Shown piece by piece: positions 1-26,422 of a stretch of DNA of 26,422 nucleotides. Numbering within the stretch: the stretch's first letter is position 1; every line of letters begins with the position of its first letter. A program made the position numbers and the translations under genes. Under the pieces are notes generated by a model. The model searched no databases. It had not been told where the DNA came from and worked only from the letters and a program-made list of their open reading frames with translations. Where the stretch lies: the IMG/VR virus record IMGVR_UViG_2541047936_000001; one strand, 5' to 3'. This stretch comes from a virus (lineage: Duplodnaviria > Heunggongvirae > Uroviricota > Caudoviricetes).

Positions 1-9069: not shown

Positions 9070-10015
9070 ACGCCCACTGGTTATAAACACGCAGCTGGCA
9101 ATGAAAATTGGCTTAAACGAAGCCATTGTTTTGCAACAACTGCACTACTGGTTGAGAGATACCAACTCCGGCATGGAATGTGATGGTGTTCGCTGGATTT
9201 ATAACACAACGGAACAATGGCTGGAACAGTTCCCATTCTGGTCAGAGTCAACGTTAAAGCGCGCGTTTGCAAGTCTGAAAACGCTGGGGCTTTTGCGTTG
9301 TGAAAAGCTCAATAAATCAAAGCGCGATATGACCAATTTCTACACGATCAACTACGGGAGCGAGCTTTTAGATGGTGGCAAATTGAGCGAATCCATCGGT
9401 TTAAAATGCGCCGCTCCATCAGGTCAAAATGACACGATGGAAGAGGTCAAAATGAAACGCTCCATTGGTTCAAAACGACTCAATGTCATCGGGTCAAAAT
9501 GGCCTGATGATCTTACAGAGAATACAACAGAGATTACTACAGAGAATAAAAAGACTTCTCGTCCGGAAGCTTCGCAACCGGACCCGCAGACGGTTGAACA
9601 GGATTTTTTAACCCGACACCCTGACGCGGTTGTGTTCAGTGCGAAAAAACGCCAGTGGGGCAGCCAGGAAGATTTGGCGTGTGCGCAGTGGATCTGGGGG
9701 CGAATCGTGAGTCTTTACGAGCAGGCCGCCAGCGATGATGGCGAGATTTCGCGACCGAAAGAACCCAACTGGACCGCATGGGCCAACGACGTGCGCACAA
9801 TGCGGATGCTGGATGGCAGAACTCACAGACAAATTTGTGAAATGTTTGGTCGGGTGCAGCGGGATCCATTCTGGGTAAAAAATATCATGAGTCCGTCAAA
9901 GCTTCGCGAAAAATGGGATGAACTGGTTATCCGCCTGGGGCGTTCGTCTGTACAGCGTTGTGTGAATCATATTTCTGAGCCGGATACCGAAATTCCGCCG
10001 GGCTTCAGGGGGTAA
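9050..10015 (+). CDS. Phage replication initiation / replisome organizer protein (O-like N-terminal domain)
   Basis: Start taken as ATG 9050 (MSLLFAERPLVINTQLAMKIGLNEAIVLQQLHYWL); N-terminal replisome-organizer-like motif. Confidence 0.6.
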   Translation: MSLLFAERPLVINTQLAMKIGLNEAIVLQQLHYWLRDTNSGMECDGVRWIYNTTEQWLEQFPFWSESTLKRAFASLKTLGLLRCEKLNKSKRDMTNFYTINYGSELLDGGKLSESIGLKCAAPSGQNDTMEEVKMKRSIGSKRLNVIGSKWPDDLTENTTEITTENKKTSRPEASQPDPQTVEQDFLTRHPDAVVFSAKKRQWGSQEDLACAQWIWGRIVSLYEQAASDDGEISRPKEPNWTAWANDVRTMRMLDGRTHRQICEMFGRVQRDPFWVKNIMSPSKLREKWDELVIRLGRSSVQRCVNHISEPDTEIPPGFRG

Positions 10016-10055
10016 GTGTTAATTTCTGGTCATGAGGTAATTTTCAGGAGGGCTT

Positions 10056-10478
10056 GTGGCAAAAGTTTTTACACAAGAAGAGCGGGAAAAAATTAAAGGG
10101 CAGGTTGTTGAACTCGTACGCCGGAGTGGGCGTGAGACGTTACGGCAACTGGAAGTCAAGACAGGTGCGACAAGATATCTGATGAGCGTTCTCGCAAGAG
10201 AGCTGGTTGCCAGCGGCGATGTATACAACTCTGGTTACGGGTTATTCCCGTCTGAACAGGCGCGTAAGGACTGGCAAAATGCCCGTAAAAAGCTCTCAAG
10301 GGCAAAGCTGAAGGAACCATCTGCGGTTGATCCGGACCTTATCTGGTCATTACCTGACGGAGAAATACGTCGCTACGACAGGCGTCAGAACATAATCTGT
10401 CGCGAGTGCCGGAAGAGTGAAGTTATGCAGCGCATACTAGCATTCTATCAGGGAAATGCTCGATATTTATTGAAGTGA
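10056..10478 (+). CDS. Hypothetical protein (140 aa), GTG start with AGGAGG Shine-Dalgarno
   Basis: ORF track; SD at 10046-10051. Confidence 0.5.
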   Translation: MAKVFTQEEREKIKGQVVELVRRSGRETLRQLEVKTGATRYLMSVLARELVASGDVYNSGYGLFPSEQARKDWQNARKKLSRAKLKEPSAVDPDLIWSLPDGEIRRYDRRQNIICRECRKSEVMQRILAFYQGNARYLLK

Positions 10479-10678
10479 TGAGATTAAAGTTTATTAGTTC
10501 AGATATTGATTGGCTCTTTTGTGGAGTAGGGTAGAGTTAGTGTGTTTGTCTGCTTGGTGCCAGCAGCGGATATGTTTAACAACAGAAAGCATTCAGCATG
10601 GTTAGTGGATTTGCAAAGTGGATTAGGATTTGAGAAACTTTGATGAAGTTGTAAAGCTTGTTTCTATAAAAATAGAAA

Positions 10679-10695
10679 TTTAACTAATAGTTAAA
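10679..10695. promoter_or_regulatory. Perfect 17-bp palindrome TTTAACTA-A-TAGTTAAA, 36 bp upstream of the 299-aa gene; candidate operator
   Basis: Read directly. Confidence 0.35.
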
Positions 10696-10730
10696 CACAC
10701 CTCCAGCTTCATTGAAAAGGATTATTAGCT

Positions 10731-11630
10731 ATGATTGATCCACTTATTAGAAACTTACAGAGTGATATTGCACTACTCCAGCTTTATATCGCGCAACGCA
10801 AACAGGCAGGCTTTCATGACATGGAAAGAATAATTGAGTCATTGACCATCTTTATGTTTCGCGCGCTGAAAATGGGTGAACTGGTAAACATGAATCAGAT
10901 TAAAGTTAATTTTCCCGCCATTGATTTAGCTGATAATAAAAACATGATAGCAGTTCAAGTTACTACGAATGCAAGTCCAGCAAAAATTAAAAAAACTATC
11001 GAATCTTTTGAGAAAATAAATGAAATAGGAGAGAGTCTGAAAGATAAATACTCTACTTTATATATTTTTGGTTTTTGTAAAGCCTCAAGATACCTAACTC
11101 CAAGTTATTGTAAAATAATCGACCCCAGCTATTTCGTGAATGAACTTTGCGATAAAGCAGATGAAGATATGGTCCAGGATATGATTGACGCCATTCGACG
11201 CCATCATGATTATACATCATTACATCCATGGAGTGATAAAGATTCACTCGAAATTATACTCAATATTATTAATCGCAATGCAATAAAACATCGGATGAGT
11301 TGCGAAGGCAGTCTGTCTGATATGCTCACTGGTTTAAAAGAAATTAATGAAGTAATTACAAAAGGAACAATTCAACGTAAGCAACGTTCAAAATCGATAT
11401 CTGACTTCAAAGATCAAAGCATGGTGAAATTTATGAGAGGTGTAATGGATGATTTGTCTGTTATTCAAGCCATAGTGAACAAATCTAAAGTTAACCAAGG
11501 TGATATGGTTTATATAAGCCATGAAGATATGATTAATATTGATAAATTAAAAGCTAAAATAGCAAGTGATTCATCAGAGATTGCAAGGCTAAATAATATT
11601 GATATAACACTAAATGTTGTTGATTTATAA
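10731..11630 (+). CDS. Cargo protein (299 aa), soluble; N-terminal ~125 aa resemble a SMEK-type N-terminal domain of defence-associated proteins; C-terminal ~170 aa unassigned
   Basis: ORF in ~33% GC DNA; motifs NFPAIDLADNKNMIAVQVT...KIKKTIESF; AAGGA Shine-Dalgarno. Confidence 0.7.
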   Translation: MIDPLIRNLQSDIALLQLYIAQRKQAGFHDMERIIESLTIFMFRALKMGELVNMNQIKVNFPAIDLADNKNMIAVQVTTNASPAKIKKTIESFEKINEIGESLKDKYSTLYIFGFCKASRYLTPSYCKIIDPSYFVNELCDKADEDMVQDMIDAIRRHHDYTSLHPWSDKDSLEIILNIINRNAIKHRMSCEGSLSDMLTGLKEINEVITKGTIQRKQRSKSISDFKDQSMVKFMRGVMDDLSVIQAIVNKSKVNQGDMVYISHEDMINIDKLKAKIASDSSEIARLNNIDITLNVVDL

Positions 11631-11944
11631 TTGTCGATTTAGCAAAACAGAGAATGCTTTGAAAGTTTCACCGAGAAATATTTATTGTGAACCTCCTTAT
11701 TGTTTATCGACTTTTACTCTCCGCTCATTGCAGTACTGTCGGAGAAGGCTACTATGTACAAGAAGCAGCTAACATAAGCGAGCATCACTATTGATATTAG
11801 GAAGAGTATATAAAAACTTCATGCTGAACCTTACAAAAGTAGGTAAACCGGCAATGGCCTAAGTGGCAGGGTCATGTTGATCCGGCACTGCCGAGCTAAT
11901 AATTAACAAGCAAATCACTCTTTCTAATAATTTGTTGAAATAAA

Positions 11945-12604
11945 CTAAATATGTATATGTTTACCAACAACCACATATGAACTACCTGCTTTGCTCCATG
12001 ATTTTATTATTTCTAAATTATTATCTGAGCATATTTTACTTACAGTATCCACATCTAATAAACCATAGTAGAAAGCATTGCGAGAGTTTTGGTATATATA
12101 CCCATGCAAATGTTTAATACCGCTCTCGTACCTCTTGAAATAAGAACTTTTGTATTGATTGACAATCAGTGCTTCACCATCACTCTTTAATAATTCTCTA
12201 ATCGCACTGAGGACTTTGTGAATTGTGGATTCACATGGAATTGCGGAAAGCACGTTTGCGCAAAGTATGAAATCATAATGATTTGTTATTTTATCTATAT
12301 TTTCATAAGAAACAATATTAGCATTCTTATAGTTATTTATCACGTAATCTGGAATCGTGGTTTGTACACCTCTGATAATTTGCACTCTTTCTAGTTGTCT
12401 TCTGGAATCTAAAAATGTCACAGTTTCAAATTTATTTACTAATTGTTCTGAATATCTAAGTTTTCCACATCCAAAATCAAGGGCATTGCCATTTTTATTA
12501 GTGCTTTCAATCTGTTTACAGAGATAGTTAGATGGCATAGTGTGCGGTTTCGCTGCATTTTCTGAACGTATGTTTATTCCATTTATTTTGTAATTCAAAA
12601 TCAA
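11945..12604 (-). CDS. Small class I SAM-dependent methyltransferase (TehB/TPMT-like fold); true start probably the second TTG (12598)
   Basis: Motif I ALDFGCGKL, acidic TFLD, YDFILCANVLSAIP, KSDGEALIV; no DPPY/NPPY DNA-MTase motif seen; GAGG 6 nt before second TTG. Confidence 0.75.
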   Translation of the reverse strand: MILNYKINGINIRSENAAKPHTMPSNYLCKQIESTNKNGNALDFGCGKLRYSEQLVNKFETVTFLDSRRQLERVQIIRGVQTTIPDYVINNYKNANIVSYENIDKITNHYDFILCANVLSAIPCESTIHKVLSAIRELLKSDGEALIVNQYKSSYFKRYESGIKHLHGYIYQNSRNAFYYGLLDVDTVSKICSDNNLEIIKSWSKAGSSYVVVGKHIHI

Positions 12605-12610
12605 CCTCGT

Positions 12611-13318
12611 TTAAAAAATATTGTTATTGTTAAAGAATTCTTTTATTTTGCTATCAGGTATTTGTCTTACTTGGCTTTCTGTTCTTGGTTTAACTGATGC
12701 TATGAAAATAAGGAAGTCAAATGCGACAAGAGAAATAATCCACAACCAAAGATTAATTAAAGAGCCAGTAACAGAGAATATATTTGTTAATTTGGCGATA
12801 CTTATTATTAAAATAGTAACAAATGCGATTACTGTATGTTCAAAGAAAACCCAAAAGTAATAAACTTTGTTCCAGAAAAGTTCAACGTAATGTTTGTCTT
12901 TTAACTCTTTAACTTCTGGGTAATACAGTTTACTCATTACCTTGTGAGATTCATCAGTAGTTAATTTTCTCGTAACGCCTGCAATTTTTGCTAATGGTTT
13001 AATAATTAAATGACTATCCCACATCTTCCTTATTCCAATAATTTTTGCTACATTATTATGTAGATCTAAAGCTCCACTAATTACTGACCAAAAAACTGAA
13101 GATGCAATTGGTAATATGCCAAAGGTTAATATCCATTTAATAAATTCCTCGTAGTCTTTAACGGGGGGGATATACTTGGCATTAATGCCAACCAATGGCA
13201 TGTAGCCATAAATGACTAATGATAGGTAAAATATAAATGTAGTAATAAAAGTCGCCTTATGGAGCATAGGCAACATTTCATTATAACTCTTTGGTGGTTC
13301 TAACATTTTACTCTCCAA
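12611..13318 (-). CDS. Integral membrane protein (235 aa, about four predicted TM helices), first gene of the operon with the methyltransferase
   Basis: Hydrophobic stretches TFITTFIFYLSLVIYGYMPLVGI, WILTFGILPIASSVFWSVISGAL, YYFWVFFEHTVIAFVTILIISIA, LINLWLWIISLVAFDFLIFIASV. Confidence 0.7.
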   Translation of the reverse strand: MESKMLEPPKSYNEMLPMLHKATFITTFIFYLSLVIYGYMPLVGINAKYIPPVKDYEEFIKWILTFGILPIASSVFWSVISGALDLHNNVAKIIGIRKMWDSHLIIKPLAKIAGVTRKLTTDESHKVMSKLYYPEVKELKDKHYVELFWNKVYYFWVFFEHTVIAFVTILIISIAKLTNIFSVTGSLINLWLWIISLVAFDFLIFIASVKPRTESQVRQIPDSKIKEFFNNNNIF

Positions 13319-13747
13319 ACACTCAAAAAAAAGCTAATCTTCTATAATAACGAAATTCAGCTGGCACAATTAAAGATTAATTGCCACCAATTTCTTGATT
13401 TTATAATTTTATCTAAATGTTTTTGATTAATCTAGTCCTAAAAGAAACCTACTGCATAAATATTTATGCTGATGACCCACTCCCTGTTCGTTAACACATA
13501 GCAACGTTAGTAATGCATCCTAAGTGATCAATATTTTTGCTAGCTTCATCTGCTCGCTCAAAGGGAACTATAATGTTGGCTTGCGTGTGACTTGGCATGT
13601 TTAAAGAAGTGCTGGTGGTGACTGGTTGCTGTTTTCCATTTCCACAGAACAAAATCATAGAAACTATACCCAGTAGTTGTATTGAATCACTGACGAGACA
13701 GCCTCATATTTATCAGGACTGGTGTACGTCCAATACAGGAGGTTGTG

Positions 13748-13837
13748 GTGCTGGTTCTCAAATGTGCGCTGGCTATTGCTGCTGTAATGGCAATTTATTG
13801 TCTTGCTGTTGTTCTTATGGATCACCTTTCTGATTGA
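13748..13837 (+). CDS. Candidate small hydrophobic peptide (29 aa: MLVLKCALAIAAVMAIYCLAVVLMDHLSD), GTG start with strong Shine-Dalgarno
   Basis: AGGAGG at 13737-13742, 5-nt spacer, GTG 13748; +1 frame relative to the 78-aa Cys-rich ORF. Confidence 0.35.
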   Translation: MLVLKCALAIAAVMAIYCLAVVLMDHLSD

Positions 13838-14048
13838 TTTCATATTGGCGAGGTAACGGTAGTTAAGTAGAATTGCTGCGGGTGCTTGAGGCTATCTGCC
13901 TCGGGCATCAACACCAAAGGCAGATAGAGAAAAGCCCCAGTTAACATTACGCGTCCGGCAAGACGCTTAACATTAATCTGAGGCCATATCTATGCTCTAC
14001 ACACGTAGGTTAGCCTCTTACGTGCCGAAAGGCAAGGAGAAGCAGGCT

Positions 14049-14204
14049 ATGAAGCAGCAAAAGGCGATGTTAATCGCCCTGATCGTCATCTGTTTAACCG
14101 TCATAGTGACGGCACTGGTAACGAGGAAAGACCTCTGCGAGGTACGAATCCGAACCGGCCAGACGGAGGTCGCTGTCTTCACAGCTTACGAATCTGAGGA
14201 GTAA
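14049..14204 (+). CDS. hokD: Hok-family type I toxin (51 aa), HokD/RelF-like
   Basis: MKQQKAMLIALIVICLTVIVTALVTRKDLCEVRIRTGQTEVAVFTAYESEE; AGGAGA Shine-Dalgarno at 14035-14040. Confidence 0.85.
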   Translation: MKQQKAMLIALIVICLTVIVTALVTRKDLCEVRIRTGQTEVAVFTAYESEE

Positions 14205-14274
14205 GAGACCCGGCGGGGGAGAAATCCCTCGCCACCTCTGATGTGTCAGGCATTCTCAACGCACCCGCATTTAA

Positions 14275-14299
14275 CCCGCTTCGGCGGGTTTTTGTTTTT
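14275..14299 (+). terminator. Rho-independent terminator after hok (CCCGCTTCGGCGGG + U-tract)
   Basis: Hairpin and T-run read directly. Confidence 0.6.
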
Positions 14300-14421
14300 A
14301 TTTTCAACGCGTTTGAAGTTCTGGGCGGTGCCGGAATAGAATCAAAAATACTTAAGTAGCGCGCAGGGATAAGAGGGATGGACCCCGAACAGGGGAGTGC
14401 TATTTATCTGGAAGGATTCTG

Positions 14422-14685
14422 TTGATGAAAATCGAAGAATTACGTGAAATTTTTACTGAAGATGGCCTCTATACTGTGCGCGTTGAGAATGGTGCTATTG
14501 TCAGTCACTGCCGTATTAAATGTTTACAATCTAAACAAAGGAAGAGTGGTGCTGCGTTAATTTATTTTGTGGATGAACTTGTGACAGATGGTTTTATTTT
14601 GCGTGAAAATGAATTTGTCACATCATTGCAGTCTCTGAAAGAAGCTGGGCTTAAGGCTGGTTTTTCTGCTTTTGAAGATGAGTAA
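14422..14685 (+). CDS. Hypothetical nin-region protein (87 aa)
   Basis: ORF track only. Confidence 0.45.
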   Translation: MMKIEELREIFTEDGLYTVRVENGAIVSHCRIKCLQSKQRKSGAALIYFVDELVTDGFILRENEFVTSLQSLKEAGLKAGFSAFEDE

Positions 14686-14751
14686 ATTCATCTACAATTC
14701 AGCACAGGGCTGAACCCCTGTTGAGTAACACTGTGCCACCGGAGAAAACCG

Positions 14752-15030
14752 ATGGCGCAAAATTCCAGACCACACAATTCTGATAATTCAGCCGTCTTTG
14801 CCAGCAGGCACGGGCGGCGTTCTCATGCATTCAAATATGACTGGTACCAGCATGACCCATGCACTGAAGAACAGGCCGAATGGCTGATTCAGAACTACCG
14901 CAGGCGTGGGTATGAGTTTAGGAAAGCCCTCAGCCTCGATTATCGTCACTGGATAATCTACGTCAGGCTCCCTTATTCCGAACGCCCACCGCGTCCGTCC
15001 CGCACATTCCAGCAACGCATCTGGAGGTAA
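14752..15030 (+). CDS. Hypothetical nin-region protein (92 aa)
   Basis: ORF track; ends 1 nt before the DUF968 GTG start. Confidence 0.4.
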   Translation: MAQNSRPHNSDNSAVFASRHGRRSHAFKYDWYQHDPCTEEQAEWLIQNYRRRGYEFRKALSLDYRHWIIYVRLPYSERPPRPSRTFQQRIWR

Positions 15031-15031
15031 C

Positions 15032-16082
15032 GTGCGGGTATTACTTCGACCTGTTCCGGTACCGGAACTTGGGCTGGTGGTCCTTAAGCCGGGCCGTGAA
15101 TCCATGCAGGTATTTCATAACCCTCGAGTGCTGGTGGAGCCGGAACCAAAAAGCATGCGCGGTCTGCCGTCCGGAGTCGTTCCTGCCGTTCGCCAGCCGC
15201 TGGCGGAGGATAAATCATTACTGCCATTTTTCAGCGATGAGCGGGTGATTCGTGCTGCTGGCGGCGCTGGTGCACTGTCTGACTGGCTGTTGCGTCATGT
15301 CAAATCCTGCCAGTGGCCTCATGGTGACTATCATCACAGTGAAACCGTCATACATCGTTACGGTACCGGCGCGATGGTGTTGTGCTGGCACTGCGACAAC
15401 CAGCTGCGTGACCAGACCTCTGAATCACTCGGGCAACTTGCTCATCAAAACCTGTCAGCATGGATGATTGACGTCATACGCCATGCAATGAATGGCACAC
15501 AGGAGCGGGAATTATCTCTGGCTGAATTATCCTGGTGGGCGGTCCGCAATCAGGTGGCGGACGCGCTACCGGAAGCTGTATTACGTCGTTCACTGGGGTT
15601 GCGTGCGGAAAAAAATCCGCTCCTTGTACCGCGAAAGCGACATCGTACCGGGAGAGCAGACCGCCACCAGCATACTGAAGCAGCGCACAAAAAATCTTGC
15701 GCCGTTGCTTCACACCCACCAGCCACAGAACCCAGCACAGGAAAAGGCGGTGGTCAGCATTACCGTTGATCCGGAGTCTCCGGAATCTTTCATGAGGCGA
15801 CCTAAACGTCGCCGTTGGGTAAATGAGAAATATACGAGCTGGGTGAAGACACAGCCGTGTGCGTGTTGTGGTCAGCCAGCCGACGATCCCCATCACCTGA
15901 TTGGTCACGGTCAGGGAGGGATGGGAACAAAATCCCACGATATTTTCACGCTACCGCTGTGTCGGGAGCATCACAACGAGCTTCATGCGGATCCGCTGGC
16001 GTTCGAAGAAAAGCATGGTTCCCAGATTGATTTAATTTTTCGTTTTCTTGATCACGCCTTTGCAACCGGCGTGCTCGGGTAA
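15032..16082 (+). pseudogene. DUF968-family (YdfU-like) nin-region gene split across two frames by a shift in an A7 run (15609-15615)
   Basis: ORFs 15032..15769 and 15492..16082 overlap in different frames; together ~350 codons; C-terminal HNH-like motif CACCGQPADDPHHLIGHGQGG...CREHHNELH. Confidence 0.6.
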
Positions 16083-16094
16083 AAGAGGTTACTG

Positions 16095-16454
16095 ATGCGT
16101 ATAGAGTTTGTTTTGCCTTACCCGCCAACGGTGAACACCTACTGGCGGCGTCGTGGCAGCACATATTTTGTATCAAAAGTCGGTGAGCGTTATCGCCGTG
16201 ATGTGGCGCTTATTGTTCGCCAGCAGCAACTGAAATTAAACCTGTCCGGAAGGCTGGCAATAAAAATTATTGCAGAGCCACCGGATAAGCGCCGTCGTGA
16301 CCTGGACAATATCCTGAAGGCACCACTGGATGCACTGACGCATGCGGGGCTGCTCATAGACGACGAGCAGTTTGATGAAATTAATATTGTGCGCGGTCAG
16401 CTTGTTCCTAGTGGGCGGTTGGGGATAAAAATCACAGAACTGGGGTGCGCATGA
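16095..16454 (+). CDS. rusA: RusA Holliday-junction resolvase
   Basis: 119 aa with RRRDLDN catalytic-type motif. Confidence 0.85.
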   Translation: MRIEFVLPYPPTVNTYWRRRGSTYFVSKVGERYRRDVALIVRQQQLKLNLSGRLAIKIIAEPPDKRRRDLDNILKAPLDALTHAGLLIDDEQFDEINIVRGQLVPSGRLGIKITELGCA

Positions 16455-17140
16455 ATAACCAGTATTTACAGTTTGTGCGTGAGCAGCTCATTATCGCCAC
16501 CGCTGATTTGAGTGGGGCAACAAAAGGTCAGCTTGAAGCCTGGCAGGAGAATGCCATGTTCGATACAGGGCGTTACAGGCGTAAAAAAATCCGGTACCGC
16601 GATGAAGTGACTGGAAAAATGATAACGCGGGATAATCCACCAATCCCGGGAAAGCAATCGCTGGCGAAGGGGACGTCAATTCCTCTGGTCAGTCCGATTG
16701 AGTTTTCGACATCATCGTGGCGGCGGGCTGTTCTGTCTCTTGAAGAACATCATAAAGCCTGGTTGTTGTGGTGTTACAGCGGGAGTATTTGTTGGGAATA
16801 TCAGATCGCGATAACACAGTGGGCGTGGAATGAATTTAATACTCAATCCGGTACCAGAAAAATTGCAGGGAAAACGCAGGAACGCCTGAAAAAATTAATC
16901 TGGCTGGCGGCGCAGGCAGTAAAAGCAGAACTTTTTGGTGGGGAAGGTTATGAATACAAGGAGCTGGCATTACTGGTGGGAGTGACAACTAAAAACTGGT
17001 CCAAAACATTTACTCGTCACTGGGTTGCAATGAAACACATTTTTCACCGACTGGATAGTGAGGCTTTATTGTTTGTAATGAGAACGCGTTCAAAACAAAA
17101 GGCGGCATTTTCAAAGCAAAGTGTTGCAAAAGTAGATTGA
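16451..17140 (+). CDS. Late-gene antiterminator Q (QuuQ-like)
   Basis: Position after rusA and before terminator, tRNAs and lysis genes; ATGA overlap with rusA stop. Confidence 0.6.
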   Translation: MNNQYLQFVREQLIIATADLSGATKGQLEAWQENAMFDTGRYRRKKIRYRDEVTGKMITRDNPPIPGKQSLAKGTSIPLVSPIEFSTSSWRRAVLSLEEHHKAWLLWCYSGSICWEYQIAITQWAWNEFNTQSGTRKIAGKTQERLKKLIWLAAQAVKAELFGGEGYEYKELALLVGVTTKNWSKTFTRHWVAMKHIFHRLDSEALLFVMRTRSKQKAAFSKQSVAKVD

Positions 17141-17207
17141 AAGGCATATATTTCATGCAAATCTGATATTTTGCCGATTTTGTACGTGATGGCAAAAGCA
17201 AACAAAA

Positions 17208-17230
17208 CCCGCCCACAAGCGGGTTTTTTT
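17208..17230 (+). terminator. tR'-like rho-independent terminator downstream of Q (CCCGCCCACAAGCGGG + T7)
   Basis: Hairpin plus T-run read directly. Confidence 0.6.
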
Positions 17231-17350
17231 GTGCCACTTATCTCGGATAGACATGGTGAATGCGCTGGTGGAGGAAGCAAGGGTAATTTTTAACCAGGTG
17301 ATTCTTGAATGCTTGCAACATTGATTTCGTAACGTTATTATCCTGCGCCC

Positions 17351-17426
17351 GGCCCTTTAGCTCAGTGGTGAGAGCGAGCGACTCATAATCGCCAGGCCGC
17401 TGGTTCAAATCCAGCAAGGGCCACCA
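17351..17426 (+). tRNA. tRNA with CAU anticodon (Ile2/ileZ-like, or Met)
   Basis: GGCCCTTTAGCTCAGTGGTGAGAGC...anticodon loop CUCAUAA...TTCAAATCC...CCA. Confidence 0.8.
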
Positions 17427-17433
17427 TCACATA

Positions 17434-17510
17434 CCGCCATTAGCTCATCGGGATAGAACGCCAGCCTTCGAAGCTGGTTTCGCGGGGTTCGAGTCTCCGA
17501 TGGCGGTCCA
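17434..17510 (+). tRNA. tRNA-Arg, anticodon UCG
   Basis: Cloverleaf with anticodon loop CUUCGAA; acceptor CCGCCAT/ATGGCGG; CCA end. Confidence 0.75.
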
Positions 17511-17523
17511 TTATCGGTATTCT

Positions 17524-17600
17524 GCGTTTTTAGCTCAGCCGGACAGAGCAATTGCCTTCTAAGCAATCGGTCACTGGTTCGAACCCAGTACAACGCACCA
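17524..17600 (+). tRNA. tRNA-Arg, anticodon UCU
   Basis: Cloverleaf with anticodon loop CUUCUAA; CCA end. Confidence 0.75.

Positions 17601-26422: not shown

Follow-up and report, generated by a model that had tools for sequence, protein, structure and literature searches.

An AT-rich prophage island carrying a SMEK-domain gene and a ymfE-ymfD pair: a possible composite of two candidate defence modules

In short pAgo systems, the SMEK/Mrr domain acts as nuclease effector in fusion with APAZ (PMC10810196; bioRxiv 10.1101/2025.04.08.647717), as in SPARMA/SMEK-APAZ, where the Mrr-APAZ protein of Kordia jejudonensis is accompanied by a pAgo. In Epona, a defence protein that works as a single nuclease effector and is found in Vibrio integron cassettes, Mrr_cat is instead fused to a holin domain (bioRxiv 10.1101/2024.07.02.601686). 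The tellurite resistance genes tehA-tehB, which form a core operon, encode a membrane protein and, after it, a small class I methyltransferase, and the e14 prophage of Escherichia coli K-12 carries ymfE (b1138) and ymfD (b1137) beside lit. No function is assigned to ymfD or ymfE in the literature searched, where the two names occur in gene lists or as noise only. Here we analyze a prophage island that combines a SMEK-domain gene with homologues of ymfE and ymfD.

The window, a stretch of 26,422 nucleotides of viral DNA (IMGVR_UViG_2541047936_000001), contains an AT-rich cargo cassette at positions 10569–13635 (33% GC vs 49% elsewhere in the window; assigned to neither strand), which was delimited by the GC profile and by breakpoints relative to prophage L081. 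This prophage has the same backbone and carries different cargo; since its homology to the window ends at 10568 and restarts at 13636, the true cassette is 10569–13635. The initial annotation had placed the island very near these breakpoints, at 10480–13600, and had described a sharp contrast to surroundings of about 50% GC, which is borne out by 32.9% GC in that stretch vs 48.9% in the remaining window. The GC content of the three island genes is 30.6 to 32.9%. ORF calling returned exactly the three genes, in convergent layout, that had been listed for the island, and annotation and Rfam agree with the earlier placement of replication genes on one side and hok on the other.

Upstream of the island lie the replication organiser (8996–10015) and a DUF977 gene (10056–10478, plus strand; annotated in RefSeq for the identical prophage of E. 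coli C7), with which the conserved backbone ends ahead of the slot and which is kept across prophages with differing cargo. Behind the slot, the conserved backbone resumes with sok/hokD (13880–14204, plus strand; Rfam and annotation), which consists of a match to the sok antisense RNA at 13880–14054 (RF01794, 114 bits vs a gathering score of 59) and the annotated hokD toxin gene at 14049–14204 (plus strand). This sok match, outside the island, was the only one obtained with Rfam, which found no RNA element in the island spacers, and promoter and terminator scans of these spacers gave no more matches than shuffled sequence. The island is horizontally acquired, foreign cargo.

The host of the island is a Qin/DicA-type lambdoid prophage with a variable slot that is bounded by the DUF977 gene and by sok/hokD. 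That this is a position for cargo had been suggested initially, and related prophages indeed carry defence or toxin-antitoxin (TA) genes in the same slot: an annotated anti-phage dCTP deaminase in L081, QueH together with a KwaB-like gene and relBE in L083, and relBE in the Qin prophage of K-12 (L080), and genes for DUF4209, Sll1717 ATPase and Doc appear in further matches. In Qin-like prophages, the slot from DUF977 to hok/sok is a defence and TA hotspot, and it resembles other prophage defence hotspots in its conserved backbone and variable cargo, including the dCTP deaminase, the KwaB-like gene and TA systems. In the literature searched, neither the slot was described as a hotspot nor the SMEK protein or ymfED as defence systems, and we know of no such description of the slot or of its two cargo modules. 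Residence in this hotspot may point to a defence role, by guilt by association.

The gene at 10731–11630 (plus strand, ORF call) encodes a soluble protein of 299 aa, as first described. By profile matching, residues ~1–145 correspond to an Mrr-like PD-(D/E)xK putative nuclease domain, and residues ~146–299 form a conserved all-helical domain that is specific to the family. The protein belongs to the SMEK-domain family according to both SMEK_N (PF21941, 79.9 bits vs a cutoff of 27) and NCBIfam NF033859 (105.1 bits vs a cutoff of 30), and all 55 aligned homologues match as well. Further matches link it to the Mrr/SMEK nuclease effector domain (PDB 26bh, E=3e-13; PADLOC Aga_REase, E=1e-20). The AF2 models of the island proteins are confident, and in Proteobacteria conservation over the full length (~300 aa) extends down to 31–45% identity, with both halves kept.

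The island protein and SPARMA/SMEK-APAZ share a homologous N-terminal stretch of ~140 residues, which includes a conserved NFPAIDLAD ... QVT ... K motif. However, the island protein lacks APAZ, and its C-terminal half is an unrelated helical domain with neither an APAZ nor another Pfam match and with no recognizable relative by profile or fold search. For this half, a HEPN RNase of four-helix fold with an Rx4-6H motif is a candidate identity that was considered. Likewise, PADLOC v2 matched only the nuclease part of its Argonaute-associated model, residues 8–146 of the SMEK protein aligning to the 463-position Aga model, and the annotation shows no Argonaute gene in the 12 kb to either side, the neighbours being the DUF977 gene, ymfD, ymfE and hokD. 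Membership in a short pAgo system was therefore rejected, as there is no APAZ and no adjacent Argonaute (MID-PIWI) gene, and a guide-dependent activation logic cannot apply. Epona is comparable as a small stand-alone Mrr-family nuclease with a second domain on mobile cargo; this likeness is one of domain layout, and the partner domain of Epona is a membrane (holin) domain, whereas that of the SMEK protein is soluble and helical.

SMEK genes also occur alone: homologues of 68–82% identity that lack ymfED were found in a Pseudomonas island, in islands of Enterobacter, in a myovirus-like prophage and on a conjugative element of Yersinia. These settings include integrase islands, sites beside SymE and TacA-type TA genes, a conjugative element near AbiGi and ArdC, and sites beside SLATT_5 or a DUF4062 protein. 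A 219-aa neighbour of the Pseudomonas SMEK gene was considered as an equivalent of YmfD or YmfE and dropped, since no similarity was found. As SLATT_5 adjoins SMEK in Pseudomonas, YmfE was considered as a SLATT effector, a reading rejected by BLASTP and hhalign: the YmfE family profile matched the SLATT_5 protein with a probability of 0.5%, and a single one of 50 remote YmfE homologues matched SLATT_1, at E=0.007 only.

On the minus strand, the ymfE homologue (12611–13306) encodes a 231-aa inner-membrane protein, and the membrane protein announced by the initial annotation has four predicted TM helices (AF2 pLDDT 86). Its ATG start at 13306 is used by RefSeq and conserved among homologues; an alternative TTG at 13318 would give 235 aa. 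The charge counts of its segments agree with the positive-inside rule, and the predicted topology places a K/R-rich three-helix insert and the C-terminal tail in the cytoplasm. The adjoining ymfD homologue (11945–12604, minus strand) encodes 219 aa from a TTG start, with 68% identity to K-12 YmfD, while the RefSeq start at 12598 gives 217 aa; the gap between the two genes is accordingly 6 or 12 bp. YmfD is a class I SAM-dependent methyltransferase, as had been recognized (Methyltransf_12, 35 bits, and Methyltransf_23, 34 bits, both over cutoff). Its SAM motif DxGCGK is invariant and is accompanied by a family-specific N-terminal ENAAKP motif; among 40 homologues, D43-x-G45-C46-G47-K48 and D66 are invariant or nearly so. 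The methyltransferase families and PDB relatives that YmfD matches are all of the small-molecule or protein type, the nearest PDB relatives being only generic matches (E of at least 0.002). Judged from its sequence, it is probably a small cytoplasmic methyltransferase of the UbiG/TehB-like type and not of the DNA-methyltransferase type.

With a membrane protein gene ahead of one for a small class I methyltransferase, the pair has the layout of tehA-tehB, and YmfD scores weakly over the cutoff of Pfam TehB (24.4 vs 20.4 bits). The NCBIfam TehB equivalog models, however, gave only 28–29 bits vs cutoffs of 218 and 303, and YmfE, with four TM helices vs the 10-TM type of TehA, resembles neither TehA nor any Pfam family. 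The TehAB reading was dropped at the equivalog level; whereas tehA-tehB is a core operon, ymfED is mobile cargo.

Homology to the e14 pair extends over the full length of both proteins (YmfD, 68% identity, E=2e-113; YmfE, 60% identity, E=1e-108), and order, orientation and adjacency are kept, with ymfE upstream of ymfD at a gap of 0–6 bp in both e14 and the island. Both pairs form a block of ~31–35% GC in a prophage cargo position beside a single-gene candidate or proven abortive-infection gene. The neighbour in e14 is Lit, divergent from ymfE, whereas that in the island is SMEK, convergent with ymfD, and the nucleotide sequences are only ~69% identical. Both genes are named in K-12, and public genomes already contain annotations of the island genes.

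From E. coli to Vibrio, Pseudomonas and Marinobacter, ymfE is followed by ymfD in every locus examined, adjacent in the same order and 0–54 bp apart or overlapping; this is the only invariant link of the trio. Dozens of invariant residues are kept in both protein families across orders of bacteria. Homologues of ymfED without SMEK (34–86% identity, e14 included) reside in e14, terminally in P2-like prophages, in cassette arrays of Vibrio and Marinobacter and in defence islands of Pseudomonas, and the pair was also found on an IncHI2 plasmid island. The cassette arrays, in Vibrio cholerae, V. parahaemolyticus and Marinobacter, are integron-like and contain TA genes. Other neighbours of the pair are Lit in e14, Hachiman HamA with a DEAD-box helicase at another locus, Lamassu LmuA, LmuC and LmuB, and a cluster of C5-methyltransferase, HD-CE, ORC-CDC6-like and CARF-like genes. 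The pair is low in GC relative to its host wherever measured. In Neptuniibacter, it is surrounded by housekeeping genes, and no mobile or defence elements are visible around it. A narrower scan with a YmfE alignment over GTDB species representatives returned 7 loci only. Among complete E. coli genomes, 283 of the 434 ymfED carriers have a variant of ~69% identity, and the sampled rows of this class are all the K-12/e14 ymfE-ymfD locus without SMEK.

No system in PADLOC-DB v2.0.0 was matched by full-length components of either cassette. In the per-protein searches with PADLOC v2, YmfE gave 0 matches, and YmfD matched mad2 only (E=1e-4), through the methyltransferase core. The earlier statement that the island genes match no named system thus holds for named defence systems in PADLOC v2, but two of the genes are homologues of ymfD and ymfE and the third has SMEK_N. 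To our knowledge, the combination of a non-DNA SAM methyltransferase with a four-TM membrane protein has no counterpart among characterised defence systems.

The trio occurs in five unrelated flank contexts, including a conjugative plasmid, with its convergent layout and a homologous spacer kept; the copies are 83–100% identical, and their ORFs appear intact (full-length tblastn matches). The three ORFs are apparently intact in 146 E. coli genomes at an identity of at least 99% and in the diverged variants at 83–91%, and IS elements are inserted in the island in several genomes. The spacer at 11631–11861 (no strand) was assigned to the SMEK module, as intergenic alignment found it homologous in the three trio variants compared and it is absent from ymfED-only loci: in L031 and L033, homology to the window starts only at 11862–11870. 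The block common to these two SMEK-less loci, at ~82% nucleotide identity, defines a minimal ymfE-ymfD cassette (11862–13470, minus strand) that consists of a ~150-bp upstream region, ymfE, ymfD and ~80 bp downstream.

NJ trees recover the trio's SMEK genes as monophyletic and nest SMEK-less ymfED loci within the trio clade, and the SMEK and ymfED trees are congruent within this clade; trees and nucleotide homology together indicate that SMEK was secondarily lost from L031 and L033. The trio goes back to one ancestral fusion, followed by transfer as a block into five contexts, with some copies losing SMEK. Given a single ancestral fusion, travel as a block is weak evidence for functional coupling. 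Whether the three genes move as a unit had been proposed as a check, and the answer is mixed: a block in five contexts with congruent trees, but SMEK and ymfED each also occur apart. Island DNA, ymfE and a full-length SMEK homologue were all absent from 50,697 sequenced phage genomes, and the genes have so far been seen only in prophages, islands and one plasmid.

If the three genes formed one integrated system, for example of a restriction-modification-like kind, YmfD would methylate a target, the SMEK/Mrr nuclease would attack its unmodified (or modified) form and YmfE would anchor or regulate the pair. R and M genes are commonly arranged convergently, and the conserved layout and spacer in five unrelated contexts as well as the congruent trees would fit such a system. 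We nevertheless regard it as quite improbable: all trio copies come from one fusion, so that the association is effectively sampled once, homologues of SMEK and of ymfED each exist without the other, including the losses in L031 and L033, and the ~69% variant of most E. coli carriers was, in the sampled rows, always the SMEK-less e14 locus. Furthermore, as judged from sequence and general knowledge, YmfD has no target-recognition domain and neither the (D/N/S)PP(Y/F) nor the PCQ motif of DNA methyltransferases. A type II restriction-modification reading was dropped on the methyltransferase type and the linkage pattern. Of the accessory or defence module of three genes put forward in the initial annotation, the foreign cargo and its hotspot position stand, but a single system is not supported, as SMEK and ymfED are routinely separate, which is half of what the initial annotation had listed as refuting it, and only the link of ymfE to ymfD is invariant. 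Alternatively, ymfED may not be anti-phage at all and act as an addiction pair, with YmfE as a membrane toxin neutralised by YmfD, or in TehAB-like detoxification or membrane modification, with SMEK as an unrelated neighbour. Its location among TA cassettes in Vibrio and Marinobacter arrays and in the relBE slot of K-12 Qin, its tight two-gene operon and small size, which fit TA modules, and the tehAB-like layout with a Pfam TehB match all agree with this. We still consider it unlikely, given the wide margin by which the TehB equivalog models fail, the lack of similarity of the four-TM YmfE to TehA or any Pfam family, and the direct adjacency to Hachiman, Lamassu and Lit, as is rather seen with defence genes. 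Since many TA modules act in defence themselves, the TA and defence readings overlap.

It would also be conceivable that the island is decaying, H-NS-silenced junk without current function that is retained by linkage to the prophage. Its AT-richness, the pseudogenes of the C7 prophage, which include a frameshifted integrase, and the IS insertions are in line with decay. In view of the apparently intact ORFs in the 146 E. coli genomes and in the variants at 83–91%, the invariant residues kept across orders in both protein families and the confident AF2 models, such decay is very improbable. The reading that we favour, and consider on balance probable, is that of a composite in which two candidate defence modules lie side by side, as independent cassettes that were joined once. 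The foreign composition, the domains, the obligate ymfE-ymfD linkage, the separability of SMEK, the hotspot and the validated defence genes nearby were observed, whereas the role of each cassette in defence, with all steps of its mechanism, is what we infer.

As one of the two modules of this composite, the SMEK protein would be a stand-alone, self-regulated nuclease of the abortive-infection type, and we speculate that its C-terminal domain replaces APAZ/Argonaute as a sensor or regulator that frees the nuclease upon infection. YmfE and YmfD would form one membrane-anchored unit, with YmfD docked on the cytoplasmic face of YmfE, that may shield the lysogen from other phages or mobile DNA, either through methylation of a target that is membrane-associated or derived from a phage, or as the gate of a membrane effector. 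Going further, we tentatively suggest, as a possibility short of an even chance, that ymfE-ymfD is an undescribed two-gene system against phages or mobile DNA in gamma-proteobacterial defence islands, integron-type arrays and prophages, the K-12 e14 copy included, and that SMEK is a second undescribed, single-gene system that couples a short-Argonaute effector to a new sensor.

If so, the K-12 y-genes ymfD and ymfE would gain a role, and the coupling of a membrane protein to a methyltransferase that leaves DNA unmarked would represent a new defence logic. The nuclease effector of short Argonautes would then also circulate as a stand-alone protein with a different sensor, which bears on the shuffling of effectors and sensors. 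We regard the finding as a good, directly testable candidate and not as a surprise. Regardless of function, the DUF977-to-hok/sok slot can be used for mining more cargo. Such slots also hold non-defence cargo, for example QueH and flxA.

Along the window the GC content drops from 44–56% to 31–36% between about 10500 and 13500 (32.9% in 10480-13600 vs 48.9% in the remainder), and this segment is of foreign origin. An ORF scan identified a gene for a SMEK-domain protein (10731-11630, plus strand, 299 aa) and, on the minus strand, genes for a methyltransferase (11945-12604, 219 aa) and a membrane protein (12611-13318, 235 aa). RefSeq and homologue alignments favour an ATG start at 13306 and hence a 231-aa membrane protein, and the methyltransferase starts with a TTG at 12604 or 12598. 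A full-length sok RNA (13880-14054, Rfam match of 114 bits) and hokD lie immediately to the right. The identical segment of E. coli strain C7 is annotated within a Qin/DicA-type lambdoid prophage inserted next to tRNA-Ser and mtfA, in the order dicA, dicC, ydaT-like, O-like gene, DUF977, island, hokD, DUF968, rusA and Q. The GC profile, ORFs, Rfam match and C7 annotation thus confirm the GC contrast, the three ORFs and the hok flank described in the initial annotation.

To place the island among related prophages, a 6-kb query across it was searched in 5,426 complete E. coli genomes. The whole arrangement was present in 146 of them, and partial matches were obtained in 4,852. Between the same DUF977 and hokD flanks, K-12 Qin carries flxA, ydfV and relBE, and the sister prophages carry an annotated anti-phage dCTP deaminase (L081), small unknown genes with a degraded methyltransferase (L082), or QueH, a KwaB-like protein and relBE (L083). 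DUF4209, Sll1717 P-loop ATPase, Doc and KilA-N genes were listed under further E. coli matches. Since homology to L081 stops at 10568 and restarts at 13636, the cassette spans 10569-13635. The DUF977-to-hokD slot is a cargo hotspot, as had been expected of a position between the replication genes and the hok region. The island falls within a known kind, prophage and defence-island cargo.

RefSeq names the island genes "SMEK domain-containing protein", "class I SAM-dependent methyltransferase" and "hypothetical protein". A database homologue named "ymfD" pointed to prophage e14 of K-12, where ymfE and ymfD abut on one strand beside lit, in a block that also has 31–35% GC. Over their full length, the membrane protein is 60% identical to K-12 YmfE (234 aa) and the methyltransferase 68% identical to K-12 YmfD (221 aa), so two of the three genes have K-12 names. 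The initial annotation could match the combination to no named system, and PADLOC v2 likewise matched no system to the island proteins. No system of this composition is named in a Vibrio integron defence screen (bioRxiv 10.1101/2024.07.02.601686), and a literature search found no function assigned to the island genes, ymfD and ymfE included. The chance that ymfE-ymfD (ymfED) represents a truly new system of two genes is moderate.

YmfE had no match in Pfam, NCBIfam or PADLOC. Among 1.84 billion representatives, profile searching returned only 210 relatives (15 at E<=1e-30), and no consistent Pfam family was found among the 50 checked. Its confident AF2 model (pLDDT 86, pTM 0.80) contains four long hydrophobic helices, with three shorter ones between TM2 and TM3. 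Because the central insert and the C-terminal tail hold 13 and 5 Lys+Arg, respectively, both would face the cytoplasm under the positive-inside rule, where YmfD would be. YmfD is a class I SAM methyltransferase, with Methyltransf_12 and Methyltransf_23 over cutoffs and motifs (DFGCGK; YDFILCANVLSAIP) of the UbiG/TehB/Methyltransf_11 kind. The closest solved structures are generic matches only (protein lysine methyltransferases, TehB and UbiG, E>=0.002). TehB scores weakly in Pfam, and an assignment as TehB was rejected because YmfD fails the TehB equivalog models. The annotation on 734 contigs (protein cluster P0153) gives the methyltransferase 197 aa from an internal Met, probably a start-site misannotation since the family-invariant N-terminal ENAAKP motif would be lost.

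The genes ymfE and ymfD form an obligate, mobile pair: in every locus examined that has a YmfE relative, a YmfD relative lies directly downstream (gap of 0-54 bp or overlap). Besides the E. coli window type, EC28 type and e14, the pair occurs in P2-like prophages of Providencia and Enterobacter asburiae directly after ogr, next to an integrase in Enterobacter cancerogenus, in Vibrio cholerae and V. parahaemolyticus cassette arrays amid ParDE, Phd and RelE/MqsA-family TA cassettes, in a Marinobacter array with small co-oriented unknown genes, IS elements and YoeB/YefM, amid housekeeping genes in Neptuniibacter, in Saccharophagus and in three Pseudomonas species. Pseudomonas ymfED directly follows validated defence systems, namely Hachiman HamA with a DEAD-box helicase and Lamassu LmuA, LmuC and LmuB (PADLOC E-values as low as 1e-237), or a cluster of C5 DNA methyltransferase, HD-CE, ORC-CDC6-like and CARF-like genes. 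In P. psychrophila (L072, 1642-6293) this low-GC four-gene cluster, whose ORC-CDC6-like product is an ATPase, is located directly upstream of ymfED and itself looks like an uncharacterised defence cluster. Identity to the window proteins falls to 33-40% (YmfE) and 41-50% (YmfD) in remote loci, and ymfED is low in GC relative to the host in each genome locus measured. Among the 5,426 E. coli genomes 434 carry ymfED: 146 the window variant, 5 at 80-90% and 283 at ~69% identity, each sampled member of the last class being the K-12/e14 locus.

The N-terminal ~145 residues of the 299-aa protein match SMEK_N (PF21941, E=2e-22; NF033859, E=1e-30) and, in PADLOC, the nuclease portion of a model associated with Argonaute. 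Its family profile matched one solved structure, 26bh (E=3e-13), described as the Mrr domain of Kordia jejudonensis Mrr-APAZ pAgo. In short-Argonaute systems SMEK/Mrr is described as an APAZ-fused nuclease effector (PMC10810196; bioRxiv 10.1101/2025.04.08.647717). In contrast to SPARMA, with its APAZ and Argonaute, the 299-aa protein lacks an APAZ domain, and its neighbourhood contains no Argonaute gene. Conservation runs through the full length of this Proteobacteria-wide family (108 clusters, ~300 aa). Invariant residues include E36, D65, Q76, T78 and K85 of the N-terminal domain and P166, D169, R182, E192, G193 and K221 in the C-terminal domain, where H165 and H187 are nearly invariant. An RNAIKH motif in the latter resembles the HEPN Rx4H motif; as neither profile nor fold searches gave a HEPN match, this reading was not adopted.

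The convergent layout of all three genes recurs in five locus sets with unrelated flanks on both sides: the window type, an EC28-type lambdoid prophage in which the trio is inverted with respect to the backbone, two other types of viral contig, and an integrase/recombinase island carried by an IncHI2 plasmid of Citrobacter koseri. The sequence variant differs from set to set (83-100% protein identity). Since the SMEK-ymfD spacer is homologous among them and the trio SMEK genes are monophyletic (unbootstrapped NJ tree), the association arose once. The recurrent layout and the shared spacer favour the proposed three-gene unit. Its single origin counts against it, as do SMEK homologues (68-82% identity) that lack ymfED and the absence of SMEK from ymfED loci everywhere outside the trio clade. 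Two SMEK-less loci (L031, L033) nest within the trio ymfED clade, which is indicative only because the NJ trees were unbootstrapped. Their homology to the window ends at 11862-11870, within the spacer, the point where the two cassettes meet. From these comparisons we take the island to consist of two modules that are physically linked and co-transferred and not demonstrably interdependent, a description we consider highly probable. An integrated R-M-like system would fit the shared layout of a nuclease-like and a methyltransferase gene; given this separability it is quite unlikely.

The chances that at least one module serves in defence are about even, and those of any specific mechanism much lower. 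The SMEK protein may act on its own as an abortive-infection-type nuclease, with the C-terminal domain in the sensing or regulatory place of SPARMA's APAZ/Argonaute. YmfD could bind YmfE from the cytoplasmic side, and together they might act at the inner membrane, where incoming phages or mobile DNA would be excluded or aborted; rather than DNA, YmfD would likely methylate a small molecule, a lipid or a protein. Alternatively, ymfED could be a TA pair or serve in detoxification or membrane modification, which would agree with its TA neighbours in Vibrio arrays and its pairing of a membrane protein with a methyltransferase. The position after Hachiman and Lamassu speaks for defence, and we regard this alternative as rather improbable. 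Decaying junk, which would suit an AT-rich insert, is very improbable.

Several minor observations were made. A SMEK homologue (68% identity) on Pseudomonas chromosome CP145799.1 (L003, 6001-9736) is followed by three co-directional genes, for a 219-aa protein with a weak HEPN_RiboL-PSP match (E=0.004), a membrane protein of the SLATT_5 family and an unknown protein of 309 aa. This set of four genes, seen again on three metagenomic contigs, may form a unit. Another homologue (82%; L061, 8001-10381) is convergent with a gene for a 439-aa DUF4062-domain protein, both of them among the tail genes of a myovirus-like prophage, another cargo slot. In the trio copy of C. koseri plasmid pK820-1 (L084), a DUF4145-domain gene (10318-10899) divergent from ymfE takes the position held by lit in e14, and the V. 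parahaemolyticus array (L087) also has a DUF4145 gene, separated from ymfED by a few cassettes. A cysteine-rich 78-aa ORF of unusual composition (13597-13833, plus strand; …GCGAGSQMCAGYCCCNGNLLSCCCSYGSPF) straddles the right junction of the island and is probably spurious, and a weak isrK-like match at 14213-14294 (25.8 bits) is under the Rfam gathering score of 50. Several otherwise identical E. coli copies of 10480-13600 (H14-H16, H36, H50, H115) carry IS insertions (ISVsa5, IS3 family, ISApl1, IS1A). The far end of the window (25501-26000) is unlike the remaining prophage, with 66.8% GC, strongly positive GC and AT skews (0.21 and 0.40, respectively).

Follow-up and report, generated by a model that had tools for sequence, protein, structure and literature searches.

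A SMEK domain protein with a family-specific helical bundle carried by a lambdoid prophage: a candidate single-gene defence nuclease

Introduction

Elsewhere, work on the SMEK domain has been confined to its role as the killing module in short Argonaute systems of bacteria. In the short-pAgo systems of clade S2B it is joined to APAZ and is described in the literature as a nuclease effector of the Mrr-like PD-(D/E)xK type, and a weak collateral DNase activity has been reported for one such complex, the KjAgo complex of Kordia. Among nucleases, the modification-dependent enzyme AspBHI has been singled out as the closest homolog of SMEK, and related nuclease effectors of short-pAgo systems have been described as activated via the assembly of filaments or oligomers. 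The stretch of viral DNA analysed here (IMG/VR record IMGVR_UViG_2541047936_000001, 26,422 nt, in the following referred to as the window) contains a gene that RefSeq/PGAP has already named 'SMEK domain-containing protein'.

An earlier note on this DNA, made from the letters alone, had described the gene product as a cargo protein of 299 amino acids with SMEK-like motifs in the N-terminal ~125 residues and no recognisable motif in the C-terminal half. The search for literature on stand-alone SMEK proteins, which included the RefSeq and model accessions, returned no relevant paper. While the annotation at the level of the domain was already known, what appears to be new is a known nuclease effector with a private, presumably regulatory domain and free of Argonaute.

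Results and discussion

The prophage and its low-GC island

The window represents a prophage of the Qin/lambdoid type that is inserted next to tRNA-Ser and mtfA in E. coli. Its genes run from the integrase via an exonuclease, dicB/DicF, dicA/dicC, a ydaT-like gene, a replication-region protein and DUF977 to a low-GC island, which is followed on the 3' side by hok/sok, DUF968, RusA, Q, tRNAs, lysis genes and terminase (features of the island are listed in Table 1). The host prophage is decaying. The integrase region is broken by an IS3-family element of ~1.3 kb with an ALIL frameshift pseudoknot, and the gene for DUF968 has a +1 frameshift compared to strain MEI003.

Besides the SMEK gene, the island holds a ymfD-like methyltransferase and a ymfE-like membrane protein, a pair that is homologous to ymfD-ymfE of e14 with a nucleotide identity of 69%. 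The ymfD-like protein matched small-molecule or generic class I families and none of the DNA-methyltransferase families in Pfam, while no match for the ymfE-like protein was obtained in Pfam, PADLOC or PHROG. Neither an inverted-repeat search nor a terminator scan revealed a terminator between the convergent SMEK and methyltransferase genes, and Rfam returned no RNA element within or beside the SMEK gene.

Table 1. Position of the SMEK gene, its predicted domains and the neighbouring features in the window
Feature	Position	Strand	Basis and description
Conserved ~180-bp leader travelling with the ORF	10545..10730	+	blastn and alignment
Low-GC cargo island	10552..13472		GC 0.30-0.36 compared to ~0.5 in the flanks; shared block at 83-87% nucleotide identity in other lambdoid prophages
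SMEK-domain protein gene	10731..11630	+	299 aa and stop; RefSeq WP_000566848.1
SMEK_N / Mrr-like PD-(D/E)xK-type nuclease domain (predicted), residues 1-150	10731..11180	+	Pfam, NCBIfam, PADLOC and PDB profile matches; model
Putative active-site constellation	10836..10985	+	E36 (10836-10838), D65 (10923-10925), Q76 (10956-10958), T78 (10962-10964), K85 (10983-10985)
Interdomain linker, residues 151-166	11181..11228	+	residues 159-166 of low confidence in the model
Family-specific four-helix bundle, residues 167-299	11229..11627	+	helices 169-182, 195-210, 229-251, 264-287
ymfD-like class I SAM-dependent methyltransferase, 219 aa	11945..12604	-	Pfam Methyltransf_12/23; convergent with the SMEK gene
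ymfE-like membrane protein	12611..13318	-	operon with the ymfD-like methyltransferase

The SMEK gene

The open reading frame described by the earlier note is present on the plus strand together with all motifs quoted there, which correspond to residues 60-78 (NFPAIDLADNKNMIAVQVT), 85-93 (KIKKTIESF) and 156-171 (RRHHDYTSLHPWSDKD) of the protein. It begins with an ATG, a Shine-Dalgarno sequence AAGGA (10717-10721) is located 9 nt 5' of this start, and the opposite strand is full of stops and holds no competing long ORF. Full-length homologs of about 293-301 amino acids were found in 108 clusters, with identities down to ~42% and one further homolog at 31%. In pairwise comparisons with nine homologs, dN/dS amounted to 0.13-0.34 in the first 150 codons and to 0.09-0.23 in codons 151-299; both halves of the protein are under purifying selection. 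Since homolog clusters, dN/dS, the Shine-Dalgarno sequence and the PGAP annotation point in the same direction, the ORF is a genuine gene, not a chance reading frame.

An N-terminal SMEK_N domain with a non-canonical site

The SMEK-type domain, which the earlier note had suggested and had proposed to align with family models, was recovered by computed matches throughout; a lack of significant profile hits, named in the note as a refutation, was thus not observed. Both Pfam PF21941 SMEK_N (E=2.2e-22, 79.9 bits, residues 10-120) and NCBIfam NF033859 SMEK_N (E=1.3e-30, 105.1 bits, residues 5-95) scored far above their curated cut-offs of 27 and 30 bits, respectively. The Argonaute-associated PADLOC model Aga_REase-PNTD1-PNTD2 matched residues 8-146 (E=1.4e-20) with its REase part alone, i.e. 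profile positions 9-143 of 463. The sole solved relative found with the family profile was 26bh, the 'Mrr domain from Kordia jejudonensis Mrr-APAZ pAgo', and this match (26bh_D, residues 20-139) was obtained with the full-length profile (E=5e-13) as well as with the N-terminal profile (E=1e-13). Judged by these profile scores, the protein clearly belongs to the SMEK_N domain family. While the identity of the domain thus stood, its extent of ~125 residues did not, as the PADLOC match and the structural model carry it to about residue 150.

The Kordia domain is identical to the SMEK protein at E36, N60, D65, Q76, T78, K85 and T89. All seven residues are invariant in the family. For E36, D65, Q76, T78 and K85 this holds in 48 family members, also in distant ones with an identity of 17-24%, and their conservation suggests a catalytic role. 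The AlphaFold model of the protein (mean pLDDT of 85) predicts two N-terminal helices followed by strands and helices (beta66-68, beta73-81, alpha83-94, beta109-118). In this model, the succession of a helix bearing E36, strands bearing D65 and Q76-V-T78, a helix bearing K85 and a further strand fits a PD-(D/E)xK core. The lysine of the canonical (E/Q)xK motif is replaced by threonine (Q76-V-T78) in the whole family and in the Kordia domain as well. Accordingly, K85 or some other residue would have to take over in catalysis.

Pfam Mrr_cat gave no match to the SMEK protein at E<=1, and Foldseek gave no match in the PDB at E<=0.001. For the N-terminal fold, the best value was E=0.14, and the restriction enzymes EcoT38I and BglII appeared only at E values of 0.5-2. 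The structure comparison thus provided no independent support for a restriction-endonuclease fold.

A helical bundle found only behind SMEK_N

The C-terminal ~135 residues are predicted with confidence (pLDDT of 86.5, pTM of 0.79) as a bundle of four helices, in which a short basic loop of the beta-hairpin type spans residues 211-228. Six of its residues, D169, R182, A184, E192, G212 and K221, are invariant throughout the family. The earlier statement that this half holds no recognised motif is borne out: whole-protein scans of Pfam, NCBIfam, PADLOC and PHROGs returned nothing for the bundle, and its profile gave only noise against the PDB sequences (coiled-coil spike constructs and an exopolyphosphatase, E>=0.02). 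The Foldseek comparison that the note had suggested for this half matched generic or designed helical bundles only.

An exhaustive HMMER search with the C-terminal profile in 1.84 billion representative proteins yielded only 90 clusters. Nearly all of them comprise proteins of ~290-320 amino acids with the domain at about residues 145-300, or fragments. In the ten most distant bundle clusters tested, SMEK_N was found in all ten, with E values of 1e-34 to 1e-41. Word-indexed homolog searches with profiles of the separate halves yielded short proteins or members of the family itself only, apparently owing to a length limit. Since the bundle was detected only behind SMEK_N, it is considered private to the architecture of SMEK plus bundle.

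In the linker, H158 and H165-P166 are conserved in the close subfamily. A universal metal site formed by H158, H165, H187 and C191 was considered and rejected, as the distant subfamily has not retained them; conservation of the histidines in the RRHHDY...HP stretch is confined to the close subfamily.

A one-gene mobile unit in defence-rich surroundings

The SMEK gene was found in 152 of 5,426 complete E. coli genomes (~3%), in 146 of them at an identity of at least 99%, and a few of the E. coli copies are frameshifted. A 3.1-kb query, which also covers the end of the DUF977 gene, matched 593 E. coli genomes. In IMG/VR the gene is present on 24 viral contigs, while none of the INPHARED phage records contains it, apart from one weak N-terminal match in a Klebsiella phage. 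Relatives are distributed across Gamma- and Betaproteobacteria and beyond. The low-GC island and this pattern of presence and absence are in line with the label 'cargo' that the gene had been given in the earlier note.

Comparison with loci that carry SMEK alone delimits the unit that moves. In these loci, nucleotide homology to the window spans from ~10545 to 11620-11633 and stops at the stop codon; for Pectobacterium, Enterobacter and E. coli EC05, the homology of the leader begins at window positions 10542-10552 according to blastn. The mobile unit is therefore the SMEK ORF together with its conserved leader of 180 bp. Within the leader, a block of TTGATG (10640-10645), a spacer of 17-19 nt and TATAAA (10665-10670) resembles a promoter, as far as can be judged from its letters, while a scan for consensus promoters and terminators called no site there. 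In the chromosomal integron of Vibrio parahaemolyticus, SMEK forms a one-gene cassette, and attC-like repeats (positions 3767-3896 and 4861-4984 of locus L056) flank this gene alone.

No conserved partner gene was observed in ~20 other contexts, and neither an Argonaute gene nor an APAZ protein was found in the annotated prophage or in any of the ~20 neighbourhoods examined. The neighbourhoods vary from lineage to lineage and, read qualitatively, are rich in genes of two groups. Genes of defence and conflict comprise LmuB_C, AAA_15/21, OLD-TOPRIM/UvrD, SMODS/S_4TM, Abi_alpha, AbiGi, SduA_C, SLATT_5, SymE, reverse transcriptase and HNH, and the genes of mobile elements, read in the same qualitative way, comprise integrases, relaxases, T4SS genes and P2-like tail genes. 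The SMEK gene of Citrobacter lies between LmuB_C on one side and AAA_15/21 on the other, that of Pectobacterium adjoins SMODS and S_4TM, and that of Xanthomonas has H-NS, PIN_4 and a Gabija-like pair of OLD-TOPRIM and UvrD as neighbours. Abi_alpha adjoins the gene in Vibrio cyclitrophicus, a reverse transcriptase in Advenella and an HNH nuclease in an epsilonproteobacterium, while the copy of Yersinia is part of a T4SS element with AbiGi. In Enterobacter and Cupriavidus, the genes adjoin SymE or TacA or are located within integrase islands. Mobile elements also house the gene in Chromobacterium (a mobilisable element with relaxase and Fic), in Pseudoduganella (following a TrwC relaxase) and on a P2-like viral contig, where it follows gpU beside a DUF4062 protein. 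In Variovorax it is a lone insertion amid housekeeping genes. Neighbourhoods of CBASS, Gabija and Lamassu as well as ICEs are thus among the contexts.

In Pseudomonas the gene resides in an integrase island with SLATT_5. The 219-aa protein and SLATT_5 found beside SMEK there were considered as counterparts of the 219-aa methyltransferase and the membrane protein of the window; this was rejected, as they are unrelated.

Comparison with known systems

The closest known relatives are the SMEK-APAZ (Mrr-APAZ) short-pAgo systems of clade S2B ('SPARMA'), for example KjAgo. Their nuclease domain and the N-terminal one of the SMEK protein are homologs (E=1e-13), and the string NFPAIDLAD...QxT...K..T is common to both. 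The logic of a nuclease effector placed N-terminally to a regulatory part is probably common as well. In contrast to these systems, the protein described here has no APAZ, as the PADLOC match ends at position 143 of 463, and carries the 135-residue bundle instead. Likewise, SMEK-APAZ systems have a gene for a short Argonaute (MID-PIWI) next to them, whereas none lies beside the SMEK gene of the window, which encodes ~300 amino acids as a single gene compared to the Argonaute-partnered SMEK-APAZ. Because APAZ and pAgo were absent on testing, the gene is placed outside the SMEK-APAZ/short-pAgo systems.

With SPARDA (DREN-APAZ and short pAgo) and SPARHA (HNH-APAZ and short pAgo), the protein would have the general concept in common, namely a silent nuclease that is switched by a sensor, assembly into filaments or oligomers and abortive infection. 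The nucleases differ, being Hjc-like in the case of DREN and HNH in the other, and both systems sense guide RNA and target DNA via pAgo, a sensor which the SMEK protein does not have. Compared to the Mrr-family Type IV enzymes (E. coli Mrr and the MspJI/AspBHI group), the catalytic domain would, according to the literature, likewise be of the Mrr-like PD-(D/E)xK type, and a cognate methyltransferase is missing in both cases. However, the SMEK protein shows QxT instead of QxK, has its nuclease domain at the N-terminus and not at the C-terminus, does not match Mrr_cat, and combines it with a helical bundle and not with a winged-helix or SRA reader.

Nor is the gene a classical restriction-modification system, for which a cognate DNA methyltransferase would be expected: none is conserved beside SMEK, and the ymfD-like neighbour is absent from most SMEK loci. 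Lit of e14, a prophage-borne single-gene exclusion or abortive-infection factor, resembles the SMEK gene as a low-GC cargo of a cryptic lambdoid prophage, as a one-gene unit and by its adjacent ymfD/ymfE. It is a peptidase, though, unrelated to a nuclease-type protein, and it flanks ymfD/ymfE on the other side. In PADLOC-DB v2.0, no system was matched over its full length; the N-terminal domain matched only Argonaute-associated REase models.

Proposed function

A reading of this gene has to accommodate what was observed: the identities of the domains, the conservation of residues resembling an active site, the exclusive coupling of both domains, purifying selection, autonomy without a partner, mobility as one gene with its leader and a mobile, defence-rich context. 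Since the gene moves on its own among phages, integrons and defence islands, a one-gene anti-phage nuclease is predicted. Specifically, we tentatively favour an autonomous defence nuclease in a single polypeptide, carried as prophage cargo, while conceding that the scales are tilted slightly against it. The defence role is what we infer from the context of the gene.

According to this proposal, the SMEK domain in residues 1-150 would supply metal-dependent DNA cleavage, as the module that is used as collateral DNase effector in the SMEK-APAZ/short-pAgo systems. The bundle (residues 167-299) would stand where APAZ and Argonaute do in the short-pAgo systems and act as the controlling module, presumably keeping the nuclease silent in the lysogen. 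A cue derived from infection may then cause the bundle to release the nuclease for cutting, most likely by bringing the nuclease domains together as dimers or oligomers, a step that is suggested because of the analogy with the filaments of SPARDA and SPARHA. The resulting indiscriminate cleavage of DNA would lead to abortive infection, by which the superinfecting phage is aborted. Nuclease activity, trigger, activation by oligomerisation and defence phenotype are thus predicted elements of the scheme.

Several observations count against the reading as a defence nuclease. The bundle evolves as slowly as the nuclease domain, unlike sensors in an arms race with phage proteins. Some E. coli copies are frameshifted and the host prophage is decaying. 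The QxT site, the missing match to Mrr_cat, the weak E values of the fold searches and the lack of a full-length PADLOC match have to be added. A more specific version, in which SMEK plus bundle forms a previously unrecognised single-gene abortive-infection system, is conceivable but doubtful: the bundle would sense a conserved signal of infection, such as a nucleic-acid structure, a nucleotide or the perturbation of a host process, and self-assembly would activate the Mrr-like nuclease. If true, this would make the protein a cousin, independent of Argonaute, of the SMEK effector modules in short pAgo systems, and possibly their precursor.

Should the protein be an active defence nuclease, it would constitute a compact one-gene anti-phage system of 0.9 kb plus a 0.18-kb leader. 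A SMEK/Mrr-like effector would then be controllable by a wholly different and much smaller sensor, and the protein would offer a tractable model for the silencing and release of a PD-(D/E)xK nuclease with a non-canonical QxT site. Single-gene nuclease candidates are common in defence islands, and the findings contradict no current understanding; the SMEK gene is a plausible and compact candidate for a defence gene.

Alternative explanations

The main rival to the defence nuclease, the others being lesser ones, is a Type IV-like modification-dependent restriction endonuclease, in which the bundle would read DNA or a modified base and modified phage DNA would be cut without the death of the cell. 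We consider this unlikely, while taking it seriously. The nuclease domain is Mrr-like, with AspBHI as the closest homolog in the literature, and the gene stands alone without a conserved DNA methyltransferase beside it, as expected of Type IV enzymes. The slow evolution of the bundle, which speaks against a sensor in an arms race, would agree with such an enzyme, and its invariant basic loop (G212, K221) could contact DNA. On the other hand, neither Mrr_cat, Mrr_N, SRA nor a known reader domain was matched, the lysine of QxK is missing, and the bundle is similar to generic or designed helical bundles only. To our knowledge, the readers of modified DNA known so far have winged-helix or SRA-like folds, which argues against this explanation as well; if it were correct, the bundle would represent a novel type of reader for DNA modifications. 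Under either reading, the label 'SMEK domain-containing protein' is silent on half of the protein. Distinctly unlikely is a role that serves the carrying element, either as a selfish or addiction-type toxin with an inhibitor in cis or as a nuclease for the processing of phage or ICE DNA or for competition between elements. It is suggested by the location of SMEK, always on mobile elements (prophages, ICEs or mobilisable elements with relaxases, integrons, integrase islands), and by the frequent proximity of toxin-antitoxin genes (SymE, TacA, hok/sok). However, defence genes have the same distribution on mobile elements and no antitoxin-like partner is conserved. Since the gene has no fixed position relative to genes of replication, recombination or packaging and occurs on widely differing elements, a conserved role in a life cycle is unlikely.

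The neighbours in the island lead to another explanation, a three-gene unit of SMEK nuclease, ymfD-like methyltransferase and ymfE-like membrane protein, which we regard as very unlikely. One 2.9-kb block (10552-13472), whose three genes have diverged to a similar degree (81-91% amino acid identity), was indeed found in at least three lambdoid prophage backgrounds with different replication modules, and 151 of the 152 SMEK-carrying E. coli genomes hold at least 80% of the 3.1-kb query covering all three genes. Nonetheless, the parts of the block can be separated: 283 E. coli genomes carry ymfD/ymfE but no SMEK, among them K-12, where the pair lies in e14 beside lit. Conversely, the pair is absent from the SMEK homologs with 77-83% identity and from all more distant ones, one of which is the single-gene integron cassette. 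The families matched by the methyltransferase, of the small-molecule or generic class I type and not DNA methyltransferases, speak against a joint unit too, and since the SMEK and ymfD-like genes are convergent, they do not form one operon. Highly improbable, finally, is a catalytically dead SMEK domain (QxT, not QxK) in a protein acting as a DNA-binding regulator. The threonine T78 in place of the canonical lysine in every member would agree with it, as would the legacy names 'regulator' and 'similar to regulator of acetyl CoA synthetase', but these names carry no evidence. Moreover, the invariance of E36, D65, Q76 and K85 is hard to explain without chemistry at this site, and the SMEK domain of Kordia comprises the same QxT in a complex for which nuclease activity was reported.

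Genes around the SMEK gene

The methyltransferase and membrane-protein genes beside the SMEK gene, the candidate defence gene of this prophage, showed a nucleotide identity of 69% to ymfD-ymfE of prophage e14 across 98% of the query. In K-12, the ymfD-ymfE pair adjoins the Lit abortive-infection peptidase. Since the homologs are located next to the SMEK gene here and next to Lit in K-12, the two-gene module flanks a defence gene, known or candidate, in each of these two prophages. The RNA genes and the toxin-antitoxin locus around the low-GC island that holds the SMEK gene are listed with the other features below.

Features of the prophage (window positions) and of the Pseudomonas locus L002
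Feature	Position	Strand	Remark
Insertion, ~1.31 kb	~1878-3190		absent from strain MEI003 (comparison)
Insertion ORF, 108 aa	1932..2258
Insertion ORF, 296 aa	2255..3145
ALIL frameshift pseudoknot	2213-2329		Rfam match, inside the insertion
DicF antisense sRNA	6749-6800	-	in dicB region
Methyltransferase and membrane-protein pair	11945-13318	-	homolog of ymfD-ymfE (e14)
hok/sok type I toxin-antitoxin locus	13880-14204		directly right of low-GC island
sok	13880-14054		Rfam match
hokD			immediately downstream of sok; annotation transfer
DUF968 (HNH-like) gene	15032-16082		broken into two ORFs
tRNA cluster (Ile, Arg, Arg)	17351-17597	+	downstream of Q antiterminator; identities by annotation transfer
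STnc100 sRNA match	18371-18543	+	upstream of SASA esterase gene
219-aa, SLATT_5 and 309-aa unknown proteins	L002 6958-9736	same as SMEK homolog	downstream of SMEK homolog

The insertion is an IS3-family element, which interrupts the integrase region of the prophage and resembles IS629 in size and ORFs. The DUF968 gene is split by one additional A at about 15609, and the copy of strain MEI003 is intact with 349 aa. This can be explained either by a frameshifted pseudogene or by a homopolymer sequencing error.

Frameshifted and probably misnamed SMEK copies

For some E. coli genomes (H35, H36 and H46 of the survey of complete genomes), the match to the SMEK gene spans 899 instead of 900 bases, and the annotation divides the gene into two parts ('hypothetical protein | SMEK domain-containing protein'). 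Both observations indicate that these copies are frameshifted and probably inactivated. At the end of the record of Klebsiella phage ST15-OXA48phi14.1 (positions 5-271), a truncated ORF showed 35% identity to residues 5-93 of the SMEK domain. The ORF carries the annotation 'similar to regulator of acetyl CoA synthetase', probably an old and erroneous name for a SMEK_N protein.

SMEK homolog loci in Vibrio and Pseudomonas

The Vibrio parahaemolyticus locus L056 (1-11856) is an integron array on the chromosome. It contains 15 attC-like repeats, and its cassettes, besides SMEK, code for SduA_C (Shedu-like), HNH, FRG and DUF4160 proteins. The array is a small reservoir of candidate defence cassettes. 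In the Pseudomonas locus, the 219-aa protein downstream of the SMEK homolog had no match in Pfam. The set of 219-aa, SLATT_5 and 309-aa genes was found repeatedly, on three contigs, and may represent a separate SLATT-based system.

Follow-up and report, generated by a model that had tools for sequence, protein, structure and literature searches.

Identification of the Gene Pair

Two adjacent minus-strand genes in a 26,422-nucleotide stretch of prophage DNA (IMG/VR record IMGVR_UViG_2541047936_000001; hereafter the window) were identified by sequence comparison as a homologue of ymfE-ymfD of Escherichia coli K-12 prophage e14. The first gene (12611–13306) encodes a YmfE-like inner-membrane protein of 231 aa with four transmembrane (TM) helices, and the second (11945–12598) a YmfD-like class I SAM-dependent methyltransferase of 217 aa. 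The explanation that we favor, and rate as evenly balanced, is that the pair is a mobile YmfE/YmfD unit carried as prophage and defense-island cargo, forming a membrane-anchored methyltransferase complex for anti-phage defense or superinfection exclusion.

The window methyltransferase shared 68% identity with K-12 YmfD over 212 aa (E = 4e-113), and the window membrane protein shared 60% identity with YmfE over 230 aa (E = 2e-108). As in the window, the genes of YmfE (b1138) and YmfD (b1137) in e14 stand in the order membrane gene, methyltransferase gene and abut each other in low-GC prophage accessory DNA with a defense-type gene adjacent. The e14 pair differs in its position at the att end by icd, next to lit, and nucleotide identity was 69%. 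The match names the family and gives no explanation, because the K-12 genes themselves are without established function. The homology to K-12 had been missed in an earlier sequence-only reading of the pair.

That reading had also considered the pairing unusual for prophage cargo, which did not hold. Besides e14, the pair recurred in Qin-like, lambdoid, and P2-like prophages, and it was found in 434 of 5426 complete E. coli genomes. In P2-like prophages it lay at the prophage end after ogr, and in another lambdoid prophage directly after the O/P replication genes. The family as a whole is rare, patchy, and mobile, with about 575 representatives among 1.84 billion. The pair is kept together in at least seven bacterial phyla, among them Proteobacteria, Bacillota, Planctomycetota, Chloroflexota, Acidobacteriota, and Ignavibacteriae. 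The plasmid matches were uninformative; besides one Citrobacter megaplasmid, they were two noisy entries for excised e14 circles.

Gene Starts, Junction, and Flanking Regions

The membrane-protein open reading frame covered 12611–13318 from its first TTG and ended on the minus strand with a TAA stop at 12611–12613, where the earlier reading had placed it. The likely start was the ATG at 13306, with GGAG (13313–13316) 6 nt upstream; the RefSeq start was identical. The methyltransferase open reading frame covered 11945–12604 from its first TTG. The earlier reading had put the methyltransferase start 6–12 bp after the membrane-protein stop, with a GAGG Shine-Dalgarno sequence and a TTG codon, and both TTGs were present. 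GAGG (12605–12608) abuts the TTG at 12604 and lies 6 nt before the TTG at 12598. The latter, 12 nt from the stop, was the most likely start because the family profile begins there, distant homologues align from there, and RefSeq uses it.

The gene junction (12599–12613, minus strand) holds the TAA stop, GAGG, and the upstream alternative TTG (12602–12604). Junctions of related loci ranged from −28 to +14 nt, and the junction type was kept in more than 30 loci. These results support one part of the earlier claim: the two genes form a single operon, and their junction is of a kind that suits translational coupling. Coupling itself, the other part, we infer from the sequence.

A 5′ region (13307–13472, minus strand) travels with the pair. 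It contains the GGAG, a −10-like TTATA element some 30 nt before the ATG, and the conserved block CTAGATTAATCAAAAACATTTAGATAAAATT, as eight aligned upstream regions showed. On this side, the DNA homology shared with the pair of other prophages stopped at about 13472. The region is presumed to be the pair's own promoter or operator; the promoter is a presumed one because a simple sigma-70 scan of the coding strand of the pair gave no strong consensus site. On the 3′ side, a conserved flank (11860–11944, minus strand) was delimited by the homology boundary, and a scan of this flank gave no terminator-like hairpin. The e14 ymfE carries a listed "potential SOS box" (PMC6590174). No convincing LexA site was found upstream of the window membrane gene, and ymfD/ymfE were not SOS-induced in K-12 (PMC11002266).

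Methyltransferase

The methyltransferase has a class I Rossmann fold, with SAM motif I (D/E-x-G-x-G) and an acidic residue after strand 2. The motifs ALDFGCGKL and YDFILCANVLSAIP were present, and the SAM-binding residues, among them D41 and G43, were invariant among homologues. The protein contains no PP dipeptide and therefore no (D/N/S)PP(Y/F/W) motif. No DNA-methylase Pfam family matched it at E ≤ 1, and its 217 aa leave no space for a target-recognition domain. A canonical target-recognition domain with an adjacent restriction gene was not found, and no nuclease partner was conserved. These results agreed with the earlier view that the enzyme was unlikely to be a restriction-modification methylase. 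The enzyme is neither a DNA methylase nor a TehB orthologue and is of the small-molecule, protein, or tRNA type, a substrate class that we infer.

Membership of the pair in a system catalogued in PADLOC-DB v2.0.0 was rejected. The sole match of the methyltransferase was a partial one to MADS mad2 (19 bits), and the membrane protein matched none of the models.

Membrane Protein

The TM helices of the membrane protein were located at about residues 18–41, 58–80, 157–177, and 187–205, and a conserved cytoplasmic helical domain spans residues 81–156. The number of about four helices, proposed earlier, was backed by hydropathy and by an AlphaFold2 model (pLDDT 93). The Lys/Arg counts over 67 homologues were 3.0 for the N-terminus, 1.1 for loop 1, 13.3 for the central domain, 0.4 for loop 3, and 4.7 for the tail. 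The predicted topology is N-in/C-in, because these counts favor the central domain and both termini inside. Every invariant residue fell on the predicted cytoplasmic side. All invariant columns of the YmfE family, among them H83, R93, Y129, W152, and E156, were present in the window protein. Y8, L12, D137, and H139 likewise belong to the invariant residues on the cytoplasmic side, together with H83, R93, and E156. The protein carries a strikingly conserved cytoplasmic His/Arg/Asp/His/Glu cluster, and the AlphaFold2 model places the polar His/Asp/His/Glu cluster near the membrane-cytosol boundary.

The membrane protein matched no Pfam family. Structural comparison of the model gave no relative and no transporter-like fold, and a PDB sequence search with both family profiles, those of the membrane protein and the methyltransferase, gave marginal matches only. 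The fold is confidently predicted and appears novel, with no known relative.

The novelty of this partner bears on a detoxification role of the TehA/TehB kind, in which a toxic nucleophile (tellurite, selenite, or a thiol) would be methylated for resistance. The tehAB operon encodes a membrane protein and a small class I SAM methyltransferase together, and the pair resembles it in this respect. The motifs that the earlier reading called TehB/TPMT-like were present in the methyltransferase, and its Pfam TehB domain score of 24.4 bits exceeded the 20.4-bit cut-off. The resemblance was nevertheless weak: the Pfam match was marginal, generic methyltransferase families outscored TehB, and TehB orthology was rejected by the NCBIfam equivalogs NF008992 (29 bits against a cut-off of 303) and NF008405 (28 bits against 218). 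The partner is a novel 4-TM protein, in contrast to the 10-TM TehA/SLAC1-type channel, and the surroundings of the pair are defense islands and mobile elements rather than metal or stress loci. Detoxification was therefore considered improbable.

Linkage of the Two Genes

Genome contigs were scanned with the methyltransferase profile, which gave 24 loci from six phyla. Each of the 22 loci that could be evaluated had a YmfE-like gene next to the methyltransferase gene. When the search was made from the membrane-protein side, the methyltransferase gene was adjacent in 4 of 4 metagenome places, one of them a Chloroflexota genome. The two genes were also adjacent in 25 IMG/VR proviruses. The co-occurrence check suggested by the earlier reading thus came out in favor of a pair, and separate occurrence of the two genes, which would have spoken against it, was not observed at the evaluable loci. 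The gene order was reversed in two loci with adjacency retained. One natural protein of 459 aa joins the membrane protein and the methyltransferase in a single chain; its sequence was identical on 4 contigs, which came from at least 2 samples. An intact 400-aa fusion of TIR_2 to the membrane protein also exists; a frameshifted copy of the same fusion was followed downstream by a YmfD homologue (34% identity, E = 9e-40). The strict linkage, permuted order, and fusion of the two genes point to a joint function.

They argue also against the view that the methyltransferase is a housekeeping-type RNA methylase, for tRNA or mRNA m6A, and the membrane protein a mere co-transcribed neighbor. In a ymfD knockout, m6A-seq peaks fell from 602 to 32, which would fit this view; however, each of the four unrelated knockouts showed an equal drop, and by the authors' conclusion mRNA m6A activity comes from none of these four genes (PMC12096079). 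The rare, patchy, and mobile distribution of the family also speaks against a housekeeping enzyme, and this explanation was considered very improbable.

Prophage Slot and SMEK Gene

The pair lies in a low-GC cargo island (10480–13472) with 31–35% GC versus about 48% in the flanks. The island fills a variable slot of a Qin/DicB-type lambdoid E. coli prophage, between a DUF977 gene (10056–10478) and sok/hokD (13880–14204); the slot annotation was taken from the identical region of strain C3. Homology of the prophage backbone stopped at about 10460–10570. Other prophages hold different cargo in the DUF977-hokD slot, such as PD-T7-1 in strain EC21Z-097. The slot places the pair between the replication and nin regions of a Qin-like prophage, antisense to the replication/nin operon.

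The same island contains a SMEK-domain (Mrr-like nuclease) gene of 299 aa (10731–11630, plus strand), which is convergent with the pair and 313 nt away. Its protein matched Pfam SMEK_N (2e-22), NCBIfam SMEK_N (1e-30), and PADLOC Aga_REase-PNTD (1e-20), and its PDB match was the Mrr domain of an Mrr-APAZ pAgo partner (7e-8). A restriction-modification-like trio would be formed if this nuclease restricted foreign DNA and the methyltransferase protected self DNA. The position of the predicted nuclease would suit such a trio, and the three genes occur together in one enterobacterial sub-lineage, down to about 82% nucleotide identity among IMG/VR loci. However, the methyltransferase has no motif IV, target-recognition domain, or DNA-methylase Pfam match. 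The SMEK gene is linked to the pair in that sub-lineage only; the pair occurs without it in e14, in P2-like and other lambdoid prophages, and at every non-enterobacterial locus. SMEK was therefore placed outside the conserved two-gene unit and rejected as its third component, since it is missing from most lineages. The usual target of Mrr-type nucleases is modified DNA, and such nucleases do not depend on a cognate methylase. The trio was largely refuted and keeps hardly any credence; the restriction-modification reading was rejected on the missing DNA-methylase motif and domain and the non-conserved nuclease neighbor.

Defense Neighborhood

A recognized defense system was directly adjacent, within about 3 kb, in 7 of 22 diverse loci, a raw count from a small sample. 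The neighbors were Olokun (L004), Hachiman (L018 and L020), Lamassu (L024), Gabija (L026), a type II restriction-modification system (L012), and a PDC-S37/Hhe-like helicase (L035). In e14 the pair stands beside the Lit exclusion protease, and in the window beside the Mrr-like SMEK nuclease. Resolvases, integrases, and transposases were frequent neighbors, and at many loci the neighbors were housekeeping or unknown genes. The defense link is an association only, a matter of guilt by association in a small sample. The pair is a good candidate for a new phage-defense module because the two-gene unit is kept across phyla and among defense genes.

The location of the pair could also be read in terms of lysogenic conversion by envelope or lipid modification. 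The membrane protein would present, on its cytoplasmic side, a lipid or lipid-linked intermediate for methylation by the methyltransferase, with altered properties of the cell surface or membrane as the result. Phages would be affected, if at all, indirectly, by blocked adsorption or injection and not by an immune response. Conversion genes are common in att-proximal or accessory prophage slots, where the pair is found. The His/Asp/His/Glu cluster close to the membrane-cytosol boundary might serve to bind a head group or a metal, and early biofilm formation was reduced by ymfD deletion (PMC3105296). The carriers, however, include Gram-negative and Gram-positive bacteria, Planctomycetota, and Chloroflexota, whose envelopes are very different, and the TIR fusion and the adjacency of Hachiman, Gabija, Lamassu, and Olokun suit immunity better. 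Lipid modification was considered unlikely.

Evidence from K-12 and Counter-Evidence

No functional study of E. coli ymfD/ymfE and no phage-protection experiment with them was found in the searchable literature. Many literature matches to the two names concerned the ymfD/ymfE genes of Bacillus subtilis, which are unrelated, or were chance strings. K-12 is the standard permissive host for most coliphages although it carries ymfED, which counts against a defense role. The absence of both proteins from the 50,697 sequenced phage genomes of INPHARED and the lack of a PADLOC match of the membrane protein point in the same direction. So does the ymfD knockout phenotype, which is limited to the reduction in early biofilm: the K-12 Keio ymfD knockout, with ymfE intact, grew normally (PMC12096079). 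The e14 ymfD/ymfE genes lie in an H-NS-associated "promoter island" (PMC3661553). The e14 copy may be poorly expressed, which also counts against defense.

The same knockout bears on an addiction (toxin-antitoxin-like) module, in which the membrane protein would be a toxin restrained by the methyltransferase and the pair would stabilize its mobile element. The unit's small size, mobility, and AT-richness would suit such a module, as would the adjoining hok/sok in the window; the membrane-protein gene comes first and its coupled partner second, with strict co-occurrence. Normal growth with ymfE intact is not expected of such a module, although H-NS silencing of ymfE could mask toxicity. In addition, a point mutation in ymfD had a neutral effect (PMC6828540). 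A simple binding antitoxin would have no need of invariant catalytic SAM-binding residues, and an addiction role was given a low probability.

Proposed Mechanism

In the membrane-anchored defense complex that we favor, the best supported step is expression. The pair may be expressed in the lysogen, because it has its own conserved upstream region and is antisense to the replication/nin operon. The methyltransferase and the membrane protein would share one transcript, with their translation coupled. The enzyme would most likely dock on its partner's cytoplasmic face in a stoichiometric complex. Judged by motifs and fold, the methyltransferase is predicted to be catalytically competent and would act on a non-DNA substrate at the membrane. 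Speculative candidates are lipids, small molecules, and a residue within the conserved platform of the membrane protein itself. Infection might alter methylation or the complex, the trigger being speculative, and the membrane protein as effector would disturb the membrane so that the phage is stopped. In some relatives, the fused TIR domain might add NAD+ depletion. Complex formation and the defense role are thus conclusions at one remove from the anatomy, family membership, strict co-occurrence, fusions, and genomic neighborhoods observed here.

A broader proposal, which we hold tentatively, is that YmfE/YmfD is an unrecognized class of immune module reaching from e14 to Bacillota and Chloroflexota, in which a non-DNA methyltransferase is paired with a 4-TM sensor-effector of novel fold. 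In one possible form, a switch held by methylation would fire once infection disturbed SAM or the enzyme, as phage SAM lyases or inhibitors might do. Its output would be membrane damage, and NAD+ depletion in TIR-fused relatives.

If the defense role is true, two long-standing K-12 "y-genes" beside the classic Lit exclusion gene would gain a function, and non-DNA methylation at the membrane would be a new enzyme chemistry in bacterial immunity. If it is not, the strict pairing across phyla would still indicate an unknown membrane-associated methylation reaction. The new fold and conserved cytoplasmic cluster make the membrane protein a good structural and mechanistic target. The pair is easy to test because it is small (1.4 kb) and present in K-12 and the Keio collection.

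Comparison with Known Systems

Restriction-modification, BREX, and MADS systems also place a methyltransferase among defense genes, and the partial mad2 match fits this likeness. Their DNA N6-adenine, N4-cytosine, or C5-cytosine methylases mark self, whereas the window enzyme is without their motifs. The CheR methyltransferase acts on the cytoplasmic helical domain of membrane chemoreceptors. It offers a mechanistic analogy only for a possible methylation of the membrane partner's cytoplasmic platform; CheR has no sequence relationship to the window enzyme, and a Pfam CheR match was insignificant and seen in a relative only. In defense modules of two genes that use a TM effector, with or without a TIR link (such as those of CBASS, Thoeris, or Pycsar, and Rst_2TM_1TM_TIR), the partner is a cyclase, TIR signal generator, or nuclease, whereas in the window it is a SAM methyltransferase and no signaling nucleotide is implied. 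The pair resembles these systems in its compact operon, its location in prophage hotspots and defense islands, its small multi-TM protein as a plausible effector, and its TIR-fused variant.

Linkage of the two genes

A YmfE-like membrane-protein gene and a YmfD-like methyltransferase gene form a compact operon. The two protein families stay together in abutting genes in seven or more phyla, and fusions of the two occur now and then. More than 300 homologues of the methyltransferase were found, and few close ones of the membrane protein. In Neptuniibacter, Microbulbifer and Colwellia, membrane-protein homologues were encoded upstream of distant methyltransferase homologues, and a profile search widened the membrane-protein family. 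A methyltransferase-profile scan, taking one genome per species, gave 24 loci in Gammaproteobacteria, Bacillota, Planctomycetota, Ignavibacteriae, Acidobacteriota and Verrucomicrobiota. The membrane-protein gene was adjacent in 22 of the 24 (hmmsearch), that is, in 22 of 22 evaluable loci; of the remaining two, one lay at a contig end, and the other, from a MAG of very low coverage, held a methyltransferase that was truncated. From the membrane-protein side, the methyltransferase was adjacent in all four metagenomic or genomic places, one a Chloroflexota genome. Co-occurrence elsewhere, which the sequence-only reading had set as a check on its proposed operon, was thus observed from both sides. 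The junction measured −28 to +14 nt in every case; two loci had the inverted gene order, with the genes still abutting. The membrane-protein family is rare and patchy, since an exhaustive search found only 575 representatives among 1.84 billion proteins.

Fusions were of two kinds. In a 459-aa protein (locus L075, 1259-2638), the C-terminus of the membrane protein was joined to the N-terminus of the methyltransferase. Four contigs, drawn from two or more samples, carried the identical sequence, and the gene in L075 adjoined a GIY-YIG gene. Such a joint agrees with a C-terminus in the cytoplasm and with the two proteins forming a physical complex. In the metagenomic protein P0363 (400 aa), a TIR_2 domain forms the N-terminal end of a membrane protein that is otherwise intact. 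The two contigs examined (L010, 2893-3903; L011, 71-1081) have the TIR_2 fusion in a frameshifted 336-aa form (P0207), with a YmfD homologue downstream.

Gene structure and protein features

The membrane-protein gene (minus strand, 231 aa) ended with TAA at 12611-12613, as first read. Its start was placed at ATG 13306 instead of TTG 13318, the start in the ORF list, because GGAG lies six nt upstream of the ATG and RefSeq uses this start in identical genomes. For the methyltransferase gene (11945-12598, minus strand, 217 aa), GAGG at 12605-12608 abutted a first TTG (12604) and stood six nt before a second (12598). The second TTG was the first position of both the family profile and the alignment of a distant homologue, and it is the RefSeq start; 12598 is therefore the most likely start. 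The earlier description of a GAGG and a TTG start just past the membrane-gene stop was confirmed, with 12 nt as the likely distance.

The motifs ALDFGCGKL and YDFILCANVLSAIP were both found in the methyltransferase. The reported absence of DPPY/NPPY also held, and the PP dipeptide occurs nowhere in the protein. The restriction-modification reading of the pair was effectively excluded. The label "TehB/TPMT-like" describes a weak resemblance: the top matches were the generic families Methyltransf_12 and Methyltransf_23, and scores against the TehB equivalog models were far under their cut-offs. TehAB-like detoxification is a rival reading of the pair. SAM-binding residues were invariant across the family. 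Family-specific invariant blocks, namely the N-terminal ENAAKP, KLRY after motif I, NQ..SSYF and SYYG, are probably a substrate or partner site.

The suggested four or so transmembrane helices of the membrane protein were backed by hydropathy, by an AlphaFold2 model (pLDDT 93), and by the Lys/Arg distribution across 67 homologues, which indicates an N-in/C-in topology. No family was found in Pfam, NCBIfam, PHROG or PADLOC, and no fold relative in the PDB or among viral structures. H83, R93, Y129, W152 and E156 were invariant; Y8, L12, D97, P104, M124, D137, H139, I216 and F225 were near-invariant. All conserved residues mapped to the N-terminal helix, the central helical domain or the C-terminal tail, the predicted cytoplasmic side; the predicted periplasmic loops were short and variable. 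We infer that the methyltransferase acts on, or at, this cytoplasmic platform. Methylation of the envelope or of lipids is a rival reading.

Relationship to ymfE-ymfD of K-12

A sensitive DNA search found a 69%-identical version in prophage e14 of 283 further E. coli genomes, K-12 included. It lies at the prophage end adjoining icd, divergent from lit, the gene of the classic T4-exclusion protease. The e14 homologues (YmfE 60% and YmfD 68% identical to the window proteins) are annotated ymfE-ymfD, so the pairing first called unusual is in fact a named, uncharacterised K-12 gene pair.

The genes are already known, and no established function was found in the searchable literature. RNA methylation and an addiction module are further rival readings of the pair. 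A study of ymfD as one of four candidate mRNA m6A writers came out negative, and the ymfD knockout grew without a defect (PMC12096079). Deletion of ymfD lowered early biofilm formation (PMC3105296). A "potential SOS box" was listed for ymfE (PMC6590174), and neither gene responded to SOS induction (PMC11002266). The locus was also listed among "promoter islands" in a section on H-NS binding (PMC3661553). No catalogued defence system (PADLOC-DB, 2023) or publication covering the pair was found, within a partial literature coverage that may have missed a recent description.

Neighbouring defence genes and possible function

The surroundings of the pair were surveyed in 22 non-redundant loci outside enterobacterial prophages. 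Direct neighbours were Olokun (Microbulbifer), Hachiman (Pseudomonas sp. PICF141 and Amphritea), Lamassu (P. simiae), Gabija (Eubacterium multiforme), a type II restriction-modification system (a metagenome) and a PDC-S37/Hhe-like helicase (Paenibacillus). Resolvases, serine recombinases, tyrosine integrases, transposases and an ImmA/IrrE-type regulator were also frequent. Mobile DNA carries the unit, and recognised defence systems often adjoin it, an association drawn from raw counts in a small sample. In a P2-like prophage of Enterobacter asburiae (L046, 10058-10960, minus strand), a 300-aa protein about 1.7 kb from the pair had a weak TIR-effector match (PADLOC 2.9e-8).

We infer a role of the pair in phage defence or exclusion. 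The TIR fusion places a typical immune effector or signalling domain on the membrane protein. Because the methyltransferase partner is kept, sensing or control may fall to the two-protein core, and output to the membrane protein, whether or not it carries TIR. The favoured mechanism, a speculative one, is a methylation-controlled membrane effector, which would fire once infection upsets the methyltransferase or the SAM supply. K-12, host of the e14 copy, is broadly phage-permissive, which makes it probable that any protection is narrow or that the K-12 copy has been silenced. The pair was rated as a real, conserved feature within the broad class of small defence-island modules, and is of interest since it is easily tested.

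A stand-alone SMEK-domain gene (10731-11630, plus strand, 299 aa) was convergent with the pair. The N-terminal domain of its product resembled the Mrr nuclease domain of short-pAgo partners (PDB match 7e-8; PADLOC Aga_REase-PNTD 1e-20), a domain described for short-Argonaute partners (PMC10810196). The C-terminal part of about 180 aa matched no family. The gene travelled with the pair in one enterobacterial sub-lineage only, to about 82% nucleotide identity. It was regarded as a co-travelling defence-type neighbour, not a component of the pair, and probably encodes an independent single-gene defence nuclease.

Prophage setting

The window is an E. coli prophage of the lambdoid Qin/DicB type, integrated beside mtfA (1-837) and tRNA-Ser (892-981) at its left end. 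The pair and the SMEK gene lie in a low-GC island (31-35% GC vs about 48%) between a DUF977 gene, the end of the replication module, and sok/hokD. In 146 complete E. coli genomes the island is present at 99% identity or more. Homology of the prophage backbone ended just past the DUF977 gene, and the same slot (window 10480-13880) held other cargo in other Qin-like prophages (L040-L043): PD-T7-1, a validated defence gene, with a 314-aa unknown protein; a 484-aa unknown protein; QueH; or several small ORFs. The slot is therefore a variable accessory site of these prophages.

The pair was prophage cargo in four settings in Enterobacterales: the Qin-like slot, the e14 end beside lit, the end of P2-like prophages just past gpD-ogr (Providencia, Enterobacter asburiae), and directly past lambda-type O/P genes (E. 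hormaechei). All 25 IMG/VR proviral matches were enterobacterial. The DNA travelling with the pair spanned about 11860-13472. Its conserved 160-nt upstream region contained a −10-like TTATA and a repeat-containing block. In eight prophage copies the block, CTAGATTAATCAAAAACATTTAGATAAAATT (13380-13440, minus strand), with repeated TAGAT, was better conserved than the sequence around it, and it may serve as an operator or bind a regulator. A short GC-rich patch (…CCGGCAATGGCCTAAGTGGCAGGGTCATGTTGATCCGGCACTGCCGAGC…, 11840-11900) interrupted the AT-rich DNA of the island where the SMEK and methyltransferase genes converge. Since the patch coincides with the left edge (about 11860) of the mobile unit, it suggests that two separately acquired modules make up the island.

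Directly right of the island was a hok/sok type I toxin-antitoxin locus (13880-14204, plus strand), comprising sok RNA (13880-14054; Rfam RF01794, 114 bits) and hokD (about 14049-14204). In the 570 nt that separate the membrane gene from sok lay an unannotated 78-aa ORF (13597-13833, plus strand), whose C-terminus is strikingly rich in Cys and Gly (…GGCGAGSQMCAGYCCCNGNLLSCCCSYGSPF); the ORF had no Pfam match and may be spurious. The integrase ORF (1034-1864) was seemingly truncated by an IS3-family element (orfA 1932-2258, orfB 2255-3145); strain C3, identical elsewhere in this region, lacks the element. A plus-strand prophage tRNA cluster (17351-17600) downstream of the gene for the Q antiterminator held a CAT-anticodon tRNA, assigned to Met by ARAGORN and to Ile by RefSeq, followed by two tRNA-Arg (TCG, TCT).

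Follow-up and report, generated by a model that had tools for sequence, protein, structure and literature searches.

The stretch of viral DNA analysed here (26,422 bp, hereafter the window) very probably carries a true gene that has its own promoter and specifies a very small membrane peptide; it is located immediately upstream from the toxin gene hok. The gene (13748..13837, plus strand) has 29 codons, terminates with TGA (13835-13837) and would code for the single-pass hydrophobic peptide MLVLKCALAIAAVMAIYCLAVVLMDHLSD. Judging from its sequence features and distribution, it is probably a genuine, independently transcribed gene whose 29-residue product spans the inner membrane once, carried as a moron by lambdoid prophages of Escherichia and Shigella. 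Its position would be the right edge of a variable cargo slot bordered by the replication genes on one side and the nin/Q region on the other. The peptide very probably represents an orphan family within the small prophage-encoded membrane peptides, encoded by a gene that is real, widespread and neglected.

The window is a Qin-like lambdoid E. coli prophage whose integration site lies beside mtfA and a tRNA-Ser gene. Its segment 13400-14350, used as a 951-base query, matched strains C7, D1 and C3 with 100% identity. The C7 annotation, whose coordinates match, gives the gene order integrase, exonuclease, dicB, dicA/dicC, replication genes and a cargo block, followed by hokD, DUF968, rusA, Q, three tRNAs, lysis genes and terminase. 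The hok/mok/sok locus (13880..14298, plus strand) starts with a leader (13880-14054) recognized by the hok leader model of Rfam (RF01794; 114 bits, E=1e-26), whose alignment places the 5′ end of the hok mRNA at ~13880. The mok frame begins at 13992, and hok (14050-14204; hokD in RefSeq) matches the NCBIfam Hok family and has E=7e-14 in the searches of protein family models. A hok promoter-like site was identified by the promoter scan at 13845..13873 (plus strand; TTGGCG, 17 nt, TAGAAT), starting 8 nt past the peptide TGA, and the terminator scan found the hok terminator on the same strand (14273-14290 plus a T run). The latter scan revealed no intrinsic terminator between the peptide stop codon and hok, so that a transcript of the small gene probably reads through into hok. 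Directly past the hok terminator there is another promoter-like sequence (TTGAAG, 18 nt, TAGAAT; 14313-14342). It precedes the 87-aa gene found at the Rem position (14422-14685) and may restart transcription of the nin/Q region.

Direct reading of the sequence identified the Shine-Dalgarno AGGAGG (13737..13742, plus strand) separated by the 5-nt spacer TTGTG from the GTG initiation codon (13748-13750), in full agreement with the preliminary description of a 29-aa frame with these signals. The ORF lister begins the frame one codon upstream, at GTG 13745, which gives a 30-aa product. That codon is absent from most relatives; GTG 13748 is present in all recovered copies, including those of a collection made with flanking anchors, while the patterns of other ORF searches had this GTG fixed. 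The Shine-Dalgarno varies among relatives (AGGAGA, GGGAGG, AGGGGG and, rarely, AGAAGA) and its spacing to GTG is always 5 nt. AGGAGG occurs six times in the window and has a start codon 4-9 nt downstream in three cases: a true 140-aa gene, the peptide ORF and one site within the terminase gene. The mean hydropathy of the peptide (1.86) ranks second among the 137 window ORFs of 25-40 aa and amounts to 2.7 over residues 6-24. The size and composition of a type I toxin attributed to it earlier are a correct reading of its 29 residues and single hydrophobic helix. The same attributes, together with an RBS and initiation codon and with conservation at the protein level, are those of the small membrane proteins of at most 50 aa. 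Invariant or near-invariant residues include A9, A12, A15 and I16-Y17, and C6 and C18 are nearly so.

The main support for the gene comes from the pattern of nucleotide changes among its relatives. These were gathered by means of two flanking anchors, CATATTTATCAG and ATATTGGCGAGGT, set to enclose 110-140 unspecified bases, the ORF itself playing no role in selection. The 125 phage and prophage loci so collected (from IMG/VR and annotated records) have identical spacing without exception, which means no indels, and reduce to 22 ORF haplotypes with no stop codon. Changes in the peptide frame of these loci are 14 synonymous and 15 non-synonymous, with none to a stop codon. The synonymous ones exceed the 7.9±2.0 expected when the same base changes are re-placed at random positions (P=0.003). 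The amino acid replacements (V/I, A/V, A/T, M/T, M/V, C/Y, C/F, H/R, L/F and S/T) conserve hydropathy beyond random (P=0.008). Read in the frame of the overlapping Cys-rich ORF, the changes in these loci are 5 synonymous and 24 non-synonymous. In a set of 36 haplotypes pN/pS is 0.37 for the peptide frame, 0.72 for the second frame and 0.94 for the frame of an overlapping Cys-rich ORF, but this set includes loci found with an amino-acid-degenerate pattern that biases it towards the peptide frame, and the tests relied on are those of the flanking-anchor loci alone. The most divergent copy is identical at 75 of 90 ORF positions, its differences being 9.5 synonymous and 5.5 non-synonymous, the latter conservative. 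Another copy has 83 identical ORF positions out of 90 as opposed to 24 out of 66 over the 66 nt upstream. Altogether the peptide frame is intact in 171 of the 172 evaluable loci and altered in one. The absence of indels and stop codons, the synonymous excess, the replacements that keep hydropathy and the neutral-looking Cys-rich frame indicate that the ORF is maintained beyond chance.

A weak point of a coding gene as explanation is the low overall divergence of the family, which leaves ~30 substitutions as the basis of the selection tests. The same low divergence would suit conservation exerted on DNA or RNA with the ORF being incidental, if the stretch served to control the hok promoter from upstream, marked a boundary at which phage modules recombine or produced a non-coding RNA. 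The region adjoins the hok promoter, module boundaries are found at several points around the gene and ~135 nt upstream of the −35 hexamer are conserved about as well as the ORF in the main family. We consider an origin of this type improbable because a single frame shows third-position bias and hydropathy-keeping replacements, because the Shine-Dalgarno, its 5-nt spacing and the GTG survive amid a diverged leader with no indel in 125 loci, and because the unit persists where hok is missing and gives no RNA structure signal. The conserved upstream segment itself (13545-13680) accompanies the main family in hok and non-hok contexts and is missing in other families. None of its frames gives a distinct coding signal, the best one counting 19 synonymous, 34 non-synonymous and 4 stop changes, and Rfam has no match to it.

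Two other ORFs overlap the peptide gene. The first, of 78 codons and Cys-rich (13597..13833, plus strand), has the peptide in its +1 frame (13748-13597 = 151) and no Shine-Dalgarno before its ATG when the sequence is read, two features that had been reported correctly before. The second is a 59-aa ORF on the minus strand (13664..13843). Both are deposited as ‘hypothetical protein’ in many GenBank records, the antisense ORF being also called in phage HannyBb. The 78-aa product belongs to a protein cluster of 62 members and its exact sequence is found on 392 contigs. Of 54 haplotypes, 50 have this frame open and four have stop codons in it. In spite of this public record we give almost no credence to either of them being the true gene. 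Where it overlaps the peptide, the Cys-rich frame accumulated 5 synonymous versus 24-26 non-synonymous changes (pN/pS 0.94), the N-terminal half of the ORF is missing in several families that retain the peptide, and the minus-strand frame is open in just 28 of 54 haplotypes. The 78-aa ORF was therefore judged a non-gene, and the two calls look like spurious ones that displace the 29-codon gene. The comparison of conservation between the two plus-strand frames, which the preliminary description had named as a possible refutation, favors its choice: constraint at the protein level is found in the peptide frame and the Cys-rich frame is near neutral, justifying the doubt it had cast on the longer ORF.

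Alignment of all distinct upstream sequences on the start codon disclosed at least five families that are unrelated further upstream and in a 17-nt spacer but share one layout: TTGAAK, 17 nt, CATATT, 25-26 nt, RGGAGG, 5 nt, GTG. In the window the predicted −35 is TTGAAT (13682..13687) and the predicted −10 is CATATT (13705..13710), both on the plus strand. The −35 element is TTGAAT or TTGAAG (TTGCTG in one family), kept 17 nt away from a CATATT that is invariant in the upstream variants listed, among them those whose recovery did not depend on the leader sequence. The spacer of families A and B matches at ~7 of 17 positions (counted by hand) and the leader found after the −10 has roughly 36-60% identity among diverged copies. 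Hexamers kept at a fixed spacing across a variable spacer are the signature of a σ70 promoter, and TTGAAT-17-CATATT is accordingly predicted to be the gene's own promoter, of moderate strength and constitutive type. It matches the consensus at 8 of 12 positions and was just missed by the promoter scan, whose threshold is 9 of 12. This score counts against independent transcription of the gene, as does the presence of another hexamer (TCTCAT or ATGCGA) at the −35 position in 22 of ~190 loci that have an intact ORF. Such alleles may be natural promoter-down variants. The replacements occur in IMG/VR loci L023, L141 and L144 (16 loci) and in the L044-type (6 loci), where the −10, RBS and ORF are intact. 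The blocks of homology with different phages start at ~13545, 13585, 13645 or 13695; the smallest unit they share thus extends from the −35 hexamer to ~19 nt past the stop codon.

The position of the −10 suggests a transcription start at ~13717 and a 5′ leader of ~30 nt (predicted segment 13715..13747, plus strand). The leader has the motif GTGTACGTC at 13722-13730 (~+5 to +15), which is retained in the form GTRYRCGYC where leaders have diverged. RNAalifold proposes a helix that pairs GUGUACGU of the leader motif with AUGUGCGC in ORF codons 5-7 and would enclose the RBS, a structure at odds with free access of ribosomes to the gene. It was rejected because its covariation is at the level of shuffled controls (0.170 versus 0.168 in shuffles, with one compensatory pair). 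Neither a role of the motif as operator for a regulator nor one as the arm of a weak helix is supported, and candidate LexA or CRP sites inspected by eye in the leader have the wrong spacing. The sequence of events that we favor is that the moderate σ70 promoter (13682-13710) would direct transcription from ~13717 and that the open leader would offer a strong AGGAGG to a weak GTG. The peptide would then insert in the membrane with Lys5 on the cytoplasmic side and its acidic tail D(R/H)LSD outside. Its Ala-rich helix (A7, A11, A15) may act by self-pairing or by pairing with another membrane protein; we interpret these three residues as a small-xxx-small face fit for helix-helix packing. It is the composition of the peptide that suggests this function.

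The region 13560-13850 matches 2510 of 5426 complete E. coli genomes, with coverage of at least 80% in 1590 of them, and the stretch of the peptide gene is present in the active temperate phages Tritos, Evi, mEp460_ev081 and HannyBb. Relatives of the peptide were sought by exact cluster look-up, by scans with anchor and degenerate DNA patterns and by phmmer with the 30-aa form. The codon-degenerate scan of one genome per species (185,579 species) recovered only E. albertii, E. ruysiae, S. flexneri and three gut metagenome bins, the latter with E. coli-like sequence at the peptide locus. When 1.84 billion representative proteins were compared exhaustively by phmmer, the matches were all from the same family, mostly as N-terminally over-extended gene calls. 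According to these searches the family is limited to lambdoid prophages of Escherichia and Shigella. The peptide has no match in Pfam (E up to 10) or NCBIfam (E up to 1) and nothing was found for it in PADLOC or PHROGs, the lone PHROG match having E=0.7.

The gene had been presented as unannotated. This is the case in the identical RefSeq genome, where it has no annotation, but GenBank entry APK03751.1 (‘membrane protein’) is identical to the peptide and RefSeq entry WP_000960667.1 (‘hypothetical protein’) is a close variant found on 650 contigs, which the NCBI pipeline calls only in some genomes. The pipeline and a GenBank submitter called the 29-codon frame independently. No annotation is found at its position in 39 of 40 genomes sampled from the E. 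coli matches. A full-text search of a paper library with the peptide sequence and both accession codes gave no match and no transcript, ribosome-profiling or proteomic evidence. The sequence is also absent from the supplementary files searched for the Sakai ribosome-profiling study and for a survey of intergenic small ORFs in Enterobacteriaceae, and recent work that surveyed the diversity of Hok is silent on an upstream ORF. In the Qin prophage of K-12 (MG1655), relB-relE is directly upstream from hokD, at a distance of 71 nt, and the peptide gene is absent. The relBE segment replaces the small gene together with the hok promoter and leader (4120-4873 of the K-12 locus L192), which explains that K-12 has neither the peptide nor an autonomous hok/sok unit at this site. 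The surveys of small proteins carried out in K-12 missed the peptide for this reason.

On its right side the peptide gene runs into the hok leader in 158 of 172 loci (~92%) and into unrelated DNA in the other 14 (~8%). The last nucleotides that still travel with the gene are a short tail past the stop codon (13838..13856, plus strand), which reads TTTCATATTGGCGAGGTAA in the hok context and TTACATACTGGCTAGAAAA in the no-hok context; similarity ends at ~13856. The no-hok context is also a cargo slot of lambdoid prophages, with the order BCCT transporter, DUF2254, LysR, gamma-glutamylcyclotransferase, MFS, small gene, DUF1971 and nin-type genes, and no hok is detected there by Rfam. It is found in Shigella flexneri and ~296 complete E. 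coli genomes. The small gene closes a metabolic-looking cargo island in E. coli 13C1079T (L190, 533-7845) and in Shigella flexneri (L131). Six annotated left neighbours were encountered, on either strand: the 231-aa membrane protein of the window (minus strand), a DUF4145 protein, a trio of DUF262, AAA ATPase and hypothetical protein, a 444-aa hypothetical protein (minus strand, phage Tritos), hypothetical genes (phage HannyBb) and an MFS transporter (minus strand). The varied neighbours and the two downstream contexts define the peptide unit as autonomous.

The close linkage to hok raises the possibility that the unit serves its neighbor by transcription only, as a regulatory uORF or promoter that would send RNA polymerase over the promoter of hok and into collision with sok transcription, the peptide being irrelevant. 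The stop codon located 8 nt from the hok −35 with no terminator between would fit such a role. We find it very improbable, however, because a purely transcriptional role does not need the purifying selection seen on the amino acids, because no alternative terminator or antiterminator structures were found and because loci lacking hok retain the unit. The locus does not resemble a leader peptide with attenuator either, given that no terminator precedes hok and that the peptide sequence is under purifying selection. The ~92% linkage to hok could reflect a functional tie that an independently transcribed peptide gene does not account for, and this figure makes Hok a candidate partner. There is a slim chance that the peptide is a membrane-active partner of Hok (a second toxin or a Hok modulator) made from a transcript reading through into mok/hok. 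Were this true, one Sok and one 3′-processing pathway would govern two membrane peptides in a previously unrecognized two-peptide form of the prophage hok/sok module.

The hok/sok pair is a textbook type I toxin-antitoxin system, and the peptide had been put forward as a second toxin of this type. It could be a membrane-depolarising peptide checked by a cis-antisense RNA that escaped detection, or it could be coupled to Sok if its mRNA runs on into mok/hok and shares the RNase III decay triggered by Sok. We regard this explanation as unlikely, while leaving it an appreciable share of probability. Resemblances to type I toxins (Hok/Gef, Ldr, Ibs, TisB, ShoB, DinQ, ZorO) are the length below 60 aa, the single hydrophobic helix, the weak GTG and the location on a mobile element directly beside hok, a true member of the group, from which no terminator separates the gene. 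Conversely, the peptide has no sequence relation to them, its leader is short and apparently unstructured in place of a long folded 5′ UTR, and its C-terminus is acidic where theirs is basic. In Pfam and NCBIfam, where models of such toxins would be expected, there is no match to Hok/Gef (Pfam Hok_Gef, NCBIfam NF007279) or another type I toxin family. Members of Hok/Gef have about 50 aa, a Cys-containing domain in the periplasm and an overlapping mok frame, whereas no frame that could be initiated overlaps the peptide gene from upstream.

The search for an RNA partner gave no support to a toxin either. The scan of the minus strand over the peptide gene revealed no promoter-like or terminator-like site, with the qualification that its threshold would miss the sense promoter as well and that weak antisense promoters can escape it. 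Rfam has no family over the gene (13680-13860). Folding of both strands was no better than that of shuffled sequences (z = −0.23 for 129 nt, +0.96 for 336 nt and +0.38) and neither an inverted repeat nor a complementary stretch above chance is present in the locus or in the window. The predicted leader of ~30 nt does not provide the long folded structure that blocks translation of type I toxins, and the covariation of its helix is at shuffle level, as mentioned above. Since the conserved unit starts at the −35, a divergent RNA of the IstR, OhsC or OrzO kind is not part of what is conserved. The antisense RNA whose search on the opposite strand had been suggested thus did not appear as promoter, terminator, Rfam family or complementarity. 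Three candidate structures were discarded. A hairpin at 13772-13791 is inside the ORF and has 3 G-C pairs, making it unsuitable as terminator, and its conservation is accounted for by coding. A minus-strand ‘sok’ match in Rfam (13841-13938, E=0.13) corresponds to the hok 5′ hairpin and an isrK-like match (14213-14294; 25.8 bits versus a gathering score of 50) to the hok terminator, neither being a new RNA.

The distribution of the gene also argues against a toxin: the ~8% of copies that lack hok/sok altogether are intact, and only 1 of 172 peptide copies is altered, as compared to the chromosomal hok copies, which are often inactivated. With no antisense promoter, complementary RNA, supported leader structure or toxin-family match, there is no justification for classing the peptide among the type I toxins, and two toxins in tandem is a hypothesis that has no positive support here. 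Many hydrophobic peptides are harmful when over-produced, and by analogy this may well apply to the present one. A potent toxin would nevertheless be hard to reconcile with an unrepressed promoter and an open RBS in combination with no visible antitoxin. We find it more likely that the product of the independently transcribed gene is a small membrane protein that the cell tolerates. It would be either a modulator or a factor of exclusion, and could modulate or block a membrane protein of the host or of a phage.

A precedent for tandem toxins under one antitoxin exists in another prophage, the Bacillus SPbeta, whose yonT/yoyJ/SR6 locus also has two small hydrophobic ORFs in tandem (PMC5848175). 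In that case a mapped antisense RNA covers both genes, whereas in the peptide-hok arrangement Sok, which targets mok/hok, is the only RNA recognizable and does not overlap the small gene. Another likeness is to the small inner-membrane proteins of E. coli discovered by ribosome profiling (the class of YnfS, YohP and AcrZ/MgtS), which have at most 50 aa, a single TM helix and a strong RBS and were missed by standard annotation; the peptide differs by its absence from K-12. YnfS has the same length of 29 aa and is encoded by the Qin prophage, but its sequence is unrelated. DicB of Qin is another small prophage-borne protein, one that acts on inner-membrane proteins of the host (PMC6832061), and the peptide gene is found in a Qin-like element with a dicA/dicC immunity region, being plausibly expressed from its own predicted promoter. 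DicB is, however, a soluble protein of 62 aa with known targets, and the analogy is a functional speculation.

A conserved gene is found directly before hok in most sampled copies and is almost never annotated. If translation takes place, the small membrane proteins of prophages gain an orphan family of wide occurrence, and the question arises of whether the peptide acts with, against or independently of Hok. Annotation pipelines should call the 29-codon frame and discard the 78-aa Cys-rich ORF propagated in GenBank, and studies of prophage hok loci should take in the 170 nt upstream. The practical gain is modest but real.

Further observations concern the regions on both sides of the locus. 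The left cargo block (10731-13318) has a SMEK-domain gene on the plus strand (~10731-11630) and a minus-strand pair (11945-13318). The SMEK-domain protein matches Pfam SMEK_N (E=2e-22) and the PADLOC model Aga_REase-PNTD (E=1e-20); the block also codes for a class I SAM methyltransferase and for a multi-pass membrane protein (~231 aa) that matches no family. The block may be a conflict or defence cassette occupying a variable slot of the prophage. Past the Q antiterminator gene, the RefSeq annotation of the identical genome shows tRNAs for Ile, Arg and Arg (~17350-17600) followed, at 17773-18365, by a pseudogene of the TerB family, interrupted by a stop codon, and by a DUF3927 gene.

What the first reader, a model, noticed from the sequence alone, without database searches (positions are those of the whole stretch)
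13850..14300. hokD-like type I toxin locus without adjacent relBE
A 51-aa Hok-family toxin with its own Shine-Dalgarno and a downstream terminator is present. An in-frame upstream ATG at 13992 would give a 70-aa extended product with no intervening stop. The usual mok-like leader and sok-like antisense control elements cannot be resolved by eye, so whether the locus is active is open.
Basis: partly seen in the sequence, partly recalled or inferred. Interest (0 to 1): 0.35.

Follow-up and report, generated by a model that had tools for sequence, protein, structure and literature searches.

The report
Intact prophage hok/mok/sok toxin cassette
This is an ordinary, complete copy of the well-known Hok/Sok RNA-controlled toxin module on a lambda-like E. 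coli prophage; the puzzling 70-codon frame is its known leader gene mok, and the "missing" relBE genes are a peculiarity of strain K-12.

Summary
A 51-aa Hok toxin gene (14049-14204, Pfam HOK_GEF E=1e-23) has its own SD, a terminator (14273-14299) and an in-frame ATG at 13992 giving 70 aa.

- a hok promoter with +1 near 13880;
- a 5' leader matching Rfam RF01794 (114 bits, cutoff 59);
- the tac, ucb, mok-SD, dcb and fbi boxes, whose predicted pairings switch as in plasmid R1;
- an antisense Sok gene (about 14000 to 13930, minus strand) with a promoter identical to that of the annotated sokW.

The 70-aa frame is mok. It aligns with annotated mokW (70 aa, phage VT2-Sakai, 95% nt identity) and K-12 mokC, both in frame with hok.

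relBE is absent from the window. K-12 hokD shares only 14 nt upstream of the ATG, so K-12 is the rearranged form, as already published.

The leader occurs in 4214 of 5426 complete E. coli genomes. RefSeq names the identical gene hokD.

Verdict: already known, structurally intact. Activity is untested. Low interest.

The parts
13845..13873 (+). hok promoter: -35 TTGGCG (13845-13850), 17-nt spacer, -10 TAGAAT (13868-13873)
   Evidence: Found by the promoter scan. The -10 box aligns with TATAAT of hokC, TAGGAT of hokB and TATGAT of R1.
13880..14299 (+). Full-length hok mRNA, about 420 nt, from the predicted +1 G to the terminator T-run
   Evidence: The Rfam model starts at 13880. The 5' end GGGTGCTTGAGG is conserved in 8 loci. 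MFE is -173.2 kcal/mol, z=-6.1 against shuffles.
13880..13891 (+). tac (translational activator) element, the 5' end of the mRNA
   Evidence: It pairs with fbi in the full-length fold and with ucb in the 3'-truncated fold.
13930..13938 (+). ucb (upstream complementary box, anti-SD), AAAAGCCCC
   Evidence: It pairs with the mok SD in the full-length fold and with tac in the truncated fold. The pair 13886:13933 shows a compensatory U-A to C-G change in hokB.
13939..13979 (+). Long hairpin of the leader, which on the other strand is the Sok terminator hairpin. It includes an 18-nt palindromic insertion (13949-13966) relative to hokC, hokB and R1.
   Evidence: Alignments and the fold of the antisense strand.
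13980..14017 (+). Sok-target hairpin: mok SD GAGG (13980-13983) paired with dcb GCCUC (14013-14017), loop 13995-14003
   Evidence: Fold of 13976-14022. The same hairpin forms in VT2-Sakai, HannyBb and R1, and it is in the Rfam consensus structure.
13992..14204 (+). mok reading frame, 70 aa, in frame with hok and sharing its stop codon
   Evidence: ORF list. It aligns with annotated mokC and mokW. The start lies 57 nt before the hok ATG, as in 4 other loci.
14034..14039 (+). hok Shine-Dalgarno, AAGGAG
   Evidence: Sequence. AAGGAGAA is invariant in all aligned loci.
14049..14204 (+). hok toxin gene, 51 aa
   Evidence: Pfam HOK_GEF E=1.2e-23. RefSeq WP_000813255.1 'toxin HokD' in the identical locus.
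14007..14035 (-). Predicted Sok promoter: -35 TTGCCT (14035-14030), 17-nt spacer, -10 TAACCT (14012-14007)
   Evidence: The pattern is identical in VT2-Sakai and HannyBb. R1 has TTGCGC-17-TATCCT and hokB has TTGCCG-17-TAAGAT at the aligned place. It fell below the generic scan threshold.
13930..14000 (-). Predicted Sok antisense RNA. The 5' end is near 14000. The 3' end is at 13930 by transfer of sokW, or 13924 by transfer of sokC and sokB. It covers the mok SD and start codon.
   Evidence: Transfer of annotated sokC and sokB and sokW. The fold gives a single-stranded 5' tail, a long hairpin and a U-rich tail, -31.8 kcal/mol, z=-4.65.
14212..14233 (+). 3' stem-loop expected to end the processed (truncated) hok mRNA
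   Evidence: Present in every fold. The role is inferred from the R1 model (PMC9841398).
14254..14266 (+). fbi (fold-back inhibition) element, UCUCAACGCACCC
   Evidence: It pairs with 13880-13891 in the MFE. The duplex is -19.8 kcal/mol, reached by 34 of 2000 shuffles. The equivalent site exists in 6 other loci.
14273..14299 (+). Intrinsic terminator of the hok mRNA
   Evidence: Terminator scan: 7-bp stem, 5 G-C pairs, T-run.

Best explanation
The locus is a structurally complete hok/mok/sok type I toxin-antitoxin cassette of the hokD/hokW type. It sits in the early-right (nin-like) region of a Qin-like lambdoid prophage of E. coli.

Inferred mechanism, following the plasmid R1 paradigm:
1. 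A constitutive promoter makes a stable mRNA of about 420 nt.
2. Its 5' end (tac) pairs with a 3' box (fbi), and the ucb box sequesters the mok ribosome-binding site, so the full-length RNA is neither translated nor bound by Sok.
3. Slow 3' trimming removes fbi. tac then pairs with ucb, and the mok SD moves into the target hairpin with dcb.
4. The unstable 71-77-nt antisense Sok RNA pairs across the mok SD and start codon. This blocks mok translation, and hence the coupled hok translation, and triggers cleavage of the duplex.
5. If Sok synthesis stops (loss of the element, or transcription shut-off), mok and hok are translated and the 51-aa membrane peptide kills or arrests the cell.

Shown here: the presence, positions and complementarities of all these elements, and homology to annotated loci. 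Inferred only: transcription, 3' processing, Sok action, toxicity and the biological role.
For: Toxin. Pfam HOK_GEF E=1.2e-23. The peptide is 50/51 identical to K-12 HokD. RefSeq names the identical gene hokD.

Leader. Rfam RF01794 scores 114 bits against a cutoff of 59, E=1.5e-25, covering the model end to end.

mok. The ATG at 13992 aligns with annotated mokC and mokW and with the R1 mok ATG, and is preceded by GAGG.

Sok. The annotated sokC, sokB and sokW all map to 14000 down to 13924/13930 on the minus strand. The promoter TTGCCT-17-TAACCT is identical to that of sokW and one base from R1's -10 box. The predicted RNA folds as a tail, a hairpin and a U-tract.

Conformational switch. In the full-length fold tac pairs with fbi and ucb pairs with the mok SD. 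In folds cut at 14240 or 14245 tac pairs with ucb. A metastable 5' hairpin appears in the fold cut at 14250.

Covariation. In hokB the tac change U to C is matched by A to G in both ucb and fbi.

Conservation. Phage VT2-Sakai is 94.9% identical and has all three genes annotated. The leader is in 4214 of 5426 E. coli genomes.

Synteny. The order dicB, dicA, dicC ... hokD, rem-like, DUF968, rusA, Q matches K-12 Qin apart from relBE.

The mechanism itself comes from PMC9841398.
Against: - No expression or toxicity data exist for this locus.
- The predicted Sok -10 box matches the consensus at only 3 of 6 positions, and the generic scan missed it.
- The loop of the Sok-target hairpin (CUCUACACA) lacks the YUNR U-turn motif that VT2-Sakai, HannyBb and R1 have at that place. 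That motif was shown to be decisive for fast Sok pairing in R1 (PMC6562991).
- Intact chromosomal hokA, hokB and hokC loci did not give post-segregational killing or rifampicin activation (Pedersen and Gerdes 1999, as summarised in bioRxiv 10.1101/2025.08.07.668861).
- MFE folds of truncated RNAs pair the freed mok SD with different partners depending on the 3' end chosen.
- The tac/fbi duplex alone is only modestly better than shuffles, about 2%.
Confidence: 0.88

Rival explanations
1. The cassette is a structurally intact but physiologically silent remnant. It is transcribed little or not at all, or is never activated, like the chromosomal hok loci reported not to mediate killing.
For: Literature summarised in bioRxiv 10.1101/2025.08.07.668861: intact hokA, hokB and hokC loci gave no post-segregational killing and no rifampicin activation. 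The Sok -10 box is weak. The YUNR motif is absent from the target loop. HokD has Tyr rather than Cys at the second conserved cysteine position and depends on low-level TadA editing, 6% in K-12 (PMC12214031).
Against: No disabling mutation was found in any element. The 601-nt locus is 100% identical in 12 genomes, and the exact target-hairpin allele is in 523 records. The cassette is retained on inducible or isolated phages. Of 45 Hok peptides tested on overexpression, 42 were toxic whatever their location.
Confidence: 0.3
2. The 70-aa product is the only real gene: one longer toxin, as some phage records annotate ('MokW-like host killing protein'). On this reading there is no separate initiation at 14049.
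For: The frame is open from 13992 with a GAGG SD. HannyBb and PPompW records annotate only the 213-nt CDS.
Against: AAGGAG lies 9 nt before the ATG at 14049 and is invariant across all loci. These include R1, hokB and P1-like loci, where mok is out of frame and cannot yield Hok. The 19-aa extension diverges (MLYTRRLASYVPKGKEKQA against MLVTYRLPLTDRKVKEKQA) while Hok is nearly invariant. PGAP and the VT2-Sakai record call the 51-aa gene.
Confidence: 0.07
3. hok here is expressed as the distal gene of a relBE-type operon, as relF is in K-12.
For: K-12 hokD is cotranscribed with relBE (PMC5120126).
Against: No relB or relE homologue exists anywhere in the window. The locus has its own promoter and full leader. 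K-12 shares only 14 nt upstream of the ATG.
Confidence: 0.01

Closest known systems
hokW/mokW/sokW of Stx2 phages VT2-Sakai (AP000422.1) and 933W
   Same: It is 94.9% nt identical over window 13861-14268. It has the same 169-nt leader with the extended hairpin, the same in-frame 70-aa mok, a 51-aa Hok and an identical predicted Sok promoter. All three genes are annotated in the record.
   Different: It sits at a different place in the phage: near the late or right end in VT2-Sakai, and between the replication and Q modules here. The Hok C-terminus differs (VDYESEK against TAYESEE). The target loop is CUGAACA with a YUNR motif, against CUCUACACA here.
E. coli K-12 hokD (relF) in the Qin prophage
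   Same: The protein is 98% identical, and the 3' UTR, fbi, terminator and downstream rem-like gene are near-identical. The prophage neighbourhood is the same (dicB, dicA, dicC ... rem, ydfU, Q).
   Different: K-12 keeps only 14 nt upstream of the ATG. Its promoter, tac, ucb, mok start, Sok target and Sok gene are replaced by relBE. The literature describes the K-12 form as the rearranged one (PMC6379469, PMC12214031).
E. coli K-12 hokC (gef)/mokC/sokC
   Same: mok is in frame (69 aa), starts at the same aligned ATG and shares the hok stop codon. sokC maps to the same interval. The tac, ucb, dcb and SD boxes are conserved.
   Different: The locus is chromosomal, not on a prophage. IS186 sits just downstream in K-12 and removes the 3' region. 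It lacks the 18-nt hairpin extension.
hok/mok/sok (parB) of plasmid R1, the experimental paradigm
   Same: All named elements lie in the same order, with the same alternative pairings, and the Sok promoter is at the aligned position (TTGCGC-17-TATCCT).
   Different: The Hok protein is diverged and the Hok peptide is 52 aa. mok is out of frame (start 58 nt before the hok ATG, stop 4 nt before the hok stop). The first leader hairpin is longer. It is plasmid-borne with demonstrated post-segregational killing.

Membership tests
[quoted passage not shown] | Small hydrophobic Hok/Gef-family toxin peptide | tested here: met
   PF01848 E=1.2e-23, 82.9 bits against a cutoff of 22, covering the profile at 1-42/42. 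98% identical to K-12 HokD.
[quoted passage not shown] | Overlapping upstream mok reading frame with its own SD, starting about 57-58 nt before hok | tested here: met
   GAGG at 13980-13983 and ATG at 13992, giving 70 aa. It aligns with annotated mokC, mokW and the R1 mok start.
[quoted passage not shown] | Structured hok mRNA leader (tac stem, target hairpin) matching the family covariance model | tested here: met
   RF01794 scores 114 bits against a gathering score of 59, covering the model at 1-157. RNAalifold on 8 leaders recovers the tac/ucb stem with 3 compensatory pairs.
[quoted passage not shown] | Long-range 5' tac / 3' fbi pairing that closes the full-length mRNA, with ucb sequestering the mok SD | tested here: met
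   In the MFE of 13880-14296, 13880-13891 pairs with 14254-14266 and 13934-13938 pairs with 13980-13984. z=-6.1. The duplex control reached the observed energy in 34 of 2000 shuffles. hokB shows coupled covariation.
[quoted passage not shown] | Refolding after 3' truncation: tac pairs with ucb, and the mok SD pairs with dcb in the target hairpin | tested here: met
   tac pairs with ucb in folds ending at 14240 and 14245. The SD/dcb hairpin forms in the isolated segment and in the Rfam structure. In whole-RNA MFEs the freed SD finds other partners, so this is a prediction only.
[quoted passage not shown] | Cis-encoded antisense Sok gene with promoter and terminator, overlapping the mok translation-initiation region | tested here: met
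   Annotation transfer from sokC, sokB and sokW gives 14000 down to 13924/13930. The promoter is identical to that of the sokW locus. A hairpin plus U-tract is predicted. This is sequence-level evidence only.
[quoted passage not shown] | Accessory, not defining: YUNR U-turn motif in the target loop for fast Sok binding | tested here: not met
   The loop CUCUACACA has no YUNR. VT2-Sakai has CUGA, and HannyBb and R1 have CUAG. This allele is in 523 E. coli records. The motif's role is taken from PMC6562991.
[quoted passage not shown] | Sok RNA is expressed and unstable, hok mRNA is stable and 3'-processed, and Hok is toxic | not testable with these tools
   Needs Northern blots or RNA-seq, rifampicin chase and induction assays.
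K-12-type relBEF operon context of hokD | relB and relE immediately upstream of hokD, replacing the leader | tested here: not met
   tblastn with RelB and RelE gives a best E of 0.72 anywhere in the window. Homology to K-12 breaks 14 nt before the ATG.

The most novel reading that the evidence does not exclude
This allele may behave differently from the R1 paradigm. It combines a target loop without the YUNR U-turn, a 3/6 Sok -10 box and an 18-nt extension of the Sok terminator hairpin. Together these could give slower or weaker Sok control and therefore a lower threshold for Hok release, for example on phage-induced transcription shut-off.

Separately, the conserved unannotated 29-aa hydrophobic ORF just upstream (13748-13837) might be a second small membrane peptide linked to the cassette.
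Probability: 0.1. Interest if true: 0.35.

Novelty: already known. Interest (0 to 1): 0.08.

Why it matters
It matters little for discovery. The locus belongs to one of the best-studied RNA-regulated toxin systems. A 95%-identical copy has been annotated with all three genes (mokW, hokW, sokW) in the VT2-Sakai record, and the point that K-12 hokD is a relBE-truncated form of a roughly 70-codon ancestral frame is published.

The practical value is for annotation. RefSeq annotates only the 51-aa hokD here, leaving mok and Sok unannotated (no feature under the leader in any listed row). The Rfam 'sok' hit lies on the sense strand and could mislead automatic pipelines. This intact prophage version would be a better substrate than K-12 hokD for testing whether hokD-type loci are active.

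Tried and rejected
- **relBE elsewhere in the window.** Rejected: tblastn gives only noise.
- **The Rfam 'sok' hit as the antisense gene itself.** Rejected. The hit is on the + strand and its consensus ends in the hok SD and AUG, so the model describes the hok leader. The real Sok lies opposite.
- **A generic sigma-70 scan for the Sok promoter.** It found nothing on the minus strand. The promoter was placed only by alignment with R1, hokB and hokW.
- **The 70-aa frame as a novel extended toxin.** Rejected in favour of mok.
- **The 18-nt hairpin insertion as a private mutation.** Rejected. It is shared by hokW, HannyBb and P1-like loci, and 169-nt full-length matches occur in most E. coli genomes.
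- **The non-YUNR loop as a sporadic lesion.** Rejected. The exact allele is in 523 records.
- **Pfam and NCBIfam searches of the flanking small ORFs** (78-aa Cys-rich, 30-aa hydrophobic, 87-aa rem-like). All gave nothing.
- **K-12 hokE.** It could not be added to the leader alignment because my pattern for the 5' end did not match it.
- **Large protein-database, structure-prediction and metagenome tools.** Not used, because the identity was settled without them.

Full report
**1. Observation**

The sequence at 13850-14300 is as described.
- An ORF runs from ATG 13992 to the stop at 14204 (70 aa).
- An internal ATG at 14049 gives a 51-aa peptide.
- That peptide matches Pfam HOK_GEF over the whole profile (E=1.2e-23) and is 50/51 identical to K-12 HokD.
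- AAGGAG lies at 14034-14039, ending 9 nt before the ATG.
- An intrinsic terminator lies at 14273-14299.
- No RelB or RelE homologue is encoded anywhere in the window.

**2. Context**

The window is an E. coli lambdoid prophage. An identical 601-nt locus occurs in 12 complete genomes, where RefSeq annotates 'type I toxin-antitoxin system toxin HokD'.

In strain C7 the gene order is tRNA-Ser, int, exo, dicB, dicA, dicC, replication genes, a SMEK / methyltransferase / membrane-protein cluster, hokD, two small genes, DUF968, rusA, Q, three tRNAs, then lysis and terminase genes.

K-12 Qin has the same backbone: dicB ... dicA dicC ... relB relE hokD rem ydfU Q. The window's 87-aa ORF at 14422-14685 is 72% identical to Rem. 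The locus therefore occupies the Qin hokD position.

**3. The control elements are present**

(a) *Promoter.* TTGGCG-17-TAGAAT at 13845-13873 places +1 at about 13880. That is the first base of the Rfam RF01794 match (13880-14054, 114 bits against a gathering score of 59, E=1.5e-25). The family is named 'sok', but the hit is on the + strand and its consensus ends with the hok SD and AUG. The model therefore describes the hok mRNA leader, not the antisense RNA.

(b) *Alignment with reference loci.* I aligned the window with K-12 hokC, K-12 hokB and an R1-type hok/sok. My remembered R1 sequence matched many IncF plasmids at 100%. The alignment shows conserved blocks:
- the 5' end GGGTGCTTGAGG (tac);
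- AAAAGCCCC (ucb);
- GAGGCC followed by ATG (mok SD and start);
- TAGCCTCTTAC (dcb);
- CAAGGAGAA followed by ATG (hok SD and start).

(c) *mok.* The ATG at 13992 falls exactly on the annotated start of K-12 mokC. mokC shares the hokC stop codon, so it is in frame (69 aa). The same ATG also aligns with the R1 mok ATG.

Phage VT2-Sakai is 94.9% identical over window 13861-14268. Its record annotates mokW (213 nt, 70 aa, in frame), hokW (51 aa) and sokW (71 nt, antisense). Transferred to the window, these are 13992-14204, 14049-14204 and 13930-14000 (minus strand).

Across ten loci the mok start is of two kinds:
- 57 nt before the hok ATG, in frame: the window, VT2-Sakai, HannyBb, PPompW and hokC;
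- 58 nt before, out of frame: R1, hokB, and the P1-like and IncY loci.

The 19-residue extension varies between loci while Hok hardly does. This fits a role for the act of translation rather than for the peptide.

(d) *Sok.* The annotated sokC and sokB both map to 14000 down to 13924, and sokW maps to 14000 down to 13930.
- Upstream on the minus strand lies TTGCCT (14035-14030), a 17-nt spacer and TAACCT (14012-14007).
- This pattern is identical in VT2-Sakai and HannyBb. It is homologous to R1's TTGCGC-17-TATCCT and hokB's TTGCCG-17-TAAGAT.
- The predicted RNA has a free 5' tail, a long hairpin and a U-rich 3' tail (-31.8 kcal/mol, z=-4.65).
- It is complementary to the mok SD and start codon.

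(e) *Conformational switch.* Three folds reproduce the R1 scheme described in PMC9841398.
- Full-length RNA (13880-14296): MFE -173.2 kcal/mol, z=-6.1. tac 13880-13891 pairs with fbi 14254-14266, and ucb 13934-13938 pairs with the mok SD 13980-13984.
- RNA cut at 14240 or 14245, just after the 3' stem-loop 14212-14233: tac pairs with ucb instead.
- RNA cut at 14250: the metastable 5' hairpin (13881-13892 with 13898-13909) appears.

The isolated segment 13976-14022 forms the SD/dcb target hairpin, as do its counterparts in VT2-Sakai, HannyBb and R1.

The tac/fbi duplex (-19.8 kcal/mol) is reached by 34 of 2000 shuffled 5' ends, so it is modest alone. An equivalent site exists in six other loci. 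In hokB the tac change U7 to C is matched by A to G in both ucb and fbi.

**4. Relation to K-12 hokD**

The window and K-12 are near-identical from 14035 onward, that is 14 nt before the ATG, through hok, fbi, the terminator and into rem. Upstream of 14035 K-12 continues into relE.

K-12 therefore lacks the hok promoter, tac, ucb, the mok start, the Sok target and the Sok gene. The literature states this. [quoted passage not shown] K-12 hok loci other than hokB are described as inactivated by insertion elements or genomic rearrangement (PMC12214031). In K-12, hokD is cotranscribed with relBE (PMC5120126).

'Without relBE' is thus the unrearranged state, not an anomaly.

**5. Frequency**

- The 169-nt leader is found at 80% coverage or more in 4214 of 5426 complete E. 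coli genomes, with a median of two places per genome.
- 102 phage records carry the cassette, including Stx phages, P1-like phages and lambdoid isolates.
- hok genes are reported as enriched in prophages (bioRxiv 10.1101/2025.08.07.668861).
- The cassette is modular. Homology to VT2-Sakai and PPompW begins at the promoter and ends near the terminator, in different neighbourhoods.

**6. What remains open**

Activity is untested. Points of caution:
- the weak Sok -10 box (3/6);
- the loop of the target hairpin, CUCUACACA, which lacks the YUNR U-turn present in VT2-Sakai (CUGA), HannyBb (CUAG) and R1 (CUAG). That motif was shown to be decisive for rapid Sok pairing in R1 (PMC6562991);
- the report that intact chromosomal hokA, hokB and hokC loci gave no post-segregational killing;
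- Tyr47 (UAC-G at 14187-14190) at the second conserved Cys position, which in K-12 hokD is edited by TadA in only 6% of transcripts.

Against decay: the non-YUNR allele is exact in 523 records, and no element is disrupted.

**7. Verdict**

This is a canonical, complete hokD/hokW-type hok/mok/sok cassette on a Qin-like prophage. It is already known, and interest is low.

Noticed in passing
window 13748-13837 (+), SD AGGAGG at 13738-13743: An unannotated 29-aa hydrophobic ORF (MLVLKCALAIAAVMAIYCLAVVLMDHLSD) ends 8 nt before the hok -35 box. It is conserved with mostly conservative changes in phages HannyBb, Tritos, Evi and mEp460 (86-96% aa identity) and absent upstream of hokW and PPompW hok. 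It has no Pfam or NCBIfam match. It could be a small membrane protein or a chance frame; HannyBb annotates ORFs on the opposite strand instead.
   Followed up: partly
window 13880-14054 (+): Rfam RF01794, named 'sok antitoxin', matches the sense strand of hok, and its consensus includes the hok SD and AUG. The hit marks the hok leader, and the real Sok gene is on the opposite strand (14000 down to about 13930). Automatic annotation from this hit would place Sok on the wrong strand.
   Followed up: yes
window 13995-14003 (+): The loop of the Sok-target hairpin is CUCUACACA, with no YUNR U-turn motif. VT2-Sakai, HannyBb and R1 have CUGA or CUAG at that place. The exact 61-nt allele occurs in 523 E. 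coli records, so it is a common variant rather than a lesion.
   Followed up: partly
window 13949-13966: An 18-nt palindromic insertion (ACGCGTCCGGCAAGACGC) relative to hokC, hokB and R1 adds a G+C-rich tip to the leader hairpin, which is also the Sok terminator hairpin. It is shared by hokW, HannyBb and P1-like loci and absent in PPompW.
   Followed up: partly
window 14187-14190 (+): Tyr47 of Hok is encoded as UAC followed by G, within UUACGAA. This is the TadA A-to-I editing motif reported to recode Tyr to Cys in hokB, hokC, hokD and hokE mRNAs (PMC12214031).
   Followed up: partly
window about 1000-3500 (ALIL pseudoknot at 2213-2329, +): An IS3-family frameshift pseudoknot hit (121.5 bits). 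The window has about 1.3 kb more than strain C7 between tRNA-Ser and hokD, which suggests an IS3-family insertion in or near the prophage integrase or exonuclease end.
   Followed up: no
window 892-981 (+); 6749-6800 (-); 17351-17600 (+); 18371-18543 (+): Other RNA genes in the window: tRNA-Ser(CGA) next to the integrase, likely the attachment site; DicF sRNA; a three-tRNA cluster downstream of Q; and an STnc100 match. ARAGORN calls the first tRNA of the cluster Met(CAT), while RefSeq calls it Ile in the equivalent locus.
   Followed up: no
window about 10700-13320: Between the replication genes and hok lies a cluster annotated in strain C7 as a SMEK-domain protein, a class I SAM-dependent methyltransferase and a 231-235-aa multi-pass membrane protein with no family match. 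It looks like a moron or defence-type insertion and was not examined.
   Followed up: no
window 13597-13833 (+): A 78-aa cysteine-rich ORF overlaps the 29-aa ORF in another frame. It has no family match and is not annotated in RefSeq, so it is probably spurious.
   Followed up: no

Follow-up and report, generated by a model that had tools for sequence, protein, structure and literature searches.

A probable self-promoted ileZ-argN-argO tRNA cassette in a toxin-free, partly decayed lambdoid prophage of E. coli

The stretch of viral DNA analysed here (the window; 26,422 nucleotides, IMG/VR record IMGVR_UViG_2541047936_000001) carries three co-oriented tRNA genes with the anticodons CAU, UCG and UCU, in the order of the ileZ-argN-argO cassette. 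They lie between the late-gene control elements Q, pR' and tR' (Q at 16445-17140) and the lysis genes (holin from 20979, endolysin from 21873). The features of the locus are as follows.

16445-17140, + strand: late-gene antiterminator Q, 231 aa (Pfam PF06323 Phage_antiter_Q, E = 9.8e-93)
17124-17152, + strand: pR'-like sigma-70 promoter match, TTGCAA-17-TATATT, overlapping the end of Q (consensus scan)
17204-17234, + strand: tR'-like intrinsic terminator, hairpin CCCGC-CCACAA-GCGGG followed by TTTTTTT (read directly)
17313-17341, + strand: pT, putative promoter of the cassette itself, TTGCAA-17-TATTAT (consensus scan; aligns with pT of phage 933W)
17351-17426, + strand: tRNA-Ile2, homologue of ileZ, anticodon CAU (ARAGORN; Rfam 72.5 bits)
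17434-17510, + strand: tRNA-Arg, homologue of argN, anticodon UCG, reader of CGA/CGG (ARAGORN; Rfam 44.4 bits)
17524-17600, + strand: tRNA-Arg, homologue of argO, anticodon UCU, reader of AGA/AGG (ARAGORN; Rfam 63.3 bits)
17616-17638, + strand: weakened remnant of a closing terminator, GCTCGC-TTTT-GCGGAC followed by TTTTTT (aligns with a 933W terminator)
17770-18202, + strand: TerB-family pseudogene in the slot equivalent to that of stx (Pfam TerB, E = 5.6e-10; PGAP)
18199-18366, + strand: DUF3927 small membrane protein, second gene of the slot (Pfam PF13064, E = 1.7e-16; PGAP)
18371-18543, + strand: STnc100-family sRNA element, right border of the slot (Rfam RF02076, 100.8 bits)
18681-20531, + strand: NanS-p-type sialate O-acetylesterase, DUF1737-SASA-DUF6645 (Pfam)
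20979-21185, + strand: class II holin, first gene of the lysis cassette (Pfam Phage_holin_2_1)
21873-22406: endolysin, in the lysis cassette (Pfam Phage_lysozyme)

An earlier note, made from the letters alone, had proposed a three-tRNA cluster at 17351-17600, and ARAGORN and Rfam return exactly the same coordinates and anticodons. All three matches lie 15 to 43 bits over the gathering score of the Rfam tRNA model, which is 29. The 3'-CCA is encoded in each of ileZ, argN and argO, and the genes are separated by spacers of 7 nt and then 13 nt. The note had allowed that a dedicated tRNA caller might miss these genes or assign them other anticodons; in effect they passed this test, since PGAP calls tRNA-Ile, tRNA-Arg and tRNA-Arg on identical DNA in E. 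coli ESBL 15 (NZ_CP041678), and likewise on the 100%-identical copies in the O157:H7 strains PV15-279 and PA2. A chance tRNA-like sequence or an annotation artefact has practically no probability left, being refuted by ARAGORN, Rfam, PGAP and conservation in thousands of genomes. Minimum free energy folds of the single tRNAs gave weak z-scores and no cloverleaf, the latter being usual for unmodified tRNA sequences, and cloverleaf stems and energies were scored explicitly in their place. A further tRNA gene of the window, tRNA-Ser(CGA), lies at 892-981 (ARAGORN).

ARAGORN labels the first gene of the cluster Met, because it cannot separate Ile2 from Met. Window ileZ is 98.7% identical to ileZ of 933W, and its identity to K-12 genes is 90.8% for ileY, 88.2% for ileX and 67.9% for metT/metU. 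Its acceptor stem (GGCCCUU...AAGGGCC) contains the pairs C4-G69 and C5-G68, which E. coli TilS needs (PMC1635315), whereas K-12 metT has U4-A69 and A5-U68 at the same positions. Its D stem, GCUC/GAGC, is without the fMet markers A11-U24 and G12-C23. Since it is closer to ileY than to metT and has the pairs needed by TilS, the CAU tRNA is, judged by its sequence, a tRNA-Ile2 gene, and it should read AUA once lysidine has been formed, with modification and isoleucine charging as the predicted steps. K-12 ileX and ileY share the C4-G69 and C5-G68 pairs with window ileZ and have an anticodon loop identical to it, but differ in having G27.U43 where the phage gene has A27.C43. Located at the upper end of the anticodon stem (window 17377/17393), this A27.C43 mismatch occurs in every surveyed phage copy of ileZ, and a non-Watson-Crick 27-43 pair seems to be conserved in the gene. 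For annotation, the CAU tRNA belongs under Ile2 and not under Met; ARAGORN and some phage records mislabel it.

The two Arg tRNAs have bodies only 57-70% identical to host Arg tRNAs. Window argN shares 92.2% identity with 933W argN but no more than 69% with any K-12 Arg tRNA retrieved, while window argO is 94.8% identical to 933W argO and 70% to K-12 argU, with which it nevertheless has the UCU anticodon, A20 and C35 in common. A20 and C35 are ArgRS identity elements in E. coli, and both genes have them: position 20 is A in the D loops AUCGGGAUA (argN) and AGCCGGACA (argO), and C35 is present in both anticodons, UCG and UCU. The UCG anticodon was found in none of the K-12 Arg tRNAs retrieved for comparison and, to our knowledge, K-12 has no UCG Arg tRNA at all. 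The ends of argN are unusual, with a C1-G72 pair and a U73 discriminator. The argO gene of 933W (L002 1796-1872) has G37 and G73 where window argO has A37 and A73; tRNAs for ANN codons normally have A37, and A37 is found in argO of the window and of most surveyed copies.

Divergence from the host of this kind could be read as counter-defence, with the phage tRNAs replacing host tRNAs that are cleaved or depleted in infection, for example by Arg/Lys anticodon nucleases. The 57-70% identity of the argN and argO bodies, the atypical C1-G72 and U73 of argN and the presence of Lys(UUU), Thr and Gly tRNAs in variant cassettes all agree with this, circumstantially. However, ileZ matches host ileY at 91% identity and throughout the anticodon loop, so that a nuclease recognising ileY would act on it as well. 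The choice of these three anticodons is, moreover, already explained by codon enrichment (below). We therefore consider counter-defence very unlikely, and favour codon supply.

Neither argN nor argO has fully paired stems in the window. The D stem of argN has a C11.A24 mismatch and the acceptor stem of argO a U6.C67 mismatch, both specific to the lineage. The cloverleaf energy of argN is -21.6 kcal/mol, versus -28.3 to -31.3 kcal/mol in mismatch-free alleles, and that of argO is -15.2 versus -22.0 kcal/mol. Rfam scores are likewise lower than for the 933W genes, at 44.4 versus 54.8 bits for argN and 63.3 versus 68.1 bits for argO. Given the mismatches and the lower scores, both Arg tRNAs may work poorly; a single stem mismatch in a tRNA is, however, often tolerated, and one mismatch is no proof of lost function. 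Thus the tRNA cluster described in the earlier note is real, but the stem mismatches in argN and argO had been overlooked.

Upstream of the cluster, Q (named bacteriophage antitermination protein Q by PGAP in identical DNA) ends 210 nt before the first tRNA gene. From its position, which is like that of the annotated pR' of 933W, we infer that the promoter match at 17124-17152 is pR', and the hairpin at 17204-17234 is assigned as a tR'-like terminator by analogy with the 933W terminators upstream of the tRNAs; the terminator scan reports this hairpin on the - strand. The pT sequence is followed by a GC-rich discriminator, CCTGCGCC, and 9 nt separate its -10 hexamer from the first tRNA. Among 155 cassette loci, the -10 sequence TATTAT is kept in 138 and the -35 sequence is TTGCAG, TTGCAA or TTGCGG in 124, while in nearly every one of them the DNA at -240 to -61 bears no relation to that of the window. 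A conserved pT with unrelated flanks therefore points to a discrete, self-promoted module, which evidently recombines independently of the type of Q upstream and of the cargo downstream. The description of the tRNAs as lying immediately downstream of Q and tR' was thus roughly right, but it omitted the cassette's own promoter. At the other end of the module, two substitutions in the closing terminator remove base pairs, and the terminator scan no longer calls it. With these pairs lost, transcription from pT and pR' may read on into the dead TerB gene.

That gene is annotated by PGAP as a TerB-family pseudogene with an internal stop, and it has two lesions: a run of seven A residues (17788-17794) where intact alleles have six, and a TAG at 17906 in place of a Glu codon found in the intact 143-aa alleles of other loci. 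Together with the DUF3927 gene it fills the slot between the cassette and STnc100. Neither stxA nor stxB lies downstream of the cassette, and the reading as an Stx phage is rejected: searched by tblastn with Stx2A and Stx2B, the whole window gave a best E value of 1.5. The succession of cassette, slot, STnc100, nanS-p and holin is the same as in 933W, and so the statement that the next ORFs occupy the toxin cargo position is right by synteny. The STnc100 element of the window is shortened, in contrast to the full-length 933W copy (207.7 bits; L002 3278-3537), which directly follows stxB2 and precedes, in turn, the anti-sRNA AsxR (opposite strand) and nanS-p; AsxR was not called in the window. 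The window NanS-p esterase, of a type whose biology is described in PMC8065619, is 53.7% identical to L0105 of 933W over its full length, and the holin and endolysin genes are 89-91% identical in DNA to S and R of 933W. The cargo slot between the cassette and STnc100/nanS-p deserves a look in any such prophage.

The earlier note had taken the cluster to mark the prophage as Stx-phage-like. This does not hold: the 250-nt cluster is matched in 3056 of 5426 complete E. coli genomes, stx was rarely found next to it in the sampled loci, and the window itself is without stx and has a Q of a family other than that of 933W. In 2579 of the 3056 genomes the match covers at least 80% of the cluster length, a single E. 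coli genome has up to 13 cassette places, and 323 records are at least 99% identical to the 250-nt cluster of the window. We gathered IMG/VR loci by an exact 40-nt word of ileZ and examined downstream cargo in the 94 loci, among the matches listed, that had at least 1.5 kb of downstream sequence (the window and the three reference loci L001-L003 included). Among these listed loci, stx lies downstream in 8 of 94 (kinship between loci being ignored), TerB and/or DUF3927 in about 27 of 94, and in more than 30 of 94 the cassette runs directly into nanS-p. As a module the cassette is widespread among E. coli lambdoid prophages, and it is no marker of Stx phages; taken alone, it is no sign of a Shiga-toxin phage.

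To examine codon use, we counted AUA, AGA, AGG, CGA and CGG, expressed per 1000 codons. The combined rate of the five is 12.2 in 38 K-12 core genes, 43.8 in 20 early prophage genes, 35.8 in 20 late prophage genes and 68.6 in 933W stx2AB, where AUA alone reaches 36.8. The five codons are thus about three times commoner in prophage genes than in K-12 core genes, and every one of them is enriched (odds ratios 2.0-6.8, p <= 3e-4). As a general rule, the tRNAs that phages carry correspond to codons used heavily in the phage but rarely in its host (PMC4032129). The proposal that the cluster supplies tRNAs for rare codons fits these counts, and codon supply is most likely the role of the cassette, as far as codon statistics can indicate it. 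Against this role, nanS-p, downstream of the cassette, uses neither CGA nor CGG, and the benefit would be quantitative except for the UCG anticodon, because the host has ileX/ileY, argU, argW and argX. We conclude that 17313-17649 of the window is very probably an ileZ-argN-argO cassette acting as a self-promoted codon-supply module of E. coli lambdoid prophages.

The mechanism we infer for the cassette runs from transcription through processing, modification and charging to a translational benefit. Transcription from pT would yield a single precursor of all three tRNAs, and Q-modified RNA polymerase would also read through to them from pR' after induction. Host RNase P and 3' processing enzymes would cut the precursor, host TilS would convert the CAU tRNA to its lysidine form, isoleucine charging would follow, and with the three tRNAs more decoding capacity would be available for AUA, CGA/CGG and AGA/AGG. 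No data on expression or function of the cassette were found in the searchable literature.

Another way to view the cassette is as a moron of benefit to the host, expressed continuously from pT in the lysogen and aiding acquired host genes rich in rare codons rather than the late genes of the phage. An own promoter and terminator are the layout described for morons (PMC8065619), and the cassette has a conserved promoter of its own, with a GC-rich discriminator, as well as its own terminator. More than half of the complete E. coli genomes also contain it, commonly more than once, and defective prophages such as that of the window are among its carriers. However, the cassette always lies in the late operon, before cargo of which stx2AB, at 68.6 per 1000, is the richest in AUA and AGR codons, which fits a role on the side of the phage; the two roles, moreover, are not exclusive of each other. 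A purely host-directed function is therefore possible but rather doubtful, and we retain supply of codons within the prophage as the preferred role.

The combinations of tRNAs differ widely between cassettes. In the ileZ-seeded survey they were distributed as follows among the matches listed.

Ile, Arg(tcg), Arg(tct): 61 loci
Ile, Arg(tct): 29 loci
Ile, Lys, Thr, Gly: 14 loci
Ile only: 5 loci
Ile, Arg(tcg): 5 loci
Ile, Lys, Arg: 3 loci
Ile, Arg(tct), Arg(tct): 1 locus
Ile, Lys, Thr: 1 locus

Allelic diversity differs just as widely between the three genes. Among the matches listed in this survey, 113 of 124 copies of ileZ are of one allele, the commonest argO allele accounts for 38 of 99 copies, and argN is hypervariable, with 31 alleles in 68 copies. 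A 40-nt seed in ileZ would inflate the conservation of ileZ, and the survey was repeated with a seed in argO; one ileZ allele was still found in 100 of 114 copies. The pattern indicates that ileZ is under strong constraint. The middle slot is unstable (L003, L014, L036, L046 and others): the body of argN is combined with a UCU anticodon (L036) or with GCG, a UUU 'Lys' derivative of it has compensated changes in the anticodon stem and an unusual C33, and a callable middle tRNA is missing from many loci. The allele of the window is common only to L001, L084, L089 and L121 among the matches listed.

Other parts of the prophage also vary or are damaged. A 1310-bp element of the IS3 family at 1878-3187 interrupts the integrase gene beside the serU tRNA-Ser attachment site; it contains transposase ORFs at 1932-2258 and 2255-3145 with an ALIL frameshift pseudoknot at 2213-2329, and is missing from L001 and from 99.9%-identical relatives. 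With its IS-broken integrase, dead cargo gene and weakened terminator, the prophage is non-toxigenic and partly degraded. The early region is of the Qin type, with the DicF sRNA at 6749-6800 (- strand, 76.7 bits), dicB and ydfABC-like genes, and a hok/sok toxin-antitoxin locus lies further on (sok at 13880-14054, + strand, 114 bits; a hokD-like ORF at 13992-14204). Between these, 10731-13318 carries variable cargo, comprising a SMEK-domain protein (+ strand), a class I SAM-dependent methyltransferase (- strand) and a 235-aa protein without a Pfam match (- strand). The prophage of ESBL 15, similar in other respects, carries a different set there (DUF5677, an AAA ATPase and an HNH nuclease), and the site may therefore be a defence-gene hotspot.

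These observations bear on whether the cassette of the window is partly a relic, in which ileZ alone still works and argN and argO drift towards pseudo-tRNAs. The stem mismatches C11.A24 and U6.C67 belong to the allele of the window, while most surveyed copies are free of stem mismatches (82 of 91 argO copies and 41 of 67 argN copies, among the matches listed), and the Rfam scores have dropped by 10 bits for argN and 5 bits for argO relative to 933W. The argN gene is hypervariable while ileZ is nearly invariant, and it is often missing or degenerate, 34-36 loci having Ile and Arg(tct) or Ile only among the matches listed. The surroundings agree, in that pairs of the closing terminator are lost, TerB has two lesions and the integrase carries an IS. 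With a stem mismatch in both Arg tRNAs, only ileZ is confidently functional, and the mismatches, the lost terminator pairs, the dead TerB gene and the IS in the integrase together make relaxed selection on the Arg tRNAs plausible. However, argN and argO pass the Rfam threshold widely and keep A20, C35 and the encoded CCA, and single mismatches in tRNA stems are, as noted, often tolerated. The exact 250-nt allele is, moreover, found at 100% identity in unrelated strains, O157:H7 among them, with 323 records at 99% or more, where rapid decay would predict otherwise. We therefore regard a partial relic as unlikely, and continue to read all three genes as a codon-supply cassette.

A related and broader proposal, which we offer only tentatively and consider improbable as it stands, is that the cassette is an independently recombining, self-promoted module in which selection differs greatly between the three slots, with ileZ (AUA decoding) nearly frozen, the middle slot switching anticodon (UCG to UCU, GCG or UUU) or being lost and argO in between, and that the lineage of the window is shedding both Arg tRNAs. 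If this were true, AUA decoding would be the reason why the cassette persists in over half of E. coli genomes.

Comparison with 933W (AF125520) gives a single block of similarity around the cassette, in which window 17313-17649 (337 nt) is 90.6% identical to 21082-21419, with unrelated flanks; against the 933W stretch, BLAST similarity resumes only in the esterase, holin, endolysin and Rz genes. The block begins exactly at pT and ends after the remnant of the closing terminator, and with the tRNA identities of 98.7%, 92.2% and 94.8% it bears out the homology to the ileZ-argN-argO cluster of Stx phages for which alignment with 933W had been suggested as a check. Stx2 phages carry three tRNAs near stx (PMC7946995; PMC3491183). 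The GenBank record of 933W lists, in order, Q, pR', qut, two terminators, 'pT; putative tRNA promoter', ileZ (AUA), argN and argO, then a terminator, stxA2, stxB2, L0105 (a yjhS/nanS-p homologue), S and R; the counterpart of 17616-17638 is annotated there as a 'possible rho-independent terminator upstream of the stx genes'. The cassette is thus already annotated in that record and routinely called by the NCBI pipeline, and the finding, though correct, is an ordinary one, of a well-known rare-codon cassette in a toxin-free, partly decayed prophage.

The window and 933W share the three anticodons, their order and strand, pT, the terminator and the place before the cargo slot, STnc100, nanS-p and the lysis genes. 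They differ in Q, for which tblastn gave no similarity between the two and which belongs to different families, and in the substitutions that create argN C11.A24 and argO U6.C67 and weaken the closing terminator in the window. A closer relative is the serU prophage of ESBL 15 (NZ_CP041678), which has the same serU/mtfA insertion site and identical DNA from Q through the tRNAs, the TerB pseudogene and DUF3927 to the esterase; it differs from the window in the 1310-bp IS, present in the window integrase gene, and in the immunity/cargo and packaging regions. The PPompW prophages have the Q type of the window and a cassette about 91% identical to it but differ from the window in that a derivative with a UUU anticodon occupies the middle slot and the cassette is followed by an IS110 element.
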